Assembly (NCBI GenBank): GCA_964187785.1
Contig: OZ076412.1
Location: 15,128,001-15,192,000 of the forward strand
Direction: 5' to 3'
Source of the DNA: Amphiscolops sp. MND2022
Lineage: Eukaryota
DNA length: 64,000 nt
The notes under the pieces were generated by a model. That model had not been told where the DNA came from. It saw nothing but the letters and a program-made list of their open reading frames with translations, and did no database searches. Position numbers and translations under genes: made by a program. This document shows, piece by piece, positions 1 to 64,000 of the stretch; the first letter of the stretch is position 1, and each line of letters opens with the position of its first letter.

Positions 1-308
1 GTGATTCTTTGATTTGGATCTCCTGACAGCCTGTTAAACTCACTGCCTGAATCAGTTTCTCTTGAACTTTGTCCATTCTGGGCGTGAATCCCAATTTCTG
101 TTTCATGAGAATTAGGGTAAGAATTGCTATTTTGGTTCAGCAACGTGTCATAGCTGGGACTTTCGGGCCTTCTGCCATAATTACTAATTTCACTCTCGTC
201 CCTTTTTGATTGATTTCCGCCTAACGTTACATAGAGATTTCAAACGTCAGACAACATATCTAAATCCTTAGACTTTCTTGCTTTGTGGTGCTTCCTTGTA
301 GTAGGCAT
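1..308 (-). pseudogene. Fragment of a repeat-borne ORF (probable retroelement gag/ORF1-like), runs off the window start
   Basis: Minus strand from ATG 308 reads MPTTRKHHKARKSKDLDMLSDV*NLYVTLGG...SEFNRLSGDPNQRI with a single in-frame stop. It is homologous to the + strand fragment at 7146. The gag-like identity is inference. Confidence 0.5.
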
Positions 309-1799
309 CAAGAAACCCGATAGTAACAATTGATTTTTTTATCGGAAAAGGATATTTTATTCAACGTTTTGATCACTCTCAAGCTTGTGCGAGTCGAAGG
401 TATGTATACTCCTTGAGGCATGACACTCACAATTTTCACATATCATGAGATCAACATTTTAACAAACATCAAATTCCAATATCACAAGGTTAGTGTATAT
501 CAAAGGAGTGAAGGAATTTGAACGGTTATGTGTACACACAACTCAATTGTTTACGTAACAATATCAAATAACATCAACACATCAAAGCTCTACCGCACCT
601 TAAACATCCTAAGAATGCACTCCTCAGCAGGCACGTGCCAACACGCGTGCTCAGAGGTTCAAATAAATAATCATGATTTTACAGTATTATGTAGTTTAAT
701 ATCACATGAAACTAGCCTAATCCGGCCATTTGATACATGAATAGCCTGTAATACTCATCCAACGAAGACATACAAACTGATCTATCAAAACTAAGCATCG
801 ATGAATAGCAACTAATCTTCGCAAATGTAATGGTTGATCATGAAATGTACTAAAATCATTAGTACTAGCTAATTGCAGGGGTGATTAGTGTTACTGAAGC
901 ATAATACAAGAAATAGCATAGCCGAACCGGCCATTTGACTAGTGTTCTTTTTATGTATTGCACGGCAGCGTCAAAAGGCTTTACTCGGCCGTTAATATCA
1001 AAGTATACAAATAACATAGCAAATGGTGAAATAACATTGGCTCAAACGACGTGCGCAAGTAACGTCGCCGGAATAACACTTTGTCTCATTTGAACTCGTT
1101 TCCTTCACTGTTGATCAGTTGTGTTCAGTATCTTGAACCTTTTTCATTTGAACATTAACAGACTAATAACAAAACATTCTAGAACATGTTGATATTACAA
1201 AAGAGTATATTAGGATATAAAAATAGTTTAGGTCCCAGTTTAGCTAAATGTTTGTCAGTTTCTAACAATAAAAAGTCGGCGGCGTGCCGGGAGCAATTTC
1301 TTGCCCTTCAGCTGCAGTTGTTATTGTCGTACCATCACAGGCGGCAGCCTCCGGCATGTACCAAACGTTGTTTGACAATGAAAAACGTTACAACATTGAC
1401 TCATTTAAAAAACACTTGAACCACATTTCGGAAGAAACCTGAATTTCACGAAAGATTTTTCTCATTCGCAAGCAAAATAATAAACAACAAAGTTCATTTC
1501 AGCAGCATGCTGACGGTCAGTTTTTGCTACAATGCACATTTTTCACACATATACGAAGCATTTTCATGAATAACCAAACATTTCTCAAGTCTTTTCACGG
1601 CTGAATAAAGAGTTCTTATCAAAACCGTGACCATTGATCATTATTCATCACTCGAATGCAATGAAAAACACAATGAATCATTATCCAAGGTTCGAATGTA
1701 CTTGGAAAACATCCATCCATGATGATTATGCATGAAATCGAGAGTAATGTCGAAAGAAGCGATGAGAATGGATGAAATTCTGAGTTAAATCGTTTTCTA

Positions 1800-4700
1800 T
1801 TGGCTACCGTGAGGTAAGCAAAGCTAGAGATCAGTTGCTTCGCTGCAACTCAATTGTTTTTACAAAACTTGTGATCTGTTCAAAGCTGCAATATGGCTAA
1901 ATCTACAGATGAAATATGTCTTGTGCTGAAAGAAACAGGAAATATTGAAAACATTCTTAATCCCAGTATGGAAAGTCTTAAAGTTAGAGATGCGGCGACT
2001 ATCGAACTTGAAAACGAAGTTACTTATCTCACAAAACAAGTAAGCGAGATTGAGCAGTTCTCGAGTACGTTTTGTGTTATTGTTCGCAACTTACCATTAC
2101 TCTCTGGACGTTCAATTTTGGAGGATGTAGTTACATTTATCAACAAGCAACTTGGAGTACAGATGGGACCTAAAGATTTGTTGGCATGCCATGCGCTGTC
2201 TCTTGTGAACCCAGCCCAACCACCTGCTGTAACAATATTTCCTAAGTTCATTTACTCTAGTTTGAAATACCGCGAATGAGGGCGAAAATCGTCCTAATGG
2301 TTTTTTAAATCACTTGAACAGTTACGTGTTTTATTTACCGGAAAGACTAACAGAAAGAGATCAAAAACTTATGCATGAGGCAAAAAAATATGGGTATACA
2401 TGTAACAACAAATAATTGCACGCCTCAATGTTGGAATTATTGTGGTAATAGCTGATTCTTGAAACATACGCTGATTGACCACAAGTTGCGGAACATTAGA
2501 AAAAAAAACAGGTAATGAAACATCTCCACCAACAGACTATGGAAAAGACAGTACCACCAGCTAACAGAAGCGGACGAAGACCATTCCAAGAGGATTCTCC
2601 AGTTATTAATGATAAGTTGATGAAGTCCCTCTATGATGAAGTGAAAGATGTGTGCGGAGACAAAGGAGGTATACCCGACCTACTGGAGTCTCTTTTCAAC
2701 CAAAAAAAATTGAAAGTCTGGTAAATCAATTCAAACGGACCTTTTGAAGATCAAACGGATTAACTTGTACCTATCTAGTTTTCACGATTTCGGTGAAGCG
2801 ATCTGTTTCATCTACCTTGTTTCATGCATAAAGATATTGTTCGAGTTGGAAGTCGTTGGAAAGAGGTGAATGTACTTGTATTAAACATTAGATCTTTAGT
2901 GTTTCATCATGACTAATTAAAACGACTTCTCGAGAAGTTTGAACCCAAACCTGATATTGGTTAACTGAAAACAATCCTCTTGATAGATTCAATTTAGATG
3001 AATACCAGCAAGTTCAATCGACGCCTCGGGGTGCTTCAAGTGGAGATCTGAAGGGGTGGTTTTCTTCGAGGAAGAAGGTTTTAAGTACCGAGGCATTGAC
3101 TTCCAAACCTGAATAGAAGGTTCATTTAAACAATGAGTTTCTACAAGTAAGTAAATGATGTGAAAAACTGTTGCTCAGACATGAACTTGGAACATTCCGT
3201 TAATCAGAGTTTTTTTCCATATCTAGAGGTTCTACGGCATTTTCTGAAGACTTTGAAAGGCGAGGTAAGAGTTTTGGAAACTTCAATATTGACACACTGG
3301 ATGAATACAAAGCTGAAAGAGACTACACGAACTTACTGGGGCCTTATGAATTTCAAGTACAAAAACTAGATGCAACCAGAGTTACGCCGAATATAAGCCT
3401 GTCTTGATCGTAAAATCACAGAACGAACGGTAATTACGGGAGCAAAAGAGTTTTTCTCCAGATCTTTCTCCAGATCTAGAGGTTCTACGGCATTTCCAGA
3501 AGACTTTGAAAGGCGAGGTAAGAGTTTTGGAGTTTTCAATATTGACACACAGGATGAATACAAAGATAATACAGACTACACAAACTTACTGGGGCCTTAT
3601 GACTTTCAAGTACAAAAACTGATTACAACCAGAATTACGCCGAAGTAAACCTGTCTTGATCAAAAAATCACAGAAAGAACGGTAATTTCGGGAACAACAC
3701 AACTACGGATAAAAACCACTTCACAGTCACTGCAAAAATACCAGGCTTTTGGATGAAAACGAGACTAGATAATCCCGCTTGCTAAATTTGAACACGCTAA
3801 AAGGAGACAATGCGCTCAATTTCATATTCCTGCTGGATCGAAAGCCTAAAAAACTGAACCTTCCTTCAGACATTAATGCACAAATGAAAGGAATATCGGA
3901 ATCTAAGATAGCATGTGTCGATCGATTTGCAACCGGGAAGCCAAGTATAGGTCGAAATAAATATGACGGTTGGATCACCAATAACATCAAAAATTCCATG
4001 CGAGAACGTGATCAGGTATTCCAGTTAGGGATTAGAAAACATTCAGACTCAAACAAACCGTAAAACCACAAAAAAATCCGCATCTAGTCACGGGATTGAT
4101 TCAGTCAGAGAAAAGAACTTGGAACATATCCGACTGCTAAGACAATCTAAAAAACTTTGAAATCAATATAAAACAACAACAATATGGAACGAATTTACCG
4201 GACTTGAACGTTTTAAAAAACCAATTCATATCTATTGGACCGAAGCTGTCATGCATGTTCACAAAAACGACAGAGGAAGGTTTTACAGCCGGTTTGGATA
4301 AAACAACCTTATTCCGTCCTAACAACGCAAAAGAGATTTGTGAGATACGTCGAGGCCTGAAAAACAAAAAAGCAGTCGTCATGTCGGAACAAAAAAAGAA
4401 AATTTGGAAAGCTCCCTTACACTAAAACCTTCCCTTGTTGACATTTTTAAACAAGGTATAACTAAGTGCATTTGCACAGAGAGTTTCGAAATAGCGAGAG
4501 TAATACCCTTATATAGGAAAGGAAGAAGATGAAACCGCTCGCCATAACTACAGACTAATTAGCCTGTTGAATTCATTGAGCAAAATTTCCAAAAACAATC
4601 TTCATGAAAGTTGAATTTCTGTCAAACTAACAACTTTCTCAGTCCAATAAAACCCATTTTAGAGACAAAATGTCTTGCAGTGATGGAATCGGTGCAATGA

Positions 4701-6020
4701 CGGATTTCAATAAAGATGTGATTGATACAAATTAACTGGGCAAGCCTGCTCCATTTATCTTCAGGAGGCCTTCGATACAAAAGATCATAAATTAATGTTA
4801 AAAATGGAGAAACTTTATTTGGGCTGAAATATCAACACTCTGATTAGCAATGATACAACCGATAGATGGCAACACGTTAGTAATAACAGACTAAACATAT
4901 TGAAAAAAAAACGTTTCCACTGGAACTCCACGTGGACCAGTTTCCGGTATTTTTGTTCCTGCGTTATATCAATGATCTTCCAAGTGTCAGCGAATCAAGT
5001 CAGATAGTGATCTTTTCCGATGATCCAACTATTATAAATCCTAGAACACTTACTGATGCTGTAAAAATTGGCATAGTTACTCTATCTAAAAATTTCGAAT
5101 CTAGCAAGTTGACTTGCAATACTGATAATTGCAGGGCAATGTTGTTTTGGATGCGGGAAACCAAATAAAGTGAGAATCTTGTCGAAAGAGCATGAATCCA
5201 AAGAATCTTTTAGGTTTTCAGCTGTTCACAGAGATGAAAATTTGAGATTCAGAGTACATATTCATCATGTGGTTAAAAAAGTGAACAAATTTTGTTGTTC
5301 GATATATAGCCTTAGACACTTGTATCCAAGAAAAAAAGTTTTCATCATTTACAAATCGTTTGCAAAATCAATCATAACATATGAATTACTGTGATACGGT
5401 ACATATAAAACAAATACTAAAACGGTACATATAAAACGAAACTGAATTAGAAGCTGTGCAAAAAAACTTTTTGGGCAATTTTCTTCGAAAAAGTTCGAAT
5501 CCTTGGAAAGTGTGTTTGCTGATAACAAAATTTTGACTATTTTCGAACTTTTCATGATAAGAATACTTGAAGAACTTTTGAAGTGTGAATCATGACAACA
5601 CTAATCCCGTTTTTCAAACAAGGTGACGTGAAAAAACCTGTTTTCCACTGCTTATAGTAGAACTGTTGTCGATAATAGCACGTTCTTGACCAATTGTCTT
5701 GGAAATGCATATAATTGGTTAACAAGCTTGGATCTAGTTTCTCTTAACTCTGGAAGATGTCTCCTCGACAAATAAAAACAACTTATAACAAAAATCACAT
5801 CACTCTACAACATTGGCAAGAAACAACTCTTTGAAATGTTTTACAACTGATAGATATAAAGCTTTAGGTGTCGTTTTCTTCTTTTGATTTTAACTCATTG
5901 TTTTCAACTTTGCTTTAGAGGGCGTAGACTGGAAGAGCAACTCAGCTCTTTTTACGTCCTATTTGAGTACTTTTAAATACATCTTATATTTTTACAGCAA
6001 CTCAATAAAATTATATTCTT
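1800..6020 (+). mobile_element. Decayed CR1/L2-group non-LTR retrotransposon (ORF1 + APE-RT ORF2)
   Basis: ORF1 remnant 1893-2400 (coiled coil, EQFSSTFCVIVRNLP, YLPERLTERDQKL). APE remnants: LNIRSL ~2880, G-N-FNID ~3275, RVTP..TCLD ~3380 and ~3640. RT remnants: NYRLISLL ~4548, AFDT.DH ~4770, FLRYINDLP and FSDD 4950-5020. Many stops and frameshifts; AATAAA at ~6004. Boundaries approximate. Confidence 0.85.
3207..3700 (+). repeat. ~250-bp diverged tandem duplication inside the LINE endonuclease region
   Basis: ATCTAGAGGTTCTACGGCATTT...AAAATCACAGAA occurs at ~3221-3422 and again at ~3474-3675 with scattered substitutions. Confidence 0.9.
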
Positions 6021-7145
6021 CTCCTTGAGTTTTACTTTTTTGTCCAATCTAGAGAGCCAAAGAGCTTTGAGGGGAGAAAAGAGCTTTGAGGGGAGCTTTG
6101 TGATGAGATGCACGCAACAACAAGAATTTTTTGCTAGTTGGATGCTTGGGATTGCTCTCCCCAACTGAATATTCTACACCGGGACCTCATTGCCCATCCT
6201 TTATATTAAGTCGTTGTCACAGGCTCCCGCCTGTGACGGTTACTATCAAGTCCTATTGGAAGTGGAGTATGCCAACCCCCCTCCAGGGGTTCTCCCAATT
6301 TAAAACCGCTAGGACACTCAGTCGGACCAGCAACAACAAACTTTAATTTAATCAACATTAAATATGTTTTATTATAATATGCAAATTTGTGTCTGCTATA
6401 TTAGAAAGCTGCTATTATTTTGTTATTCGTTACAATTGCTGTTTGAAAGATTGTTGTAAATCAATACGTAGACAATGAGAGTGCAATAATCACAGTAGAG
6501 GAAATAAGTTCAAATGAACTCCTCTCGCTAAATCTACTCGCTGTATCAATTTTATTAACCAATCAGAGTGTTGTACTCATTTGGACTTACAGTAGCTGTG
6601 TGGACTGAAAGTCTGCCACGAAGAAATTAGTACGCTAATACCATTAGTGCTATATTCAGGTATCTTAGTGTAGCCACGTGGACCGATGGTTCGCTACGAT
6701 TAAAATACAGCAAATTGCATGTATTCCCTCATGTAGACAACATGAAATGTTTAGTTCAGTTTTATGTGTATAAAAGGAACTCTCAAACACGAATAATCAA
6801 CCTTCGAACGCTTAACGCCAGAATTTTGCTTTGATGTATTCACAAAATGACGTCACTATGATGCAATCCAGGAAAGGTGCTTTTTTTAGTATTTTCATGT
6901 CTAAAATTGGCAACATGACGCGCAAAATTAGGGTTGTCACTCCCTGACTACTAAAAATACGAGGACTGACAGACCTAAAAAACACACTTGATGCTAATCT
7001 GATACATGCTAGGTGCTATTAACCTGACCAAACGTTCATTGTGATTGTTTACCTCCAAAAATGTGTTGTACCAGTCTCGAATACTTTCAAATCAGCTACT
7101 CAAGATATTGATACAATTCATTGTTAAAACGTTGAAATTTCTTTA

Positions 7146-7730
7146 TTGCCTTCAACTGGAAAGCAGAAAGCAAAAGACCTTTCGTTCTAGGCTGATGTAG
7201 AGAACGTTGGCATTATGTTAGGAAGTTACTCAAGGGACGAGGACAGAAATAATCAACGTGAAGATGAGTTAACATTAGACTCAGGGTCGACCAGGCCTCA
7301 CCAAAGTTCAAATATTGTAGGAGAGGATTTAAGATCCCTCCTTAATACCAATAGTAAAGAAAATACCGAAATGACAATAGAGACAACTAGGATGATTAGT
7401 GAGTAAATTTCTAACCAGATGTCAAGGAAATTGAATGATGTCAAATCCAGCCCTAATTGTTCAAATTCAAGATGCAATATCAACAGCAATTGCTGAGAAA
7501 GTACTTCCATCGATTCAAAATACTATTAGTATGCAGGGGAGAAGCACTTTCACCGTGGAAGACCAAAAGTCCAGTGGGCTACAAAGGAGCCCCGGAGCCG
7601 TAAATCCCCAGAAAACATGGGAAAACATCTCAAAGATATCCCACTGGGTTTTACACGTGACAATCAGAGAAAGATTTCTAGAAAGAGTTCAGTGGACTCT
7701 TATACAAGCGAACAAAATCGCGACAGTCGT
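7146..7730 (+). pseudogene. Second copy of the repeat-borne gag/ORF1-like ORF family, disrupted and 3'-truncated
   Basis: LPSTGKQKAKDLSF*ADVENVGIMLG...TIETTRMISE*ISNQMSRKLNDVKSS / VQIQDAISTAIAEKVLPSIQ. The N-terminus aligns with the 1-308 fragment (P[TS]T.K..KA...DV.N...LG). Confidence 0.5.
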
Positions 7731-9211
7731 CTATGTCAAGGTTAATAATTTTTGTTATTTTACTCCCATATTTCATGAAGGGAAGGAAAATATTTAAATT
7801 AAACGCGTTTTCTTCACAAAACTTGCCAAGCAGCTAATTTCTATTTAACTTTAAAGGTGTTACACATAGAACGCAACTCACATAATTTTAGCTTCGTTGA
7901 TATGTATTTGTGGAGATTTCTGGACTTCTTTAGTTGACCCCATGGACCCCGAAATGACCCGAAAAAACTAGTGCAAAAATTTCTGAATTTTTACGTTTTT
8001 ATGCATTTTTTGTCATTTTTTCGATAGATATCGTGAATCAGGACGCTGAAAATGCTCAACATGGCACTAATTCGCTGTCCAGAAGGCTTTTCCAAAAATA
8101 TCATTTGCTGTTTTATAAGTGAAAAGATCTCAAATTGGCACCGAAGATGGAAAAAAACAATAAGTTCCCAATTTTAATGTTTTTTTTGCAATTGTTGTCA
8201 AACTTTCGACAGACTCCGTAGATTAGAATGTTGAAAACGTTCATCAAGGTAAAAATTCGTTGTCCAGTATTCTCAAATTGACAGCGAAAAGACAAAAAAC
8301 CGAAAGATTTCCAATTTTAAAAGTTTTTATGCATTTTTTGGTAAAATTTTTTTTACACTTCGTGAATTGAACTCTTTGAAAGTGTCAACAAGGAAAAAAT
8401 TGATTGTTCAGTGGTCTTTCATGATTTCATGAAGGGAAAATTGCAGTTTTGTGATTGAAAAATGCCTCAAATTGACATCGGAAATGACAAAGTCTCAAAC
8501 TTTTCCAATTTTCAAAGATTTCATTCATTTTCCCCCTAATTTTGACAGACGTCGTGGATTGGAACGTTGAAAGGGTTAAAGGAAAGAATATGTTGTCCAG
8601 TATGCTTAAAGACAAAATAAATGCAATTTTTTGAAAGAAAAACGTCTGGAGGTGACATGCAAAGACAAAAATTCGCAATTTTTTCAGATTTTCACCATTT
8701 TTGTTCAATTGTTGTCAAACTATTGATAGACTTTGTGGACTAGAATTTTTAAAGCCCCTAAACAATAGGACAACTTGTTGTTTCGATGAACTTTCGTCAA
8801 AAGAAAAGTTCAATTTGTGAAAGAAAATTCCTCAAGTTGACCCTGAAAATGTCGAAAAAAGTTTTTGTCGTTTTTGATGCAATTTCTATACAATTTTCGA
8901 AAGATTTCGTTATAATTTCCAACAAAATCAACAACAAAAAAAAACGAGATATGCACTTAGGTTTGTTGAAACGAAAGTTGCAGCGTTTTGCTGCAAAAAC
9001 ACTTCAGAATGACTCCAAATGAATCGAAAAGTTCGTTTTTGTGAAACTTTCAAAAAGTTTTTGTACAAACGTTCACCAAAGATTGAACTCATCAGCCATT
9101 AGGCTTTTAAAGAAAAATTAGCAGACTTTAATTGGAAAATGTCTGAAAATTGACCGCCAAAATCGAAAATGTCTAAAATTTTTTCCACTTCTGACATTTT
9201 CAGTGAAGTTT

Positions 9212-12200
9212 TTTATGAGATTGGTAAATTTCAGTAAAATGAAAGCTTTGAAAAGCTCCAGATGATAATACTAAGCCCATAGCACGTTTTTCAAAACGAA
9301 ATTAGCATATTTTAGGAAAGAACGTTTCCTCAGAATGACCCAAAGAGTGAAAAAAAACAGTTGTCAGGTTTTTACCTTTTTGGCAGTTTTTTTTACAATT
9401 TTTGAGCTATTTCTGTGCACAAAAAGATTTGAAATACTCAATAATGACTAATGCTGGAATCCATTAGACAATTTGAAGACATAACTTTCGTTGGAATTTG
9501 CATCAAAAAAACCCCAAAATTCATGGAACAACATTTTTTTGACAAACGTTTTTTGACAATTTAACCATATTTTTCTACAAACTACGAAAGATTTTGACGA
9601 ATAGAAGTTCCATAGACATGAGCGTTGAAACAATTGGGTATTCAAAACGCGATTTGGAAAAAATGGAATGAATCCCATCAAGTTTCAACAAGGGTGTCAA
9701 TCTCCGAATTCTCCCAATTTTCGAAAACGTAGTCGCAATTTTGGACATATCCCGAAAATCTATTTCAGTCAGAAATAGCATTCGCAGGATTGAAACAGGT
9801 AGCTACCGGTGGTGTTTCAAAAAGTATCCGACAAGTTTATGCGCACAACTTTCAAAAACTTTCCTTGAAAACGCAAATTTCGACCATATTTGTTTAAAAT
9901 TCAATATCAATAAGCTCCAAGCGAAGTCTCTAGATATGTAGTACACCTTCCAAAGGATATTGTTTTGAACTGCTTGCTGGGTTGGATGATGTGACTATTC
10001 AACGACAACTAAACTCGGTATCCAGTAGGCTTAATTTTGAAGAGACATCTCTAGAGTCATGTCATCTTCTGGTTAAACTATGTGCAATAATATAAACTGG
10101 GACCGTTCAAGTTTCTTAAACATGCAAAGGACCTAGTTTTAGGCTTCTCCTATTCTCTCAGTGGCAAAAAGTACCCCAAGAATCACGCCTCAGACTCGAA
10201 AACCATTCTTCCCTAACAGGATTTGCAAAAAAACAATTGTTCGGTAAAGTCCTGTGATGGCGAAACAAGTGTCAGCTCGCAAAACTACTTTTCTCAAGTC
10301 GAAGTCAGCCGAAAAAGCAAGGGGGTATTCTTCCACCAAATGAATGTTTCGAAAAGATGCACAGAGCCGGAAAAACTGAAATGAGGTGTTTTCGACAATT
10401 TATAAGGAACCTCATCAGTTCCACATGATCAAAAGTAAAAAAAAAAAGAGGTCAACCTCGAGCCTCGGGAAACTTTTCCTTTACAGAAAACCTCAAAAAC
10501 TAAAAATTACAAAAAGTTTTCTTCAAAAATGTTTTCAAAAAACTTTTCCAAAAATTTCTCTTTAATCGGTTAATCAAATAATGCCGAAAAAAAACGAAAA
10601 GTGGCCAGCTATCTCCTATTAAATTAGGTGTTTCCTTTAAAAATGGGTCAAAATGAATCAAAGCTCCTCTTTTATTGGAACTTCTTTGCGTTTTTATAGT
10701 GCATTGGCTATTCTTGAACCTCAAGTTTATGTAGTTGTAGAACAGTTTGGGGCGGAAAATATCTCGCTGCTCAGCGGGCGTCTTGTTACTAGAAACGACC
10801 AATTACAATCATTTTTGAAAAACAGACAAACAAACGATAAGGTCACATGACTTTGTTTTTGGTTAGCCATACCACAAACCTTCCCGCTGGGGTCCATAGT
10901 TTTCAAACTGAGCTTTACTCTCATCCTTTATTTTTAAAATTTATGAAATATCATTGGGACGTCAACCACTGCTCATGGACCGCTTTTTTGAAGTTTTCAC
11001 ATTACTTTACAAGCAGAAAACGGGGGTTCGAAACAAACCACCGCCCATTTTCTCTCAAAATCAATTTAATAGCAAATTCTGATGTGACAAAAATATCAAA
11101 ATTTGATGTGACAAAAATTTGAATTATCGCCCAGCGCATGGGGGAACTTGTGGAGCATTTTAGGGTTAAATATATCCAAGTTTAACCTACTCTCATTCCT
11201 TTTGAGCCTGAGTAAGCTTTCTAGAGCCTGAATATCACTTATTTAGGAGCCTTGAATTGTTTGAAAAAAAAAGAAACCAGAGCCGCATATACGGTAAAGG
11301 AGTCGGCTTAAGTCTTTTTCCTTCTGACTCGCTTTCGTTCGAATCGTATGAACAGTTTGTGAGAAAATCGAAAAAATCGAAAAACGACGTTTTTTTGGCC
11401 ATTTTTGGGCTAAATTTGGCTATGTTTCTCACATCCCAGCCATACGAATTTAATGAAATTGCACATAAAGGACCATAATTTGATGTAGAATGACTAGAAA
11501 ATTTCGTTCGAATCGTATGGACAGTTTTTGAGAAAATCGAAAAAAGTCGAAAAATGGCTTTTTTTGGCCATTTTTGGGCTAATTTTGGCTATGTTTCTCA
11601 CATCCCAGCAATACGATTTTGATGTCATTGCACATATAGGACTCTAATATGGTGTACAACAACTGTAGAAAATTTCGTTCGAATCGTATGAACAGTTTAT
11701 GAGAAAATCGAAAAAAGTGGAAAAATGGCTGTTTTTTAGCCATTTTTGGGCTAATTTTGGCTATGTTTCTCACATCCCAGCCATATGATTTCGATGCCAT
11801 TGCACATATAGGACTCTAATATGGTGTAGAATAACTGTAGAAAATTTCGTTCGAATCGTATGGACAGTTTTTGAGAAAATCGAAAAAACTCGAAAAATGG
11901 CTGTTTTTCGGCCACTTTTGGGCTAATTTTGGCTATGTTTCTCACAACGCAGTCATACAATTTTGATGCCATTGCGCACGCAGGGGCCCCTTTGGGTGTA
12001 GAATGACTGTGCAAAATTTTATAAAAATCGTATGAACAGTTTTTGAGAAATTTGAAATTTTCATGAAAAGGTCGGGAGAAAAAAAACAACACGATTGCAT
12101 AAGTAGTCGAAAATTTTTTCCGACTCCTAAAAATTATCTTGATTATCTCCGATACAACAAACAGATGGAACAACAAAATGCTATTTCTCGTGGAATGATC

Positions 12201-14038
12201 TAAGATTAATAAAATTTCCAAAAAAATCTTTGCAACTTCTTGGTTTTTATATTTGATTCCGAACTCTTTCATCCAGATAAATAAAATTTTCCGAGAAAAT
12301 TTTCAGAATTTTCCGAGTCTTGAATTTGCTTTTTTTTCAGCGGGAAACTGGCTTTGAGATGCTCTGAACTTCTTGATTTCAATGCACAATGCTATTTCGA
12401 ATGAGCAGTTGAAGTTTCTTTGAGACCAACCTTGTGTGCATTTTCTCACAATCTGCATAGTTTTTGTTAATCTTTTGTCCTTGAAATCTTGCTGCAGTGT
12501 TTTTGAGGCTGTTTCTTGCAACCAATGGAGTATCTCTCTTTTTAGGGTTGCTTTAGCGCTTCAGCGAATATTTTCACGAAAGTGTTTCATCGAATTTAAT
12601 AACCAATATTATCCTTCCTCATTTTCTTTCCCCGTCGCCTCCGTTTTTAATTTTCGAATCACAATTTACGATTATGGACTTTTCAACAATTGTTTCCACT
12701 CATGAACTCATTGACAATTTCAAGTCAGTTTTTATCACATTAAGCAGAGTAAATTTAGTGGCTGAAAACGTTGAAAGGAAGAAAATATAATTGAAAACAA
12801 CGGAAGCTCCATTAAAATTAATGAACACAGGACTTTGTTGGAAATAAAATGCACTGAAGCACGAAAATGGCCTTGGATTGTTTCTCACTTTATCTTAATA
12901 AAGCCTGAAGTGTTATGATGTTGCAAAACGACGCTCTTCAAAAATAAGGTGAATGTAATCTTGTGTCAAATGAAAAACAAATATCGGTTTCTCAACAATC
13001 AAGGTCGAGGAATTTTTTTACAAAACTATACAACCATCTAGAGTTCTGAGAAAAATGAGAGAAAAATGAGAAATGAAAAGTCCAGTACATGTTGCTGGTT
13101 CAGCTTACAGCATTATTTGAAAATGAGTACAAAGAGGTGTAAAATTTTGTGCAATTAACCTGAGACAATTACAAACCAGTTTGGGATTGCGATATTTTTT
13201 GTATGTAGTTACCAAGGGACCTTGTCTGCTCTTTTCCGAGCTGAAAATAAAAACTCCGAATTTGTGATTTATTTTGACAATTTTTTTCGAGAAAAGTTGA
13301 AATTGCCAAAAACACCCATATGTTTGAACAAAAAAATTTTGAGCAGGGACCTTTTCTTTGTTGAAAATATCAAGAAAAGTTTTTTTTTCACCAGACCACA
13401 GAACTTCAGCTTTTTAAGGACTTTACGCCTGAAACCTAAAGATTAAAATCGCCTAAATCTAAATACGCCTAAAATCTAAAAAGTACTCGAATTTACCGAA
13501 ACATCCCCCTTGATTTTGTTGATTTCCAACCTGAACTTCCAACCTCACGTTTCTGAAATGGCGAATCAAGGGTGGACTGGAGAAACCGGCTCATTCTTCA
13601 ACTGAAAAAACCTTCAACTTTGAACGCTACACCTTTCTAATTATAAGTCGGACTTCCTTCTAGGGAAAAGCTTCGACTTGCTTCCATGTCAGCCTTTCAA
13701 ACTGTTCAAGACTTGAAGCCCGTAGCTCGAACAGTGTCAGGGTTGTTAGGCGGCGCTTCCTGTAAGAAAACGAAGACTACAGTGGTTATTTTTCAAGACC
13801 CCACGAACTGACAATTTTGTTTCTTTCCGACCCCATGTTCGGTCTACTTGGCATAAAGGTAGCAGAAGGCTGTTGCTTCGAATCCCGCGGAGTCCAAAAA
13901 GGCGTGTCGATTTTCTATTCACAAAACAAATTTCTTTACGAACATTATCTTTCTTGGTAACAAATGATCGTCAAACTTCATTGACCATTTTGAACCTTAA
14001 GCGGATCATAGATTTGGGTTTTTTAAAACCCTGCTTAC
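9212..14038 (+). repeat. Copy 1 of a ~4.83-kb tandem duplication (blocks A+B)
   Basis: 9212-11948 matches 14039-16780 (offset ~4830). 11949-14038 matches 18053-20163 (offset ~6100). Duplicated ORF pairs in the track (e.g. 9448/14277, 10653/15487, 12436/18555) confirm this. Confidence 0.95.
11276..12130 (-). mobile_element. HINE/DINE-1-like non-autonomous element, family 1, with internal ~172-bp tandem repeats
   Basis: Subterminal IRs AGGAGTCGG (11298-11306) and CCGACTCCT (12120-12128). The right subTIR is part of the hairpin AGTCGAAAATTTTTTCCGACT. A short stem-loop CCG-CATATA-CGG lies outside the left subTIR. About 4 internal units (TATGTTTCTCACA at 11421, 11590, 11762, 11934). The classification is inferred from architecture. 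Confidence 0.65.
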
Positions 14039-17000
14039 TTTATGAGATTGGTAAATTTCAGTAAAATGAAAGCTTTGAAAAGCTCCAGATGATAATACTA
14101 AGCCCATAGCACGTTTTTCAAAACGAAATTAGCATATTTTAGGAAAGAACGTTTCCTCAGAATGACCCAAAGAGTGAAAAAAAAACAGTTGTCAGGTTTT
14201 TTACCTGTTTGGCAGTTTTTTTTACAATTTTTGAGCTATTTCCGTGCACAAAATGATTTGAAATACTCAATAATGACTAATGCTGGAATCCATTAGACAA
14301 TTTGAAGACATAACTTTCGTTGGAATTTGCATCAAAAACACCCCAAAATTCATGGAACAACATTTTTTTGACAAACGTTTTTTGACAATTTAACCAAATT
14401 TTTCTACAAACTACGAAAGATTTTGACGAATAGAAGTTCCATAGACATGAGCGTTGAAACAATTGGGTATTCAAAACGCGATTTCGGAAAAATGGAATGA
14501 ATCCCATCAAGTTTCAACAAGGGTGTCAAAATCTCCGAATTCTCCCAATTTTCGAAAACATAGTCGCAATTTTGGACATTTCCCGAAAATCTATTTCAGT
14601 CAGAAATAGCATTCGCAGGATTGAAACAGGTAGCTACCGGTAGTGTTTCAAAAAGTATCCGACAAATTTATGCGAACAACTTTCAAAAACTTTCCTTGAA
14701 AACGCAAATTTCGACCATATTTGTTTAAAATTCAATATCAATAAGCTCCAAGCGAAGTCTCTAGGTATGTAGTACACCTTCCAAAGGATATTGTTTTGAA
14801 CTGCTTGCTGGGTTGGAATGATGTGACTATTCAACGACAACTAAACTCGGTATCCAGTAGGCTTAATTTTGAAGAGACATCTCGAGTCATGTCATCTTCT
14901 GGTTAAACTATGTGCAATAATATAAACTGGGACCGTTCAAGTTTCTTAAACATGCAAAGGACCTAGTTTTAGGCTTCTCCTATTCTCTCAGTGCCAAAAT
15001 GTACCCCAAGAAACACGCCTGGGACTCGAAAACCATTCTTCCCTAACAGGATCTGCAAAAAAAAACAATTTTTCGGTAAAGTCCTATGATGGCGAAACAA
15101 GTGTCAGCTCGCAAAACTACTTTTCTCAAGTCGAAGTCAGCCGAAAAAGCAAGGGGGTATTCTTCCACCAAATGAATGTTTCGAAAAGATGCACAGAGCC
15201 GGAAAAACTGAAATGAGGTGTTTTCGACAATTTATAAGGAACCTCATCAGTTCCACATGATCAAAAGTAAAAAAAAAGAGGTCAACCTCGAGCCTCGGGA
15301 AACTTTTCGTTTACAGAAAACCTCAAAAACTAAAAATTACAAAAAGTTTTCTTCAAAAATGTTTTCAAAAAACTTTTCCAAAAATTTCTCTTTACTCGGT
15401 TAGTTACATAATGCCGAAAAAAAACTAAAAGTGGCCAGCTATCTCAGAACTATTAAATTAGGTGTTTCCTTTAAAAATGGGTCAAAATGAATCAAAGCTC
15501 CTCTTTTATTGGAACTTCTTTGCGTTTTTATATTGCATTGGCTATTCTTGAACCTCAAGTTTATGTAGTTGTAGAACAGTTTGGGGCGGAAAATATCTCG
15601 CTGCTCAGCGGGCGTCTTGTTACTAGAAACGACCAATTACAATCATTTTTGAAAAACAGACAAACAAACGATAAGGTCACATGACTTTGTTTTTGGTTAG
15701 CCATACCACAAACCTTCCCGCTGGGGTCCATAGTTTTCAAACTGAGCTTTACTCCCATCCTTTATTTTTAACATTTATGAAATATCATTGGGACGTCAAC
15801 CACTGCTCATGGACCGCTTTTTTGAAGTTTTCACATTACTTTACAAGCAGAAAACGGGGGTTCGAAACAAACCACCGCCAATTTTCTCTCAAATTCAATT
15901 TAATAGCAAATTCTGATGTGACAAAAATATCAAAATTTGATGTGACAAAAATTTGAATTATCGCCCAGCGCATGGGGGCACTTGTGGAGCATTTTAGGGT
16001 TAAATATATCTAATTTTAACCTACTCTCATTCCTTTTGAGCCTGAGTAAGCTTTCTAGAGCCTGAATATCACTTATTTAGGAGCCTTGAATTGTTTGAAA
16101 AAAAAGAAACCAGAGCCGCATATACGGTAAAGGAGTCGGCTTAAGTCTTTTTCCTTCTGACTCGCTTTCGTTCGAATCGTATGAACAGTTTGTGAGAAAA
16201 TCGAAAAAATCGAAAAACGTTTTTTTGGCCATTTTTGGGCTAAATTTGGCTATGTTTCTCACATCCCAGCCATACGAATTTAATGAAATTGCACATAAAG
16301 GACCATAATATGATGTAGAATGACTGTGGAAAATTTCGTTCGAATCGTATGGACAGTTTTTGAGAAAATCGAAAAAAGTCGAAAAATGGCTGTTTTTTGG
16401 CCATTTTTGGGCTAATTTTGGCTATGTTTCTCACATCCCAGCCATACGATTTTGATGTCATTGCACATATAGGACTCTAATATGGTGTAGAACAACTGTA
16501 GAAAATTTCGTTCGAATCGTATGGACAGTTTTTGAGAAAATCGAAAAAAGTGGAAAAATGGCTGTTTTTTAGCCATTTTTGGGCTAATTTTGGCTATGTT
16601 TCTCACATCCCAGCCATACGATTTCGATGCCATTGCACAAATAGGACTCTAATATGGTGTAGAATAACTGTAGAAAATTTCGTTCGAATCGTATGGACAG
16701 TTTTTGGGAAAATCGAAAAAAGTCGAAAAATGGCTGTTTTTCGGCCATTTTTGGCTAATTTTGGCTATGTTTCTCACAACCAAGACGGATGCCACGTCCT
16801 CACAGGATTGGCTAGTGGATGGGTGCGAAACGTTTATCCCGATGACGGATGTTCTTAAAGTATTTCCATGGTTTACTATATGTATTCAATTTTGGATCAC
16901 TTAGTAACACCACTGCGATTTTTTTAGAGAACCTACAGCTAAAAGTCATGGAGTTACTGGAAACAGTTTTGTGTCTTCTGCGTGTCAGTTAACGAGGTTG

Positions 17001-20000
17001 AAGAAGTTGAGAAGGTAGCATGTTTTGGCTTTCGAAGTGTACATTCTCATCTCTCCCGACAGTGGGGAGAGATGAGAATGTACTTGAGTATTTCTTGTTA
17101 ACTGATACTTAATGCAGATTTCAACACTTTTTAAAATACGTCAAAAACATTGATGAATATTGGTGCACTTAACTACGTCAATTGAACAGCTCTGCGGTTG
17201 CTTGAATGTCTATCGATAAGTTTTCAATGAGACTTGTCTTCCATTTTCATTTTTTGACAATTTTAACACTTCTCAATCGCACACTCAAAACATCATAAGT
17301 CAACGTCAGGTTAAGATAGAGAGTTTTTCTATAGCCCATTTTTCTCGTCTATCAGAGTACTTTCCTCATGCATCCACTTGCAATCTAAGTTGTAGGGAAG
17401 TTTCTTACCTTTGGGCGGCCTGAAGTTGAACAAAAAAGTCAAGTCGAAAAAAAAACATTTTGAATGTTCAAAGTCACATATTTTTTCACCGGCAATGCTG
17501 GTAGGCTAAAAATGCCGCAAATAGGCTAAATGGTCTCGTTGAGCAGTAATTTGGGCAGAAACTACCCACTGTGACTGTATCTTTGAAAATTTGGGCAAAA
17601 ATGGTAGAAATAACTTTTTTTCGAAAAAAATTCTCGGAAATTTGTCTATTCCTCACGTTGTTTCCATCCGATTTGCGCCAAAATTGCCCTGCACACTCCC
17701 CACGAACCGTTGAACAATATTGTGGTCCACGTCCGAATCGCTCCGAGAACTCTGAGACAAGTTATGAGGTCATGATTGAGAAAAACTGAAAACTGAAAAG
17801 TCGTTTTTTCTTGAAAAAATAGGGTTTTTCGGCATGACCAAAGATCTTTTCGGCAAAACATCAGAAAAAAAGTGCTGAGAATATCAAGTTGTGCACGTGT
17901 GCAAAGTTTCAGCCCAATCCTGCGGACAGTTTTCGAGATCTTACTCAAAAGTTTACATTTTGGATATGGTTGTTATTTAGCTCCGCCCTCGATCTCGGGA
18001 TAGGGGCCCTACCCATCCCTCAGAACAATTTTTGGGGATTCCCCCACTCACCCAGTCATACGATTTTGATGCCATTGCGCACGCAGGGGCCCCTTTGGGT
18101 GTAGAATGACTGTGCAAAATTTTATAAAAATCGTATGAACAGTTTTTGAGAAATTTGAAATTTTCATGAAAAGGTCGGGAGAAAAAAAAACAACACGATT
18201 GCATAAGTAGTCGAAAATTTTTTCCGACTCCTAAAAATTATCTTGATTATCTCCGATACAACAAACAGATGGAACAACAAAATGCTATTTCTCGTGGAAT
18301 GATCTAAGATTAATAAAATTTCCAAAAAAAATCTTGACCGCTTAAACTTTGCAACTTCTTGGTTTTTATATTTGATTCCGAACTCTTTCATCCAGATAAA
18401 TAAAATTTTCCGAGAAAATTTTCAGAATTTTCCGAGTCTTGAATTTGCTTTTTTTTCAGCGGGACACTGGCTTTGAGATGCTCTGAACTTCTTGATTTCA
18501 ATGCACAATGCTATTTCGAATGAGCAGTTGAAGTTTCTTTGAGACCAACCTTGTGTGCATTTTCTCACAATCTGCATAGTTTTTGTTAATCTTTTGTCCT
18601 TGAAATCTTGCTGCAGTGTTTTTGAGGCTGTTTCTTGCAACCAATGGAGTATTTCTCTTTTTAGGGTTGCTTTAGCGCTTCAGCGAATATTTTCACGAAA
18701 GTGTTTCATCGAATTTAATAACCAATATTATCCTTCCTCATTTTCTTTCCCCGTCGCCTCCGTTTTTAATTTTCGAATCACAATTTACGATTATGGACTT
18801 TTCAACAATTGTTTCCACTCATGAACTGATTGACAATTTCAAGTCAGTTTTTATCACATTAAGCAGAGTAAATTTAGTGGCTGAAAACGTTGAAAGGAAG
18901 AAAATATAATTGAAAACAACGGAAGCTCCATTTAAAATTAATGAACACAGGACTTTGTTGAAAATAAAATGCACTGAAGCACGAAAATTGCCTTGGATTG
19001 TTTCTCACTTTATCTTAATAAAGCCTGAAGTGTTATGATGTTGCAAAATGACGCTCTTTAAAAATAAGATGAATGTAATCTTGTGTCAAATGAAAAACAA
19101 ATATCGGTTTCTCAACAACCAAGGTCGAGAGAATTTTTTTACAAAACTATACAACCATCTAGAGTTCTGGAGTTCAGCAAAAAAGAATGCAGAAAAATGA
19201 GAAATGAAAAGTCCAGTACATGTTGCTGGTTCCGCTAACAGCATTATCTGAAAATGAGTACAAAGAGGTGTAAAATTTTGTGCAATTAACCTGAGACAAT
19301 TACAAACCAGTTTGGGATTGCGATATTTTTTGTATGTAGTTACAAAGGGACCTTGTCTGCTCTTTTCCGAGCTGAAAATAAAAACTCCGAATTTGTGATT
19401 TATTTTTTTCGAGAAAAGTTGAAATTGTCAAAAATACCCATATGTTTGAACAAAAAAATTTTGAGCAGGGACCTTTTCTCAGTTGAAAATATCAAGAAAA
19501 TAGTTTTTTTTCACCAGACCACAGAACTTCAGCTTTTTAAGGACTTTACGCCTAAAATCTAAAGAGTAAAATCGCCTAAATCTAAATACGCCTAAAATCT
19601 GAAGAGTACTCGAATTTACCGAAATATCCCCCTTGATTTTGTTGATTTCCAACCTGAACTTCCAACCTCACGTTTCTGAAATGGCGAATCAAGGGTGGAC
19701 TGGAGAAACCGGCTCATTCTTCAACTGAAAAAACCTTCAACTTTGAACGCTACACCTTTCTAATTATAAGTCGGACTTCCTTCTAGGGAAAAGCTTCGAC
19801 TTGCTTCAATGACAGCCTTTCAAACTGTTCAAGACTTGAGGCCCGTTGCTCGAACAGTGTCAGAGTTGTTAGGCGGCGCTTCCTGTGAGAAAACGAAGGC
19901 TACAGTGGTTATTTTTTCAAGACCCCACGAACTGACAATTTTGTTACTTTCCGACCCCATGTTTGGTCTACTTGGCATAAAGGTAGCAGAAGGCTGTTGC

Positions 20001-20168
20001 TTCGAATCCCGCGGAGTCCAAAAAGGCGTGTCGATTTTCTATTCACAAAACAAATTTCTTTACGAACATTATCTTTCTTGGTAACAAATGATCGTCAAAC
20101 TTCATTGACCATTTTGAACCTTAAGCGGATCATAGATTTGGGTTTTTTAAAACCCTGCTTATTTTATG
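14039..20168 (+). repeat. Copy 2 of the tandem duplication, with ~1.27 kb extra sequence at 16781-18050
   Basis: Same alignment as copy 1. TTTATG is present at the start (9212), junction (14039) and end (20163-20168). Confidence 0.95.
16109..18233 (-). mobile_element. Family 1 element, duplicated copy, interrupted by a 1.27-kb insert
   Basis: Same termini as the 11276 copy. Units at 16251, 16423, 16595, 16766; the array breaks at 16780 and resumes at 18051. Confidence 0.65.
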
Positions 20169-20542
20169 CTGATATCAAGGTGAAATTTTCGAATTATATT
20201 CGAAATTCCCGAAAAATTTCGGATTAGTACAGGAAACTTGCATTACATTTTTTCAAACTGTACAGCACCAGCGTGAATGGTAACAAAGTTGACTTTAGCG
20301 AAATAATTTTATTAATGCTTGAAATTTTTAAGAAAATTGAGCATGTACATAGTGCCACAGAAAGAATCTTGCCAAGCTGATGAAAAACGTGTATCCTAAA
20401 TATCGCAAACTTTGTGTACAGCGACACTTTAGATTTAAATTGGCGACGATCGTGAATTATTAGCACCTGAATCAAACCGTAAAAATCTTCGATAACTTTT
20501 ACAATTTGAAAAACAATCGGATTCTAGGCGACGCCTGTTTTT

Positions 20543-21030
20543 AGTCGGCGCTTTTCTTACGAAAAGAGCCCGACTATTACAGTCACTCGTTTTTTTTTCT
20601 TTTTTTTTTATTTAAGACAGACTCGAAGCGACGAACGTTAACGTTCAACTAAAGGAAACTAAATACCAGGGAAACGCATGTAAATTATTCCAAAGGATCC
20701 CCCCTTTGGTTTTTTACTTTTTAAACGTTACCTACAAGCCCGGGCGGGACTGAAGGGTTCCCCTTTCGATTTTTTTTCGGCACTGTGCGACTTTTTTTTG
20801 AAATTTTTTTAATGTCCCCAAAGTATCCCCCCTTTGAGTTTTTTGTTATTTTGCTACATAATGCGTGTTTATAAATCAAAAAGGGTCCCCCTTTTACATT
20901 TTTTGGCACTGTGCGACATTTTCCGAAAGAAAATTTTTTTTTCGAAAATTTCAAGTTTTTTTCCAAAAAAAATGTTTTGCGCTTTTTGAGCCTTAGATAT
21001 AGCGCCGACTTGAGACGTTCCCGTCTTGTT
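20543..21030 (+). mobile_element. HINE/DINE-1-like non-autonomous element, family 2
   Basis: 5' hairpin AGTCGGCGCTTTTC..GAAAAGAGCCCGACT preceded by a T-run. 3' end is GCGCCGACT followed by a small stem-loop and TTGTT. Confidence 0.65.
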
Positions 21031-22123
21031 CAAGCTTGCAATTAGCTCATTTTGCCGCTTGTAACTCTTCTGCTAGAAAGACTGAATCTTCCCGAAATAG
21101 GAGTCAAAATTGTCAGTCTGAGCGGCAATGAGACAATTTTTATAAGATGAAACTTGTATTAGGACATGCAATGCCGACTGGCTATTGGCCACTTTTGGGT
21201 TCTATCCACCGTGAGATATCTTGCAACACCTTCAGAGAAAAAGTGTTGTTCGCGTGAAGCGTGCCTTGAACTAAATCTTGAATGGATCAAAAGAAGAGAA
21301 TTTTCAAAAAAAATGATGTTAAAGAAAATATACGAAGCATCGGATTTGATTGAAAAGTTTATGTACAAATTACCTGATATGGTGTTTAAGCTACTTTACT
21401 TAACTACTAAAGCCCATGAGAGAAGTGATGATTTGACAAAAATGAATGCGAGTTAACTAAAGTTGGTTGTTAAAACGACTAGGGTTATTTTCTGAATCTA
21501 ATGTTTTTAACGCAATTTGTCAGACCAAAAATAACGCGTAATTAACTATTCTGTCACAGTTCTTATAGTCGCTATAGTTTATGACAATTTTTTGAAAATT
21601 AGCTAGTAGATTCGCAAAATTGAACCTAGAAGCGGTTTCAGGTTGAGCATCATTTCACAAGTCAGAGTGTTTCAGTTTCCAGGGTTGATACAAACTCGGT
21701 ATCTCAGGCCTCAGAGTCAAATGACTTGACAAATACAAAAACATTCGTAATCATCTACAGCTGTTTCAACACTTCCAGCATAAAATGACTTTTTGATATA
21801 GTTGTTCAAAACATGAAAAGTTGACTCCTGGAAGAAGTCAAAATTGCATAGAAAGACCTCTACTTTAATGCATATTTTCTCAACCATAAAATAGCTTTTA
21901 TCTGTGAATGAATGCAAAAGATTATGTCGACAACCTTTGTTTATCTGACTGGAATTTCATAGCAAACTATGTCGACATACTGGTATTTGAACCTTGTTTC
22001 TTATTTAAGGGGGATAAGAAACATGGTCGAAAAAAAACGATTTTGAAATTTTCCCCATGTTAACTCAGTTAACATGAATAAATAATAACACGCGTTATTT
22101 TTTAACAACTCTGGAGCTAACAA

Positions 22124-22426
22124 TTAAATAGGTCTTGATCGTGAGGATGATGATGATGACGAAGATTGGCCTCCACAACAGGAGGACCTAGCAGCAGCAG
22201 AATAGCGGTGATCGGAGTCTTGAAGAACCACTGAATTTCGGTTGAAGTTCCTGCCATCTTCTGCGAGGCCGTTGTTGAGCAGGTAAGAGTTTAAACACAC
22301 ACCACTTGCTTCCATGTTTTTGGAAAACACGCCCTTCTGGAACTTCTGATGTATTGCACTGGCCAGGAGATAAAAGGCACGTCCAACATTGATCATTTCT
22401 TTGGCCGATACCTCCACATATTGCAC
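22124..22426 (-). CDS. RAB39: Rab39-like small GTPase, exon 3 (G5 EVSAK, C-terminal tail, stop)
   Basis: Acceptor TATTAG|GTG at 22426, phase 0. VQYVEVSAKEMINV...RSSCCGGQSSSSSSSSRSRPI*. Confidence 0.85.
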   Translation of the reverse strand: MQYVEVSAKEMINVGRAFYLLASAIHQKFQKGVFSKNMEASGVCLNSYLLNNGLAEDGRNFNRNSVVLQDSDHRYSAAARSSCCGGQSSSSSSSSRSRPI

Positions 22427-23170
22427 CTAATATAATAAACAATCAAACAAAATTAAAGTTTTACGAAAGGGTTTGCTTCGTACTTGTAAGAGGTTCAACT
22501 TTGTGTATTTCATTCTAGAACATGACGCCCAACGCGGACATTACACCCAATAATTTGAAAGTTTGTTATATTTGACCCAAACCGAGTCCTCTATGAGCGC
22601 AATTGTCGAAGCGAGGAGGCTCTCAAGCTCTCATTAATTTGACGACCAGCAACATAGTTGCGATACTTCATTTCCAGACGGGCGTTTATTTTGCGATTCG
22701 ATGTTTCATTTTATAATTTAGTCCTCCACTTGCCGAGGTTCCCGAATTTATTTTTACGTGACCGCCACCGACACTGCAAGGAGGCTCTGTAGTTTGCAGC
22801 GTATCGACACCATCTACGTCTATCTGCTCAAGACGCCTACCGTGTTTAAATCATCGCCCTTTTGGTTTCGATGCACACGGTCCATATAAAAATTTATTAT
22901 TGGTTTCGATTTTGATAGAAAATTGCCGTAGCAGTAACAGTTCTATCATTTCCTAAACTTTCCTGAGAAAACAAACAGCAAGAAATGTTGTTCAAGAATA
23001 GAAACGTTTGTAATTTCTCTAATATTTACGTAAACATTTTCAGTTGGGAGCCAACAGAGACCTTTCGAAAGATACCATTTTAATTTCAATGTCACTATGT
23101 TTTGGCAGTCAATTTCAGTACTTGCATTTTCGGTTTCAAGTTCACTGTCAGGTTATATCACTTATTCTAC

Positions 23171-23399
23171 CTTGAGTTTTTCAGCCACTGAGAGAGCTTC
23201 GTCCGTGGTAACTTGGCGTCGCTCTGCAAGGTCAACTTTGTTGCCGACCAATAGAATCGTGACATTTGGGTTGCCAGTGTAGATGCGCACTTGTTCAACC
23301 CAAGTGGAGATGTTGTTGAAACTCTGTTTGGAACACAAGTCGAACGTGAGAAGCACCCCGGCCGAGTTGCGATAATAAGAGTGGGTGATTGCTCGGAAT
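23171..23399 (-). CDS. RAB39: Rab39-like small GTPase, exon 2
   Basis: TTTTAG|A acceptor and AAG|GTAGAA donor; 229 nt, which keeps frame. FRAITHSYYRNSAGVLLTFD...LVGNKVDL. SYYRNS is Rab39-typical. Confidence 0.9.
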
Positions 23400-23601
23400 C
23401 TAAAACCACTGGTGGCACAGCAGGGTACAGATACGTTTATGAACTACAGTAAGAACTACCAAAAGCTAGAGTCTTTTTTTGCAGGCTAAAGCTTTGAAAA
23501 CGCATTATTTCTTTGGATATGCTTAGACATAAAAGAAAAAGGAGCAAACACCTCTCAGATTTTAATGCGAATTACAAAGCGTGGTAGAATACTCAAACGC
23601 T

Positions 23602-24110
23602 GGTTGGGCGACAATTCGTCCCAAGCGACAATTCGTCCCAGGCGACAATTCGTCCCAAATTCCAAAAAGCGACAATTCGTCCCAAGCGTCAATTCGTCCC
23701 ATTTTGAAAAGACGACAATTCGTCCCATTTGTAAAAAGCGACAATTCGTCCCAAATTGTTTAATTGATCAGCTAATTACCAACCTTTTGAGGGTTGAAAC
23801 GAAAGAAATAATCAAACCAACTACAAATGAATTCATTCAACCACGTGACAATAATTAGAAAATGTTGCATTTTAACGTACTAGTAGTGGAATGTTGAAAT
23901 TAATTGTTGGCACCTGCCTCTAATTGTAATCTTTCCGGATTCATTATTACTAAGGTCTTTATTGGCAATTAAATTGAGGACAAATTGCAGCTTTTAATAA
24001 TTGGGACGAATTGTCGCCTTTTCAAAATGGGACGAATTGTCGCTTGGGACGAATTGTCGCATTTTGGAATTTGGGACGAATTGTCGCTTGGGACGAATTG
24101 TCGCTTTACG
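23602..24110. mobile_element. Foldback/Mutator-like MITE with modular TIRs and 9-bp TSD (Rab intron 1)
   Basis: 7 copies of GACAATTCGTCCC-like motif on the left and 5 inverted copies on the right. Perfect TCAAACGCT direct repeat at 23593-23601 and 24111-24119. Confidence 0.85.
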
Positions 24111-25010
24111 TCAAACGCTTGACGGTTTGGATGCAATTTTTAAGGATAGCCAATGCCATTATAAACAAAACTTGAATTGTCAATTGCGAACTTTTGTAAA
24201 TTTTTACTCCTAAAGCACTGAAGGTAAAACTTGTTCACTACTGTTGACTCTCACTCATCCAGCTGATTGCGTGGCCGAATTTCAAAGCCGGGATTTTGAG
24301 ATTTACAACACTAGTCAATCATAAAATACATCGTACTGACAAAGATTAAATTCTTTGAATAGAGGAATCCATTTCATCAGAACGAGAAAACTTGAAGGGA
24401 TGCCAATGGACACAGGTGAGGCGTCCAATGCACCTGAAATTACCTCACTTCAGTAGATTAAAGGAAATTTTGCTTTTAACGAGCGAAAAGAGAAAACCCA
24501 ATTGTTTTCGACAATATAAAGGACGCCCTGACATTTCATACATTTTCCGAGAGATGAGAATTACAAAGGAATTTGCGAACCCATTACATGTACTCGGTCA
24601 GAAATAGCGTACCAACAGCCAAGTAGAGGAAATAATGCATGGCGTAAGCTTACACGCACTCAAGGTGGTACGAATAAGGAAAAATACAAACTAATGGGGT
24701 GATAAAACTTTGGTCCTCAAGAAACGGGGATCTCAGATGCATGTGAATTGAACGAAGATCCGAATTATCCGGATACGAATTAACCGGAGTTGACTGTACC
24801 AACTTTTGCAAAATTTAGGTTGTTTTTGGCAGCTTTTTGTGAGTTGGAAAAACTCGCTTCCTTGCCATGAGATGTAGATAACAAAGTTTGGAAACCCACC
24901 AAATCATTGGAAAATCTCAGTTAAAATAGCAAATATGGTAAATTCCTGCTTTCCAGCTGTTATCCGGACAATTCATAGAATACATGAACTAGATTGTGTT
25001 TCTCTCTCAC

Positions 25011-25288
25011 CTTTCACCGCCTGCGGTGTCCCAAATCTGCAGTTTCACGATGCAGTCCGAGAGTTGCACAATTTTGAAGAAGAAATCGGCGCCCACGGTG
25101 GAGTCAGGGTTGCAGTTGTAGCCTCCCTCGACGAAGGAACGCACGAAACTGCTCTTGCCCACGTCAGAGTCCCCCAACACTATAATCCGGAACATCATGT
25201 CCCATATTGGCGCCTGCACCGAGTTGTAGCACTGGTTGTTTTGATTGGGCCCCCTCGATGATTTTCTCATTCTTTCATCTAAGTTCAT
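25011..25288 (-). CDS. RAB39: Rab39-like small GTPase, exon 1 (spliced product ~269 aa)
   Basis: ATG 25288 (the true start could be a later Met). WDMMFRIIVLGDSDVGKSS (P-loop), DSTVGADFF, KLQIWDTAGGER; donor AG|GTGAGA at 25011. Confidence 0.88.
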
Positions 25289-26614
25289 ACAAGAGTGTCC
25301 AGGTCCAGTCACAATTTCAAACAAAGACGGGAACGTCTCAAGTCAGCACCCACTCAAGACTCAACAGCTCATTAAAACCTCAGGAAGGCTTTCGGGAAAT
25401 TTTCGTAACTTTCAGAGTGGCGAATATATCCAAAGGAGCGACCTGGGGCCTCAAAAAATGCCGATCGAATCATTTATTCCTTTTTAACGTAACATGCAAA
25501 ACCGGACGACACTAAAGGGTCCCCTTTCAATTTTTTTGGCACTACGAGACTCTCGAAATTTTCATTTTTGGTCTGAAATTAGGTTTTCAATATATATCCA
25601 CCAATACTTTTTCGATACTGTCCAAATTTTTGACATTATATCCGACTGTCATAGATCAAAAAGTTTAGGCAGAGCGGTGGAAAAGTTTTATTCATTGTGG
25701 CAATTCTTCTAGGAGCTGAAGTGTTCTCTCCTATAGAGATTCTCCGGAAAGTGAGAGTTGATGTTTTGAATAATTAATTAGAGTATTTCAGAGAGATGAA
25801 AGTATTTACAAAATGTAAGAAGGAGTTTAGCATAGTTGAAGATATACTCAAAATATCGAAAAGAAATGATAGAGGTTCTGGTTGAACGTGTTTATAGTTC
25901 GCTAGTTCTCTTAGTTGTGTGTTGGGTCCACTTCCAGTGCTAGAGAGGCTTTCTCATCGTATGCGTGTTGATCTGTGATTGGCTGCCACATCTGATTAGT
26001 CCACGTCTGTCCTGTGAATACTTGAACGAAATTTTGTACATGATTCTTGAATCATGACACCGACTTAAAAGGAGATCGAGTTCTGCGCTATATCCGCTTT
26101 TTTGACGAATATCCGAACTATATTGCGTTTTACTAAGGAGGAGGCGGAGGTTCGAAGAAAGCACCCCCTTTTGTCCCGGCACGCTATAACCGAACTTTTG
26201 ACGTACATCCGTAATAAATTGCGTTTTACTAATATAGCGTGCTGGGCCACATCGGATGTAAGAGGGGGACACTTTAGGACACTTTTAACAACCACTCTGT
26301 TGCAAAATATCTCATAAGTCTCATAGCGCCGGAAAATGTAAAAGGGAAACCTTTTGGGATTTTTTAACATCCATTGTTGTAAAATATCTCAAAAAATGAA
26401 GGGGGATCCTTCGATGACATTTAAAAATTTTCAAAAAAGTCTCACAAAGCCAAAAAGGGGGGAGTATCATAGTGCCGAAAAAAAAGTTGAAAGGGGACCC
26501 CTTCTGCTTTGGAATGGTTTTGTATTTGATGTTAGAGGCTTTGGATGCGTTCAAAATCAAGTACCAAGCACTCTGACAAAAAACTAGTCACTGTAATAGT
26601 CGGGCGTTTTTATT

Positions 26615-27693
26615 AGTCGGCGCTTTTCCTTCAAGGGAAAAATGCCCGACTATAGCAGTGACTGTTTTTAGTCGGCGCTTTTCCATTAAGCGAAAAATGC
26701 CCGACTATAGCAGTGACTGTTTTTTTTCTTCAGACTACAATCCTCACACTGATCGGTTCACTTTTCTTACAATTCTTACAATCTTAAAATCTTACAATTC
26801 TTGCTTAGCAAATTGAAAATACTGGCGCAAAACCTTGCGAAGTAGTATTTTTACATCATCTAAGAAACTCAATAGGACCAAAGGGTACTCCCTTAGAGTA
26901 TTTTCGGCTCTGTGAGACTTTTGTTTCGAAGAAAAAAAATTTCCCCAAAGGGTCCCCACTTCAATTTTTTTGAGTTTTCCGACAGAACGGATGTTGAAAA
27001 ATCCCAAAGGGTCCTCCCTTTCAGTTTTTTCGGCATTGTGAGACTTTTCAAAATATTTTTTTTCACCAAAAGTGCCCCTCCTTCAATTTTTTTTGATGAT
27101 TTGCGACAGAATGGAAAAATCTCAAAGTGTCCCCTCTGGTGCGCCAATTCGGTTCAACTTTTGGGTTTTCCGGTACCGTAGAAGAGAATACTTTGACACT
27201 TTGAAGTCCTTTTGCTGTTTTTGACCCTTAGATATGGCGCCGACTTGAGCCGTTCCCGGCTTGTTTTTTCTTCAGACTACAATCCTCACACTGATCGGTC
27301 CACTTTTTAGAAACAATCCTGAAACCACCTGAGGCCAATTCATGCAGGGAGACTTAGTCCAAAGGGTCCCCTTTCATTTTTTCACTTTTTCAAGGAAACC
27401 CACAAAACCAGACGTGCCTAAAAGGTCCCCCCTTTGGATTTTTTCGGCACTGTGCGACTTTTTTTCGAAAATTTTTTAATGTTCCCAAAGGGGGTCCCTT
27501 CGAGTTTTTTGATATTTTGCAACGGCATGTATGTTAAAATCCAGAAGGGTCCCCCCTTTTACATTTTTCGGCACTATGTGACTTTTTTTGAACGAAATTT
27601 TTTTCAAAAATTACAAGTTTTTTTTCCGAAAAAAATGTTTTGCGCTTTTTGAGCCTTAGATATGGCGCCGACTTTAGACGTTCTCGTCTTGTT
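26615..27693 (+). mobile_element. Family 2 composite (two 5' hairpins + two head-to-tail bodies)
   Basis: Hairpins at 26615-26651 and 26670-26706. 3' ends CTTAGATATGGCGCCGACT..GCCGTTCCCGGC TTGTT at ~27264 and a variant at ~27693. (TCTTACAA)n microsatellite near 26765. Confidence 0.7.
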
Positions 27694-27897
27694 TCCTTCA
27701 GGTAAAATGCGCCGACGAAAAACAGACTGTAATTCTGTAATAGTCGGGCTCTTTGATTATATGAAAGCGCCAACTAAACACAGAGGCGAAGCGGTGCTTC
27801 GCAACACATGACGAAGACATCGATTATTTTAATATGCGTATATATATTATTTTAATCGCATGCGTATATATTCAACAGTTCAACTTTGTTCAATAAC

Positions 27898-27967
27898 GTC
27901 CCTATGGCACAGTGGTCAACACGTATGCCGTGCAATCGGGAGGCTGCAGGTTCGAATCTCTCTGGGG
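27898..27967 (+). repeat. tRNA-derived Pol III head (SINE-like)
   Basis: A-box TGGCACAGTGG and B-box GGTTCGAATC at tRNA-like spacing; acceptor and T stems imperfect. Confidence 0.5.
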
Positions 27968-28581
27968 TTTTGGCTTTTATCTAAAAGGCGCTCATTATGA
28001 AGTTGACTATAGTGGGAAAAAAACTTACTTAGCTGGAGTGCAATGAACATTGACTTCGTCATGTGCAAAAAGCGCTCCCATTTTGCGCAGCACGCTGTAT
28101 CAGAATTTGACGTTATATCCGAAGTAAAATGCGTTTTACTAGAGAGGAAGCGAAGGATCGATTTTTATCTGTTCCCATATTTCGTTTCCTTCCAAAGTCG
28201 AACAAAAGCATCCAATATCGGAATATTTGACGTTGTAAGAATGGCCTCTTCGATTATTTTTGGTCCTGTGGAACTATGAATTTTCCCAATACCTGTGGAA
28301 AAATTATAGTCTCCTGTAGGAAAACCGAGTTTTTCGGCACAGTGCGGCTTTTTTCAAAAACATTACGGTCAAATGGTACCCCTTCACTTTAATAAAGGTT
28401 TTAGCTTGAAAAAAAGTTTTCCGAATTTAGGTTTTCCTTTCGAGCACTAGGAGATTTTTCCGCAAAGAAATTTTTTTTCTAAGTTTGGGTTTTTGATGTT
28501 TCGGGTATTCTTGGTGCTGTAAAATCGATCGTTTTTCGCAATAATGTTCTTTTGCATTTTCAAAACAAAACGCTCATTTTT

Positions 28582-28989
28582 AGTCAGCGCCTTTTCCCTT
28601 AAGGAAAAAGCCCGACTATTACAGTGGTTAGTTTTTTTCAGCTGACAATATCATTCTGAATGGTCCACTTTTCTTACAATTCTTACAATCTTACAATTTC
28701 TTGCAATTCTTACTTAGCTTACGAACTTAGTTTACATCATCTAAGAAACTCAACGGGGCCAAAGGGTACTCTCTTCAGTATTTTCGGCTCTGTGAGACTA
28801 TTTTTCGAAAAAAAATCACCGAAGGGTCCCCCCTTCAATTTTTTGATATTTTCCGACAGAATGGATGTTGAAAATCCCCAAATTTTTCATAAAAGGGTCC
28901 CCAATTCACCTATACATTGACATTTCAAAGTCCTTCTGCTATTTTTGAGCCTTAGATATGGCGCCAACTTGGGCCGTTCCCGGCTTGTT
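28582..28989 (+). mobile_element. Family 2 HINE-like element
   Basis: 5' hairpin AGTCAGCGCCTTTTCCCTTAAGGAAAAAGCCCGACT, (TCTTACAA)n, 3' GGCGCCAACT-TGG-GCCGTTCCCGGC-TTGTT. Confidence 0.7.
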
Positions 28990-30694
28990 TGGTCCTTTGG
29001 AACTGAGTTTCCTCTAACTGTGCCACTTTTCTTTTTCATTTAGTCAAAGGGTCCTCTTAACTTTCATGTTTTCGGCATGGAGGAAGCGTTTTTCGAGCTT
29101 GAAGCTCCTTTTTGGCACTATGAGAATTGTTTCCGAAGAAAAAAGTTCCGGGAAAATTCCATTTAAAATTTTTTTAATGTTTCCGGTTGGGAGGAAGCAG
29201 TTCCCGAGTTTACGGGTATCGTTTCCAGCACTGAAAATTTGATGAATATATTTAATATTGTTCCATTGCATATTTGAAAAAAAAACTTTAACTCTTTTGA
29301 ACCTTGAGCAAGGCGCTGATCAGGACCGTTTACGGCATGTCTTATTTTCCCCAAAACGAAAACCTCTTTCTCCTCTTTCTCCTGAGAAGAGACACATCTT
29401 CGATATGAGAGAATTTGATATGCCAATTTCTAAAGACAATCCTAAAAGCATTTTAAGCAGTGCTTAAAATGCTTTTAGGATTGTCTTTAGAGCTGCCAAC
29501 AAAAAATGAGTCGGACTTTCCCATATTGTTTTCTAAAAAAGCCAAACTTCAAGCCTGGAACAAACCAAAATCGTATATGAAGAGGCACCTATTTCAACGC
29601 AACATTTTCCCTCAAAAACATAATGAGCAACTTACAGGCACGGCGAAATGATGACGATTCTGTTTCGATAGAATTCGTAACTAGCTACTGAAGCAGATAC
29701 AGTTTGATCACATGATGCGAGCAGAGCAAACACGATTGAAGTGAAGATAAAAGTAGCAAGTCATTGAAAACACAAATCCAAGTTGGTACAATCACTCAGC
29801 AACATCAAACTATAGAACCATGATCAGAATCTAGAACGAGAAGGCATTCAATAAGATAATTGAGAGCTAAGTTAACTTTCCAGTTTGAAAGATCAAATAC
29901 CACCGTTTCAAGAACGTGTCCGGAGAAATGGTCAACGGTTGCAGCTAGAGGGTACATTTCAAAGCTTAGGGCCTAAGTAATAATACAGGATTGGAGATAA
30001 AGATCCATGTTTCCAACAAACTGGATTTGATATTTTTGATATGAATAGAACAAACTGGGAGCGCATACGCCTCGAGCCTCAAAAGGAACCAAAGTGTTTT
30101 AAACCTAACTTGGCCCCTGTGACGAATTCGGCACATTTAGTTTCTGCAAATTCTAAACGCACCAGCTGATTGTATGGTAAAGAAAACTCTTGAATAAGAT
30201 TTTCAGACGATATTGCATAGCACTCGACGCCTTTTCACGGAATATTGACGTGATGTCTCCGAAATCCAGAAATTGGGACCAAAAAATCAAGAAAAAATTG
30301 AGTGCAGATTTTCCGTTTTTCCCGTTTGTGGCCCTTTTTATCCCACTGGTATCAACATTGGGTCAAAGCGGCCCCAGCATGTTTTGAAACATGCTGAAAA
30401 GCAATCAGAGACACGACGCGTGCAAAGTTTTGGCCCAAAGTCCGGAGCCAGTGCGGGACCCCAGCCCAGCAGTTTAAAAATTGATTTGAAAGCCCTGATG
30501 CTCTTCTTTCGAACACTCTATAAATCGTTTGTCGGACTTGAATAGTTTAGGAGATACTGCGGTTTAAAGTTTAAGCACCTGATTTTTGGATGGATCCAGA
30601 ATTTTCCTGGTTAACTTAAGGCTAAATATGCACAGCAACTGTTTTTGAGAAACTTAATGGATTCATTCGTTATCATATACTCCACCTTGGTAAT

Positions 30695-30976
30695 TGTTCT
30701 GAATGAAATTTTATTTGAAATCGATGAATCATTCCTTCAAATAATTGACTTCAAATTATAGTTCAAAATTGTAAAATCATACAAGTATCTTGGATGAATA
30801 TTTCCCCGCATTTTGTAAATACTTTCACATATGTTTTTTGTTTTCCCGCATCCTGTGTGTTTTAATTGCTAAACACAAATCTTCCGGAAATAATAATTTT
30901 TCCTTTTTAATCACTTTTTTGGCTGATGGAGCGGCCTGGTCCGCCATTAGAAGAGTAGGGCTATCGGTGAGACACA
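30695..30976 (+). repeat. 5' LTR (282 bp)
   Basis: TGTTCTGAATG...GAGACACA; about 9 differences from the 3' LTR by hand count. Confidence 0.95.
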
Positions 30977-30979
30977 TTT

Positions 30980-31001
30980 TGGTCCGCCATAGACACCGGA
31001 C
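30980..31001 (+). promoter_or_regulatory. Primer-binding site (probably tRNA-Tyr type)
   Basis: TGGTCCGCC...CCGGAC starts 3 nt after the LTR and resembles the TGGTCC(TT/G)..GAGCCGGA PBS of BEL elements. The tRNA assignment is inference. Confidence 0.7.
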
Positions 31002-31276
31002 TTACGAACTTTGAACTTTCGAAAAGAAACTACTTTTTTGGAACTTTGTACCAAAAGTTGTCCTTACAAAAGTAACACTCGATTGTCAAGTAACTAATTA
31101 CCAAGTAACTAACTTGCAAACCCTTCAACCTGCTAGTCTCAGCTTCATCCACGATTGATCGTCATTCCCCGGTTAGCTCTTTCCATTTTACAACTTAAAG
31201 GCATTTCGTTTTTTCGACGGTGTAAAAACTGTGGATCCCCCTGATAGTTTGTCCTTTATTATTACTTCCTAAAATT

Positions 31277-31967
31277 TTGGATACAGATAGTCACATTTTT
31301 ACGAAGTCTCTGATCGACCTTCAGATTACCCCTAGCAAACCGAAAACTTCACTCATGACAAATGTTATCGGTGCAAGTTCACTAAAACGAGCTTTACAAA
31401 ACTTGGATTTTGATAACCGAAATACCCTTGGGAACTTTATCACAGCCATTCCTTCTTTGAGCTTGAACCCCTATGTTCAGTGTGATACGCTCAAATTGTC
31501 TTTTCTACTGGATCATGGTATTCTTAAAAATACGAATCAATTAGTTATTTGGCATGACATTCTGAACAACTCCTTGACTCCCCATAAATCAAATAACAAT
31601 ACAGCTCTTACCCCTAAAGAATTAGCAACTGAATTGTTAAAATATAAATCACGTATAACAGCCTTAGTCTATTGTGAACGTATTGGTGCACCCCATGCAT
31701 TTGATGATCTTCGTGATCAAGATTTCATTGTTATTCGAGTCACCGAAAACCTTCTTTCTCGTAGAAAACAATGATATTCCTCTTTTGAATGAATATTCCC
31801 GACTTCATCCAGTAGCGGATATTGAATTAAAGTCTTTGTTCATTGTTTTGGAGCACCGAAACAATCTTAAAGCTTTATCCCAAAATACAAGAAGTCCCAG
31901 CAAGAAACCTTCTCAAAGGAAAAGAAGATTGAAGAAGCTTTTAGAGCAGAGTTTGAAGTCAACTTAA
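31277..31967 (+). pseudogene. Extra ORF upstream of gag inside the BEL element; SGNH/GDSL esterase-like (one frameshift near 31770)
   Basis: 165-aa ORF plus an overlapping 97-aa frame. Motifs VIGASSL, AIPSLSL and VIWHDILNNS are spaced like SGNH blocks I-III; the fold is inference. ORF start is TTG in the track. Confidence 0.55.
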
Positions 31968-32130
31968 CGTTAGAAGTTTTTTATTTCATCCTGTGAGTTG
32001 AGTTCGGTGTGGTCACTGGACGATTAGCTCAACGGTGGCCTATCCGACTCGACTTTGAGGATTATTTACTTTGTTTATTGTTCGTGATAGTGTTGTATTG
32101 TAATCTGAAAAAGGTCTGTAACTGAAAGTA

Positions 32131-35100
32131 GTGCTTCCGTACAACCAGCCACTGAAGATTAAAAAACTTACTCGCATCCGAGGTGGTCACAAAGGTGCTT
32201 TCACTAGATTGGAACAGAAAGTTGATGAATTTACGGTCACTGCTATTGACTCTTCAACTAAATTGTTTCAAGGTGAAGCTTCGCTGAAGACATTACAAGA
32301 TAGAATTGCAATGATTCATAAGTTTGATGCGGAAATTGAATTATTGATAGATGGAGATGATTTAGCCAATGAACTGGAACAGCAAACGGAGTTCCATGTT
32401 TCTGCTAGTGTTACCATCGCTAGGTTGTCTGCATTAATTGAGAATTACAAAAAAGAACGCGATAGACCTCCGTGTGAGTTTTCAACAGACTCTTCTCCAT
32501 CAAGCTCTGTCACATCGAGTAGATTGAAGTTGCCTAAACTTCAGTTACCAACATTCACTGGATCATACACTGACTGGATGGGTTTCTTTGACCTATTCAA
32601 GGCCTCCGTCGATTCTAATACCCATCTCTCCAATTCAGAGAAGCTGAACTATTTGAAAGCCTGTGTGAAGGGTGAAGCAGCGAGACTCATTAGTTCAATC
32701 TCGATAACTGACGCAAACTACAGTATTGCCTTTGCTTTGTTGAAAGATCGATATGAAAATAAAGAGCATCATTCAAGCTCATTTGCAAGCAATTTGGTCG
32801 CAGCCAGTTTTGAAAACTGAATCCGCTCTTGGATTGAGAAAACTTCTGGAACTCACCAATGAGCATTTACGAGCACTCGTTGAACTTGGTCAACCAGTAG
32901 AGCACTGGAATGCTATCTTAGTTTTTGTTCTGACGGACAAGATGGATCCAGAGTCACGTAAGCAGTGGCAGCTGGATAATCTTGGCACTGACGTTTTGTC
33001 TTGGGAATTATTGTCGAAATTCCTTGACACAAGAAGCCGTGCACTCGGATCGGGTGGCACAAAGGTCACACCGCAATCAAGTGTGACATCTCCCTGCAAC
33101 CAAGGGAACCCAACTCTGACCAAAAGGGTTCAGAATTATGCTGTTCAAGGCTCATCGTGTGAATCTTGCCAAGAGGATCATCGCCTTTACGCTTGTTCAC
33201 AATTCAAAGGAATGTGTCTTGCTGATAGACATAAGTTCATAAAAGACAAAAAACAGTTTCAACTGCTTCTAATCAGGACACTCGTCCAATGCGTGCCCAT
33301 CTAAGTTCACTTGCCGTGAGTCCAAAATGAAACATCACACCTTGCTTCATCGACCTCAGAAACAGCTCCCTGATCAACGCACCTCTACAAAGACTTATTC
33401 AAGTATGAATTCAACTTCCAACAAAATGGAGTCTACAAAGCAATTCACCACAGGGCACTTTAGTGCTGACAATGAAATAAATACTGTTCTTTCTACATCT
33501 CTTGTAACAATTCGGAATTCATCGGGAGACGCGATCAAGCTGCGGGCTCTTAGATTCCGGTTCACAAGCCAGTTTCGTAACAGAAGATGTTGCAAAGACC
33601 CTCATGCTGCCAACTCAGCGCAGCCAAATAAATGTTTCTACAATGGGTTCTTCTCATTCCAAAAAAACTCGAGGCTTATTGCCAGTGAACTTGAATGACA
33701 AAATCGAAGTTAATCTTCATCTCATACAAAAAATCTCCAATACCATTCCCGATAAAGAAATTGACGTTTCGACCATGCGCCATGTGAACAATTTAGCTGA
33801 TCCCACTTTCAATGTTCCTAATAAGGTTGATCTCTTGCTAGGTGCAGATGTTATAGAAGACATTATGCTTGATAATAAAATAAAGGACAACGGCTTGTGC
33901 ATTCGGGATTCCGTATTCCGTTGGGTTGTGTCTGGTCCTTTGTATTCGTCTGGCAGTAACAACGTTGTGTCCCACATAACTAGCACTCCGAATTGTGACT
34001 CTGACCAACTCCTTTTGAAAATTTGGGAAATAGAAAGTGTCCCTGAAACTAGACACTTAACTTTGGATGAGCGTCGTTGTGAAGAGCACTTCGATAGCAC
34101 TACAAAACGCAATGAAGACGGCCGTTTCGTAGTACAGATGCCATTTAAAGATGGACCCCACAATTTAGGTCTTTCGAAAGCGAACGCAATGAAGCGTTTC
34201 ATTCGTGTCGAATACACTTTGCGCCATAATGTCGACCTTTTTCGAAAGTATTCAGCTTTCATTCAAGAATTCATTGACCTTGGCCACTTGGAGAAGGTCC
34301 AACCCGGGGAGATTAATAATTCTCCAAACTTCTACTTGCCTCATCATTGCGTGCTGAAAGAAGATAGTACAACCACCAAGTTGCGTGTTGTATTTGACGC
34401 TAGTGCTAAAACGACAACTGGTTTTTCACTTAATGATTGTTTGCTAGTTGGTCCCAAACTTCAAGATGATTTGTTCAATATTCTCATACGATTCCGTTTC
34501 TTCAAGATTGCTTTATCAGCTGATGTAGCGAAGATGTATCGGCAAGTTGAGCTGGATAAAGCCGATCGAGACTTTCATCGGATCCTTTGGAGATTTACAG
34601 CTGATGGTCCGGTTGAAACCTTACGCATGACCCGAGTTACATATGGCGTAGCTTCCTCATCGTATCATTCAATCCGATCTTTGCGAGAATGTGCCAATTT
34701 GTCAGAAGTATCCACTGAGGTTCAAAGAGCTATATTGAGAGATTTTTATGTTGATGACATTCTCACTGGAGCCAATTCGATCGATGAAGCTCGAATACTC
34801 CAAAAGCAATTAGTAGAAACTCTTAAACGAGGAAGATTCGATCTCCGCAAGTGGACTTCGAACGAGTCCAGCATTATCTTAGACCTTCGCCCGAGTATCG
34901 CGAAGCAAATGATAATTTGGAGTTTTTAGACAAAGACCATACATTAAAAACGCTCGGTATTGTTTGGCAACACACCGAAGATCGCTTCGTTTTTAAGGTT
35001 TCCCACATCGAAAAGGAAAACTTTAAAGCAAAGGTTTTGATCAAAAGACATGCTCAGTGACATTTCAGAGACTTTCGACCCATTGGGTTGGTTGTCACCA

Positions 35101-37330
35101 GTTACCATTTTCTTGAAACAGTTATTGCAAAGGGCTTGGGAAGCAAAAATTTCATGGGATGATCACCTCCCTTCCGAACTTGCCGACCAATATTTGAAGT
35201 GGAGAACGAAATTGATCTCTTTAAAGGATGTGGAATTGCAACGATTCGTATTACTTGATGGATTCTCGGACAAGATTGAGTTGCATCTCTTCTGTGATGC
35301 ATCAGAAAGGGCTTATGCCGCTTGTATTTATATTGTTGCCACAGATTCTCATGGCAGGCGGAAGTCATCCCTGCTTGTTGCCAAAACCAAGGTAGCCCCG
35401 TGAAAACACAATCTGTTCCGAGATAAGAATTATGTGTTGCTTTGCTAGGCACTAGGTTATATCAATTTGTCATCAAGTCTATTGGTCAAACGCCAGTTGT
35501 TATTGAAGAAACCCTCGCGTGGACTGATTCAACAATAGTTCTGTGTTGGTTGTCAAAAGAACCATCTTGCTGGTCAACTTTTGTTTCAAACAGAATTAGT
35601 GAAATTCAAAGTGAAAACAAATTGAATTGGAATCATGTGTGTTCCGAGGAGAATCCTGCGGATCCTGCATCTCGAGGAATTGACCCTGACGAAATAAACC
35701 AACATGACCTATGGTGGAATGGTCCGAAGTGGTTAATAACAGGGGAATTTCCGAAATCATTGTCAATTGTTGAAACATCTGAAGAGTTGAAAAAGTCGAC
35801 CCTAACAAGAGGAATTACCAGTCTTCATACCTCTGTGGCTCACAGGGATACCAAAAAGGATGTTATTGATTTGTTGAGGTTTAACTCCTTATACAAAGTC
35901 CTCGGAATTCTTGCTTACGCTAGACGTTTTATTGACAAACTGAAGAAGAACGTGGTTGTTTTACCAAGTTACATTACTGCCCCAGAGTTAACAGAGTCAA
36001 TCATAATTTTGATTCGCCAAGAACAAAAGAAACGATATTCGGAAGAAATCCGAACTCTAGAAATTGCACAACAAGTTAAGCCCAAGAGTCAAATCTGCAA
36101 ATATACCCGTTTCTCGATAATGGCATTCTTTGTGTCGGAGGAAGATTAGTACATGCATAGTTGCCCGAAGAAAGCAAGTTTCAAAGACTAATTCCTCAAG
36201 ACAGTCACCTCGCACGTCTAATTGTATTGAACTCTCACCAGGTGACACTCCATGGTGGGACTAGTCAAACCATTGCTCACATTTGAACTCGTTTCTGGAT
36301 TCCCAGTTCTAGAAATTTGGTTCGAAAAATGATGATGAATTGTGTCAATTGTAATCGCTTCAACTCGAAGCCAGTTTTCCCCTTGATGGGAGATCTTCCA
36401 AAAACAAGAGTTGACCCTCCTATAAAAGCCTTTGAGGACGTGGGCCTAGACTTTGCTGGTCCTTTCCTTTGTAGGAAATCTCCGAATTCTCATGAGAAAT
36501 CCTACCTAGCACTTTTTGTGTGCTTTACCAGTAAAGCAGTTCACCTGGAACTAGTCTCCGATCTTAGTACAGCAGCATGTATTGCAGCCATTAGAAGATT
36601 CGTTTCTCGCAGAGGTTGTCCTAAAAATCTTTATAGTGACAATGGGAAAAATTTTGTTGGTTCGGAGAAAGAAATAGCAGACCTGCAAAAGATATTAAGG
36701 AATGAACACTGTGACTCCTTGCAGGCTGAAGCAGCAGGCTTGCACATCAAGTGGTTCTTCATCCCTCCAAGAGCTCCTCACTTTGGTGGCCTATGGGAAT
36801 CAGCAATCAAGTGTGCAAAGATACATCTCCGAAAAGTTATGGGAAACAAAGTTGTCCTTTGAAGAACTATGTACTCTACTTTGTCAAATTGAATTGATTT
36901 TGAATTCAAGACCACTCTGCCCATTATCAGAAGATCCAAATGAGTTTCTCTTAACTCCTGCTCATTTCTGCTTGGGTGGAAAGTTGGAGAATCTACCCTT
37001 GAGCCAAACTACCTATGATTTGAAAAACCCTGACAGTACACATTCACTCTCATTTTTGGAAAAGATGGGTCAAAGAATATGTACTCTCCCTGCAAGAAAG
37101 AAATAAATGGAGACTAGAAACTTTTAATTTGAAAGTTGGTGATATTGTTTCGTAATTGATGACAATGTTCCCCCTCTACAGTGGCCATTGGCTAAAATCC
37201 AACATGTCTACACCGGCCCAGACAAGTTTGTGAGAGTCGTAAAAATAAAAACCGCTACAGGAATCTACAATCGACCAGTGCAAAAATTGAAGAAAATGTT
37301 TGATGCTAATTCCAATGTTGATTTCAAATG
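32131..37330 (+). pseudogene. BEL/Pao gag-pol, multiply frameshifted
   Basis: DUF1759-type gag LKLPKLQLPTFTG..W..F; knuckles CESCQEDHRLYAC and HHTLLH; protease LRAL/DSGSQASF; RT YLPHH, KLRVVFDAS, FYVDD; RNase H LHLFCDAS, WTDS, NPADPASRG; integrase [30 protein letters not shown]; C-terminal QWPLAKI...RPVQKL. Confidence 0.97.
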
Positions 37331-37418
37331 ACTTTGTTCGCTAACCTTATATTTCTTTTACTGTGCCTTATTGCGCTTGCGTGTTCAACGCTTTTGTTAA
37401 TTTCTTCCCTGCGAAATC

Positions 37419-37429
37419 AAGGCAGGCGG
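37419..37429 (+). promoter_or_regulatory. Polypurine tract
   Basis: AAGGCAGGCGG just upstream of the 3' LTR. Confidence 0.75.
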
Positions 37430-37434
37430 TGTTA

Positions 37435-37717
37435 TGTTCTGAATGGAATTTTATTTGAAATCGATGAATCATTCCTTCAAATAATTGACTTCAAATTATA
37501 GTTCAAAATTGTAAAATCATACATGTATCTTGGATGAATATTTCCCCGCATTTTGTAAATACTTTCACATGTGTTTTTTGTTTTCCCGCATCTTGTGTGT
37601 TTTAATTGCTGAACACAAATCTTCCGGAAATAAAAATTTTTCCCTTTTTAATCACTGTTTTGGCTGATGGAGCGGCCTGGTCCGCCATTAGAAGAGTAGG
37701 GCTATCGGTGAGACACA
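37435..37717 (+). repeat. 3' LTR (283 bp)
   Basis: Matches 30695-30976 and is followed by TSD GTAAT. Confidence 0.95.
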
Positions 37718-37845
37718 GTAATAATTATATTATTGTTTCAATACTAGAAAGGAAAATATTCAACGGCGTCTTATTTTCCGTCCATATGCCATATAGGAAA
37801 TTAACCTCTGCCGCGTTTTCCCTATCTTTACTCATTTTATAATCA

Positions 37846-38268
37846 AACAAGCCAGGAACAGCATAAGTCGGCGCCATGTCTAAGGCTTAGAAATAGCAAA
37901 AGGACTTCAAACTGTCAAGTATTCCTTACTTTACAAGTATTCAATACCTGAAAAACCCAAAAAGTTTCACCGAATTTGGATTTTTAACATCCATCATTGC
38001 AAAACATCTAAAAGTTGAAGATGTTCATGAATTTTTTTTCGAAAAAAAGTCACAATGCAGAAAAATCTGAAAGAGGGGACCCTTTAGTCTCTCCTGGTAT
38101 TGTATGTTGCGCGGAAAAACAAAAAACCTTTTTGGTTCAGTTCGCTAAGCCAAATGTTTCAATTTGTTTCAAATGTTTCGTAGAACTTTCAAGAACTATT
38201 TTGGTCAGCTCGTGTGGATTGAAAAAAGTCACTATAATAGTTGCGTTTCGCTTCATGAAGCGCCGACT
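37846..38268 (-). mobile_element. Family 2 HINE-like element, degenerate
   Basis: AACAAGCCAGGAACAGCATAAGTCGGCGCCATGTCTAAG at the left; degenerate hairpin ending GCGCCGACT at the right. Confidence 0.6.
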
Positions 38269-39719
38269 AAAAATGGAGGTTCTCTGACAATTAGAATGCT
38301 AAAAAGTCGTTTCGTAGCTCATGTAATTCTGGGAAATTCGAAATTGTTTGGCAAAAGGCTAAAATGAAAAGTGCCAAATTGTCCCGAAATTGTGAAAACT
38401 TTAAGCTTTCAATTTCATGCAATTTTGGCGCAAACCCTGAGTTGTGGTGGATACCAATGTCCACAGAGTTAAACGACATACCAATTAGCATGCTTTCAAG
38501 AAATAAAGTAAATATTTTTCGAGAAATGTATCAGAAAGACAAAAAAAATGTTGCTTCTAATATCATTGCTGTAGTGTAAATAAAACTGGACATCACTGTT
38601 AATCATGCATCTTGTTTAAACAAAAGAAGGATCTGACATGTTGATAACCATAAGCAGTGGTACCAACAATTACAAATTCTGGATAACCTAAAACACGAAA
38701 ACCACTTTCCTCTTTAAAACTTCGTTCATGAATGAGAATTTATATGGTTAAATACTTGCTTCACAGTCAGTCTGATCTTGGCCTTCAGAGAAGCCAACAA
38801 AAAATGAGCCTGACGTTTTGATCCTGTTTTTTTAAATAGCCAGACATCAGTCCTCGAACAAGCCAAAATCGTGTACGAAGACGCCATTTCAACGCAACAT
38901 CTCCCCCATAAAATATAACGAGCAACTTTCAACTGGCAATCAATTGGAAGAGAGGATCTTATTTTATCGGACCGAAATTCTGAAAGACGGTCACAAGTTC
39001 TTCACCTTAAGAATCTTCCATGTAAACAGCTGTCCGCCATTGTTTCTCAAAAACGTCATCTGCTTTCGTATAAATGAGCAAAAGGAAATTACTATTCCGG
39101 TGACGCCACATACCATCAAATCTAAAGGTTCGAATCAAATTTCTCCGAGGTCAGTAATAACCGGGTCGTGCCTGAAAAAGGCAGCGCCAGCCTGGTGTCT
39201 TTGCTTTGCGGGAAAAATGAATATAAACAAATAAAAAGATTCTATAAACTCATTACTTCAAAGTTGAGCAAGAAAAACAACACGCCTATAATTTAATTTC
39301 CTTCTGCAAAGATGTTAGTATTAACGTTCGAATATAGGAAACCAGTTGCGGTCAACTTAATTCGCCATACTGCTACGTTATTTTCATGTCTTTTGAAGAT
39401 ATTGGATGCATTCATGCAGTTTTTGAACCAACACCGATTTTAATTGCAAACAATAATGAGTGGAACGAAAAAACGGCCCTTGCATTCAGACATATCAAGT
39501 TGATTAGCTCAGTCGGTTAAGCAATAAAATTTCCAACTTTGGATCTTTTATGTTATTCCTGGAGGGAATTAACAGAAAAGATCCCGGACTTTTACCAAAT
39601 GAGAACTGAGATCTCAATAAATAGTCTAACGGCGACTCCATGTTTCGTCTCAGGTCCTCGGCTTTTTGCAAAACCTGGAAAATTTCGATCTCTCTATTTT
39701 GGGCAAAGAGCTTATCGGT

Positions 39720-40767
39720 AACACGACGAAAACGTCTAAAGTCGGCGCTATATTTAAGGCTCAAAAAGGGCAAAACATTTTTTTTTGAAAAAAAAACTTG
39801 AAATTTTTGAATTTTTCTCGGAAAATGTCGCATAGTGCCGAAAAATGTAAAAGGGGATTTATTAACATACATTCAGTTGCAAAATATCAAAATACTCGAA
39901 GGGGGAGACCCTTTTGAGACATTGGATTTTTTTCGGCACTGTGCGACTTTTTTTCGAAAAATTTTTTAAAGGGGGGACCCTTTAGGCACGTCCGGTTTTG
40001 TAGGTTTCCTTGAAAAAGTGAAAATGAAAGGGGGGACCCTTTGGACTAAGTCTCCCTTGGCCGGACTTGGCCTCAGGTGGTTTCAGGATTGTTTCTAAAA
40101 AGTGGACCGATCAGTGTGAGGATTGTAGTCTGAAGAAAAAACAAGACGGGAACGTCCCAAGTCGGCGCCATATCTTAGGCTCAAAAATATTCAAGGAACA
40201 ACTATTTTTTGTTGTGAAGATTTTTTTCCAAAAAAAGTATTTGGTAAAAAAGTCGCACAATGCCGAAAAACCTAAAAAGAGGTCATTTAGGCTCATTCAA
40301 CGTTTTCTACAAACCGAAAACTTCAAAAAAATGCAAGGGGGTACCCTTTGATAAAATTCGAAAATTTTCGAAAAAAAGTCGCATAGTGCCGAAAAAAAAC
40401 AAAAGGGGGGACCCTTTGGTCTCACCTGTACTTTTGGAAGCATTTAAAAATTTATGGTTTAGTGCGAGAATCGAACCCACGCTCTCCGGCTTCGTCGAAG
40501 AAGAACAAATATGAAAGATGAACAAATATGAAAGATGAACAAATTGTAAGAAAAGTGGACCACTCAGAGTGAGATTGTCAACTGAAAAAAAAACAAAAAA
40601 AACTACTCACTGTAAGAGTCGGGCTTTTTTCCTTAAGGGAAAAGGCGCCGACTAAAAACAGTCACTGCTATAGTCGGGCATTTTTCCCTTAATGGAAAAG
40701 CGCCGACTAAAAAAAAAGGTCACTGCTATAGTCGGGCATTTTTCCTTAAAAGGAAAACGCGCCGACT
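39720..40767 (-). mobile_element. Family 2 composite (three 5' hairpins + two bodies)
   Basis: 3' ends at 39720 and 40140; hairpins at 40617-40653, 40672-40708 and 40730-40767. Internal junction matches the one at 27265 in reverse complement. Confidence 0.7.
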
Positions 40768-42207
40768 AAAAATGGATCCTCGTGTATCTCCGGATCATGA
40801 ATATGATTGCAAAAATGGAATCAATGGTGTGAAGATTTGTTGCAGGTGACACAAATACTGATTTGACAATATTCCGAGACAAACGTTCAAATTTCATAAT
40901 GGTACACATAAATGGAAATATCAACAGGGTCTCAGGGTTTATTAGAGCTAGATTTTCAATCAACGATGCGCTTTTCCTTTAGCTACAGAACGTTTCAAAG
41001 ACTTCGCGCAACTGGACAATTGTCTATCAAACTCAAAATTTGATACACGAAAAAACGTAACACTAATGATCTCTGTTATTCTTTTGGAATTCACAGTACA
41101 GTAACTTAGAATTGTCGATCATCCGATGCTTTGCTCAATTTTAATGCAATATAGAAGTAGTTGGCAATGCAACTCCAAGCTTCGTTGAAACCCCTTCTCT
41201 CTAGAAACATGGCGGGAAACATGTTGAAATGGAGTCAAGTTCTGCGAGATAAATAATCGACTGGATGATGTTCGAAATTGTTATCAGAAATCCAGGCTCC
41301 CGAAGATTTCGAAGCTTCGTTCCGTTTGAGAAACTTTTCTTTCTTCTAATTGGTCAAAAAATATTGTTTCGACAAACTGTTTGGTTTAGAGATACTTTTA
41401 ACTTCATAGGCGTTTGTGAAACGCACTATGAAAGAACTCAATTTCTAGTTGCTCGACTTTGGATGAATCTTCTTGAAACCAGCATTTTCATGCCAAGTTG
41501 TAAAAACATTACTCCCGATATTTCCGTGGAATATATTTCTATCATTACTGTAACGAATTAGTGCATGCATTGATCGTCAGAATAATCCGTTTAATCCCTG
41601 TTAGATTCTCTAAACTTCTCATCGCAGCTTCCTAGCTAATGCATTCCCTCCTTTGATTGACCCTTTGAACCAAAATTTGAACAAAGCTTCGCAAAAAATA
41701 TAGTTTCAACAAAAGAAATAATTCCCGATGATGAATAAGTCCTCTGTTAAATCCCTCCACAGTCCACGAAGGATAGATGCTTTACTCTTGAAAACATTTC
41801 TGACGATCAATAAAATTGCGTTATGCCGACCTAATTGATAAATTCTACTCCCAACTTTGCCAATGTTACAAAAATTCATTTCTACGAGACCATTACTGAC
41901 ACTGTTAAGGAGACTCTGCAGTTTGCAGTGTCTTGACACCTAAAAACTGAAATGACGCGCCTCCTCTTCAAAGTGGACTCAAGTAAAATTTGCCTTATAA
42001 ATTTAACCCGATACGCAAGTTCCCTTTCCTTTTTTAAAAAAAATTCCGGATGATGAATATTTGATTATTTTTATAGCTAATTTCTATCAATCCGAGATTA
42101 ACCCAATAAATAGAAATAAAGCGTAGCACCAGTGAAAATTGGATCTTGAAAATGAACTTTCATTCTCATGAAACATTTCGATGAAAGATGATTTTATTCA
42201 GGGCCAA

Positions 42208-42438
42208 TCAATTTGGGCTGCAACTCTCTCGAATGGCAGCAATAGAGGCGATGATGTCACTCGGTGGTCGCTTGTTGAGAGAAGATGCCGAACTGACACA
42301 TCTTAGAATTTCCTGAGACACTTCACTTGAACACGGTTTAGATTTGGATTCTGTTTGGTAGTTTGTCCAACTTTTGTCACCGCCCAGGGCATAATCGATG
42401 AAAACTCGAACGCAGGGCCATTGTTGTTGCTTCCAACA
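42208..42438 (-). CDS. ANKRD39: ANKRD39-like, probable exon 3
   Basis: Acceptor TTGTTCAAG|TGT, phase 0. Completes the ankyrin repeat (ETALMK|CWKQQQWPCVRVFIDY) and ends at TGA. Divergent from vertebrate sequence. Confidence 0.6.
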   Translation of the reverse strand, partial: CWKQQQWPCVRVFIDYALGGDKSWTNYQTESKSKPCSSEVSQEILRCVSSASSLNKRPPSDIIASIAAIRESCSPN

Positions 42439-43079
42439 CTTGAACAAAGAAGAATCATTTATTTATGCACGAAAAGGTTGTATGCTATTACCAAAGAGCT
42501 TTTATATGGAAAATTTTTTTAAAATACACAGGGGTACCGCCAAAAAGCTAAATACCGTTTTTCAGGGTGCAATAACCTCGTTAGTGATTTTGTGCTCAAA
42601 TGAGGACAGCGGTTTTTTTCACAATCAATAAAAAATTCCGAAACGCAAAAAACATATAGGAAAACGAAAGTTTGTCTTTCTTACCAACAATCTATTGGAC
42701 TATTTGGGGCGAGTTTATTGTGACAATATAGTTTGTTTTTCGAACCACCGGCAAAAAAGTGGAAATTTGCAAAAAAAATACTTTTCATCAGAAAATTAGC
42801 CTTTTCTCAATAACACAGCAACTATTTGCTAAGTTACTGTCACACTAGTAACAGTTTGCCACCAATGAAAACGCTTATAGAATTTTTTTCGATGAAGCTC
42901 CAGCTAAGAGTTCGACCCGCATTTGAAAGGCCCGGCAAAGCCGGGCCCGCGCCGGGTACCATTTGCACAAACTCAGATGCATTTCCGGTTGCCGGTCTAG
43001 TAGTTTAGTAGTTCTGTAAAAAGTGCCCACTACGCATACATTCTGTTGTCTGACGAAAAAAAAAACTAGTCACTGTAAT

Positions 43080-43520
43080 AGTCGGGCTTTTTTCCTTTAA
43101 AGGAAAAGGCGCCGACTAAAAAAACTAGTCACCGTAACAGTCGTGCTTTTTTTCCTTTAAAGGTAAAGAAGCCGATTAAAAATAATCAAGCCAGGAACGG
43201 CCGAAACCGGGAAACCCGCTAAAAACTTAGAAAAGCAAATAATTGTTTTCAAAAATGATTGTTTCTCGCGGTGCCAAAAACCCGAACAAGGGACCTTTCA
43301 GGCTAAATGAAGACATTTTCTTAACTGAAAGAAAAAATGCCAGACAATGACGAAAAATCTAAGGGGTAACCTTAGGTACCGTCTATCCTTGTAAAAGACG
43401 TGAACCCATACAAAATGCAATTTAGACTGCTTCAGGAAAATAGGAACAAATAAAACAAAAAACTAGACAATTCTGCGTGTCGATTAGAAAAAAAACTAGT
43501 CCCTGTAACTCGCGTCTTTT
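43080..43520 (-). mobile_element. Family 2 remnants: two tandem 5' hairpins followed by another degenerate copy
   Basis: AGTCGGGCTTTTTTCCTTTAAAGGAAAAGGCGCCGACT at 43080-43117; degenerate repeat at 43140-43177. Confidence 0.6.
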
Positions 43521-44872
43521 TTGAAAAGCGCAGATTAAAAATATCAGTGATTCTGATCAAAAGTCGACTTTTGCTTTCGGTACTATTTTGTGAAATGCGA
43601 GCAAGATTAGCTATCTAAAGCTTTTGGTACCGTCGCTCATGCAAAAAATATCACTCCCTGATGACAATCAGGCAAAAAACCATCCCTTTTTTGATATGCA
43701 AAACCTGATTTCCAAAAAATAGGGCCTCGGGAACTGAGTAATCTTTTCAAGACTGCAAAAATTCCGAATCTTGCAAATAGTATGTTCATTATGACAGCAT
43801 GTGGGTTTGTAAAAATCCCACTCCAAAAATAATTCCCGACAGGTTTCTTCGGAAAATATCTTTGGTCGACTTTTGTGAGAGAAAAAGTCAGACTTTCACA
43901 TTGGCAAGTTTTTTGCCAGACTGCAGATCTCACACTTGGTAGTTTCAGACTTTTAAAGAAATTTCATTTGAGAATTCAAAGATCAAATTGATCATTATCA
44001 GACCTTCACGAAACTAGTAAAGACAAATGTTCTGACTTTGAGGTTGTCTTTCGGCGTTGTGCGACTTTCTTTGAATTTCTTTTTTCAACAAGAGTCACCT
44101 CCCCGTAATTATGATGTTTTCCGTACAAGAAACACCTTTTTGCTTTCAGCGGATAAAGACTATAGGGTTTTTTGAAATTTTTATCAGCTCCATGCGGCGT
44201 TTTGAAAAACTTACAAGGGATTCACCAAGGTGTTTGTTCGATTTTTTCACATAATAAAAGCATTTTTTTCAGCATTCAAATGACGAAACCCATGTGGACT
44301 CATTCCGTTTTAGGCGAGAAAGCACTTCTCAACGAACTATTTTATTAGTCAAAAGTTTAAAACTCTTTCTGTAAAATATGTTATCTGAACGAAGCAGTAA
44401 TTGAAAACTACCATTGACTTTCCATTATCAATTGTCTGACAAAAGTAACAACGAAAAAGCTCAACTGACAAGTTTCAATTTCATTCCACCTTACGCAGGC
44501 AGACATGCCCCCGAATGGAAGCCAACCTCAAACCCGCACCTCGTTTTTTTAAATTATACCACAAGCCGCGGCTTGTATTAGAAGAAATATTGAACCGATG
44601 AAGTTTCATCAAACGGTACAAACACATCTCAATTTCACACAGCTACATCAGCTTCTTTACCTTAAGTTATTCAATAGGTTCCTTTATAATTCAATATTAT
44701 GAGCTGAATTTTGAAATTTTTTGCAATTATACGATCTCGGAGGCCGAACTTACTTTCATCCAAGGATGTTCAATAAAAAATTGCATTTAAATTGCATCCT
44801 CCGTCAGTTATTATTGCTGACCTAGAAAAACAAATTATTGCAATAAGTTAAATTATTGACTATCATGATATA

Positions 44873-45053
44873 CAGTCAAACTCGGATAAAAGAAACTCAT
44901 TGGGCGGTGAGAAAAGGGTTTCTTTTATCCATAGTTTCTTTTATAAGTTGTCCTATTAACGTAGGTTTGACTTGCATGAAATCGGAGGAGTGAAAACGTT
45001 TCTTATATCCGAATGTTTCTTTTATCCGTGTTTCTTTTATCCGAGTTCGACTG
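44873..45053. mobile_element. Tc1/mariner (pogo-like) MITE, 181 bp
   Basis: TIR CAGTCAAACTCGGATAAAAGAAAC / GTTTCTTTTATCCGAGTTCGACTG (1 mismatch), flanked by TA on both sides. Confidence 0.9.
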
Positions 45054-45370
45054 TAATAATATCATAAGAGCATTGTTCTATAGAAGATACATCCCAGTAA
45101 CTTCTGTTCATTAAAAAATGACTCAAGTTTACAAGGGTGATTCTTTTCCTGCATTCAGTGTTAAAATTCTCACAATGCTGAATATTCCTATTGGCTAACG
45201 AAATTCACCCTGGATAACGAAATTGGCACACGCTCGTATAACTTCACAATTATTGCACTTAATCCGTTTTTCGAATGTCAATTATTAGATATTTTGAATA
45301 CATAAAATAAATTATTGGTTATAATGTAATTGTAATTACTTTTTGTCAGTTATTTATTGAAAACCCTTAC

Positions 45371-45580
45371 TTTCATCAGGGCGGTTTCGCCGTCTACGTC
45401 CTGGAGAGAAACTTGGCATGAGTGAGTATTCAGCAGAAGACGCACAACGTGGTCTCGTCCAGCAAAACATGCTCTGTGCAGCGGAGTGGCGCTAGTAGAC
45501 TTGGTCCGTCTGTTCACTTCTGCCCCATGTTTAAGCATGAGTTGCACCATTTCCAAACTGCCATTTCGACAAGCATAATG
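45371..45580 (-). CDS. ANKRD39: ANKRD39-like, exon 2
   Basis: TTTTTCAG|CAT ... AAA|GTAAGG, 210 nt. HYACRNGSLEMVQLMLKHGA...ATPLHRACFAGRDHVVRLLL...DVDGETALMK. Confidence 0.92.
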
Positions 45581-45953
45581 CTGAAAAACAATACAATACA
45601 GTGTACATAATCCTCATAAAGCGATGGCATAGAGCTGGTCGAAATGACGTTAAAACCGAAGCACGTTATAACCGATGAAGCTGTTAAGAATGCGACGAAA
45701 ATTTTACTGACTCTTTTATAAGCCTTTTAAATATATATTATAACCCGAGACGTTACAAGTGGCTTCTACTGTATTAAAAGCAGTTCACTGCTCCAAAAAA
45801 TATTGCTGACACATTTTTTTGCCGAATAGTTTTGAATTGTTAAATATATCTAGTTGCCATATACTGACGTTCATCAAAAATCGACTGCATGAGAAAGTGA
45901 GAAATTCGAATAGCAATTGTTTAGTCAGGATCATAATGAGAAAGTCTCTCAAT

Positions 45954-46456
45954 CAGAGGTGTGACTCGCTATCAAAAAATCGCTACTCGCTTTTACCGCT
46001 AATTTGCTTATCGCTACCGCTAATGATTTTTCAGATCGCTACCGCTAATATGAAAGATGAGAACGATGAAAACTCAAAATAATCAGTTTGATTATATTTA
46101 ATCATCATTATATTCGACAAGTTTTTAGGACTTAGCCGACTCTTTTTGCAGTTTTCAAAGCGCCGCCTGCGACAGAAAAAAGGCGCTGCACTGCAGCACT
46201 TGTTGGTACACAGGCCAAAACTGTTTGAATGAGGCCTGGGAACGTATTCGTTTCTTGGGTTCCCAGTGATGCTCCAAAGTCACGTTAGTGACCTGGGAAT
46301 GAACATAGGCCATGAATTGAGACCATAATGGCTGAATTGAATTGTAACTACGCTATCTCCCGCTATTGAAATTTCAATGAGCTAATAGCGATGGCTTTTG
46401 CTGGCCAATCAAATTCAGCTAATAGCGGCGCTATCGCTAACAGTATCACACCTCTG
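45954..46456. mobile_element. hAT-type MITE in ANKRD39 intron 1
   Basis: 11-bp TIR CAGAGGTGTGA / TCACACCTCTG; 8-bp TSD CTCTCAAT / CTCTCAAA; subterminal CGCTA(A/C) repeats. Confidence 0.85.
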
Positions 46457-46805
46457 CTCTCAAACTGTATAATCTCTTAGTGGCAAACGAACTAATTATT
46501 TGGGCACTTGAAAAAGTTGAAAAAAATTAACTTGAATTCAGATTTCCAGAGCAAATGATAGAAGACTATTCCTTGAAGCAAACACGGTAACCGAAAAATC
46601 AACTTCAATTTCAGCAAAAATGTCTTCCGAGATCTTATGAATGCTTTGCAGATGTTGATGTCTATTAATTTCTCTAATTATTTAATTAATCATTCTTTAA
46701 ATTCTTCGTTTAATAATGAACACAGGACCGCGTGTAATGAAACCACAAATTGGCCTGTATGTGCCCATAGTTCAGAAGGGGCGTAATTATTTATTAGTTT
46801 CTCAC

Positions 46806-47012
46806 CAGCGGCGAATATCCGTAATGATCACATTCATTCACAACGTTCCCTTTTTTGTCGCCGGACCTTTCAAGCAGTTTGGTGGCTCTGGCTAAATCAT
46901 TGCTGGCTGCCGCTCCACACAAACTGCGTTCGAAGTCCAGTTCATCTAGTGTTTGAGAAAAGGCACCACCTGATGATACACAATCACTGCACCTTTCGTG
47001 ACTGCAACTCAT
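46806..47012 (-). CDS. ANKRD39: ANKRD39-like, exon 1 (spliced product ~215 aa)
   Basis: MSCSHERC...SQTLDELDFERSLCGAA matches the ANKRD39 QQTLEEMDFERGIWSAA signature; donor CTG|GTGAGA. Confidence 0.92.
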
Positions 47013-48050
47013 TCACGTCCACTTTCTGCGTCCCAGCAGGAGCAGTCATGATCATTTATTTATTGAAAAAAAATACTGTTTTCTTGAAGTGATGCAGAAA
47101 ACGTCATTATATTCTACAATTTTGAAACTATTTGAATGGATGGATAGTTTTTTACAAATTGAAAGTGAAAAAATGCATGTTTTGTACATCAAATGCAATA
47201 CACGAAATCTTTTCTAGGAAAACAGGTTACATAATTTTCGTTCAACGCTAGAGGACTTCGTGGAACAGTTTTGAACAAAATGAAAATACTGAAATTAGAG
47301 CTCAGGGGTTATCGACTGACAACTTAGTTTTTAGATGTGCATCCATTCTAATGACCAAAACTATGGATTATATGATAAAATTGTTCATTCAATTTATTTC
47401 AAATTATTACACAAAAATGATCGTCACTGACCGAAAATCACCGAAAACCATGTCATATCATTTGTGGGTTTGTTCAGAGAACATTAACGGGAAATGTACA
47501 AGCACCGCTAGCATACAAAATCTGAAATCATAATTCATTGATAAGAGAGAACTAAAAGTCTACAAATGATACATGAAGCGTTCATGAATGATAAAACAAG
47601 AAATTGGTTGCTCATATAAATTAATTCAAAGTATGAAAATTATCAAATAGCGAATACATAGTAGAAAAAGTAATACATTTCTGCAGCATGTGGAATTGCA
47701 GACATACGAGGTAGTGTCTTGAAGATACCTCCGTGTTTCTCTTATTATAGGTCATGCCTTGCAATTAGCTAAACAAACGGGGACGTCTTTCATTCAACAA
47801 TTTGGCAAATTTGTGAAAATATTTGATTTCACCAACAAGTTCAGACTTGAAAAGATTCTCTTCTAAAACGAAGGGCAGATGGAATAACCGATATCAATTG
47901 ACTTTCAATAGTTGATTCAGCCCATTCTAACGGCGCATATTAGTTGTGGTAGTCAATCATTAAAAAATTATTCATTCGAGTCTTTTTTCGGAGCATTCCT
48001 ATGATGGCAGAAACACGTTTCTATCAACTTGTGTGGTGGTCCATTGTCGT

Positions 48051-48299
48051 TTACTTGACCATACTGGAAAATCTGTAAAACGCGAAGATGATAGACATGA
48101 GAACAGTGAGAGCACTGAAGACGAGAGTAATTTGGTATTTGAGGCTCTCGATTTTGCTGCGATCCAATTGGGCGCCGAGATCCGTGGCCTTGATCTCGAT
48201 CTGATTGGACAGCCGACTCACCTCCTTGTCCAACTCAGTTAGCGCCGATTTAGTCCAGCTCTTGTGCAGGTTGAAATCTAATTGCAAGTCATTTCTGAT
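48051..48299 (-). CDS. CCDC90B: CCDC90B/MCUR1-family (DUF1640) protein, exon 3
   Basis: GTGCAG|ATC acceptor. IRNDLQLDFNLHKS...ESLKYQITLVFSALTVLMSIIFAFYRF matches the family's LDFNLEKS and C-terminal TM helix ending FYR. Paralog assignment (CCDC90B vs MCUR1) is not resolved. Confidence 0.9.
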   Translation of the reverse strand: MRNDLQLDFNLHKSWTKSALTELDKEVSRLSNQIEIKATDLGAQLDRSKIESLKYQITLVFSALTVLMSIIFAFYRFSSMVK

Positions 48300-48757
48300 C
48301 TGCACAAACAAGACCAATCATAATGCATTCAATTGAATCTCAAATTTTATTGATTTTATTTAAGTTATATGGTTTCATGGTAAGCACCCGAGGTATAATG
48401 CATTCAATTTGTAGAACGAAGCAGATATTTAAGTAGAGATGTGCAAGTTTAGAAAAGCGGTCACAAGGAAACTCCAAATGAGCGAAATCTTGCATGGTGA
48501 TTCAGTCGCTTCTTTTTTAGACACAAATACTTTGACGGAACCAACATTGACACTCTGAAGGCAATCTGTAACTTTCAATGTAAGTGACATCCTTTCATGA
48601 AAATTTCGGACCTATTTAACTAAAAGCTCAGTAACATTGTTTCTATCAGCTTGTTTAGATTGCGCATGGTATCATATTTTTCTGTTCAAGATGAAACTCT
48701 TTTAAATGCTGCGGAGGTTCCAATGAATGTGACTGTATTCAAATGGCGTTTTCTAAC

Positions 48758-48970
48758 CTTCTGTAGATCTTCTTTCAGAATTGCGTGAAATGAGTTGATT
48801 TCAGTGGCAAGTTTCTGATTCTCGGTTCTCAAAACATGCACAGTGCCTTTCTCCAACAGTGAGACTTCTTTTTCCAATTGTTCGATTCTGCTCACCTTCT
48901 TATTCAATTCAGCAACTGAGTTGTTCAGCTTATCCAACGTCGTGCCATATTTATCAGCAGAATCATTCAC
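48758..48970 (-). CDS. CCDC90B: CCDC90B/MCUR1-family, exon 2 (coiled coil)
   Basis: ATACAG|GTG ... AAG|GTTAGA, 213 nt. LLEKGTVHVLRTENQKL corresponds to the family's LEKSEFSALRAENEK. Confidence 0.88.
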
Positions 48971-51275
48971 CTGTATGGAAAGAAACCACAAAGGTAAATG
49001 ATCAAAAGTAAATTTCGTGGCAGGTATTCTTTGACGATGCAACCGATTTCAAACTTAGGAAATCGATGAATAGCGACGAATAACTTTGTCTTAGAATCAA
49101 AGTTTTCTTAGGAAATGACAACCAAGAAATGAAAAGAAATCAATGTTAAATATTGAACTGAAAAATTTTAAATTCACATCGAAAAGGGACCAAAATCACA
49201 AATTCCAACCCGACGGTACATCATTTTTAGCTGGTTTGGTACTAGGGCGTGTGAATGATCAGCAGTACCTGCTACACTGCTAAAGCATCAGATGAGACTG
49301 AAAAATGAAAAGCAGCATATGTTGTTGGTTATCTGTCAAAAAGCTATTAATGTATTTTCAGATGACTGATGATGGCGTTTAAAGTCGAAAAGCTTCTTAA
49401 CAATGATTTTATCTTTTACACGTTGTTGATTACTTGAAAAATACACAAGAGTCACGTCGAAAAAAAAAGGAAATTATCATCATTTTTAAATTTCTAGATA
49501 ATTCAAAGCCTTTCTGTGGTGATGAACTTATCAAACAAATATTTGATAAGTTCATGACGAATGATTTCAAAAATTTTTATTAGAACTGATGCACTCAGTT
49601 GCAACACGTTCCCCCTTTGAGCAATCCAATCTCTTCCGAGTTGAGCGAAGAAAACATCTCACAACAATCCCTTGGTTGCATATCAAGACTGTGCGAAAAT
49701 TCGCAACCGAATCAGTTTCAAGATTTCGGATAATGGGTAGAATGACAGAGTCAGTTGTAATTTAGCACAACGTCAAAGTTACATCTCTCCCACTCATCCA
49801 ACTGTCACTAGCACGCCGACCCGCGCTAGTCCATTACTAACCCAAACCGTACTGTTTGGTCAAACCTTGCAAGAAAATGAATGTTTTCATCAGAGCTCAC
49901 AAATAATTAAAAATCTTCGCTCTGAAAAGCTTTTAATTACGATTTCTCCCCGGAAAAAAAAAGCCAAACTATCTCAAACGTTGCCATTTTCGTTCAACAA
50001 TATAGTTGAACTTTCTAGTACGTTTTCTGCTTTTTTTGAATTTGAAGTTTCAACTTGATACAGAATGGCACCGTGATTATGTGGAAGGTTACACTCTGAA
50101 AAAAATTCATATCAACATTGTGGGGAGATTTTGGCTTCCTAGCGAGCTTGAAGAAATCATTTGGAAACAAAACATGGTAATATTTAACAGAGCGCCAAAT
50201 ATCCCATTATGGACACTGTCCTACAGCTTTCAATCAAAGAATTTGTTGACAATTACGCTCTGTCCATCGAATGACAAACCATTTATTGTTCTTCATGTCT
50301 TACTTTAAATGGTTGCTCTGCTACCCTTTCTACGCATAAGGAGATAGATTCCCCTGAAAACGTCAAACGCTCTCGTCCAGAAGATATTTCAACTATCGAG
50401 TTCTCAAAGAGAGCTTTGACATCACATTTCCAATTCCATCGATTGAAACTTGGAGAGTCGTCGTTTATTGAGCATTTCAATTGCTTTTTTTCATTGATTT
50501 GTCAACTCGACTTTGGAGGTTGAAAAAACATGAAGTTGGAATTTTCAATGCGCGCGCATTTACGCAAACCTTTAGTTGACGATTCGACCGAAGCGTTCCC
50601 AATTTACACAGCAATTTTACACAGCAATTTGACTTTTTGGGAGGTTTTGGATCCTGCAGAGATAACACTTCCAATGTAAATGCTATGTTTATAACTCACT
50701 TTGTACGTGATGCTCTGAAGAATGAATCCCACTAATGAAAGACTTGAAACCTCTTGTAAATTATGGTGGATGCATGTATATTATATACTGAGAGAGAGTT
50801 AAGTAGATTATTAACTGAGAGTCAAGTAGCTTATCATCTCGCGTATAATGCTTTTTCGACATGTCTTCAATAAACTTCATCCCAGTGGAAGCGCTTCACC
50901 AATTCGATTCGGTGAAACACAACGTAACAGCTTTGTCAAATAACTTTGTCGTCATAATGTCAAAATTTTTTTTATTTTCCATCGAATAACTCGTATTGTC
51001 GAAGTTCTCGATTAAGTAGTTTGATCGTTTCATCGCACAAACGAAGTTCCTTAACACCTCGCACAATGATCGCACCTCGGGCTGTCAGTGATTTTACATC
51101 ACGGGTTTTCGCAAAGTATTTTGTCCTGAGTTTTTGGATGCAATTTTTTCCAACGTGGTTGTTTTTTTCGGTGAACATTTCGGTAAAAATAATACGACCT
51201 AATCATTTGTCAAGTATCGATTCCAAAATTCTTGTTTCAAAAGGTAAATAAGTTTTGCATTGCTTTCCCAGGAGT

Positions 51276-54200
51276 ATGTCTCCGAGACGCGCTCGCCGAG
51301 TCATAACTACGTGTTCCCGGTGTGTTTATTCCTCAAAATGCCACCATATGTTCATCATGTACGCCAATTTCTTTGGAAGAGCCAAATAGTTTGCCTAATA
51401 CTGATGGTGTCCCAAATCTTGTTGAAAGCATGCCCCAGCCTTCAACCAGTGATGACTGTGCCTTGTGTGCAGTACATGAAAAACACAATGGTTCCCTCTG
51501 TGAATTTTGTTCAACAGCAACCCTTTCAAATTATTCATCAGAAGACTGTCAAAAGTGTCGAAGACGTACTTCGTTGCCTCTCAAGAATGTTTCAATGAGC
51601 TATGTGAAAAAGACCTTATTTGGTTGCGCGCTACCCGGAGAGCAAGAGGTTGCAAGACTGTGTGAAGAGTGTTCAGATTATGCCGTTAATGGTCATAAGG
51701 CGTCTTGGTCCACAGTGTGGTCCAGTGTTATTCTGGATTTCCTTTGTGGGAAATATAACGGGACTACACCGGGAAGACAATTTCACCACCTCTTACCACC
51801 GACTATTCTGAAGCAATATCAACATATACTATAAACTGAAATTTCTGTTGATGATTCAGTTTTTGACGATTTAACACCAAAGCTATTTGAGTTTCAAACT
51901 CTGAAAAAAAATTGAAAATTGAGGATATAAAGAAGGCGCACAACAAATACTGTTTCCCTGATATCCGCTGCCCTTTTGGCTGTACAGAGTTTGTTGGCGA
52001 GACTGGTCGAAACCCCATGCAATACTTTCGTCAAAAGTTAGATCCGATGTTTGAATTCAAAGGAACGAATTGGAAATTGCGCTTACGATGTGTTCCACCC
52101 GACTGGCTATCCCCTTACCCTCACAATAACGTCTTCAAAGTCAAGCCCCATCTTCTGATTGACAGCATTAAAGGTTTGTGCATTGCTACATGCAAGTTCC
52201 ACAATGGCAGCTCCAGCAAATTTTTTGTTCATCCCCCAAGAAATCCAACTGGACGCCTACCTTCCAAATACCCGAATCGCCTCGGTCCAGCCACTGTTAG
52301 TTATAACTGCTATAAACCGGCTAAGCCAAACTTTTCTTCTCACTATTAATCCATGGGTGTTGCTAAAGGAGGCTTTTCTGGTATTAGTTCAACTAGTATT
52401 GCTTGTAAAAGAAGATGGGACGTTGCTTTTGGAGAGGACGATGTTACTAGAACTAGAGAGGCACCCATGTTAACCCCATCTTACAGAAACTGGTGCACAA
52501 ACGTGAATTGTCGCAAAACCTTTTTGACATTTTGACAGCGTTACATCTTGTGAAGGGATTCCGGATAGCAGTGAAGTCTTAAGATGTCTACAAACCACAA
52601 CTTCTGTTCCTCTAGAATTAGATATGGCGTTGAAGACAATACAAGAACAAGGGTTACATATCACCTACTTTCCCAGTTTTGCCCATCCACTTAGTGATTA
52701 CGACTCAGACCCCCCCGATTTAGCTGTGACAAATCTTTCCTCGCTTTACATATGGTGCTTGACAGTAATGTTTGCACTCAGTTGCACTTTCCACAAGAAT
52801 TTACTGAACTCAATTCAAGATAATTGTTCTTTTGCTGAAGTTTTCATCCTTCTACTTTGCATCAACGAAAAACCACCGTCACCTAAAAGAAAACGTCAAG
52901 TAGCGGAGTTACTTCAGTCAAATGCATGTGATGGAAACACAGATGTAGTCGACGATCTCGACCAACTGCTCTCCAGCATCCCAATCGCTAAACGCGTAAC
53001 TGTAGATGAACGTGGAAGCAATATTTGATTCGGCCTGCAACACCAAAGTTGTCACTTTCACACAAAAAACAAGAACAAGAGCCCATGAGTCCTTTTTGCC
53101 CGATAGAATTTCTTCCAGCAACGGACCTAGTGTATATGAATTGAGATCAGTTACAATAAAAGAAGGAAACACTGTCAAAACAGTCGTCAGGTATGGAGGT
53201 CGATATGGCTGCTGGTGGCTGTACTCCAGTTGTGTCAAGGTCCCTGGAAAAATTGACGTGGATGACAATGCGCTCCTTACTCAATTTCATAATAATTGGA
53301 TAAGTTGCCACTACGAAATGATCGATTCACTTGACTTGCAAGAAGGTGTCAGTATTTGGAGTATTTGAGAGGCCAGGGTCGATTTGTTTGGGAAAAGCAC
53401 AACATACCTCTGACTGTTAGTAGGCAAAAAACAAACACCACTTGTTCGTTCAACTCAAGTTGTCGAAGAAAAGCTGCATGGCAATGTCCATCGGACGAGT
53501 GTCAATCGGCAGCTTGTCGTACTCACTTCAACATTAACTCACTCAACGACAATCGAATACAAGTCAGGGCCCCTTCAGCAGCTGCCAGTGTGTTGCTCTC
53601 AAGTACAAATGAAGAATGTGACGAGGATGACTATCTTTCGGAGCCTGAATCAGAGGAAGACCCATTTTCTTTTACAAACTTTGTAACAGACGCCGGCAAC
53701 ACAGAGAGTACCAACTTTTCTGCTACTGATGCTGGTGATAATGCTGTTGAAATGGATAATGTGATTCAGACCAAGCCAACTCACGTCCTGTTTAACACAG
53801 ACTGTCATATCCTACAAAGAAAGCAATTGAGAAATGAGCGTCGAAAAACATCCTCACAATTTCTGCAAATATTGTTGCCTCTACACCAGGTGATTCGATA
53901 CCCTTTGTTTACCCTGATGCATCTTTGTTTCCAACCTTATTTTATCATGAGCAAAACGACGGAACTATGACTGGTGCTCTCCCCGCTCCTCTTTTCGGTG
54001 ACAAAAAAAGCGAAACCTTCACCTTTGCAAACATTGAAGACCATAAGTGCAGTTCTGTTTTAAACCCAAATTTACTATAGTCCACTGATTTGAGAAGTAT
54101 CCAAACAACTTTCGACACTGTTTTGAATAAACGCTCATCTTGTTCTGACACCCGATTGGTTTTGAACCGAGGATTCCAAGAGGTGTCATCAAAAAGTTCC

Positions 54201-57200
54201 ATATACATCACACCGACATATCCAAGAATTCATTTCGATAAAGCTGACTCCAGAGTTCGTGTAAACGAACTGGCCGCCCTTTTATCGGAAGAACCAGCAA
54301 GCTTTTTTCTTACACTTACGTGTAATCAGAGAGAACATTTTGGTGTAGCACCAATCTTCGAAGCTCTAGAGAAGCGTTTTGCCAGAAACAAGCCGATACC
54401 AAAGCTTTGTAACTGTTCCAAATGGTACTTTTAACGAGAGCTTGGTACCGTTCTGCGGAAGCTTTGATGGAGTGGATTGAGAAGTCGCCCGAGAAACCAC
54501 TTGAGCAGTTACAAAGCTTTGGTATCGGTATGAATTCCAGTCCACAAAAAGAAACTTGCAGCATATCCATGCTGTTATCTGGACGAAAGAATCAAAACAA
54601 GAACTTCAGTTCAAATATTTGTGCTCCGGATCATCAGCTTTGTTTGAATTGAAGAAGCTTTCTGTAGAAACCAATTTAGTAGATGTTGACAAAATACAGA
54701 AAGTTTGGAGTGATTTGATGACAATCCAGACCCACTCTTGTGAAAAAGCAAATTATCGTTGCCATAAAGTTGTCAAAGATGATGGGTCGAAAATGTGCAG
54801 AGTGCCGCGTTATCCTCAATCACGGGAGTATTCGTGGAGGAAAGTGCCTTCATATCATTCCGACGAGGCCTTGTTGAACCTGTTCCGCTTGGACCTTGCT
54901 GTGCCTTCATCAAGTATAGACAATACGTTTGATGTGTCCCCTTGACTCCAAGGAGGCAAAATCGAAAACCCGGCTTCTAGCGATGAGCATTTGTCACCAT
55001 TCAACACTGTTATTCCTTGCTTCAAAGTCATCTCAGAACCTCCAGCTGTGTGATGAATACTTGTCTGTGAGATACATAGCAAAGTACGCTGCTGGTATCG
55101 AAGAACGTGCTGATTCAAAAATTGACCCTGTATCTTTCAAAGAAATTAAAATCCAATCCAGTGGCTTGAGAAATGTAAAGATTGCTGGATGTAAAATCAA
55201 AGCCAAAACGAACGAAAAGAACTTAGTGCAAATAATTCCCCAAGTGGAAGCAGTATGGTGGTTATTGGACTTTAGATATGTGTACAGTTCTGTTCCGTTT
55301 AAGCATTTGTCAACACACGAGAAAACCGAACGCGGAGCTTTCATCAAAATCCACGCGAGGACTAATTCTCTCGAATTTCCACTCGCCATTCTCAAGACTT
55401 TCAGTTTTCCAACTTTTCGACTCAATTTTCCAACTTTTCGACAGTTTACAGAATCCCAATTGCTTTTACTGAAAGATTCGCTGTCCAGTGAGTACACTAG
55501 ATGCAAAATTAGTTTTCAGCGGTAGACCCCAGCCCTAATGTAGATAACCCTTGCCTTTATTTCGAATGGTTCAGTCGTGTTGCAGTCAAACGTCCCGAAC
55601 AAAACTGAAAGATAGTGTGAATACATCACAATGGATCGACGTTTTTGGCTGTGCTGTTTATCTATGAAGATGTTACCTTGAAGAGTTTGAAAACTACATC
55701 CTAAAACTCACACAAGAAGGTCACCACAATTTACAGAAGTTTGATGCAAATACAACAATTTCATTTCTTCAACAAGATAGGTCTCAAAACAATAGGGGAT
55801 CATTCAGTTCAAGTGGTCACATCCAACATTGTTCCATCGAACCCATTCAAATCTCTGGTCCACTTTGTGTTGTCAAACGGACATTTCGAGACAAAAGTTG
55901 ATCTTTCAACCAGGAAAACATGTTAGAAGTCTTCAAAAACTGTAAACTTCTGCAAAACAAGGAAACTTATTCACAAGAAGATGCCTGTTTTAATAAAGCA
56001 CTACGTATTGAAAGAACTCAAGTACCTGCCTGGTGCAAGCCGCTCGTTTGATCGCCATTCAGTGTCCAGCTTCAATGTATTTTCTGATCTTGTCGCAAAC
56101 AATTCCATCCACACTGAAGCCCTACCATCAACACCGCATTGCGAAATTTCGGGAAACGCCGAAATTGATTTCATTGTTCATCAAAATGAAAAACGTGAAA
56201 GATCTATCCAGGGTTGTTAATTGAACCCAGCTCTAATTCCCTTACAGAATAACAAGAATTTCTTCAATGCCACTCGTGAGAACCCATTTACTTATAACTT
56301 CCCCTTCTCTAGAGCCAGCGGTCGGTCGGAGAATTCTTACAACTTTGAACAACGGGTTTTCGAGAGTTGTCTACAGAAATTAGACAATTACATTCAAGCA
56401 ACAGACGGTTTTGTCAAACATCAAATGTTTTTGGGACGTTCTGGAAGTAAAACACTAGTGTGCACATTGATTTTTCTACGAGCCATTGCCAAAGGACTGA
56501 ATTGCGCTATCACATGCTTGAGTGGTGAACGAGCTCAACAGTTAGGTGGAGAACACGTGCACAAAATGTTTAAGTTCATAGTAAACAGAAAACAAGTTTC
56601 TGAGATTATGGCCAGTCAAAGCGTCATATTTCTTCTCCGAGATACGTTTCACGGAACTAGAACGTCTGAACGTATTATTTATCGACGAAATAGGACAACT
56701 GAACGTCGAAACACTCAATGCTATGGAACTTGTCTTACAGAATGTGCGCGACAATAAACTACCAATGGGTGGGGTCTTCACCATAATGACGAGATCCGAA
56801 GCAGTTACGTCCTCCCGATGGCTCGTTGATTTGGATTTCCCCAAAACTTCTGACTAACTATGACTTCCAGTATTTCAAACATTACGTTCGTGTAACTCCA
56901 GGACTACTACGACAGCTACTTGCGAAACTTGACAAGATATCAGCCCAGCGGAAGCAGCCGATCTTGCTAAAGAAAGTAATGCCAATTGCGTCATTAAAAC
57001 AGCTCGGGAAGATACTGATGATGACTTTGCCATGCGCGTGTTCAGCACTAGAGCTTCGGAAAAGGAGGCTGTTTCGAAACATTTTGCGAAAATTGTCGCG
57101 GACCAATCTCTTCCTGTTGTCACCCTCACGGCGAAAGATAAAGAAAGCTCAACTGGTTCATCAATCTGGCTCCCCGCTTCTAAACAAAACTCCAACTACA

Positions 57201-58222
57201 TTGATAGCAATTCAATCACTTCGAAGAAAATTTTACTTTACAAAGGGTCTTTTTTCAGATTCACGGCGAATCTATCTAATATTCAAGCCAGACAGGGTCA
57301 ACTATGTGCAGTATTGAATCTCCCTGAAGAATCTTCGAATGTCCTTGAAGTGTGGATGCACCACCGGGATGCCGTTATATAACTGTCATCGATGAAGCAT
57401 CTCTTTTAGCGCAAGGTTTGCGCAAGGCTACCATTTCTAATGTCTACACACCAATTCACAAGTTTGAGAGACACTTTTTCTAAAATAGTGACTAAAATTT
57501 TATTGACTGAGAGAAGTTACAAAATTTGGGAGAAGGAGCAATTGCTGGTTTTATTGAGTAGGGTCAGTAAACTGGATGATATCACATTTGTTGGAAGTTA
57601 AGAAGTTAAGAAAATTTGGTATCAACATTAACAGCCGTATTACAGAAGCCATCATGTTGGAGTGATTTTATTCAAAACTTCTTTGAGAAGTTTTGTTCCC
57701 CGGCAATAGCGCCAAATGTCCCTTCTCTAAACCTTTTGACAACCAACTTCGTTCCGTGGAATGTAGTTTTACCTGAAGATGACACTGGTTTTCTTTTTCT
57801 ACTAATCAGCACTAAAATGAAAAACGTGTTTTTATTGGAGAAACCATTGCACTCCGTCGTGCATTAAAAGACATTAACTGTGGCGATGGGGATCTTGAGA
57901 CACGTCCGATTGAAAGGAGACCTTGGGGCTTGCTGGCATTCATCACAGGTTATTCTCATTTTTCTTCAACCATAACTTTCATGTAGTAACTAGGTTGACA
58001 TTATCGTATTATCCGTTCGAAAATAAAGTAAAGTTTTCGTGTTTAGGTTTTCCAACAGACAACTCGTCACTAAAGACAACTTTGAGAAAAAGTCTGGCGT
58101 CCAGTTTCAAAAATAGAGCCTCATCAATCGGTCCCAATATAAAAATTGCTATTTTGGAATCAGCTGAGAAGTCTTGGAATTTTCAACCATCAAAACCTTA
58201 CGAACTTGCGGCTTATACAGTG
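51276..58222 (+). mobile_element. Decayed Helitron-like (HLE2/Helentron-type) Rep-PIF1 helicase-GIY-YIG reading frame; element termini not found
   Basis: Rep motif I FFLTLTCN (~54305). Motif II LWYRYEFQSTKRNLQHIHAVIW (54518-54583). Motif III YIAKY (~55075). PIF1 motifs GRSGSKT, LSGERAQQLGGEHVH, LFIDEIG, PMGG, KQLRPP, LLVLLSRV. GIY-YIG at 57781-58030. Many frameshifts and stops. Confidence 0.9.
57781..58030 (+). pseudogene. SLX1/UPF0213-like GIY-YIG nuclease domain, in the same broken reading frame as the helicase
   Basis: GFLFLLISTKMKNVF / IGETIALRRALKDINCGDGDLETRPIERRPWGLLAFITGY (1-nt frameshift in a T-run), then ..YPFENK in the next frame. Confidence 0.75.
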
Positions 58223-58780
58223 TAGGCACTCTTGACTCGCAATCACGAACAAAAGCTGCTGAGGTTGCCCGGGTCACGCAGTGAGCCGTGGGCAAGCTCC
58301 TTGTGGAACACCAAACACATATCTCGTCCACATTAATAATATAGTTGCCTCTTCTGTTATCCTCCACTGTCAATAAATGTTGAGAGTGGTGTCTGGCTCT
58401 CTATAGGGCACTTACAGCTCCACATCCTCAACTTTATTGACAAACACTTGTTTGTGCCCTTCCAATAAACTGAATTGTTTCGAAGAATTGACTACTGTTG
58501 CATTTTTATTCAATAAATTCAATGGTTTATTGTTTGTAATTTTAAAACACTGTTAGTAAAGCAAATTGTTGTGTTCAAAGGAAACGATCCACAATTGTAA
58601 AAACAACCGTAAAAGAAGACAGAAAAAAAACTAACCATCAATTCAGTTTCTTGAAAGACTATTTGTTTTGTAGGTTCGTTGAGGAATTTGGTAGATATCA
58701 TTATTGAATGTGTGAAACGTGTTATATGCCAGTGTGAAACTAATTTATTTATTTTTTTTCAGAATTCTACTGCATCCAAA

Positions 58781-59382
58781 ATGCCAGTGAATAATCAAGA
58801 CCTCTCTGCTGAAGAAGCTGCTTCGCGCACTACAGCAAAGCTTACGTCAATCCAAATTAGTGAAATTTTGAAAGGCCAGTGTACCGATACAAAATATCTG
58901 CATTGTAACGTACTGCACGCGAAAAAATGTGTGAAGGCTATTTCATACTTCAAATTCAAGAATGGAAAGAAGCAAAACTGTGAGCTGTCCGAAAAAAGTG
59001 TCATTGCCTGATTTCCTCCACTTCCACATCCAAACGAAAACCTTGACCTTGTCGAAGGTCGATGCTGTAGGGAATGTGCAATGGAGTTTTTTGCGACGGG
59101 CAACCAAAAAGCGATTATCCTTGCCTTGAGGTGGACAACGGAAAATCAAGTTGGGTTCTATCGGCTGACGTGACTTGTGGAGAACTGCATTACAGTTCAA
59201 AAATAGGGTCTAGGCAATTGATTAGATATTTTGCTCCTAAGTGTAAGAACGCTGACCCACACAAACGAGAGTTTGACGTGCTTGACCTCTCAGATTCGGT
59301 TGAAAAGTGTGTCGAGAAAGTGAATGCAGCAAGTAGCTGGCAACTATTCGGATGGCTCAAACCGACTGACACTGCACTGTAG
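58781..59382 (+). pseudogene. Disrupted Cys-containing ORF of unknown function downstream of the Rep-Hel frame
   Basis: Polypyrimidine-AG acceptor at ~58762, then ATG 58781. One stop (59011) and one frameshift; ends WQLFGWLKPTDTAL*. Confidence 0.45.
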
Positions 59383-59804
59383 GCTACTAATTATGATCTT
59401 GATGTGCATGTCATATGCATCCGCCCTCTCGTTCCCGGTGAAGTTACGGCTGATTAGTTCTTTCGATGCCATGTTTTGAATATAGTCAATAGGAGATTTC
59501 TGCTTCTTGTATTGTGTTGCCGCTGCGTTGTTCTCTTTCGTCGGTTGTTCCTTTCGACCCAAAACACATTTGGAAAATGTGCAGAAGCTACATTTTAATG
59601 CAAAACAAATGCAAATGCCACTCTCTGGTATTCCGTCCTTCGAAGTTAGAAACAGATGCTCAATCAATGTCCGGCAAAACTAGTCGATCAGATTAATTTA
59701 GGTTGAACCTCAGTTACAATTGTCGGAAAGTATTGAATTCTGAATGCACCTTAATCATTAGTAAACATGGATGACAATTGGCATACATTCAGTTCAGTAT
59801 GGTT

Positions 59805-60810
59805 ACCAGAGTCGCATATGCGGTAAAGGAGTCGGCTTAGGTCTTTTTCCTTCTGATTAGCTCGAATCCCAGTCATACGAATTTGATGAAATAGCACACA
59901 AAGGACCATAATATGGTATAGAATGACTGTAGAAAGTTTCGTTCAAATCGTATGGACAGTTTTTTATAAAATCGAAAAAAGTCGAAAAGTGGCTGTTTTT
60001 TGGCCATTTTGGGCTAATTTTAATAATAATAATAATAGTAATAATAATAATAATAATAAAAATAATAAAGGCTTCAGGACAAAGTCCAGGGGTGTGTTAA
60101 TCCCCAGTTTGTGTTGTTCAGTTCAGGTTGCTATTGGAAAGTTGATCTTCACTTCCTTGCAGTTTGTGCATTCACATAAGAGTCTACAGGTGCACAGATC
60201 ATTTTCACAAAAAACTTGTTTCAAAGAATTGTCGATAGAGATGACAGAGTTTCGGTTTGTAGTCCTTGTGAAATAGAAAGTCTTGTTTGAAGTAGTCGTT
60301 ACATATATTGGCGAGTTGACATGTTCGCTTCCAGAAATCTGATTCACACTTTTCAAGCCGAAAATTTGGGCATTTGAAGTTTCGTGTCATTTGAGTCCGA
60401 GTGGAACCTACTTGTCATTGTGACGTATATTCTCCAGTCAATATCTACTTCTTCGTTCAAAATTTTAGCGAAGAGAAGCAAAACATGCAATTCATGATAT
60501 AGGGAGAGAGGCAGAATTCCGAAAGTCAATGGTTTCTCTTTGTAACTCAAGACTTTGTTGGGTAGAATCCAACTGACCGCTTTCGATGATCATGAGATTG
60601 CTTTTGGCTATGTGTTTGACTATGTTTCTCACATTCCAGTCATGGGATTTTGATGTCTTTGCTCATGCAGGGGCCCCTTTGGGTGTAGAATGACTGTGCA
60701 AAATTTTATGAAATCGTATGTACGGTTTTTGAGAAATTTGAAATTTTCATGAAAGGTCGGGAGAGAAAAAACACGATTGCATAAGTAGTCGAATATTTTT
60801 TCCGACTCTA
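59805..60810 (-). mobile_element. Family 1 element, third copy, split by a LINE fragment
   Basis: ACCAGAGTCGCATATGCGGTAAAGGAGTCGG at the left; AGTCGAATATTTTTTCCGACT hairpin at the right. Confidence 0.65.
60022..60601 (-). mobile_element. 5'-truncated CR1/L2-group LINE 3' end with (TTA)n tail
   Basis: Minus-strand SYKEKPLTFGILPLSLYHELHVLLLFAKIL is typical of post-RT C-termini. (AAT)n at 60022-60068; TTTT on both flanks. Confidence 0.75.
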
Positions 60811-61531
60811 CAAATGAACTTTAACCTTTCTGACTTGAAATAATTTTGGTTGGGAGCCCAAAACATATCGGTTGGGAGCGGTGTCACTCCGCAGTATCAG
60901 GTATTTTAAATTTAAACCACGTGCCATACGCAAAGGCTTTAGGTCGGTATCAAAAATTGAACATAACGAGGAAAAACACTAACAACGGATTATCTAAACT
61001 ATTCTGAATTTCATCAATATATATTCCACTGTAAAATCAGCAAACATCTGAAAGTCATTGTGTCGTCCAAGAGCAGCTAAGTTTTTGAAGCTCAAAAAGA
61101 AAAGGTGAATTCGGCTTCTGATACGAGCTCATGCAATCATATACGAGTGCGATTCAAAAACAGTTTCCTTTAACGGTACACAATAAAAGTTATCGCCTTT
61201 ATAGCAAAACACATCATGCGGGTAACGAAACACTCCAGATTAAGAAAAATGCAAAAATCTGTTGGCTGGACCTAACACCCTTAGAGGCTAGTACTCATCT
61301 ACCAAAATTCAATGGCTCAGGTTTATCGACAACAGACCAATGACATTCACTTTTAATTGAGATTAACGGTGATGCCCTAGTATAAGAATACAACATTTCA
61401 GAAGTTGCGTGCGGAAACCAGCTAATTTAGCGCGAAATGAAAATAACGTCGGTAAAGGGGTGTCCCCACGAGGTCAGTGACGGTTCTGAATAACGAAAAT
61501 TTAATTAGAAACAAAGTTGGGCAAAACTAAC

Positions 61532-61780
61532 GACTTCTTTCAGCTGCTCATTGATGACTTCGGCTTGGACATCAGTGAACCCAGATGCAACAAGAGCTTT
61601 GTGAAGTTTGTGTGTGTCATACTCAACTTCATGTGTAATGGTTGTTGAAAACCTTGACTTCCGGTATCGAAACACATGTTTACTACATCCCAAAGAAACA
61701 GCTCCGCCAGAAAACGTTGTTTTAACACATTTTGCGAGGCTACACACGGTTCGTAATTGTGACAGGTCCAATTGCACCAT
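61532..61780 (-). CDS. CCDC90B: CCDC90B/MCUR1-family, exon 1 (spliced product ~236 aa)
   Basis: ATG 61780. Basic/hydroxylated presequence-like N-terminus, then YDTHKLHKALVASGFTDVQAEVI (family FDTH..V..LE..GF...QAE motif). Donor GTC|GTTAGT, phase 0, joins exon 2 in frame. Confidence 0.88.
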
Positions 61781-63426
61781 CCGCCCTTCCGGAAGGAAAC
61801 CACTCAAGATGGCTCTGAAGAATACAATTTTTCAGATTCCAAAGAGCGTCGCAATATCAATCATCATAGAACAGGGGCGGTCAAAAGTTAATTGTCATTG
61901 CAAATAATTGCAATTTTTCATTGCAATAATTGATTGCTTTACTTGTGCAATTACAATTAACTGATTGCGCTCTTACCAATTAATTGCATATCTTAGTTCT
62001 TACAATGTGGCTGTAAATAGGTCGAATTTTTCTGGTCGAAAGGACAGAGGTCGAACCTTTTGATCGAATTGCAGGGATCGAATGGAATGCGGTCGAATTT
62101 TATCGTATTTGTTGTATGGCTGGGTCGCTTCGCTCCCTTCGCCAAGTAGCAACATTGAGGCATGGCCATATGGCACGTCGCTCCGCTTCGCTTCTGCATT
62201 CAGGGCACTAGGGGTATGTGAACATATCTGACTACGTTATAAAAATTTCGATCCGAGTTGTTTCGATCCCATTCAAAAATTTGGTGTCGACCTGAGCACT
62301 AACTCTGATTTTCGATCCCGTTCTGTTGGCGCCAGTCAATTGCGAGATCAGAAACTCAAACTCGAACGTGACTGATGAAACTTATAACTCAAAACACTTA
62401 GAAACTTTATCAAGATTTAAGTTGGAAAAATACAAGTCTAAGCAAAAATGACCCTATGTAAAAAAAACACCACCCCCCCGTCCCGGAAAACCACTAATTC
62501 AATCACCTTGAAACTTGGCACACATATAGTGGTGGTGATACACTAACTTTTCACTCTTAACAACCTACCCCGTATCTCCCCTGGGTTCCGAGCAATTAAC
62601 ACCCAAAGTGACCTAGGTCGGACCCCCTGAAATCCCAATTTTGATATATTAATTATTGTGATTTTCTCATATGACCTTGAAGGAAATTCATCTCTGTTGA
62701 AATTAATGATATTTACATTGTGTAAACATACTTTCTAACCCACCTAACCAACATGCCAAAACCACCACATTCTTTGTTTAGTTAGTCAATAACTTCATTT
62801 TATGCTTTAAATGTCATTTATTTATACAACATATTTCAACTGATATTTGCTTATATTTACTGTAGAATTGTAAACCATATGTATACCATTATTAGATAGA
62901 GATTTGCTCCACTGAATAGCTATAGTCAAGTTGGGTCTCAGGACCGCGAGACTAATTAATCAACTTCTCAATCTTCACAACTTTTCGCTAGAGTCAGAGC
63001 GACTAAGTAGCTACTCTCATAGTTGGAGAGCCGGAGCGCGTGAAGATACAGTGAGGGAAGTGTGTGTGTGCAGGATCACATCGGATCCAAATCAGTGCAA
63101 AGAGGAATCGCAGGAGATTCCACGGGTCACATCGGACCCATCAAGCCAAAAGATACAGTCCTTTAAAACACAAGAAACCAGGAATTGTTTAGTGACGGTC
63201 CACAGCACTAAGCAACGGATCAGGGCGGCGTAAAGCTTGTCAAGCCTCAGCGCAGGATAAGGGCAAGCAGCCGTTACATTTGGTCCGCCGACCCGGACAA
63301 CTCGTTGGTCCGCCGACCCGGACAACTCGTTGGTGGACGACCCGGACTAGAAGAAGACGACTCGTTGGTGGACAACTGAGAAGATTGCCCAAGAAGAACA
63401 AGTGTCTGGATCTTGGAGTTGCTGAT

Positions 63427-63606
63427 TTTGTGTCTCTGGGAGATTGGGCTACTGTGTCTCTGGGAGATTGGGCTATTGTGTCTCTGGGAGATTGGGCTAC
63501 TGTGTCTCTGGGAGATTGGGCTATTGTGTCTCTGGGAGATTCGGCTACTGTGTCTCTGGGAGATTGGGCTATTGTGTCTCTGGGAGTTTGGGCTATTGTG
63601 ACTTTG
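63427..63606 (+). repeat. 24-bp minisatellite, ~7.5 copies
   Basis: A(C/T)TGTGTCTCTGGGAGATTGGGCT units. Confidence 0.95.
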
Positions 63607-63635
63607 GGAACTGAGTTCAATCAAGAAGAGAAGAA

Positions 63636-64000
63636 ATGGCTCAACCAAAACGGTTTGATATCAACAAAGTTGAAAACTTTCTGAAGAACTCTGCAGACGC
63701 GGCCCAAATTGTGAGTCATTGGAATGCAGCTTGCGAGCACGGCAAGACGATCAGAGCAATTGATGAAAACCTAGCTAGGAATGATGACAACAAACAGATA
63801 GCAGAGCTACTGTTACGACGAATAGATGTCATAAACAGGCGAGAACGACTCTTTAAGGCAATCCAAAATGCAATCAAAATCAAGTACCAACCCCAGATAC
63901 CCGAAATGTTCTCAACAGTGATCCAAGCGATGAAGAGCCGATTTGTTGAGTTGCAGCGACAAGACTCTAACACTGGAAGGGTGATAATACTGATGTCAGC
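63636..64000 (+). CDS. Partial ORF (>=121 codons), probable gag of the terminal LTR element
   Basis: MAQPKRFDINKVENFLKNSADAAQIVSHWNAAC...GRVIILMS, open to the window end. Absent from the ORF track because it has no stop. Product inferred from position only. Confidence 0.55.
   Translation, partial: MAQPKRFDINKVENFLKNSADAAQIVSHWNAACEHGKTIRAIDENLARNDDNKQIAELLLRRIDVINRRERLFKAIQNAIKIKYQPQIPEMFSTVIQAMKSRFVELQRQDSNTGRVIILMS

Follow-up and report, generated by a model that had tools for sequence, protein, structure and literature searches.

A stand-alone 5' accessory gene with a predicted SGNH fold in BEL/Pao and LINE retrotransposons of Amphiscolops

The small gene described here, ORF0, appears to be an accessory gene that many BEL/Pao and LINE families carry, conserved and stand-alone, at their 5' end. 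Its product has a predicted SGNH fold, and the gene has likely hopped between element classes repeatedly and is likely read by leaky scanning. Taken as a whole, this explanation is regarded as reasonably probable. Its components differ in strength: there is little doubt about the architecture, the selection on the gene and its sharing across classes; for catalysis by the protein, the chances are about balanced.

ORF0 was found in a stretch of 64,000 nucleotides on contig OZ076412.1 of Amphiscolops sp. MND2022 (the window), which contains a complete, dead BEL/Pao element at positions 30695-37717 of the forward strand. The element is flanked by a 5-bp target-site duplication (GTAAT at 30690-30694, repeated at 37718-37722). 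Comparison of the LTR pair delimited a 5' LTR of 282 nt (TG...CA, 30695-30976) and a 3' LTR of 283 nt (37435-37717), which are about 97% identical and differ by seven substitutions and one gap. Three nucleotides past the 5' LTR lies a primer-binding-site-like TGG stretch (30980-30997); the 17-nt primer-site pattern was present in 29 of 147 loci. The gag-pol region (32112-37331) has many broken frames and its gag has lost the start codon. Its pieces still matched the Pfam families DUF1759, Peptidase_A17, rve and DUF5641, and the BEL/Pao domain order (DUF1759 gag, protease, RT, A17, integrase, DUF5641) fits the pieces in the window as well as the sister copies. BEL/Pao elements are not usually known to have a separate gene 5' of gag-pol. 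The element in the window departs from this layout since ORF0 stands in front of gag-pol. Elsewhere in the window, recent local duplications with spacings of about 4.8 and 6.1 kb (9369-20168; 96-100% identical, with 172-bp tandem units) and a 24-bp tandem array (63387-63626) were seen.

ORF0 extends from an ATG at 31355 to a stop codon at 31967, between the primer-site-like stretch and gag. Its start codon is in weak context and the C-terminal tail of its product is basic. Among the best 150 of 2,649 genome candidates scored with ORF0, more than 50 were at least 90% identical, and in 22 of 29 sister loci a single open frame covered the whole of ORF0 (204 codons from the ATG, which one of the 22 lacks). 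Thus, ORF0 is not a chance frame. A sequence-only reading of the window had proposed a BEL/Pao element with an additional ORF between primer site and gag. This was confirmed by the LTRs, the target duplication, the set of Pfam families and ORF0 itself, which was retained both in sister copies and in diverged BEL lineages. The motifs on which that reading relied (VIGASSL, AIPSLSL, VIWHDILNNS) all lie within the frame 31226-31774, and the single frameshift that it had noticed is real: the remainder of ORF0 continues in another frame up to 31967, which places the frameshift of the window copy near 31,770. By contrast, two of its measures had to be corrected, as the ORF has 204 codons from the ATG at 31355 instead of about 230 and the spacer to gag (31968-32111) comprises 144 nt in all five sisters checked, not about 160 bp.

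For an overview of the carriers of ORF0, 80 genome loci were taken from the search matches, hand-picked for diversity or as neighbouring stretches, and 75 of them hold ORF0. In a Pfam classification whose queries left out Gypsy and Copia, the nearest gene that could be recognised behind these 75 copies was a BEL gag-pol in 31 cases, a LINE ORF1/APE-RT in 38 and a tnp2-like transposase in two, with no recognised gene in the remaining four. In all 31 BEL loci, ORF0 is located 5' of gag. In the LINE carriers it constitutes a third ORF, closed by its own stop codon, in front of a separate ORF1 that often contains PHD and CCHC domains. As a lead only, this ORF1 would fit type IC of the L2/CR1 elements given in Table 1 of PMC4120745. 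Homologues were also present at 17 metagenome loci, three contigs showing the full order ORF0, ORF1 and APE/RT and several more a PHD ORF behind ORF0; a BEL context was not detected among these 17 loci. The capture of a module across retrotransposon classes, which the sequence-only reading had suggested, is supported by these homologues 5' of LINE ORF1, both in this genome and on metagenome contigs. Within the BEL elements of this genome the gene is unevenly distributed: of 20 elements hand-picked by their A17 domain, 18 lacked ORF0, one possessed it and one retained a fragment.

Some loci point to further carriers or arrangements. At L051+L115, L052 and L109+L110, ORF0 lies 5-7 kb upstream of a Transposase_21 ORF (tnp2, CACTA-like), with tandem repeats between them. 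These tnp2-linked loci represent two diverged units, which show the same order and about 70% DNA identity. As the ends of the elements were looked for and not found, a tnp2-like DNA transposon is rated as a probable third carrier class. Upstream of an ORF0 homologue on metagenome contigs, an ORF for a PIF1 helicase with GIY-YIG (L106:2-2425) and a GIY-YIG ORF (L104:2-481) were observed, a possible further carrier. At L050, L067, L121 and L123, the ORF0 cassette is duplicated in tandem before LINE or BEL elements, and at L139 (2450-3022 and 8817-9371) it lies within a direct repeat of 1.37 kb that is present at either end of a BEL element. The same genome also harbors multicopy canonical GDSL ORFs (L148-L167; 39 matches), most of them with the motifs GDS, GxND and DxxH, for which tblastn revealed no similarity to ORF0.

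ORFs of a different kind lie in or near other BEL families of this genome. A family within the RT clade of the window element, lacking ORF0, carries an antisense ORF of 293 codons for a JmjC protein (L088:2583-3461 and L090:2571-3449, minus strand), which scored 25.1 bits in Pfam at a cut-off of 24 and possesses the HxD...H motif. It had 138 matches in the genome, many of them paired about 7.07 kb apart and therefore likely inside LTRs; among the titles listed by a literature search there was no report of a JmjC ORF in BEL elements. Just upstream of another BEL gag, an antisense ORF for a MYST acetyltransferase was found (L087:2686-3645, minus strand; MOZ_SAS, E 1e-84), and no LTR pair was seen around it. 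Different frames of 227-229 codons in or near the leader of further BEL families (L078:5879-6565, minus strand; L082:3315-3995, plus strand) had no Pfam match.

The rate of nonsynonymous to synonymous change indicates that ORF0 is under purifying selection. Three pairs of BEL subfamilies, which share one member, gave dN/dS values of 0.134-0.162, compared to 0.104 for pol as a control in the same pair, and a LINE-linked pair gave 0.065 near saturation. Young pairs of the same subfamily showed values of 0.47-1.3, as expected from decay after insertion. Within the clade of the window element, ORF0 has diverged at a similar rate as gag-pol (52-57% versus 57-60% identity), and no shared flanking DNA around ORF0 was seen between families. 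Conflicting trees make repeated transfer of ORF0 between element classes likely. A tree of ORF0 rejected a single clade of BEL-linked copies (AU p 0.0017, 20 rows), and in the RT tree the carriers appeared in three places, a single ORF0-bearing clade being rejected as well (AU p 0.017, 36 rows), though both p-values are overstated because the loci were hand-picked and are related. The RT of L066/L068 falls inside the clade of the window element and the ORF0 of these loci outside it. Since one transfer would give one split between BEL and LINE copies, which is not seen, more than one exchange or an independent pick-up is likely. The ORF0 tree comprised 20 of 33 loci, near-copies and tnp2-linked rows having been left out; its deep branches have weak support, none of the starred branches would by itself require a second origin, and without a root the tree does not identify a donor.

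Leaky scanning typically goes with a first AUG in weak context, few AUGs within the ORF that it opens and a second AUG in strong context. In 36 ORF0s, 75 ATG triplets were counted where 272 were expected, which makes ATG their most depleted trinucleotide, while its reverse-strand control CAT was not depleted (343 versus 331 expected), nor was ATG in the downstream ORFs (220 versus 245 expected); these loci are related copies. Out-of-frame ATGs numbered 68, compared to 150 by codon shuffle. A purine occupied position -3 at six of 36 ORF0 starts, against 15 of 21 downstream starts. Past the ORF0 stop, the first ATG opened a frame of at least 100 codons in 21 of 36 loci. At the protein level, Met accounts for 0.23% of the ORF0 residues and is missing internally from 93 of 134 proteins, whereas the canonical GDSL ORFs of the same genome contain two to five each. 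The two tnp2-linked copies, which have no gene close behind, contain five and eight ATGs. Depletion of ATG together with the weak start context argues for leaky scanning, which is probably how the family is read. Less clear is the subfamily of the window element, a partial exception with out-of-frame ATGs that simple leaky scanning does not explain: all 29 sisters have six to eight ATGs in ORF0 and the window copy has nine. In the sister L047, the seven ATGs are all out of frame, one of them in strong context, and open frames of three to 31 codons; its leader and spacer are ATG-free. Five other ORF0s from BEL elements or metagenomes contain five to eleven ATGs. For non-LTR retrotransposons, translation of the second ORF is described as an open question in the pertinent part of PMC3894237.

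A profile search of 1.84 billion representatives yielded 876 proteins (clusters at 50% identity) at E <= 0.001. Among the best 150 of these matches, the relatives mostly have about 200 residues, and members read from ten clusters carried no names. An AlphaFold2 model based on 134 sequences, which are about 30-40% identical to one another, reached a pLDDT of 96.4 and a pTM of 0.88. Its top Foldseek match was the GDSL lipase 3p94 (E 5e-4, TM 0.46), the Foldseek TM-scores being only about 0.45. VIA, run exhaustively over 48,161 chains, ranked SGNH proteins on top, with 6vjp (Z 10.7, rmsd 3.4, 140 aligned, model residues 1-174) and 3p94 (Z 10.6, rmsd 3.6, 152 aligned); GDSL/SGNH entries predominate among the best 50 VIA matches, and a further fold search agreed. 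Language-model features of the relative P0044 matched, at 0.90, clusters in which 21-23% of the members bear Lipase_GDSL_2. The protein is therefore predicted to have the three-layer alpha/beta fold of SGNH proteins, and the esterase resemblance noticed in the letters has passed a check by fold searches on which it could have failed.

No SGNH family was among the Pfam families listed for the pieces of the window, P0003 or 28 members of alignment A2, nor among 25 of the 49 families listed for 134 members of alignment A3; the identities TPR_ZFYVE26 and KaiA_N were weak, below cut-off and rejected. PDB sequence searches with ORF0 produced one chance match at E 1.6 and, in a second search, none. 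When hhalign was used to compare ORF0 with 18 of the canonical GDSL ORFs, the alignment (probability 13.8%) was out of register and provided no residue map. The Atlas search with P0003 gave no usable match. Among viral contigs, 46 pattern matches to ORF0 were obtained, none of them confirmed, and in the viral fold library SGNH-named entries ranked top, none at E 0.001. Of 7,992 candidates scored in a search for longer proteins, one matched (P0219, which is probably a run-on), weak evidence that fusions of ORF0 to other proteins may be rare. No RNA run was among the sequencing runs listed, and one run gave two short, uninformative contigs.

Conservation in the 134 sequences is concentrated at S8 (90%), G34 (85%), H67 (93%), D68 (93%), N71 (84%), N72 (94%), H77 (87%), R109 (90%) and H152 (93%). 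By motif and the order of secondary structures, S8, G34, N71/N72 and H152 were mapped to the SGNH blocks. S8 (block I) is situated at the junction of strand 3-6 and helix 8-15 of the model, in a GAS instead of a GDS motif. G34 (block II) is Gly in 85% of the family and Ser in the BEL clade of the window element. N71 and N72 (block III) follow strand 63-65 and are both candidates for the SGNH Asn, and H152 (block V) precedes helix 155-167. Relative to SGNH proteins, the motifs of blocks I and III are remodelled. For the Asp of block V (DxxH), the corresponding position 149 is variable and Asp is absent from its four commonest residues in the 134 sequences. The C-terminus is rich in K and R. The sequence-only reading had called the protein possibly catalytically degenerate, which agrees with the loss of the block V Asp but not with the Ser, Asn and His, still 84-94% conserved. 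As SGNH enzymes with a Ser-His dyad and without the block V Asp are described in the relevant part of PMC9487903, the ORF0 protein may be such a dyad enzyme.

On this basis, the following course of events is proposed. ORF0 would be translated from the element's own RNA, with some ribosomes initiating at its weak AUG and others passing the AUG-poor ORF0 and spacer to the stronger AUG of gag or ORF1; in the subfamily of the window element, the short out-of-frame ORFs would require reinitiation too. The cassette could thereby dock ahead of any element and leave its genes undisturbed, which would explain why it travels. The protein might be a slow Ser-His dyad esterase or a binder of acyl chains whose basic tail holds RNA or acidic membranes, and it might promote the accumulation of the element's ribonucleoprotein or particle on membranes, or its passage across them, a role suggested for the ZfL2-1 esterase in the literature on that protein. 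A wider formulation can be offered tentatively: in animal transposons, the large SGNH family (876 clusters at 50% identity) would act as a plug-in enzyme for counter-defence or membrane targeting, carried as an AUG-free, leaky-scanned 5' cassette that docks before an element's first gene and was traded repeatedly among BEL/Pao, several LINE lineages and a CACTA-like DNA transposon. Rather doubtful, yet deserving serious consideration, is the assumption that cassette and translation are the same and the protein is a non-catalytic SGNH derivative like Oskar OSK, binding RNA or a host protein and, for example, shielding element RNA from silencing or localising it in the germ line. The lost triad Asp, the remodelled motifs of blocks I and III, the K/R-rich C-terminus and the structural match to OSK (5a4a, Z 8.1) speak for it, as do the dead GDSL derivatives mentioned for Athena-L elements in PMC5408684, and a role in host counter-defence would explain usefulness to LTR, LINE and perhaps DNA elements more readily than one in a single replication step. 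On the other hand, few residues of the 134 sequences are as conserved as the predicted nucleophile Ser (90%) and the His (93%), and a dead enzyme would seldom keep this pair.

It is very improbable that the main task of ORF0 is to throttle translation, as a long upstream ORF which sets the dose of Gag or ORF1p and whose protein is secondary. Although the weak start context and the ATG depletion, conserved across classes, would suit such a function, a dN/dS near that of pol, a confident globular fold and conserved pocket residues indicate selection on the protein, and the selection data largely refute this idea. Equally improbable is a separate small mobile element or host gene fragment inserting into the leaders of retrotransposons. 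This might account for the patchy spread and the tree conflict, for the tandem copies in L050, L067 and L121 and for the four of 75 loci without a recognised gene behind ORF0. It contrasts with the fixed place and orientation inside LTRs in many families, a divergence matching that of gag-pol in the clade of the window element (52-57% versus 57-60%), the absence of common flanking DNA between families and a start-codon tuning that suits the gene behind. The accessory gene with predicted SGNH fold adds a BEL/Pao layout with a gene before gag, a LINE layout with three ORFs and a protein family missed by Pfam. It also offers a concrete route for the movement of genes between transposon classes, since an AUG-poor 5' cassette could do without its own promoter, splice site or protease site. 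Moreover, the role of esterases in retroelements becomes testable because the protein is small and stand-alone, is present or absent in sister lineages of one genome and has natural variants of the active site.

Oskar OSK, an RNA-binding domain, resembles the ORF0 model over 145 aligned residues (5a4a, Z 8.1, rmsd 3.8). It is cited as a non-catalytic SGNH protein in a passage of PMC3905857; unlike OSK, ORF0 keeps the Ser and the His. With the CE2 carbohydrate esterases and NanS, PMC9487903 illustrates that Ser-His without Asp, the residues left in ORF0, can be catalytic. Structures of this type were found by VIA (2wao, Z 7.9; 3pt5, Z 7.1), but these are microbial enzymes with 7-10% identity to ORF0 and their substrate is not transferable. 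Among transposons, an SGNH hydrolase gene captured by a Helitron, a DNA element, is reported for the platyfish in PMC4021074 and is likened to ORF0 by description only.

SGNH esterases are known as ORF1p domains of CR1, L2, RTEX and Penelope-like elements, and ZfL2-1 is described as hydrolysing esters slowly and binding to acidic liposomes (PMC3905857, PMC4120745). What ORF0 and ZfL2-1 ORF1p, as portrayed there, have in common is an SGNH fold, predicted in the case of ORF0, upstream of the RT gene and basic peptide motifs. By motif register only, H67 of ORF0 would lie four positions ahead of the block III Asn and may match H191, which occupies such a place in ZfL2-1 and is presented as transposon-specific. 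They differ in that the esterase of ZfL2-1 makes up all or part of ORF1p, which has a coiled coil, and retains the complete Ser-His-Asp triad (PMC3905857, PMC4120745), whereas ORF0 is a stand-alone gene of 200 residues whose LINE carriers possess their own ORF1 (often PHD and CCHC) and hence three ORFs. The two proteins are too diverged for sequence methods to show common descent, and the ZfL2-1 esterase was absent among the matches listed by the fold searches, which does not speak against kinship. Of the tie to the CR1/L2 esterases drawn in the sequence-only reading, the SGNH fold has held as a prediction; ORF0 is, however, not recognisably a CR1/L2 ORF1 esterase and its LINE carriers keep a separate ORF1.

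The nearest precedent in LTR retrotransposons is the GDSL/SGNH ORF3 of the bdelloid Vesta elements, which according to PMC5408684 is common to Athena/Terminon elements, where catalytically dead GDSL derivatives occur in Athena-L. Like ORF0, it is a separate SGNH ORF in an LTR retrotransposon and of a type common to unrelated retroelement classes. As far as described in that source, ORF3 of Vesta follows gag and pol in rotifer retrovirus-like lineages, has intact catalytic residues and typically forms its own transcription unit. ORF0, on the contrary, lies 5' of a BEL/Pao gag, is common to APE-RT LINEs, lacks the triad Asp and bears the signature of leaky scanning. The literature covered, which did not extend to Repbase or most subscription journals, contained no description of an SGNH ORF placed ahead of a BEL/Pao gag. 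Thus, an esterase common to several retroelement classes is of an already known kind, and what is new is that the host is a BEL/Pao element, that the gene stands alone on the 5' side, that the LINEs have three ORFs, that the family is divergent and lacks the Asp, and that the design is AUG-poor.

What the first reader, a model, noticed from the sequence alone, without database searches (positions are those of the whole stretch)
51276..58222. Helitron-like element with a C-terminal SLX1-type GIY-YIG nuclease instead of an AP endonuclease
Seen: one broken + strand frame of ~6.9 kb (~2300 codons) with order Cys-rich region, HUH Rep (FFLTLTCN; WYRYEFQSTKRNLQHIHAVIW; YIAKY), PIF1 helicase, then GFLFLL...IGET..LRRALKDINCG.G...T....RRPWGLLAFITGY. 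Established: W-x-R-x-EFQ before the HUH motif is the Helentron/HLE2 signature, and Helentrons fuse an AP endonuclease after the helicase. The last motif follows SLX1 (GVYLL...YVGFT...RR..HN.G...RGPWEMVLVVHGF). Inference: a rolling-circle lineage that recruited a structure-specific flap/junction nuclease. I am not aware of a described family with this fusion, but could not search.
Basis: partly seen in the sequence, partly recalled or inferred. Interest (0 to 1): 0.9.

Follow-up and report, generated by a model that had tools for sequence, protein, structure and literature searches.

The report
Dead Helitron-like transposon with SLX1-type nuclease
This stretch is a long-dead copy of a rolling-circle jumping gene from a little-described, deep-branching family whose giant enzyme ends in a DNA-cutting module like the repair nuclease SLX1; the family is real and widespread, but this copy is a wreck.

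Summary
Window 51276-58222 (+) is one decayed gene, colinear with residues 1-2295 of intact 2,270-2,400-aa proteins. It has at least 14 frame changes and 3 in-frame stops.

Intact relatives prove the fusion. About 60 proteins carry a Cys/His-rich N-terminus, an HUH Y2 Rep, a PIF1-like helicase and a C-terminal GIY-YIG domain in one ORF. That domain is SLX1-type by profile (SLX1 E=3e-12; UvrC 0.26) and by fold (pLDDT 91; the top 11 PDB hits are SLX1 or At-HIGLE).

New points:
- A conserved phase-1 intron splits the nuclease domain (window 57949-58046).
- The family is sharply separated from canonical Helitrons (at least 617 bits versus at most 114 bits).
- It lacks the HLE2 marker DUF6570 and the AP endonuclease.
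- It occurs in Styela and Perkinsus as well as this animal's relatives.
- In the window's own subclade the catalytic residues are eroding even in intact genes.

HLE2 membership is unproven. Novelty is partial: HELIANO (2024) mentions a GIY-YIG domain in one moss HLE2 family. The scan's first readers noted the same architecture at eight or more other places in this genome.

The parts
50614..51275 (+). 5' non-coding part of the element. It includes an ~55-nt block (50746-50800) that is ~85-90% conserved with L001 and L005, although the elements are otherwise ~66% alike.
   Evidence: blastn window vs L001 and vs L005; alignment A5
51276..53867 (+). N-terminal Cys/His-rich region of the transposase pseudogene (about residues 1-875 of relatives). 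It is conserved family-wide, has many invariant Cys/His and matches no known domain.
   Evidence: blastx; invariant columns in A2; no Pfam or PDB match
53868..55540 (+). HUH Y2 Rep endonuclease domain, broken. Motif 1 is FFLTLTCN, the HUH motif is EFQ..HIHAVIW, and the Tyr motif is RYIAKYAAG.
   Evidence: Helitron_like_N in relatives
54393..54528 (.). 26-nt inverted duplication (arms 54393-54418 and 54503-54528, 96% complementary). It replaces about 10 codons between Rep motif 1 and the HUH motif and is a local rearrangement of this copy.
   Evidence: the repeat finder I1; blastx gap at P0108 residues 1050-1059
56221..57600 (+). PIF1-like SF1B helicase domain, broken. The Walker A is degenerate (GRSGSKT); LFIDEIG and the helicase motifs are recognisable.
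   Evidence: PIF1 in 20 of 20 relatives; PDB Pif1 and Helraiser helicase hits
57787..57948 (+). GIY-YIG (SLX1-type) nuclease domain, exon 1. GFLF has Tyr->Phe. A frameshift falls in the codon of the YIG tyrosine. LRRALKDIN lacks the catalytic Arg (Ala) and the His (Ile).
57949..58046 (+). Phase-1 GT..AG intron inside the nuclease domain, at the same position as in L001 and L005 (the P0001 and P0102 ORFs stop there).
58047..58222 (+). Nuclease domain exon 2 (FPTDNSS...). The catalytic Glu column reads Ala here, Gln in L001 and Glu in intron-less relatives.
58781..59451 (+). Relic of ORF2, the family's second gene and a probable OB-fold DNA-binding protein. It is 55-67% identical to L005's ORF2, with an internal deletion of about residues 71-142 and frame changes.
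   Evidence: tblastn; alignment A3; atlas and Foldseek leads

Best explanation
Window ~50.6-59.45 kb holds one old, dead copy of an autonomous Helitron-like rolling-circle transposon from a distinct, deep-branching family.

Shown:
- The family's single 2,100-2,800-aa protein combines four parts. These are a ~850-1,300-aa Cys/His-rich N-terminus, an HUH Rep with two catalytic tyrosines, a PIF1-like 5'-3' helicase and a C-terminal SLX1-type GIY-YIG nuclease domain.
- A second gene, ORF2, follows 0.5-1 kb downstream.

Inferred:
- Rep nicks and covalently binds an element end.
- The helicase peels off the strand for rolling-circle or peel-and-paste transposition.
- ORF2, a probable OB-fold protein, coats the single strand.
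- The fused nuclease supplies a second cut that Rep does not make. That cut would be a nick in the target or complementary strand, or cleavage of a flap or branched intermediate. This is the position and presumed role of the AP endonuclease in Helentrons.

In the window's own subclade the active-site residues are eroding even in intact genes. There the domain is probably no longer a nuclease, and copies may depend on other lineages.
For: - Colinear read-through of the window onto intact proteins.
- An intact 2,268-codon ORF lies in L001, 64-75% identical in DNA over window 50614-58442.
- Pfam census of 20 members: PIF1 20/20, GIY-YIG 17/20, Helitron_like_N 14/20.
- The GIY-YIG motif sits at the C-terminus of nearly all long members, 63 rows in the hmmalign table.
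- Invariant HUH histidines, Y-x-x-K-Y and Walker A/B.
- SLX1 is the best solved match by profile: 4xlg 3.3e-12, versus UPF0213 7e-7 and UvrC 0.26.
- AF2 model pLDDT 90.9. Foldseek top 11 PDB hits are SLX1 or At-HIGLE, and the top 24 Swiss-Prot models are all SLX1.
- The conserved intron keeps exon 2 open in L001 and L005.
- ORF2 is conserved at 22-25% identity across clades, and its relic is in the window.
- Multi-copy, multi-lineage radiation with decayed copies (scan notes).
Against: - No biochemical data exist for any member.
- Element termini and target site were not defined, so rolling-circle transposition is inferred from the protein alone.
- Helitron_like_N scores are marginal (23-33 bits against a 28.9 cut-off) and cover only the C-terminal half of the model.
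- The family's Rep profile does not reach Helraiser's Rep.
- Several clades, including the window's, have lost catalytic nuclease residues yet keep intact ORFs, so the nuclease is not indispensable for persistence.
- The OB-fold reading of ORF2 rests on non-significant leads.
Confidence: 0.82

Rival explanations
1. It is simply a subgroup of HLE2 (Helentron/Helitron2 in the wide sense) that has already been sampled, for example among HELIANO's subgroups or 'unclassified' clusters. On this reading the GIY-YIG is one more captured domain, like that of HelenSM92 in Sphagnum, so nothing beyond a new member is present.
For: HELIANO reports a GIY-YIG domain in an HLE2 family, plus unclassified HLE clusters. 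The language-model nearest named clusters for the pre-Rep and Rep region are Helitron_like_N plus DUF6570, which are HLE2-type (score 0.89). ORF2 leads point to the OB/HIN/Ssb-like folds that HELIANO lists as HLE2 cargo. OTU-like hits occur in two members.
Against: Pfam DUF6570 is absent in 20 of 20 members at E<=0.01, and Exo_endo_phos is absent. There is a score gap of 617 versus 114 bits between family members and any canonical Helitron protein. The nuclease is not a sporadic capture: it is fused in-frame and conserved across clades that are only 25-30% identical, from a tunicate to an alveolate. No HLE2 reference sequences were available for a tree.
Confidence: 0.35
2. The GIY-YIG stretch is a chance neighbour or a copy-specific capture of a host SLX1 fragment in this locus, not part of the transposase.
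For: In the window the domain lies in other frames than the helicase end and is interrupted by 98 nt with stops.
Against: The same domain is in-frame at the C-terminus of dozens of intact ORFs. The 98-nt interruption is a conserved GT..AG phase-1 intron with an open exon 2 in L001 and L005. The SLX1 RING finger is absent.
Confidence: 0.01
3. The family is a domesticated host gene or a viral replication gene (an endogenous viral element), not a transposon.
For: One member is annotated as an ordinary gene model in Styela clava, LOC120338934. No termini have been defined.
Against: There are dozens of diverged and near-identical copies per genome, tandem and nested copies, decayed copies such as this one, and association with repeat arrays. 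No capsid or other viral genes lie in the flanks. The Helitron-type Rep motifs and the Rep-PIF1 order are present.
Confidence: 0.04

Closest known systems
Helentron / HLE2 (Helitron-like element 2)
   Same: One giant ORF has an HUH Y2 Rep followed by a PIF1-like helicase and then a nuclease domain at the C-terminus. Accessory OB-fold or OTU-like cargo occurs. Copies sit next to tandem repeats.
   Different: The nuclease is a GIY-YIG of the SLX1 type, not an AP (Exo_endo_phos) endonuclease. Pfam DUF6570 is not detected. The ~1,000-aa Zn-rich N-terminus is unique. The Rep and helicase are far more divergent (Helitron_like_N 23-33 bits versus 110-190 bits in canonical elements). TIRs and T-T insertion are not shown.
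Canonical Helitron (HLE1; Helraiser, PDB 7lcc)
   Same: Same Rep-helicase order, and shared Rep motifs: FLTLTCN, EFQ..PH.H, the H..C..C finger and two tyrosines. The helicase matches Helraiser's at E=1.4e-18.
   Different: The family's Rep profile does not reach Helraiser's Rep. The helicase is no closer to Helraiser than to bacterial Pif1 (6.7e-23). HLE1 has no nuclease domain. There are extra insertions in Rep: 2 aa in the HUH motif and ~20 aa before it.
HelenSM92 of Sphagnum magellanicum (HELIANO, PMC11417382)
   Same: It is the only published mention I found of a GIY-YIG domain inside a Helitron-like element.
   Different: It is described as a 'captured' domain in one moss HLE2 family with TIRs and TT sites. 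Whether it is fused to RepHel, is SLX1-type, or is related to this family could not be checked, because the supplement is not held.
SLX1 (structure-specific endonuclease subunit) and plant HIGLE
   Same: It is the best sequence and fold match of the nuclease domain. It shares the GIY Tyr, the YIG Tyr, Arg, His-Asn, RPW, GF, the Glu in F-E-x-x-W-Q, and the long helices after the core.
   Different: There is no C-terminal RING/PHD finger (the SLX4-binding part). The domain is fused to a helicase rather than being free-standing. Identity is only ~20-30%.
Penelope-like retroelements and bacterial UPF0213/YhbQ proteins
   Same: Both carry URI/GIY-YIG nuclease domains. Penelope shows that mobile elements can recruit this fold as their integration nuclease.
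   Different: Penelope is a reverse-transcriptase element. UPF0213 proteins are ~100-aa stand-alone bacterial proteins and score lower than SLX1 (7e-7 versus 3e-12).

Membership tests
Helitron-like elements (broad sense) | HUH Rep with two catalytic tyrosines (Y2) and Helitron-type motifs | tested here: met
   Invariant H1111/H1113 and Y1282-x-x-K1285-Y1286 in 20 members. The motifs align with four canonical Helitron Reps. Helitron_like_N hits 14 of 20 members, but marginally at 23-33 bits. All three motifs are visible in the window.
Helitron-like elements (broad sense) | PIF1-like SF1B helicase C-terminal to Rep in the same ORF | tested here: met
   PF05970 hits 20 of 20 members. PDB Pif1 E=6.7e-23 and Helraiser helicase E=1.4e-18.
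Helitron-like elements (broad sense) | Defined termini without target-site duplication; 3' hairpin | tested here: inconclusive
   Two ~90% identical copies share a 10.5-kb unit with sharp left and fading right junctions. No TIR of 11 nt or more was found. A hairpin-plus-iteron core lies in adjacent arrays, but its link to the termini is unproven.
HLE1 (canonical Helitron) | Rep clusters with HLE1; 5'-TC...CTRR-3' ends; A-T insertion | tested here: not met
   The family profile hits Helraiser only in the helicase. Canonical proteins score at most 114 bits, against at least 617 bits within the family. The L006/L007 unit starts TGTTCTC and does not end in CTRR. The boundaries are only accurate to within a few nt.
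HLE2 / Helentron | DUF6570 upstream of Rep (HELIANO's HLE2 marker) | tested here: not met
   There is no PF20209 hit in 20 members at E<=0.01, nor in window pieces at E<=1. However, the language-model nearest clusters carry DUF6570 (lead only).
HLE2 / Helentron | AP endonuclease (Exo_endo_phos) after the helicase (Helentron sensu stricto) | tested here: not met
   It is absent in all members. A GIY-YIG domain occupies that position.
HLE2 / Helentron | Short terminal inverted repeats and insertion between T and T | tested here: inconclusive
   No shared TIR was found. Both left flanks of L006 and L007 end in T, but the right boundary is diffuse.
GIY-YIG nuclease superfamily | beta-beta-alpha-beta-alpha core with the GIY Tyr, YIG Tyr, Arg, His/Asn and Glu | tested here: met
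   This holds for the family. PF01541 scores above its cut-off (28.9-38.6 bits). The AF2 model has pLDDT 90.9 with the right topology. The residues are conserved in most clades. In the window copy itself the Tyr, Arg, His and Glu positions are changed or frameshifted.
SLX1 family | SLX1-type nuclease domain (RR..HN.G, RPW, GF, FE..WQ, extended helices) | tested here: met
   Profile versus PDB: SLX1 at 3.3e-12 to 6e-8, ahead of UPF0213 and UvrC. Foldseek: top 11 PDB hits and top 24 Swiss-Prot models.
SLX1 family | C-terminal RING/PHD zinc finger that binds SLX4 | tested here: not met
   The domain ends ~60-70 aa after the core with two helices and a short strand. Matches cover only SLX1 residues ~1-130. 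So it is SLX1-like, not an SLX1 orthologue.

The most novel reading that the evidence does not exclude
This is a third major lineage of eukaryotic rolling-circle transposons, beside HLE1 and HLE2. It is defined by an in-frame SLX1-like GIY-YIG nuclease, a ~1,000-aa zinc-rich N-terminus and an OB-fold ORF2. It may also use an iteron-plus-hairpin origin carried on ~1.3-kb satellite units. It is old enough, or mobile enough, to be in animals (an acoel-like host, a tunicate) and in alveolates (Perkinsus). Rolling-circle elements would then have recruited an end-processing nuclease twice, APE in Helentrons and GIY-YIG here, at the same position. That would point to a required second cleavage step in this mode of transposition.
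Probability: 0.35. Interest if true: 0.8.

Novelty: new variant of a known kind. Interest (0 to 1): 0.62.

Why it matters
What the endonuclease of Helentrons does is an open question. A second, unrelated nuclease fold fused at the same position in a separate, ancient Rep-helicase lineage argues that a Rep-independent cut is a real mechanistic need.

The family also gives a natural experiment. Sister lineages keep or lose the catalytic residues while the ORFs stay intact.

The family is missed or barely caught by the Pfam models that annotation tools rely on, so it is probably under-annotated in animal and protist genomes. The intact members are candidates for a new, large-cargo, nuclease-assisted DNA transposon system.

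Tried and rejected
- Pfam on the window's own pieces was too weak to decide anything.
- phmmer of the 56-aa window nuclease piece against the PDB gave nothing.
- The Styela protein and a long window ORF are not on record in the contig index. I could therefore not show that the window's genome is the organism of assembly ERZ25074608.
- NCBIfam on the nuclease domain gave only sub-threshold group-I-intron-endonuclease hits.
- ORF2 gave no Pfam or PDB sequence match and a poor AF2 model (pLDDT 44). One atlas lead points to OB folds. A divergent ORF2 gave nothing. Foldseek hits were all OB folds but none was significant.
- A k-mer scan for terminal inverted repeats found nothing shared among copies.
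- A GGCACTTACAGCT motif near the 3' side looked like a terminus signal but is missing from L003-L005, so I dropped it.
- The careful IQ-TREE run timed out, so the tree is FastTree only. Its outgroups are two fragmentary canonical Helitrons and deep branches are not trustworthy. No HLE2 reference sequence could be obtained, so HLE1/HLE2 placement was not tested by phylogeny.
- HELIANO's supplement, which describes HelenSM92's GIY-YIG, is not held.
- I did not build a repaired or consensus sequence. The window copy entered the tree only as pieces joined with X.
Full report
**1. What is in the window**

blastx of 50.5-59.6 kb against intact relatives gives one colinear series of matches. It runs from the ATG at 51276 to about 58138, which corresponds to residues 1-2295 of the 2,328-aa protein P0108.
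- Identity is 50-54% to each of eight intact proteins.
- There are at least 14 frame switches.
- In-frame stops lie at 54078, 55924 and 56218.

So the 'one broken ~2,300-codon frame' is real. The copy is old and dead, and it is single in the window. On their own the pieces are too short and decayed for firm Pfam calls: GIY-YIG E=0.16, PIF1 E=0.21, no Helitron_like_N.

**2. Intact relatives prove the architecture**

An exhaustive HMMER search with the HUH piece (54505-54942) found only 97 proteins at E<1e-3 among 1.8 billion. The best was P0001, 2,268 aa and 68% identical.

Pfam on long hits shows three domains in a single ORF:
- Helitron_like_N, matched only in the C-terminal half of the model at 23-33 bits.
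- PIF1.
- GIY-YIG at the extreme C-terminus, at 28.9-38.6 bits against a cut-off of 22.6.

Two word-indexed searches added about 60 more members of 1.3-3.6 kaa. In a 20-member census, PIF1 hits 20/20, GIY-YIG 17/20 and Helitron_like_N 14/20. There are weak OTU hits in 2 members and no DUF6570, Exo_endo_phos or RPA.

Members without a Pfam GIY-YIG call still show the motif at their C-terminus, or stop exactly at an intron.

The full-length alignment has these invariant residues:
- The HUH histidines.
- Y-x-x-K-Y.
- Walker A and Walker B.
- Many Cys/His in the ~850-1,300-aa N-terminus, which matches nothing known.

**3. The nuclease is SLX1-type**

A profile of the C-terminal domains hits solved structures in this order:
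- SLX1: 4xlg 3.3e-12, 7cq2 1.6e-11.
- At-HIGLE: 7wme 6e-10.
- SLX1: 6seh 6e-8.
- Bacterial UPF0213: 7e-7.
- UvrC: only 0.26.

The alignment covers the GIY Tyr, the YIG Tyr, the Arg (CgSlx1 R36), His-Asn, RPW, GF and the Glu of F-E-x-x-W-Q.

AlphaFold2 on a 27-sequence alignment headed by P0104 gives pLDDT 90.9 and pTM 0.82. Foldseek's top 11 PDB matches are all SLX1 or HIGLE, at E 3e-6 to 1e-3 and TMq 0.52-0.58. The top 24 Swiss-Prot models are all SLX1.

The SLX1 RING finger is absent. It is therefore an SLX1-like nuclease domain, not an SLX1 orthologue.

**4. New anatomy**

(a) Intron. In L001, which holds the intact ORF P0001, the ORF stops right after '...AFITG'. About 105 nt later, following a TTTAG acceptor, a second exon continues 'FPTDNS...' to the family-typical end '...QCGSI*'. 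The window has the same GT..AG phase-1 interruption at 57949-58046, with exon 2 at 58047-58222. P0102 in L005 stops at the same place and has an open 58-aa exon 2. Close relatives P0103-P0108 lack the intron.

(b) ORF2. A second gene of 308-464 aa lies 0.5-1 kb downstream of RepHel in L004 and L005, and near RepHel in L002 and L003. It is 22-25% identical between clades. Its relic is in the window at 58781-59451, 55-67% identical to L005's ORF2, with an internal deletion. It has no Pfam or PDB sequence match. One language-model search puts it among the OB-fold ssDNA binders POT1, CTC1, CDC24, MEIOB and Ssb-like. Foldseek with a poor model returns only OB folds (HIN-200, LEF-3, CTC1, RPA70), none significant. 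A divergent ORF2 gave no signal. I read it as a probable OB-fold DNA-binding protein, at roughly 55% confidence.

(c) Upstream homology. Homology with L001 begins at 50614. An ~55-nt block at 50746-50800 is much better conserved than its surroundings.

**5. Catalytic state**

Using the SLX1 alignment as reference, most clades keep the full set Y, Y, R, H, N, E. These include the Styela and Perkinsus proteins. The 'Q/K' entries in the Glu column for the P0008 and P0100 groups are an alignment offset, as one search shows.

The window's own 9-member clade is eroding the site in intact ORFs:
- Only P0104 keeps all residues.
- P0105, P0107, P0001 and P0102 have Arg->Ser. P0001 also has Glu->Gln.
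- P0103, P0106 and P0108 have Tyr->Phe/Cys, Arg->Cys/Glu and His->Ile.

The window reads Phe, a frameshifted Tyr codon, Ala, Ile and Ala. Its 'K-D-I-N' resembles P0103, P0106 and P0108. Another clade (P0110-P0112, P0130-P0135) has a strongly degenerate domain.

The nuclease is therefore ancestral and under selection in most lineages. It is dispensable, or used in trans, in some, including this one.

**6. Relation to known Helitrons**

The Rep motifs align with four canonical Helitron proteins. The family has specific insertions, and none of the four comparators has W-x-R-x-EFQ.

Canonical proteins score 110-190 bits on Helitron_like_N and up to 216 bits on PIF1. This family scores 23-33 and 32-59 bits.

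With the family's Rep+Hel profile, members score at least 617 bits. The next proteins are canonical Helitrons at 51-114 bits. Against the PDB, Helraiser is matched only in its helicase (1.4e-18), no better than bacterial Pif1 at 6.7e-23.

The HLE2 marker DUF6570 is not detected. However, the nearest named clusters by language-model features carry it (score 0.89, a lead only).

I could not obtain HLE2 reference sequences. The FastTree tree says nothing reliable about HLE1/HLE2 placement. HLE2 membership is therefore open.

**7. Distribution**

All seven loci I fetched, for nine ENA members looked up (P0001, P0008, P0012, P0032, P0102, P0130, P0131 and the neighbouring copies on L003 and L005), come from one assembly. 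It is ERZ25074608, with contigs up to 1.5 Mb at about 100x coverage. The many other ENA members were not looked up. That looks like a eukaryote's genome with a large internal radiation of the family.

Named public members are Styela clava LOC120338934 and four partial Perkinsus olseni proteins. Others come from JGI and Logan samples.

A follow-up note of this scan calls the window's host an acoel worm. I did not test that. The scan's first readers flagged the same architecture at eight or more other places in this genome.

**8. Literature**

Full-text searches combined Helitron or Helentron with GIY-YIG, SLX1 and Perkinsus, and rolling-circle with Pif1 and GIY-YIG. They found one relevant statement. 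[quoted passage not shown] I found no description of a Rep-Hel-GIY-YIG family, of its SLX1 affinity or of its spread. Repbase and Dfam could not be searched.

**9. Verdict**

The object is a relic of a new variant of Helitron-like elements.

The mechanism is inferred from domain identities only: Rep nicking, PIF1 unwinding, ssDNA coating by ORF2, and a second cut or flap/branch cleavage by the GIY-YIG domain.

Noticed in passing
L001 34-5076 and 16368-17441; L005 4595-6754 and 19809-26822; L006 300-3500 and 21100-27056; L007 570-4600 and 20880-26400; L004 17159-17796; window 17039-17768 (-): A ~1.3-kb tandem repeat family lies next to RepHel units of three different clades. Each unit junction has a near-invariant core: 2-3 CAACGCC iterons followed by GTCCGTrGGCATGCCGAGGCATGCCyTTCGACGACGTATGCC. 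That sequence holds two copies of the palindrome GGCATGCC and folds into an 8-bp stem with a 4-nt loop. A second hairpin block sits at unit positions 1065-1139. The rest of the unit is only 67-80% alike. It looks like a rolling-circle origin or terminus of a non-autonomous partner. The window has only a partial, core-less unit.
   Followed up: partly
window 31352-31765 (+); L003 1786-2358 and 22739-23311; L002 3655-4200: A 181-190-aa ORF (MQVTVIGASSL...LWHDVISNS, SGNH/GDSL-like by eye) accompanies the OTU-bearing RepHel lineage in L002 and L003. It matches at 27-30% the ORF upstream of the BEL/Pao element in this window, which another first-reader note flagged. The same small gene thus seems to ride on two unrelated element types. 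It has no Pfam hit.
   Followed up: partly
window 54393-54418 and 54503-54528: A 26-nt inverted duplication, 96% complementary with 84 nt between the arms, sits exactly at the break between Rep motif 1 and the HUH motif. It replaces about 10 codons and looks like a template-switch type rearrangement in the dead copy.
   Followed up: partly
L005 1-18866; L003 1-26521: RepHel-ORF2 units sit head to tail next to each other, although they are only ~66% identical in L005. L003 is a more complex nest with a RepHel N-terminal fragment at 20672-21457. This suggests insertion preference for each other's neighbourhood or for the arrays.
   Followed up: no
L006 17650-19350; L007 17650-19350: An internal ~295-bp tandem repeat of about 5-6 units lies between the RepHel stop and the right end of the shared 10.5-kb unit. 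No ORF2 was called there.
   Followed up: no
window 50746-50800; L001 6440-6520; L005 9449-9529: A non-coding block about 0.5 kb upstream of the ATG (GAAACCTCTTGTA..TATGnTGGATGnATGnATATTnTATACTGAGAGT) is ~85-90% conserved among copies that are otherwise ~66% alike. It may be a promoter or another cis element.
   Followed up: partly
P0151, P0152, P0156, P0013 (Perkinsus olseni, NCBI); P0141 (Logan): Family members occur in an alveolate parasite of molluscs. P0141, from a Logan run, is almost identical to P0151. The animal-versus-alveolate spread hints at horizontal transfer or great age.
   Followed up: no
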